The translations under genes and the position numbers were made by a program. The notes under the pieces were generated by a model. The model saw nothing but the letters and a program-made list of their open reading frames with translations. It was not told the origin of the DNA and searched no databases. Shown piece after piece: positions 1-15,188 of a stretch of DNA of 15,188 nt. Origin of the DNA: Candidatus Hydrogenedentota bacterium (GTDB lineage: Bacteria > Hydrogenedentota > Hydrogenedentia > Hydrogenedentales > SLHB01); contig JAWXCN010000039.1 of NCBI GenBank assembly GCA_034408725.1, forward strand, positions 1-15,188. The letters run 5' to 3'. How positions within the stretch are numbered: the stretch's first letter is position 1; every line of letters starts with the position of its first letter.

Positions 1-670
1 GATCGCGCAGCGCCGTGCGCAGCGATTCGAGCGTGCCCGAAAGGCGGCCCAGCGATTCCGTCCGCCGGATGAGTCCGACCACGCTGGCGGTCAAGAACTG
101 GCGTTCAAGCCAGAGCAGGTTATCGTCTTCGTCGGGCGCCTGTTCGGGCGTGTCCGCCGCCTGCGGATAATGCCGCTTGATCGTGTACCACAACGCATCC
201 GGCGTACACATCACGGGCCTGGCCTTGAGCCCCGTGAGGTTCTCCACCTCGTATAGCGCGCGCGTGTTCAGCGGATACACCATCGCGACGGTGAGCATGT
301 GGCCGATTTTTTCCACTGGGAGCAGTTCATGACGCATTGCCATTTCCCGGGGCACGAGTTCGATGCACTCATTTCTTACGTCGTAGTTATGCAAATCGAT
401 AATTCCGACGCCCGCTTCTCGTGCCACGACGCGGATAAAGGTCTGCATGTCGAGATAGCCCAGGCTGATGAGCGTTTTGGCGAGTTTTCCGCCGTGTCGC
501 ATCTGGGCATTAAGCGCATCGTCGAGTTGTTTAGAGGAGATAACACCGGCGGTGACGAGCAGTTCGCCAATCCGCATGGTTTTGCGGGAAGCGTTCCCGA
601 GAGTTGAGGAGTGTTCCTGGACGAAATCGAACGGCGTACTCGTACCATATTTTGTGGCTGGAACCGTCAT
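1..670 (-). CDS. MshEN (c-di-GMP-binding)/GspE-PilB N-terminal domain protein, 3'-truncated by the window edge; possibly continues into an HDOD-like domain
   Basis: Not in the ORF track because it runs off the edge. Manual minus-strand translation is open from 718 to 2: MTVPATKYG...MRIGELLVTAGVISSKQLDDALNAQMRHGGKLAKTLISLGYLDMQTFIRVVAREAGVGIIDLHNYDVRNECIELVPREMAMRHELLPVEKIGHMLTVAMVYPLNTRALYEVENLTGLKARPVMCTPDALWYTIKRHYP... This matches the MshEN motif RLGxxLLxxGxIxxxxLxxxLxxQ and the GspE N-terminal 'LtVAMxdPln' signature. In-frame ATGs are at 715, 691, 670 and 577; 670 is chosen because of the promoter position. Confidence 0.85.
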   Translation of the reverse strand, partial: MTVPATKYGTSTPFDFVQEHSSTLGNASRKTMRIGELLVTAGVISSKQLDDALNAQMRHGGKLAKTLISLGYLDMQTFIRVVAREAGVGIIDLHNYDVRNECIELVPREMAMRHELLPVEKIGHMLTVAMVYPLNTRALYEVENLTGLKARPVMCTPDALWYTIKRHYPQAADTPEQAPDEDDNLLWLERQFLTASVVGLIRRTESLGRLSGTLESLRTALRD

Positions 671-676
671 AAGGTC

Positions 677-705
677 ATTATATAGTACCATCGGTAGTCT
701 GTCAA
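677..705 (-). promoter_or_regulatory. Perfect-consensus sigma70 promoter for the MshEN gene
   Basis: Minus strand reads TTGACA (705-700), 17 nt, TATAAT (682-677), then 6 nt and ATG at 670. Confidence 0.8.
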
Positions 706-734
706 CGTTTTCCATGCTCTAGTCAATAAATTAC

Positions 735-763
735 TTGACAGGCATGGGCGCGAGCAATATAAT
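735..763 (+). promoter_or_regulatory. Perfect-consensus sigma70 promoter for the small ORF/rarA unit
   Basis: TTGACA (735-740), 17 nt, TATAAT (758-763). Confidence 0.8.
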
Positions 764-782
764 ACTGAATATAAGATCAGTA
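763..782. promoter_or_regulatory. Palindromic operator candidate overlapping the -10 box and transcription start
   Basis: TACTGA-ATATAAGA-TCAGTA, i.e. CTG-N10-CAG. The dyad extends outward as TATA (758-761) / TATA (784-787) after one mismatch. Confidence 0.55.
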
Positions 783-808
783 ATATAACGGCCAGGGAGT
801 GCACGGTC

Positions 809-988
809 ATGAGCAATGTCTATCTCTTTGATCTCGATGCCTACAACAAGGCCCGGCGTCGGCGATACGTCGTCCGGCAGACCCGCCTGTCGCGCCACCC
901 CGGCATCGAGCAGGCGCTGATGCGGCTGAAACAGACCATCGATACGCAGCCGCGCGAGAAAGCGCAAGGCGGTTCGGCGAGGCGGTAG
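809..988 (+). CDS. Small basic hypothetical protein, 59 aa
   Basis: MSNVYLFDLDAYNKARRRRYVVRQTRLSRHPGIEQALMRLKQTIDTQPREKAQGGSARR*. SD-like AGGGAG at 794-799, lies just downstream of the consensus promoter, fills the gap before rarA, and has mostly G/C-ending codons. It is absent from the ORF track, presumably below the length cut-off. Confidence 0.65.
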   Translation: MSNVYLFDLDAYNKARRRRYVVRQTRLSRHPGIEQALMRLKQTIDTQPREKAQGGSARR

Positions 989-1035
989 TGCTTGGGTGCT
1001 GCGGAAGAAGTGGACTGATCTTGTACGATGTGTGA

Positions 1036-2349
1036 ATGGCTGACGATCTGTTTAAGCATGCCGCCGCCGAACGATTGAAGAAGGAAGCGCCCCTTGCGCG
1101 CCGGGTCGCGCCGCGCAGCATCGACGACGTCGTTGGCCAGGACCATATCCTCGGCGCGGGGAAAATTCTGCGGCGCGCAATCGAAGCGGACCGCATCACT
1201 TCCCTGATTCTTTATGGCCCGCCGGGCTGTGGAAAGACGGCCCTTGCCCGCGTGATTGCGATGCAGACGCGGTCGGCGTTCGACAATCTGAACGCGGTTA
1301 CTTCCGGCGTGAAAGAGTTGCGCGCGCTCATTGATGCGGCAAAGGCGCGGCGCGTACACGACGGCCGTAAGACCATTGTATTCGTCGACGAAATCCACCG
1401 GTTCAACCGCGCGCAACAGGACGCGCTGTTGCCGGATGTCGAAAATGGGAACATCGTTCTAATCGGCGCGACAACCGAAAACCCGTTTTTCTCCGTGGTC
1501 GCGCCGTTGTTGTCCCGGTCGCAAATATTCGAGTTGCACCCGCACACCGAAGAAGTGTTGGTGGAGCTGATGCGCAGGGCGTTGGCGCACTCCGAGCGCG
1601 GGTTTGATGGAGTCGAGGTTGTCGCGGATGACGACGCGCTCAAGCACATCGCGCGGTATGCCGAAGGGGATGCGCGCCGGGCACTGAACGCGATCGAGAT
1701 CGCGATGATCACGACGCCCCCGGTGGACGGCGCGATGGACATCACGCGCGCCATTGCCGAAGAATCGATCCAGCGCAAACTGGTGCATTACGACGGCACG
1801 GGGGATGAGCATTATGACGCGGCCTCGGCGTTCATCAAGAGCATGCGCGGCACCGATCCCGATTCGGCGTTGTACTGGATGGCGCGTATGCTGCACGCGG
1901 GGGAGAGTCCGCGGTTCGTCGCGCGTCGCATCTGTATCGCGGCGTCCGAGGACGTCGGAAACGCTGACCCGATGGCGCTTGTGGTGGCGACCGCGGCGTG
2001 GCAGGCTTGCGAGTTCATCGGCATGCCCGAAGCGCAGATTATTCTCGCGCAAGCGGCGACCTATGTGGCGTGCGCGCCGAAGAGCAACGCCGCGTACATG
2101 GGAATTATGAAGGCGCGGGAAGACGTGCAACAGGCGAAGACGGTGATGGTGCCGAAGCATTTGCAGGATATGCACTACCCCGGCGCGCAACGGCTTGGCC
2201 GCGGAGAAGGCTACGTGTATCCGCACGATCATCCCGAGGGATACGCGCCACAGCATTATGGGGTGGAGCGGGGCGCGTATTACAAACCAGTAGATCGCGG
2301 AAAGGAAGCGGAGTTTAAGGCGCGGTTGGAGAAATTGGAAGAAAAGTAG
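1036..2349 (+). CDS. rarA: Replication-associated recombination protein A (RarA/MgsA AAA+ ATPase)
   Basis: PLARRVAPRSIDDVVGQDH, Walker A GPPGCGKT, Walker B FVDEIHRFNRAQQDALLP, GATTENP, and the MgsA C-terminal motifs SAFIKSMRGTDPD, ASEDVGNADP, APKSNAAY, YVYPHD. Confidence 0.97.
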   Translation: MADDLFKHAAAERLKKEAPLARRVAPRSIDDVVGQDHILGAGKILRRAIEADRITSLILYGPPGCGKTALARVIAMQTRSAFDNLNAVTSGVKELRALIDAAKARRVHDGRKTIVFVDEIHRFNRAQQDALLPDVENGNIVLIGATTENPFFSVVAPLLSRSQIFELHPHTEEVLVELMRRALAHSERGFDGVEVVADDDALKHIARYAEGDARRALNAIEIAMITTPPVDGAMDITRAIAEESIQRKLVHYDGTGDEHYDAASAFIKSMRGTDPDSALYWMARMLHAGESPRFVARRICIAASEDVGNADPMALVVATAAWQACEFIGMPEAQIILAQAATYVACAPKSNAAYMGIMKAREDVQQAKTVMVPKHLQDMHYPGAQRLGRGEGYVYPHDHPEGYAPQHYGVERGAYYKPVDRGKEAEFKARLEKLEEK

Positions 2350-2377
2350 GGATGTGAATGATGGGACGGGGAAGTGT

Positions 2378-2657
2378 TCCAAGGCGCCGTGAAAATTCGC
2401 GCGTAGCGCCTTGGAGTGCGGCAGCGGGTAGCTGCCGCTTTCCATTTCCTGGGCAAGGTCGCTTCGCAATTAAGCGCGGTTGCCCCGATTTATATTCGCG
2501 TGTTCCTGATGCCTTCAAACTTATTGAGGTATTTCGCGTATCCGAAGTGAAAGCGGCGCTGACACGCCGCAGTCCAAGGCGGCCAAATGACGTCCAAAAT
2601 CCGCAGGTAGCTGCCGCTTTCACTTACACGGGCAATGTTGCGTCGCAATTTAGCGCG
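2378..2657. repeat. REP/BIME-like palindromic repeat cluster (GGAGTGCGGC...GCCGCTTT type)
   Basis: Unit CGCCTTGGAGTGCGGCAGC-GGGTA-GCTGCCGCTTTC at 2407-2442; inverted copy TGAAAGCGGCGCTGACACGCCGCAGTCCAAGGCG at 2548-2581; 10-bp inverted repeat 2378-2387/2406-2415; 52-bp direct repeat 2427-2478/2606-2657 (43/52 identical). Confidence 0.75.
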
Positions 2658-2680
2658 CCCTGCACGCGCTCCGAATCGTC

Positions 2681-2709
2681 TTGCTCGCTTGCGGAGCGTG
2701 TGCTAGAAT
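2681..2709 (+). promoter_or_regulatory. Putative sigma70 promoter with extended -10
   Basis: TTGCTC (2681-2686), 17 nt, TAGAAT (2704-2709) preceded by TG at 2701-2702; lies 31 nt upstream of ATG 2741. Confidence 0.5.
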
Positions 2710-2740
2710 CCGCGTATTGGATTAAGGGTGGGGTTTTGAC

Positions 2741-3181
2741 ATGAAACGTTTTTGGTTCGCAAGCGTCGCCGTAGCCATGATTGTAACCGTGATGCCGGGT
2801 TGCGCCCGCGCCTCGAAAGACACGACCGGCTATACCATGGAAGATTCCATCACTGTCGCGAAACCATTGGACGAGACCTGGCAAGACACCAAGACTGTCC
2901 TGCGCGAAATGGAAATGGACATTTATACCCGCGACAAGCGGGGAGAGTTCGTAGCGTTCACGCCCATGAAGCGCCAGTTGTACGTCGGCACCCCCAACCG
3001 GACCAAACTTACCATAGTGCTGAAAGAGGCCACCGCGAATTCAACGACGGTATCCATCGAGACCGTTGCCCAGGTCTACGGCGTGACCCTGCTGACCTAC
3101 CCCGACTGGCATGATCGAAAAGCCGCGCACAACAACGAAGCGGTCGCGATCATCGAGGCGTTGAAGACGAAATCTTCCTAG
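2741..3181 (+). CDS. Putative lipoprotein of unknown function (146 aa; loosely DUF3568/BamC-repeat-like)
   Basis: N-terminal MKR, a hydrophobic stretch and a lipobox-like MPG-C21; 'KPLDETWQDTKTVLREMEMDI' helix followed by predicted beta strands. The family assignment is by eye only. Confidence 0.75.
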   Translation: MKRFWFASVAVAMIVTVMPGCARASKDTTGYTMEDSITVAKPLDETWQDTKTVLREMEMDIYTRDKRGEFVAFTPMKRQLYVGTPNRTKLTIVLKEATANSTTVSIETVAQVYGVTLLTYPDWHDRKAAHNNEAVAIIEALKTKSS

Positions 3182-3309
3182 CCCCTCCACCGTTTTATAT
3201 AATTATCACTTTTCTTTTCTTCGTTCGTTAGTCAAAAATGCATTGTTTTCTTTATATACAACGCATGCCGATGATTACAAACCATAAATTCTCTCAATTC
3301 CTGTATTGC

Positions 3310-3338
3310 TTGCACTATCCGCAGTCAAGTGATATAAT
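3310..3338 (+). promoter_or_regulatory. Sigma70 promoter with extended -10, downstream of an AT-rich tract
   Basis: TTGCAC (3310-3315), 17 nt, TATAAT (3333-3338) with TG at 3330-3331; AT-rich region at about 3190-3305 upstream. Confidence 0.65.
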
Positions 3339-3380
3339 CTCTAGTGATGGGAGGACTGGCCTCCAGAAAGCGAGCGGAAT

Positions 3381-3839
3381 ATGTTGTCAATGGTCGAAGT
3401 AAAATGCCCCCACTGCGGAGTGCGCGGCCAGATCATGTTGCCGCCGCTGGGAGCAATTATTGTAGGGCCGTGCCCGCAATGCGAGGAACTTGTGGTCGTG
3501 TTTTGCGGCCGCGTGCTGCCGTTAAATAAAGAGACTATGGTCAACGGATCGACGGAGGAAAAGCACGAGCATCTCAAGGGTGTTCTGGTGGACTTTATTG
3601 ATGACCGCATCCACAAGGTGGTCGAGCAATTGACTCCGGAAGTGGCGGAAGGTCTTCATGACTACACGCCTGAAACCGATGACTATACGCCTCAATCGAC
3701 GGCCAGCGAGCGGTCGGGCCCAGGCGACACCGCCGTGGCTGAAGAAGAGACAATTTCGGACACGGAGTTGGATCAATTTCTGCGGTTTGATCTCCCGCGA
3801 ATCGACAACAAGGATTACTTCCACACCATATTTGAGTGA
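3381..3839 (+). CDS. Hypothetical Zn-ribbon protein with acidic C-terminal half (152 aa)
   Basis: CPHC and CPQC pairs (VEVKCPHCG...GPCPQCEE); flanked by its own promoter and terminator. An alternative start is ATG 3390. Confidence 0.8.
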   Translation: MLSMVEVKCPHCGVRGQIMLPPLGAIIVGPCPQCEELVVVFCGRVLPLNKETMVNGSTEEKHEHLKGVLVDFIDDRIHKVVEQLTPEVAEGLHDYTPETDDYTPQSTASERSGPGDTAVAEEETISDTELDQFLRFDLPRIDNKDYFHTIFE

Positions 3840-3860
3840 CCAAGGATGAGGGTATAGGGC

Positions 3861-3898
3861 ATGTCCCTGGTTCCAGCCGGAACCGGGGGCATTTTTTT
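3861..3898 (+). terminator. Rho-independent terminator of the Zn-ribbon gene
   Basis: ATGTCCCTGGTTCC-AGCC-GGAACCGGGGGCAT stem (two G-U pairs) running into a T7 tract. Confidence 0.85.
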
Positions 3899-3978
3899 AG
3901 TGGCCGCAAAAAAAATAGAATCGGCGAACGGCAGTCTTAGAAATTGCCCGCTGTTGGCAGGGCCATGCCTTTTGACAA

Positions 3979-4014
3979 CAAAGAGCGGGGCTGATTGCTC
4001 AGCCCCGCTCTTTG
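3979..4014 (-). terminator. Intrinsic terminator hairpin downstream of rpsU (possibly bidirectional)
   Basis: Perfect 16-bp stem CAAAGAGCGGGGCTGA-TTGC-TCAGCCCCGCTCTTTG, 21 nt after the rpsU stop; reads ...CTCTTTGTTGT on the minus strand. Confidence 0.8.
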
Positions 4015-4035
4015 AACATAAAACCCTGCAAGGGG

Positions 4036-4227
4036 TTACTCTTCTGCGTGCAATGCCGCAGCCCGCGCGATTGCTTTTGCCAGTTTACGGCGGCGCTTCT
4101 CGCTGGGCTTTTCGTAGTGCTTGACCTCTTTCAGGCGTTGCATGAGGCCCTCTTTGTTGCACTTTTTCTTGAACCGCCGAAGAGCCTTTTCAAATGGCTC
4201 GTCGGACTTGACGCGCACTTTCGTCAC
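4036..4227 (-). CDS. rpsU: 30S ribosomal protein S21 (bS21)
   Basis: MTKVRVKSDEPFEKALRRFKKKCNKEGLMQRLKEVKHYEKPSEKRRRK is the S21 signature; GTG start with a strong SD GGGGAGGT upstream. Confidence 0.97.
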   Translation of the reverse strand: MTKVRVKSDEPFEKALRRFKKKCNKEGLMQRLKEVKHYEKPSEKRRRKLAKAIARAAALHAEE

Positions 4228-4328
4228 GTCGAATCAACCTCCCCTCTATCTAAAGTAGTTATGAAAACCGATTGCGGTGTATCGAACGGGACATAGCAAA
4301 CGCGCAAAGCGCACATAGCTAGCCCGAT

Positions 4329-4357
4329 ATGTTAGCACACGCCCCGGGGGGAGTCAA
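4329..4357 (-). promoter_or_regulatory. Putative rpsU promoter
   Basis: Minus strand TTGACT (4357-4352), 17 nt, extended -10 TGcTAACAT (TAACAT at 4334-4329). Confidence 0.6.
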
Positions 4358-4384
4358 CGCAAGTGACAGAATGTTGCGGGGGCC

Positions 4385-4430
4385 GGGGACAGCCACCGGC
4401 ATCCAAAACGCGATGCCGGTGACAGTCCCC
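4385..4430. repeat. REP-like imperfect palindrome (GGGGACAG...AGTCCCC type)
   Basis: GGGGACAGCCACCGGCATC-CAAAACGC-GATGCCGGTGACAGTCCCC; arms match at 17/19; no U tract. Confidence 0.65.
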
Positions 4431-4499
4431 TTGGGCTGTTCCCGGTCCCACGCATCGAACTCGAACCCCCGCATACCAAACCCTGGCCAGTCGAACTCG

Positions 4500-5801
4500 C
4501 TACTGGTCCATAAATCCCTTCGTCTGCAACCACTTGGCCTGTTCCGGCCAGAATCCATCGACTCGTCTGCGGAAAGGGAATGCTGCGTCTTTGGTTGCCG
4601 GGAGTTTGACGCCGTGGTCCGCGCCTGGGAACGCGATGATGGTCATGTCGTTGCCCGTTTCAGCCTTGACCTTGTTCAGCATCGCGACGCCTTCCGCGGT
4701 CGGGTTGCTGTCGTCTGCTTCTCCGTAGATGAAGAGCATCGGGATATCCAGTTCCCGGACGACGGGTTCCGGGTCGAAATCCATCACGCGGCGGTACCAG
4801 CGCTGGAAGATCGCGTCCGGCGGCCGGGGTACCCATTCGAGTTTCGAAAACCACGGCTTTTGCCGCATGGGCTGCATCCATTCCAGAAATTCCTGGTACC
4901 CCTGTTCCGTGCGCACAGTGACGTTATAACGGCGCAGCATGTCCACGGCCTCGGCAATGTCCTGTTCCGAAAATCCGTTGGCGCGCAGGGTATATTCGTA
5001 ATCATAAAAGCCTTCCCGTTCGACGAGAGCGGTGCCGCCAGAAATGCAAATGAAATACGCGGTATCGGGGCAGCGCTGGGCGGCAATTTCCATGAGCCAT
5101 CCCGCTTGGCTGATACCCCAAAACCCGATGCGCTTCGGGTCGACGTCGGGCCGTGTTTGAAGATAGCGCAACCCCGCGATTCCGTCGTCCGCGAGTTCGT
5201 TGAAGCCGACGTCTAACCATTTGCCGGTGGACTTGCCGTTGCCGCGCTTGTCGAATACAAGACACACCATGCCATGTCGGGCGAACCAGTCGGCCGGTTC
5301 ATTGTACATCCAGCGATCATTGTCGCCGCTGCCGTGCAACAGCACCACTGCGCCGTGCTTTGCGTTCGCGGCCGGGGCATACACGGCGCCCGCGAGCGTG
5401 ACGTCGCCGTTTGTAAACGTCACCTGTTCGACGGTATACGCCAACGCCGGTTTCGGCGACTTGCGCGCCGCGAACTGCATTGAATGCTTGCCCAATTCCG
5501 CCGTGCCGGCGAGGCTTTGGTTGTCGCCCCGGCCTTTGAGTTCGCCGTCGAACACGAATTGCGTTTCAAATCCGAACCGAGCCTGGAACGTGTTCCGCTT
5601 CACCTCGACAGACCGGAACACGTGTCCCATCCATCCATATTCAGGCAACGAGACACTGCCCGAGACGGTTTCGCCAGTCTCCGTGAATTCCAGGGCGAGC
5701 GGGGTTTCCTGACCGTTGTTTTTCAAGACACCTTGCCAATATCCGGCAACGGAATCCGCGTGCGCGGCGCACGCCGCGAGAATACAAAGTACAAGTCGCA
5801 T
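4500..5801 (-). CDS. Secreted alpha/beta-fold serine hydrolase (peptidase S9/S15-like esterase or peptidase)
   Basis: Signal peptide MRLVLCILAACAAHA; VVLLHGSG, FDKRGNGKSTG, nucleophile elbow GFWGISQAGW, acid residue in YGEADD, His in FPGADH. Confidence 0.9.
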   Translation of the reverse strand: MRLVLCILAACAAHADSVAGYWQGVLKNNGQETPLALEFTETGETVSGSVSLPEYGWMGHVFRSVEVKRNTFQARFGFETQFVFDGELKGRGDNQSLAGTAELGKHSMQFAARKSPKPALAYTVEQVTFTNGDVTLAGAVYAPAANAKHGAVVLLHGSGDNDRWMYNEPADWFARHGMVCLVFDKRGNGKSTGKWLDVGFNELADDGIAGLRYLQTRPDVDPKRIGFWGISQAGWLMEIAAQRCPDTAYFICISGGTALVEREGFYDYEYTLRANGFSEQDIAEAVDMLRRYNVTVRTEQGYQEFLEWMQPMRQKPWFSKLEWVPRPPDAIFQRWYRRVMDFDPEPVVRELDIPMLFIYGEADDSNPTAEGVAMLNKVKAETGNDMTIIAFPGADHGVKLPATKDAAFPFRRRVDGFWPEQAKWLQTKGFMDQ

Positions 5802-5865
5802 GGCAGTTCCTCTTTTCTTCGTTTGATGCCGGAGGCCGTGCGCGGGTTTACAGAGACGTTAGTGC

Positions 5866-5951
5866 TGGATTGCGGCGGTCAAGTTTGTTCGACGTGCCCT
5901 AGCGTCAAAGCGGTAGCGTAGTCCGAAGCGGACTCTGCTCGCGCACTGCAT
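5866..5951. repeat. Degenerate REP-like element related to the 2407-2581 family
   Basis: TGGATTGCGGCGG (5866-5878) and CAAAGCGGTAGC...GCTCGCGCACTGCA (5906-5950), enclosing the hairpin AGTCCG-AAG-CGGACT (5920-5934). Confidence 0.45.
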
Positions 5952-5973
5952 ACCGGAGCATGCGCGGAGGCGC

Positions 5974-6603
5974 CTACTGGCTTTCCATAAACTCGTGGGA
6001 AAGTTCGGCGACGGTCCGCGTCATGGGAAACTCCTGGGGATAGCGCACATAGGTCGAATGTCCGTCCGAATACAGGACCGTGGCGCCGAGCGTGCCGCTT
6101 GTGGTCTCCGTCAGGTCGGTCGAAATGAATTCCCAAATTTGCGGGGTCGATTCATCGCGACCCTGAAACGCGGTCATCGGCGGTAACGAATATGTATTGT
6201 CCTCGTATGTTGCCACCAGCGATCCGCCGCTCCATTGCAACGGCGTCGTATTCGCGGGGTCAAGCAACGTGGCGTAGTACGCCTGAAACTCTTCGTCATT
6301 CTTGACGACATACAGCAACTCGCTCGCGATCATCGATTCGTCTTTTCCGAGTTCAAGGTTCTGGCGAAACGCCGCGCGCGCTTCATCCCGGCCGGGAAGC
6401 GGTTCAACGTGTCGTGGCGAGTTGGCATTGTCAGCCATTTTCCCGATTTTATGCTGGCGGAAAGCTTCCTTGCCGGCGACTTCCTCGGCTTTGCGAAGGG
6501 CCTTGGCGAGTGTGGGGAGGTACAACGCCATTAGAATCGCAATAATGGCGACGACGACGAGCGTCTCGATGAGTGAAAAACCTTTTTTCTCGCGCAGTCT
6601 CAT
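5974..6603 (-). CDS. Prepilin-type N-terminal cleavage/methylation domain protein with an H-X9-DG-like C-terminal motif
   Basis: MRLREKKG/FSLIETLVVVAIIAILMALYLPTLAKA is a class III signal with Glu5; C-terminal GATVLYSDGHS. Start moved to ATG 6603 because SD AAGGA precedes it and a promoter candidate covers the longer start. Confidence 0.88.
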   Translation of the reverse strand: MRLREKKGFSLIETLVVVAIIAILMALYLPTLAKALRKAEEVAGKEAFRQHKIGKMADNANSPRHVEPLPGRDEARAAFRQNLELGKDESMIASELLYVVKNDEEFQAYYATLLDPANTTPLQWSGGSLVATYEDNTYSLPPMTAFQGRDESTPQIWEFISTDLTETTSGTLGATVLYSDGHSTYVRYPQEFPMTRTVAELSHEFMESQ

Positions 6604-6623
6604 TCGCGCATCCTTTGGCTTAA

Positions 6624-6652
6624 ACCGTAACACACGGGGGGGATCACGTCAA
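6624..6652 (-). promoter_or_regulatory. Possible promoter for the prepilin-type gene
   Basis: Minus strand TTGACG (6652-6647), 17 nt, TGtTACGGT (TACGGT at 6629-6624); weak -10. Confidence 0.4.
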
Positions 6653-6808
6653 CGCATGCCATGCAGCGGTTTCATCGACCCAATGGCCGTTGGAGGCGCA
6701 AGCGATCAACCCTACAGCCGTTGGAAAGGGGGATGCACGATTCGGTAAGCTGTGCGTTCCGCGCGGCCCGGTCCGGGCCATCAAACTACGAAACGGCAAA
6801 GGCGCTCC

Positions 6809-7867
6809 ATGTCAGCAAAGCACGAGATCATCTTGTCCGGCATTCGTCCAACGGGGCGGCTGCATTATGGGAACTATTTTGGGGCAGTGAAAAGTTTTTT
6901 GGACCTGCAGGAGCAGGGGCACCATTGCTACTACTTCATCGCGGACTACCACGCGTTAACGACCATTGGCGAGCGGGTTGATTTCTATCAGCAAACCGTG
7001 GACATGCTTCGCACCTATATCGCCTGCGGGTTGGACCCCGCGCGCTCGATTATCTACCGCCAAAGCGATTTACCGTCCACGACGGAATTGTGCTTATTGT
7101 TGGGCATGATCACGAACATTGGCTTCCTCGAACGCGGCACGACGTACAAAGATAAAATGGCCAAACTTGCCGCTGACGGAGAAGTCGAAGGCAATCCGCT
7201 GTCGTATGGTCTGTTGGGCTACCCGGTGTTGATGGCCGCGGACATTCTCATCGTGCGCGCAAACACGGTGCCGGTGGGCGACGATCAGCGCCAGCACGTC
7301 GAGATGGCGATGGACATCGCGCAAAAGTTCAACTCACGCTTCGGAGAAACATTGACGATTCCCAAGGCCGTTTCCCGGAACGCCCTTCGGCTTGCCGGTC
7401 TTGATGGCAGCGCCAAGATGGGGAAAAGCGACAACAACACACTGGATTTGTTGGACGTTCCGAAGGCCGTATTGAAAAAAATAAAGGGTGTGCAAACCAC
7501 AACCGACCCCGCGCCACTCGATGCGGCAACTGACGAACCGGACGACGTTATTCCGAAGTTGCCGCCGAGTCTGGCCGCGTTATACCGGATGCTGCATTTG
7601 CTCGCGCCACGCGAGGTGTACATCGACTTTGTTGGAAAATACAGGCGGGGCGAGAAGTTCTACGGGACACTAAAGACGACGCTCGCCGAATACGTGTCGC
7701 AATTCAACGCGCCGATCATCGAACGATATAACGCGCCGGACAATACGGAAGCGTTCGTCCGCGAGTTTCTGCGCGAGAACGCGAAAAAAGTCGCGCCGGT
7801 GGCGTTGGAAACCGTCGAGAGCGTCCGCGCTGCAATGGGGATTGGACGCAGCCTGTATCGCGGATAG
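6809..7867 (+). CDS. trpS: Tryptophan--tRNA ligase
   Basis: ILSGIRPTGRLHYGNYFG (HIGH-like), FIADYHALT, GLLGYPVLMAADIL, VPVGDDQRQHVE, KMGKS (KMSKS-like). Start set at ATG 6809 (MSAKHEIILSG). Confidence 0.97.
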   Translation: MSAKHEIILSGIRPTGRLHYGNYFGAVKSFLDLQEQGHHCYYFIADYHALTTIGERVDFYQQTVDMLRTYIACGLDPARSIIYRQSDLPSTTELCLLLGMITNIGFLERGTTYKDKMAKLAADGEVEGNPLSYGLLGYPVLMAADILIVRANTVPVGDDQRQHVEMAMDIAQKFNSRFGETLTIPKAVSRNALRLAGLDGSAKMGKSDNNTLDLLDVPKAVLKKIKGVQTTTDPAPLDAATDEPDDVIPKLPPSLAALYRMLHLLAPREVYIDFVGKYRRGEKFYGTLKTTLAEYVSQFNAPIIERYNAPDNTEAFVREFLRENAKKVAPVALETVESVRAAMGIGRSLYRG

Positions 7868-7897
7868 ACGCCGCTTGACCAACGGCTTCGTGCGCCG

Positions 7898-9382
7898 CTA
7901 CGCGGCGGCGGGGCGTTGCGCAGGTTCTTGAGGGGTTGCTTCGATTTGCTTTTGCCGTGTATCCCGAATGTGTTGGTTGATCGCAATCGTGCGCACGACG
8001 ACGGCGAGCGCAATCAAAAACCAGTACGGTTCCATGATGCGGACGATGATAAAACTCACCGTACCCAGTGAATGGACCGTCAACGCGACCGTGCCGGCGA
8101 AAATCCCGACACTGACGCCTTTCCCAAACCAGTCGCGGGAGAACAGAAACGCCTGGCGGGTTGTTTGGAGCAACCGGAACTGCAAGAAGACGAACGCAAG
8201 GCAACCGATGATCCCCGTCTCGATCAACACGCGGGCATACTGGCTGTCGAGCACGCGGTCCCACGAAACGCCGCCGCCGAGCCAGGGCCAAACGTGCAGG
8301 TTATAGTGGACCTTCTTCCACACGTACAGCCGCTCGCCGGTGGATTTGTCCACCTGTAAACCTGTTTCGTATCCGCCGACGGTTACGTCGTGACCGTGCT
8401 CTCGCTGGAACGTGTAATTCACGCGATCCTGCACGTCGTCGGGCATGATGAACGGGGATGCAACGAGTATCGCGCTGATTCCCGCGATAAGCGCGTACCG
8501 GCGCGTGGCGATGCCCAGCGTAAGGACCCCCGCGATGAATGCGAGGTAGGACGCGCGCGACAACGTGAACAGGAATGGAAAGAACGCGAACAGCACGATA
8601 CCTACTGTAAAAATGCGGTGCTTGCCGATGCGGGCCTGGGTATAAAGCCCGCCCGCGATGCACATCACGAGCACAAGATAGCCGCCCAGCGTGTTGGGTT
8701 CGGTGCCGCCCTGTTCAAATGGAGCACTGACGCGTTCCATGCCGCTGAAAAATCGTGAATGGAGACCATAGAGAGATACAACCAAGGCCACGGCGAAAAA
8801 TAGATAAATCTGTTGCCGGACTTGCCGCAGGCTGCGCACCGCATTGCCCACGAGCACGAAAATCATGTAGAACTCCGCCATCTTCAGCATGGTGAAAAAC
8901 GATTCATGCGTATCGAAGGCCGGCAACGCGCGTTGGTACGCATACATGGTCGAGAGCATGCAAATGCCGTAGTACAAAATAATTCCCGAATTGATCGGGT
9001 TCGGAAGCCACAGCGATTGGCGCCCTTCAAACGCGCACTTCACGAGCACGCCGATAAATACGATAACGATGAGGCCGTCGTTGTAGCGCACATTCAGCGC
9101 GCGATTTCCGATGCCTACCTTGCCCGCGTCAATCTCCGGCGACAACAACATCGCGATGACGAGGAAAAACACGCCGAGGTCCACGCGGAGAATCGTAAGT
9201 CCGAAGATGAGCGCGCTGACCGCGATGGACACCGTGAGCGCGGTGTTCTGCCAGTAACTGTGAATGAACAGCAGCGCCACTGCGGAGACCAGCATGAACC
9301 CCGCGAAGAACGGAAATTCGACGCGGCTTTCGGCCGTCTCGCCGCGACCAATCTGGTAGTCTGGATTACGAAAATTCAGCAT
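7898..9382 (-). CDS. O-antigen ligase/Wzy polymerase family integral membrane protein
   Basis: About 12 hydrophobic segments; Wzy_C-type motifs EPNTLGGYL, FTLSRASYLA, ERLYVWK, DSQYARVLIETGIIG; lies directly downstream of a wzc-like gene. Confidence 0.88.
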   Translation of the reverse strand: MLNFRNPDYQIGRGETAESRVEFPFFAGFMLVSAVALLFIHSYWQNTALTVSIAVSALIFGLTILRVDLGVFFLVIAMLLSPEIDAGKVGIGNRALNVRYNDGLIVIVFIGVLVKCAFEGRQSLWLPNPINSGIILYYGICMLSTMYAYQRALPAFDTHESFFTMLKMAEFYMIFVLVGNAVRSLRQVRQQIYLFFAVALVVSLYGLHSRFFSGMERVSAPFEQGGTEPNTLGGYLVLVMCIAGGLYTQARIGKHRIFTVGIVLFAFFPFLFTLSRASYLAFIAGVLTLGIATRRYALIAGISAILVASPFIMPDDVQDRVNYTFQREHGHDVTVGGYETGLQVDKSTGERLYVWKKVHYNLHVWPWLGGGVSWDRVLDSQYARVLIETGIIGCLAFVFLQFRLLQTTRQAFLFSRDWFGKGVSVGIFAGTVALTVHSLGTVSFIIVRIMEPYWFLIALAVVVRTIAINQHIRDTRQKQIEATPQEPAQRPAAA

Positions 9383-9393
9383 CGATCATTCCA

Positions 9394-9480
9394 GGGAGGG
9401 CACGCGTCCCCGCGCGCCTAAGCGACTTGTAACCTGTACAAAAATCAGAATAAGAAGCGCGCGAGGACGCGTGCCCTCCC
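9394..9480. repeat. REP doublet (REPIN-like), GGAGGGCACGCG type
   Basis: GGGAGGGCACGCGTCCCCGCGCGCCT (9394-9419) and inverted AAGCGCGCGAGGACGCGTGCCCTCCC (9455-9480), 24/26 match; each arm is itself an imperfect hairpin; 35-nt AT-rich spacer. Confidence 0.8.
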
Positions 9481-9484
9481 GCCA

Positions 9485-11731
9485 TTAGAAATGAAACCAG
9501 CGCTTCTTCCGGCGCGTATCGCTGTCGTCGTAGTAGTAATAGTAGTAGTAATAATGGCGGCGCGAGGCTTCGAGTCCGTTCAGTACCACGCCCGCGAGGT
9601 GTGCCCGGGCGCTGTCGAGAAGTTTCTTGCCGCGAATGACGGTTTCGCGCCGCGCGTACTTCACGGACAACACGAGGACGCAGGCATCGACTTCTGTCGC
9701 AAGCAACACGGGATCGGTGACGACGAGCATGGATGGCGCGTCGCAGATGACCAGATCGAATTCGCCTTCAAGCTGGACCATTAGTTTCCGCATGCGGTCC
9801 GAACCGATCAGCTCGGAGGGATTTGGCGGCACACGCCCACTCGAAATGATCCAGAGATTGTCGACGCGCGTCGGCCGGATCACGTTGTGTACGTCAAAAC
9901 CCTCGCGCAGCACGTCTGCAAGGCCGGGCCCACGGTCCGTCTTGAGCACGTGGTGAACGTGCGGGCGGCGCAGGTCGGTGTCGATAATGAGCACGCGCAT
10001 ACCGCTGTCGGCGAACGTCACTGCCATGTTCACCGCCGTTGTCGTCTTGCCTTCGCCGGGCACCGCGCTTGTCACCATGATGCTCTTGGGCTTGATGTGA
10101 AGCGTCGAAAGCTGGAGGTTCGTGCGCAACGTGCGGTAAGCCTCGGAGATCGGCGACTTGGGATAGTTCTGCGTCACGATGCAAGCATCTACCTCGCTAC
10201 CGTCTGTTAACGGCACGTAATCGCCGCGATACTTTCCGCGGGCGCGCCCGAACCGCATTTGCGGAATCGTGCCGATGACGTCGAGGCCGAGGTATTCCGA
10301 AACGTCTTCGATGTTTCGGATCGAGGTGTCGCTCAACTCGAACATGACCGCAAGGATGAATCCGACGACCAGCCCGATGAACCCTCCGATAACGAAGCTG
10401 AACCAAGGTTTGACCTGCCGCCCAGATGGCAGCTCGGCGGACATTGTCGCGCCCTGGCGTTCGACGGAGCCCTGCTCGCGGCTGAGTCCCGTCGCAATCT
10501 GAAATTCCTTGTCCAACAGCGCATTCAACTGGTTGCGCAATTGTTCCGTCTTGCGGACCAGGTTTTGGTAATCCTTGTCCTTCTCCGCAAGCGCGGGGAT
10601 CATGCTTTCCAGTTCGTTAATGAGCTTGCGGTTCGTCGAAGTCTGAATGTCGAGCGACGTGAGCTGCAACTGTAAACCGAGATACTGCTCGCGCAAGCTA
10701 CGCCGGTCCTCGAGCACGTTGCGGCCCGCGCTCGAACCCGAATCCACTTCCTTCATTGCCTGAAGGATTGCCTGTTCTTTTTCCTGAATCTCCGCTTCGA
10801 GTTCGGCCAACGGCCCCTGGCTGGGTTGCCACACCACGGAAAGCTGAATGCGTTGTGTATGGAGCTTGTTTAGTTCTTCAAGCAGGTTCGCGATGACCTC
10901 GTCGGGAATTTGACCAATGGAGAGCGGCAGCGACTCATTTTTCGCGCGCAACTGCTCCTCGATGTTGAGCATCTTCGCATGAATTTCTTCCTGGGTCGTT
11001 TCAGTGTTGATCACGTCCTGCGTCAACGCCTGCATTTCTTCCGTCACCTGTTCCTTGGTGCGGAAACCCATGTCCTTGCGATATTGCCAGAGTTCGTTGT
11101 CCGCGCGATCCAGTTCGCCGCGCAGCTCATCCAGTTTTGTGACGACGAACCGGTGCGTATCTTCTTCTTCCTCGCTCAGAAACTGCCGGTTGCGGTCAAT
11201 GAACACGCGCGCGCCGAACTCGGCCATGCGTTTTGCGTCTACCTCGCTGGCTCCGTGCGCGGTGATGCGAATCATTCCGCTTTCCTGTATCGGCTCTACA
11301 GCGAGCAGGGCTTCGACGTCCGCGACCTTTGTTGCGAGTTCCTCCTCCGTAACCACGGATGCAAACGCGCGGCCATCGGATATGTCCTGCTGGATAAGCG
11401 CGCGCGTTACGTCCTCGGCTACGCCGCGCCGGCTGACGCGGTCCACGAGTGCCTGCGGCGAGGATTCGAATAGCGGTTTCCCGCCCACGTCCCGGAGTAG
11501 CGCGCGTTCCCACGGCGACTGGCGCACGATGAGGTCCGCGGTCCCTTGGAATTGCGGACGCAGCTTGAAGGCGTACATGCCATAGACGCCGTAGACAAGC
11601 GATGCGACGACCGCGAAGATCGCGATCATCTTCCAACGGCGCAGCGCAACGCTGAGAACAAACCGGAATTGGTTCTCGCGCGTGCCCGATTGTTGGGCTG
11701 CCTGTTCGAGGGCTGCGGTTTCGCTGGCCAT
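9485..11731 (-). CDS. wzc: Polysaccharide co-polymerase/tyrosine autokinase (Wzc-type, PCP-2a; GumC plus CpsD/CapB domains)
   Basis: Two TM helices flanking a long coiled-coil periplasmic region; PKSPISEAYRTLRTNL, Walker A VTSAVPGEGKTT, Walker A' IIDTDLRRP, PPNPSELI, Walker B VICDAP, C-terminal Tyr cluster. Start set at ATG 11731, 7 nt after the upstream stop. Confidence 0.93.
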   Translation of the reverse strand: MASETAALEQAAQQSGTRENQFRFVLSVALRRWKMIAIFAVVASLVYGVYGMYAFKLRPQFQGTADLIVRQSPWERALLRDVGGKPLFESSPQALVDRVSRRGVAEDVTRALIQQDISDGRAFASVVTEEELATKVADVEALLAVEPIQESGMIRITAHGASEVDAKRMAEFGARVFIDRNRQFLSEEEEDTHRFVVTKLDELRGELDRADNELWQYRKDMGFRTKEQVTEEMQALTQDVINTETTQEEIHAKMLNIEEQLRAKNESLPLSIGQIPDEVIANLLEELNKLHTQRIQLSVVWQPSQGPLAELEAEIQEKEQAILQAMKEVDSGSSAGRNVLEDRRSLREQYLGLQLQLTSLDIQTSTNRKLINELESMIPALAEKDKDYQNLVRKTEQLRNQLNALLDKEFQIATGLSREQGSVERQGATMSAELPSGRQVKPWFSFVIGGFIGLVVGFILAVMFELSDTSIRNIEDVSEYLGLDVIGTIPQMRFGRARGKYRGDYVPLTDGSEVDACIVTQNYPKSPISEAYRTLRTNLQLSTLHIKPKSIMVTSAVPGEGKTTTAVNMAVTFADSGMRVLIIDTDLRRPHVHHVLKTDRGPGLADVLREGFDVHNVIRPTRVDNLWIISSGRVPPNPSELIGSDRMRKLMVQLEGEFDLVICDAPSMLVVTDPVLLATEVDACVLVLSVKYARRETVIRGKKLLDSARAHLAGVVLNGLEASRRHYYYYYYYYDDSDTRRKKRWFHF

Positions 11732-11738
11732 GCTCGTA

Positions 11739-13265
11739 TTAGTCTCTACGGGCCTCGTTGCGCGACACGGGCACACCGATCGCCGGGCCGACGATTTCGG
11801 ATTTGGCCGTCACATCCAGCATGCGGTCCCACGTAACCGATTCCGGCGTGTCATGGACCGTCGGCGTAAGGAAAACCATGAGTTCCGTTTGGGAGCGCGC
11901 TTTCTCAGTATGTTTGAACAACTTGCCCAGCACCGGCACACTGCCGAGCCCCGGCACCTTCTGTTCGATGTTGCGCAAATCATTCCGATAGATACCGCCG
12001 ACGACCAGTGTCTGTCCGTCACGCACGTTCGATTCTCCGGTGTAACTCCGCACGGAGCGGATGGGCACGCCATTGTTCGAGCCTGACGGAAACGACACTT
12101 CGGGTTTGAATTCCAGTTTCACGTAAGGGCCTTTGTCATCGCGATGCACATGCGGTGTCACGACCATCTTGATGCCCAGATCGAGAAAGCGGGTCGAGAA
12201 ATTTGCGCGGCCCGATACTTCGGTGCCGAATTCCGTGTAGGGGAATTCGTCGATCATTTTGATTTCCGCTTCTTTGTGGTTGACCGTCAGAATGTTTGGA
12301 TTGGCCAAAAGCTCGGCATTGTTGTCTGCAACAAGCGCGTCGATCATGAGGCCGAGGTCGATATGCTCATTTAGCAGGCCGAGAAAGAGCTGGCCCGTCT
12401 TCGGAATTTGCAATGGGATATTCACCCGGCGATCAAAGTCCGGATCGTCCAGGAAGCGGCGGGTAATGTTGCTCAGCGCGTCGCCTGCGCCGCCGTTGTC
12501 GTTGTTTATGATTTCATTATTCAAGGGCGAGGCCGCTTGACCCTTGAGCGAATTGATGCCTACGTCCTGCGATGGCATCGGGTAATATCCGGCGCCTACC
12601 TCGTTACCCTGCACAAACCAGCGGACTCCGAGTTCTTTGAGCGCGCCGACTTTTACCTCGGCGATTTTTGCCTCGATGCGGACCTGCTGCAACTGGCTTT
12701 GCATTTGATCCAGCCGCGATATAATGGAGAGCATGTTCTGAATCGTTGTGGGCGTGTCAGTGATGATCAGGGTGTTAGTGGTTTCGTCGTGGCTGATGCT
12801 GCCGCCTTCGGTCGTCATGCCGTCCAGCGCCGTCCGCAGGGTTTCCGCGTTCGAGTTTTGCAGCGGCAGTAATTCCGTGCGCATCTCTTCCGTGCGATAG
12901 CCAACGTTGTAGCCGGGCCCGCTACGCGACACCTTCACGCGAGGATTACGCAGGATGGCCGACAGCAGGTTTGCCACGCGGTCCGCCGCTTCCTGTTCGC
13001 TTAATCCCGCAATGGTGACCGAGCCCGCGTACGGCAGTATGATGTTGCCGTTCGCGTCCACTTGGGTGGTCGTCGACATTTCCGGGCGGCGATACACGTC
13101 GATATAGACAAGGTCGCCTGGCAAGATGCCGCCGTTCTGGGCCGGTTCTGGCGCGACGATGACTGGCGGATTGATCCGCGACATCGGCGAAGGTTCTTCC
13201 GCGCGCGCTCCGCAAGAAAAAGCGAGCAGGGTGGCCAGCGCCACTTTCGCAAATGTTGGTTTCAT
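11739..13265 (-). CDS. Hybrid protein: Wza/OPX Poly_export domain + secretin N3-type domain + type II/III secretion-family secretin domain (about 508 aa)
   Basis: Signal peptide ...ARA/EE. aa ~46-113: ILPGDLVYIDVYRRPEMS...VDANGNIILPYAGSVTIAGLS...LRNPRVKV (Poly_export). aa ~128-187: TELLPLQNSNAETL...SISHDETTNTLIITD...IISRLD (Secretin_N). Then QVRIEAKIAEV...ELGVRW, LLANPNILTVNHKEAEI, LGIKMVVTPHV, VRDGQTLVVGG, KVPGLGSVPVLGKLF, TELMVFLTPTV (secretin). SD AAGGAG at 13276-13271; alternative ATG at 13268. Confidence 0.9.
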   Translation of the reverse strand: MKPTFAKVALATLLAFSCGARAEEPSPMSRINPPVIVAPEPAQNGGILPGDLVYIDVYRRPEMSTTTQVDANGNIILPYAGSVTIAGLSEQEAADRVANLLSAILRNPRVKVSRSGPGYNVGYRTEEMRTELLPLQNSNAETLRTALDGMTTEGGSISHDETTNTLIITDTPTTIQNMLSIISRLDQMQSQLQQVRIEAKIAEVKVGALKELGVRWFVQGNEVGAGYYPMPSQDVGINSLKGQAASPLNNEIINNDNGGAGDALSNITRRFLDDPDFDRRVNIPLQIPKTGQLFLGLLNEHIDLGLMIDALVADNNAELLANPNILTVNHKEAEIKMIDEFPYTEFGTEVSGRANFSTRFLDLGIKMVVTPHVHRDDKGPYVKLEFKPEVSFPSGSNNGVPIRSVRSYTGESNVRDGQTLVVGGIYRNDLRNIEQKVPGLGSVPVLGKLFKHTEKARSQTELMVFLTPTVHDTPESVTWDRMLDVTAKSEIVGPAIGVPVSRNEARRD

Positions 13266-13284
13266 CATATCTCCTTCCCAAGGG

Positions 13285-15147
13285 TCACGGTTGCGGGACC
13301 ACCGGAATACTGAGTGGTTGTTCTTCGAGTCCGTTGTTGCCGGCGTCGGCATCCAATTCCGGGGCCGGCGCGGCAGGCGTGCCAGTAGGAGCCACGGCCG
13401 ATTCGGCGATGGGTTCGAGTGGCCCAGGGGTTTCGGCTTCGGGCGCATCAACGGATAAATCTAGCGCTTCCATTGCCGGGGCCATGCCCGGTTCGCCCTG
13501 GAGGCGCTCGCGCAATACATCAAGTTGCGAGCGGATGGCCTGTTTGTTCGAGGGGTCGATGCCCGGCACCTCGAGCGCATGCGTCCAACTTTCGATGGCC
13601 AATTGTTGCAAGCGGATTCGTTTGTCGAGGTCGCTATTCCGATCGGCCAATGACTGATACAGCGACCCAAGTTCCGCATAATCCACGTCGGGGCTATGGT
13701 TATCCTGCGCGCCCGCCGATTGCAGGTAGTACGAGCGCGCTGCTTCTGGATCGCCGATCTTCGCGGATGCCCGCGCAAGCGTGCGCAATGCCGGAACGGC
13801 CGATGCGGGGTCCAGCAAGCGAAGTTCGGGATTGCGCAGAAGCTCGATCGCCTGCTGATAATTCCCCGATTCGTAATTGAGCCGTCCCATCAACGTTTCG
13901 GCGCGCGCTATTTTTGGATGTGTGGGATTGTCACTTCGGAATTGATCAAACAGGCGAAGCGACTCTTGCGCGATTTCCTGCCGATCATCGCTGTCGGCGG
14001 ACTGTTGCATTTGCAGGGTAAACGCGGCGGCGAACTGCGCCTCCGGGCGCAGCGGGTCGGCCGGGTGCATCGCCGCGAATTCTTCGTATAGTCCGGATGC
14101 GCGCGCGTACTCGCCTTGCGCGGCAAACCTCGCGGCCTGATTGAACAACTGCGCGGGCGCGGACATGCGCTGTTGCAACCACATGTAACCGGCATACGCC
14201 CCGGCCGCCAGCATGCAAACGAAAAGCAGGGCGACGGCCAATCGGGCCAGGCTTTCCAGCGCGGGGTGTTTTTTGGGCGTGCGATGGCGCCGTTTGCTTT
14301 GGGTCTTGAAGTCCAGCGCCTCGTCCGGTATTTCGTCCGCGGCCGATTCGAGCGAAGTCATTGCCTGCATCCCGACGATCGGCTGGAGTCCGTGGTCTGA
14401 TTCCAGTTCATCCAACAGCTTTTCCGCCTCTTCAAGATGGGCCGCATGATCGGGCAATACGGGGGCGTGGCGAATGAGCGCCGGCGCTATTGCAGGCGCC
14501 GGTGTTTTGCCAAGGGGTTCGTCAACGATTTCGGCGACAAGTGGCTTGAGGCGCTGCGCTTCCTCCGCTGGTGGCGTATCTTGCTGCATCGGATGCGTGG
14601 GCGCGCATTCAGCAAGCAATTCCTCAATCGGGATTGCAACCGGCGTTTCTTCGCCGGGAGGCGCCGGGGGCAAAACACCCGTGCGTTCCAAACGCGCCAT
14701 TAACGCGGGATCTGTTGGGACTGTCGGGGCGTCTTTTGTGAGATCGGCGATGATGTCCCTCAAATGGGACATCGCCGCCCGGCTTGTCTCGATGGGATCG
14801 ATGTCCTTATTCGATGACACTTGGTTTCTTGTAACCTCTGGCGTCATGTCCGCGTCTACATCGGCGACGCCCTTCTCGAAAAAACTGACCGGTTTTGTAG
14901 CGTCGAGATCGGTGTCGGGCGCGCCCGCATCTCCGGTCGGCATGAGTGGTACGGGCCGCACAAGGCCGCTCATTTGAATGAATTCCGTGTCGGAGCCGCG
15001 TTGCTCTTCGGGCACGCCGCTTGACAAGCGCGGGTCGCCCGCGAACCCCTGGCTGAGCTGCTCCTGGATACGGTCAAACTCGTTCAGAATTTGCTGATTG
15101 TCCGGCATGGGCTCCTGCGGAGTAGGTGGTTCAGAATCGTTGCTCAT
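13285..15147 (-). CDS. Bitopic membrane protein with a long acidic/Pro-rich N-terminus and C-terminal tetratricopeptide repeats (620 aa)
   Basis: Low-complexity aa 1-280, basic patch KTQSKRRHRTPKK, TM LAVALLFVCMLAAGAYAGYMWL (aa ~303-324), then TPR-like helices (LFNQAARFAAQGEYARASGLYEEFAAMHP; AETLMGRLNYESGNYQQAIELL; ALRTLARASAKIGDPEAARSYY). Confidence 0.85.
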   Translation of the reverse strand: MSNDSEPPTPQEPMPDNQQILNEFDRIQEQLSQGFAGDPRLSSGVPEEQRGSDTEFIQMSGLVRPVPLMPTGDAGAPDTDLDATKPVSFFEKGVADVDADMTPEVTRNQVSSNKDIDPIETSRAAMSHLRDIIADLTKDAPTVPTDPALMARLERTGVLPPAPPGEETPVAIPIEELLAECAPTHPMQQDTPPAEEAQRLKPLVAEIVDEPLGKTPAPAIAPALIRHAPVLPDHAAHLEEAEKLLDELESDHGLQPIVGMQAMTSLESAADEIPDEALDFKTQSKRRHRTPKKHPALESLARLAVALLFVCMLAAGAYAGYMWLQQRMSAPAQLFNQAARFAAQGEYARASGLYEEFAAMHPADPLRPEAQFAAAFTLQMQQSADSDDRQEIAQESLRLFDQFRSDNPTHPKIARAETLMGRLNYESGNYQQAIELLRNPELRLLDPASAVPALRTLARASAKIGDPEAARSYYLQSAGAQDNHSPDVDYAELGSLYQSLADRNSDLDKRIRLQQLAIESWTHALEVPGIDPSNKQAIRSQLDVLRERLQGEPGMAPAMEALDLSVDAPEAETPGPLEPIAESAVAPTGTPAAPAPELDADAGNNGLEEQPLSIPVVPQP

Positions 15148-15188
15148 GAGTCACCCGATCGGGGTGCGTGCGCACGGCGCGCAACAAC

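Follow-up and report, generated by a model that had tools for sequence, protein, structure and literature searches.

The window analysed here, a 15,188-nucleotide stretch of DNA from a Candidatus Hydrogenedentota bacterium, carries a gene in which a Poly_export domain, known from Wza, is joined to a secretin. This raises the question as to whether a secretin might provide the outer membrane (OM) exit of a polysaccharide pathway. The accessible text of Saidi et al. (10.1101/2022.02.11.480155) distinguishes three OPX classes, all with SLBB domains, and its only main-text "secretin" is the WzpB barrel; the OPX/barrel pair is named a third system in the accessible part of Schwabe et al. (10.1101/2022.04.04.486985). 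The original prediction for this locus listed proteins, pili, phage and DNA as secretin cargo, a list that is incomplete, as PilQ and GspD have been proposed as slime nozzles by Zuckerman et al. (PMC12475490), whose available text does not settle how these nozzles connect with known EPS pathways and closes by asking whether secretins are the OM part of such pathways and how widespread this is. In open-access text, supplements excluded (where the OPX tables of Saidi et al. may include proteins of this kind), we found neither a description of such a fusion nor a report of PF02563 together with PF00263, and the accessible portions of PMC13721041 and 10.1101/2025.01.14.632903 do not mention one. 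A secretin as exopolymer exit has already been proposed; an OPX-secretin fusion is without a report found in open-access text.

The fusion gene and its parts are:

11739-13268, minus strand: Poly_export-N-secretin fusion gene (P0001; 509 aa, one unbroken ORF; Pfam and fold matches)
13200-13268, minus strand: probable Sec/SPI signal peptide (about residues 1-23, ending ARA; judged by eye)
12927-13136, minus strand: Poly_export/PES domain (OPX D1; residues 45-114), class-3-like, without gate loop
12693-12878, minus strand: single Secretin_N domain (residues 131-192; Pfam), in N3 position
12369-12602, minus strand: family-specific insert (about residues 223-300; low pLDDT; 42% mean pairwise identity)
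11856-12338, minus strand: secretin core PF00263 (residues 311-471; Pfam, fold)

The reading frame, originally given as 11739-13265, is indeed unbroken, and the start assumed there is the second of two tandem ATGs (13268 and 13265). All three predicted domains score well above their Pfam cut-offs, with 65.1 bits for Poly_export (PF02563, residues 45-114; cut-off 28), 52.3 for Secretin_N (cut-off 28.2) and 137.1 for Secretin (cut-off 27.5), and the VPxLGxVPxLGxLF motif reported at the outset lies at residues 438-451. Also as stated originally, SLBB and the Wza C-terminal helix are missing: neither SLBB nor Wza_C gives a Pfam match at E<=0.01, and the domain that follows Poly_export is Secretin_N. 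There is likewise no Pfam match to GfcC, the mark of class 2 OPX (KpsD), and no conserved lipobox (regular-expression match in 5 of 74 homologs). The idea that N0-N2 have been replaced agrees with the presence of one N domain only, with Poly_export in front. The label "N3-type" for this domain is right as to position and wrong as to type, its best sequence match being the first KH-like domain of GspD, which we take to be N1. The beta-domain begins at about residue 193, and the insert presumably sits where GspD has its outer lip/cap. Against NCBIfam, the chain scores 205.6 for GspD (cut-off 351) and 189.8 for PilQ (cut-off 284), both below the cut-off, and its N-terminus gives weak matches to EpsE, an XrtA export protein and EpsY.

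An AlphaFold model of the monomer, built from an alignment of 74 sequences, has a pLDDT of 76, with D1 above 90. Residues 46-117 superpose on D1 of WzaB (Z 13.7, rmsd 1.3 over 72 residues) and the D1 region (residues 45-117) also matches that of Wza; residues 126-489 match GspD, pIV and PilQ (Z 13.5-13.8), and the sequence match to GspD reaches E 2e-52. Within the family, mean pairwise identity is 60% for the secretin core and 50% for PES. Databases label the members GspD, PilQ or polysaccharide export protein, which conceals the family.

Could the D1 domain still engage Wzc? According to the accessible texts, the E. coli Wzc arm binds Wza D1 via D99, E102 and Y155 (PMC12881504), with H101, E103 and T154 as alternative Wza contacts (PMC13469938), and in M. 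xanthus R106-R107 of WzaB binds WzcB, R106 being needed (PMC12819527); class-3 OPX proteins are described there as devoid of a gate loop, their gating relying on a separate OM barrel (PMC12819527). The corresponding loops of the fusion are R60-R61-P62-E63 and R107-N108-P109. Residue 107, aligned with WzaB R106, is K or R in all 74 homologs, and residue 63 of the P-E-L loop, aligned with Wza E102, is E or D in 70/74. The Wza D99 position is reversed to Arg in 68/74 homologs, and the WzaB R107 position is Arg in only 4/74, the twin basic pair occurring in the Omnitrophota genome G352 described below. The Wza gate loop is absent, leaving an 11-residue gap in the alignment. On the Wzc side, the arm tip carries an aromatic residue in 35/35 sequences, and that of the PCP of the second lineage (below) reads YTEKHP in 2/2. 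Because such loops are general to Poly_export domains, they point to a retained surface but do not identify a partner. A complex prediction with two PES domains and two Wzc arms (residues 120-375, alignment A3) gave a score of 0.02 (mark 0.32), which speaks neither for nor against such contact.

The genes that accompany the fusion are:

9485-11731, minus strand: wzc, PCP-2a tyrosine autokinase (748 aa; TIGR01007 188.5 bits, cut-off 108)
7898-9382, minus strand: Wzy_C/O-antigen-ligase family membrane protein (494 aa; PF04932 32.9 bits, cut-off 31.7)
13285-15147, minus strand: bitopic TM+TPR protein (620 aa; disordered N-terminus, TM at about 299-317, C-terminal TPR)
C12 58891-59955, off-window, at the end of contig C12: ExeA-like ATPase
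L009:4759-6591 (minus strand) and G000:C12:56748-58526: examples of an FHA-GAF-HD(-GYP) gene

The family operon runs from the ATPase through the TM+TPR protein, the fusion and wzc to the O-antigen-ligase/Wzy-like gene. As the original prediction had it, 7 nt separate the stop of the fusion from the start codon of wzc (ATG, 11731). Wzc has two TM helices, a long helical arm, a Walker A motif (GEGKT), unbroken kinase motifs and an 8-Tyr tail. The modelled Wzy-like protein matches the ligase WaaL best (7tpg, E 3e-7); it is indistinguishable from a WaaL-type ligase and may be either a polymerase or a ligase. The TPR domain of the bitopic protein is probably periplasmic. The ATPase resembles ExeA/TIGR03015 (147-150 bits, below the cut-off of 324.5); because the ends of contigs C12 and C39 (the window) share no sequence overlap, its position beside the operon in the source genome, G000, is deduced from other loci.

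We compared 40 family loci from 39 genomes (L002-L004 being near-identical) with 39 ordinary-secretin loci. The wzc gene lies downstream of the fusion in 39/40 family loci vs. 0/39 controls; the Wzy-like gene is present in 34, the TPR gene in 35 and the ATPase in 28 of the 40, all misses falling at contig ends, and none of the 39 controls has wzc, a Wzy-like gene or PES. Within 10 kb, matches to glycosyltransferases were found at only 2/40 Hydrogenedentota loci (12 queries) and to flippases at 0/40; elsewhere in the genome, the flippase family PF01943 has 5-8 matches in each of four genomes. GspK, GspL, PilM, PilN and PilO are missing from all 40 loci, with PilM present at 19/39 controls; the GspL and PilN absences are weak tests, since both queries also missed all 39 controls. 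A convergent pilT on the opposite strand follows the operon at 10/40 loci and accounts for all 10 GspE matches, and a GspF/PilC-like gene occurs at 1/40. Promoter and terminator scans gave matches at chance level. Upstream of the ATPase, 15 family loci carry the divergent FHA-GAF-HD(-GYP) gene, which hints at c-di-GMP control of the operon. Unrelated neighbours in the window (2-715, 1036-2349, 4500-5801, 5974-6633 and 6752-7867) encode an MshEN-domain protein, an MgsA/RarA ATPase, an alpha/beta hydrolase, a prepilin-like protein and a class I W/Y tRNA synthetase, the last of them encoded convergently to the Wzy-like gene.

Three further OPX genes occur in G000, all of the Poly_export-SLBB type and all adjoining a PCP of their own, and the other OPX genes of G352 likewise sit beside their own PCPs. 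The BBP2 barrel, within the scope of the PF10082 family, is found in 0/4 Hydrogenedentota genomes and not on G352:C2. The fusion is therefore the only OPX-type and the only OM gene of its operon. Of the six other secretins of G000, two belong to GspD loci and one to a pilMNOPQ-like locus, so that T2SS and pili have secretins of their own. The same genome encodes a lipoprotein of the OPX type in which Poly_export occurs three times in tandem and SLBB once (L082, G000:C205:1528-3024), as well as two tandem short secretins (395 and 406 aa) in which no N domain can be recognised (L091 and L092, G000:C273:14154-16558), which lie after a TPR lipoprotein and before lnt-like and murJ-like genes (named by eye) and form very long branches in the secretin tree.

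How widespread is the fusion? A search with residues 1-250 returned 146 homologs, the named ones being Ca. Hydrogenedentota; among the 120 of the 146 matches listed, 116 have all three domains, three are partial and lack the secretin and one lacks Poly_export. At family level (E below 1e-50; ordinary secretins begin at 1e-45), the fusion is present in 67/135 genomes of the phylum and 9/15 families, with one full-length match in 58 genomes and, in nine, matches that are fragmented or truncated at contig ends. Genome scans found the family with an alignment as query and not with a single sequence. In the ESM Atlas, P0001 retrieves only the family's own cluster of 57 members. The family Wzc profile matches 68/135 genomes and the fusion 67, with 66 having both, which we treat as a pattern with no statistic attached because kin genomes are not independent. 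In the one fusion-only genome (G101) the contig ends inside the fusion. Two genomes have Wzc alone: in both, no fusion lies between the TPR gene and wzc and the latter shows decay, with the Tyr tail and the Wzy-like gene gone from G130 and the wzc of G077 lacking a kinase. No Wza replaces the lost fusion in either.

A second copy of the family Wzc, its Tyr tail intact, occurs in some genomes that also carry the main operon (L104:6007-8271, L105:7309-9618 and L107:1317-3314); no OPX or secretin gene adjoins these copies (L107 is cut upstream), and they may share the fusion in trans. At L036:5480-8795 the fusion and wzc are each in two ORFs, from a frameshift or an assembly error. Locus L033, titled archaeon, has an operon nearly identical to that of Hydrogenedentota L017 and is probably a misbinned contig, and several records titled Nitrospirales group within the Hydrogenedentota clade in the tree.

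A D1+N profile run against 1.84 billion representatives retrieved P0239, which has the same three domains; its relative P0284 is 31% identical to P0001. This second lineage comprises one Omnitrophota genome (G352) and one metagenome contig (L093). The contig, which encodes P0284, carries glycosyltransferases, a sensor kinase, a regulator, TM+TPR and a small ORF, then the fusion, a Wzz-like PCP, a CpsD/CapB kinase with a Tyr tail, a radical SAM protein, wzm, wzt, a methyltransferase and further glycosyltransferases. The same fusion-PCP-kinase cassette lies on a 51-kb contig (G352:C2) full of glycan genes, among them two for Wzy_C proteins and one for Wzz. Since G352 has, on another contig, an ordinary barrel-OPX-wzc-Wzy_C cassette, the fusion fills the slot of barrel plus OPX. 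No ExeA-like ATPase lies beside the lineage-2 fusion. Where lineage 1 has a disordered N-terminus and a separate ATPase, the TM+TPR protein of this lineage (L101:16707-19385, L093:7526-9418) carries an HATPase_c_4 region on the cytoplasmic side, joined in G352 by Schlafen AlbA_2. Among 401 Omnitrophota genomes one has the fusion, two further matches being D1 only. Three other phyla, represented by 75, 12 and 168 genomes, gave no fusion at E<=1e-19 with the A2 profile, which detected that of G352 at 2e-23. P0239 retrieved only ordinary secretins from the ESM Atlas. A further candidate, P0227, was rejected as an ordinary N0-type secretin, and P0122-P0268 include many proteins of 2,000-5,500 aa that match the Secretin_N part 15-35 times. 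In a tree of secretin domains computed by a quick method, the fusion forms its own clade apart from GspD, PilQ and pIV; each lineage has support 100, and the two are sisters at an SH-aLRT of 92, a weak value in a tree that carries a long-branch warning and has outgroups picked by similarity (L003, L004, L014, L036, L039 and L040, duplicates or fragments, were omitted). One shared origin of the lineages is likely. The fusion is real, and in two phyla it is conserved and linked to PCP-2 genes.

Judged by domain content and neighbouring genes, the fusion fits none of OPX classes 1-3, T2SS or T4aP. It has the Poly_export/D1 of an OPX protein and not the SLBB of classes 1-3, which the three other OPX proteins of G000 do match; it has the PF00263 beta-domain, adjacent N domain and amphipathic motif of a secretin; and, as a mark of Wzx/Wzy pathways, a PCP-2 with tyrosine kinase is present (TIGR01007 above cut-off). 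Like class-3 OPX (WzaB-WzpB-WzcB, EpsY-EpsX), it shows the D1 fold with no gate loop, no C-terminal membrane helix, a basic residue at the PCP-binding loop and a gene slot directly before the PCP. Unlike class 3, it has neither SLBB/D2 nor lipidation, and its channel, a secretin, forms one chain with D1 instead of being a separate monomeric 18-stranded barrel, the barrel neighbour being absent and the fusion adjoining the TPR gene and wzc. With E. coli Wza-Wzc (class 1) it shares D1 with the PEL loop, a Wzc with Walker A and Tyr cluster and the adjacent Wzy-like gene, but it lacks D2/D3, the Wza_C helix, the 11-residue gate loop and the lipobox, and with them the octamer-forming parts. The N domain, beta-domain and amphipathic motif are those of GspD, PilQ and pIV, whereas the N0-N2 or AMIN domains of GspD and PilQ are replaced by Poly_export and co-oriented T2SS/T4P core genes are missing from fusion loci. 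GspD of T2SS differs further in having N0-N1-N2-N3 as against one N domain, in the TIGR02517 cut-off that the fusion falls below, and in its linked partners gspE/F/K/L (at fusion loci, GspK and GspL 0/40, GspF-like 1/40), and T4aP PilQ in having pilMNOP directly upstream (PilM 0/40 vs. 19/39 controls). The slime nozzles of cyanobacteria and myxobacteria are likewise secretins proposed as exopolymer exits; unlike the fusion with its OPX domain and dedicated wzc operon, they are, in the accessible text, PilQ/GspD of the ordinary kind that also serve pili or protein secretion and whose link to synthesis is not established (PMC12475490). XrtA/PEP-CTERM and Sphingomonas promonan EPS loci also have an AAA+ ATPase beside OPX/PCP genes, but those use OPX plus barrel, and exosortase is not required here.

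As it is always beside sugar-chain export genes, the fusion is probably an undescribed polysaccharide exit, and gene context and domain content together make it quite likely that the secretin serves as the OM exit of a Wzc-type (PCP-2) glycan pathway. It probably works like a class-3 OPX protein plus barrel in one chain. After Sec export, the protein would form a secretin ring, for which the fold is seen in the model and about 12-15 subunits are expected. The single N domain would act as a periplasmic collar from which the OPX D1 domains hang, in the place taken by N0-N2 in GspD. Wzc would contact D1 with the tips of its helical arms, in the manner of Wza-Wzc and WzaB-WzcB, the eight arms engaging part of the D1 modules; a non-octameric D1 ring is plausible because soluble class-3 WzaB occurs as a monomer. 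The Wzy-like enzyme would make the polymer within the Wzc cage, and this polymer would then pass the ungated D1 layer and the secretin gate, which would replace both the Wza helical barrel and the class-3 beta-barrel. In Hydrogenedentota, lipid-linked repeat units would come from glycosyltransferase/flippase loci elsewhere, and, more tentatively, the ExeA-like ATPase and the membrane TPR protein would probably assemble or position the secretin. "Wzy-dependent", as the original prediction had called the polymer, goes too far, given an operon devoid of flippase and glycosyltransferase genes, the ambiguity between Wzy and WaaL, and the Wzm/Wzt genes adjoining the lineage-2 cluster. Several points count against the exit reading. 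An octameric Wzc would have to meet a larger secretin ring, a symmetry mismatch; docking residues are partly conserved, pilT is near 10/40 loci, glycosyltransferases are few (2/40) and flippases missing (0/40); the three other OPX loci of G000 could export its glycans; and the Wzy-like model matches WaaL best.

Three other explanations have to be weighed. A local chance fusion or an assembly chimera with no joint function could be suspected in a fragmented MAG of 280 contigs such as G000, and conservation of the fusion across genomes refutes this: there are 58 full-length matches in 135 genomes and 9/15 families, including two single-contig genomes, and a second phylum carries the fusion. The D1-N junction (12884-12927) is also spanned by single contigs in 2/4 microbial-mat runs (X2 12575-13035, X4 12725-13030), which may share a campaign with the window. 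We regard this explanation as ruled out, with a chance close to nil. None of the four outcomes named originally as fatal to the prediction was found when examined: the N-terminus scores as Poly_export (65.1 bits), the junction is kept across at least 58 genomes, homologs stay beside wzc (39/40) and the Wzy-like gene (34/40), and the cluster holds no other OPX or barrel. Alternatively, the glycan might stay lipid-linked or periplasmic, or leave via another OPX protein, with the secretin acting as a Wzc scaffold or regulator or as a small-molecule pore. Other OPX proteins are indeed present in most fusion-bearing genomes, and a scaffolding role has precedent because, in the accessible text of PMC13469938, Wza stabilises the Wzc octamer. 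However, the other OPX genes of G000 and G352 each have their own adjoining PCP, the whole secretin core is conserved (60% identity vs. 50% for PES) and wzc decays where the fusion is lost, and we judge this explanation unlikely.

The secretin might also pass a protein, glycoprotein or pilus-like filament that the Wzy-like ligase glycosylates, D1-Wzc coupling glycosylation to secretion. The Wzy-like fold nearest WaaL, the lack of glycosyltransferases at most Hydrogenedentota loci and pilT near 10/40 loci would all fit, as would a resemblance that we assume between the ExeA-like ATPase plus TPR and the MSHA mshL-M-N genes. Yet the 40 family loci hold no GspK, GspL, PilM, PilN or PilO, with PilM at 19/39 controls, GspD and PilQ are encoded in G000 at loci of their own and beside their own partners, exosortase is missing in 3/5 fusion-bearing genomes examined, and lineage 2 lies within glycan clusters. 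Moreover, according to the accessible text of PMC11340318, EPS production in Sphingomonas LM7 depends on both a Wzy of the O-antigen-ligase family and an AAA+ ATPase. Such a role appears improbable to us.

We thus favour the secretin as a glycan exit, and its fuller form seems reasonably probable: a dedicated polysaccharide-exporting secretin of single origin, and with it a novel type of secretin machine, in which an octameric Wzc pushes the polymer across a larger gated ring with no pseudopilus and which takes Wzy-type or ABC-fed glycans. The original prediction counted this as a third OM channel class; with the OPX/beta-barrel pair already named third (10.1101/2022.04.04.486985, accessible part), it would be a fourth exit beside the Wza, synthase-barrel and OPX/barrel routes. 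If true, secretin systems would gain a machine for non-protein cargo, and the symmetry mismatch and the opening of the gate in the absence of a pilus would pose a clean question. As the coupling domain and the secretin share one chain, the fusion offers a direct, testable case for the question with which PMC12475490 closes.
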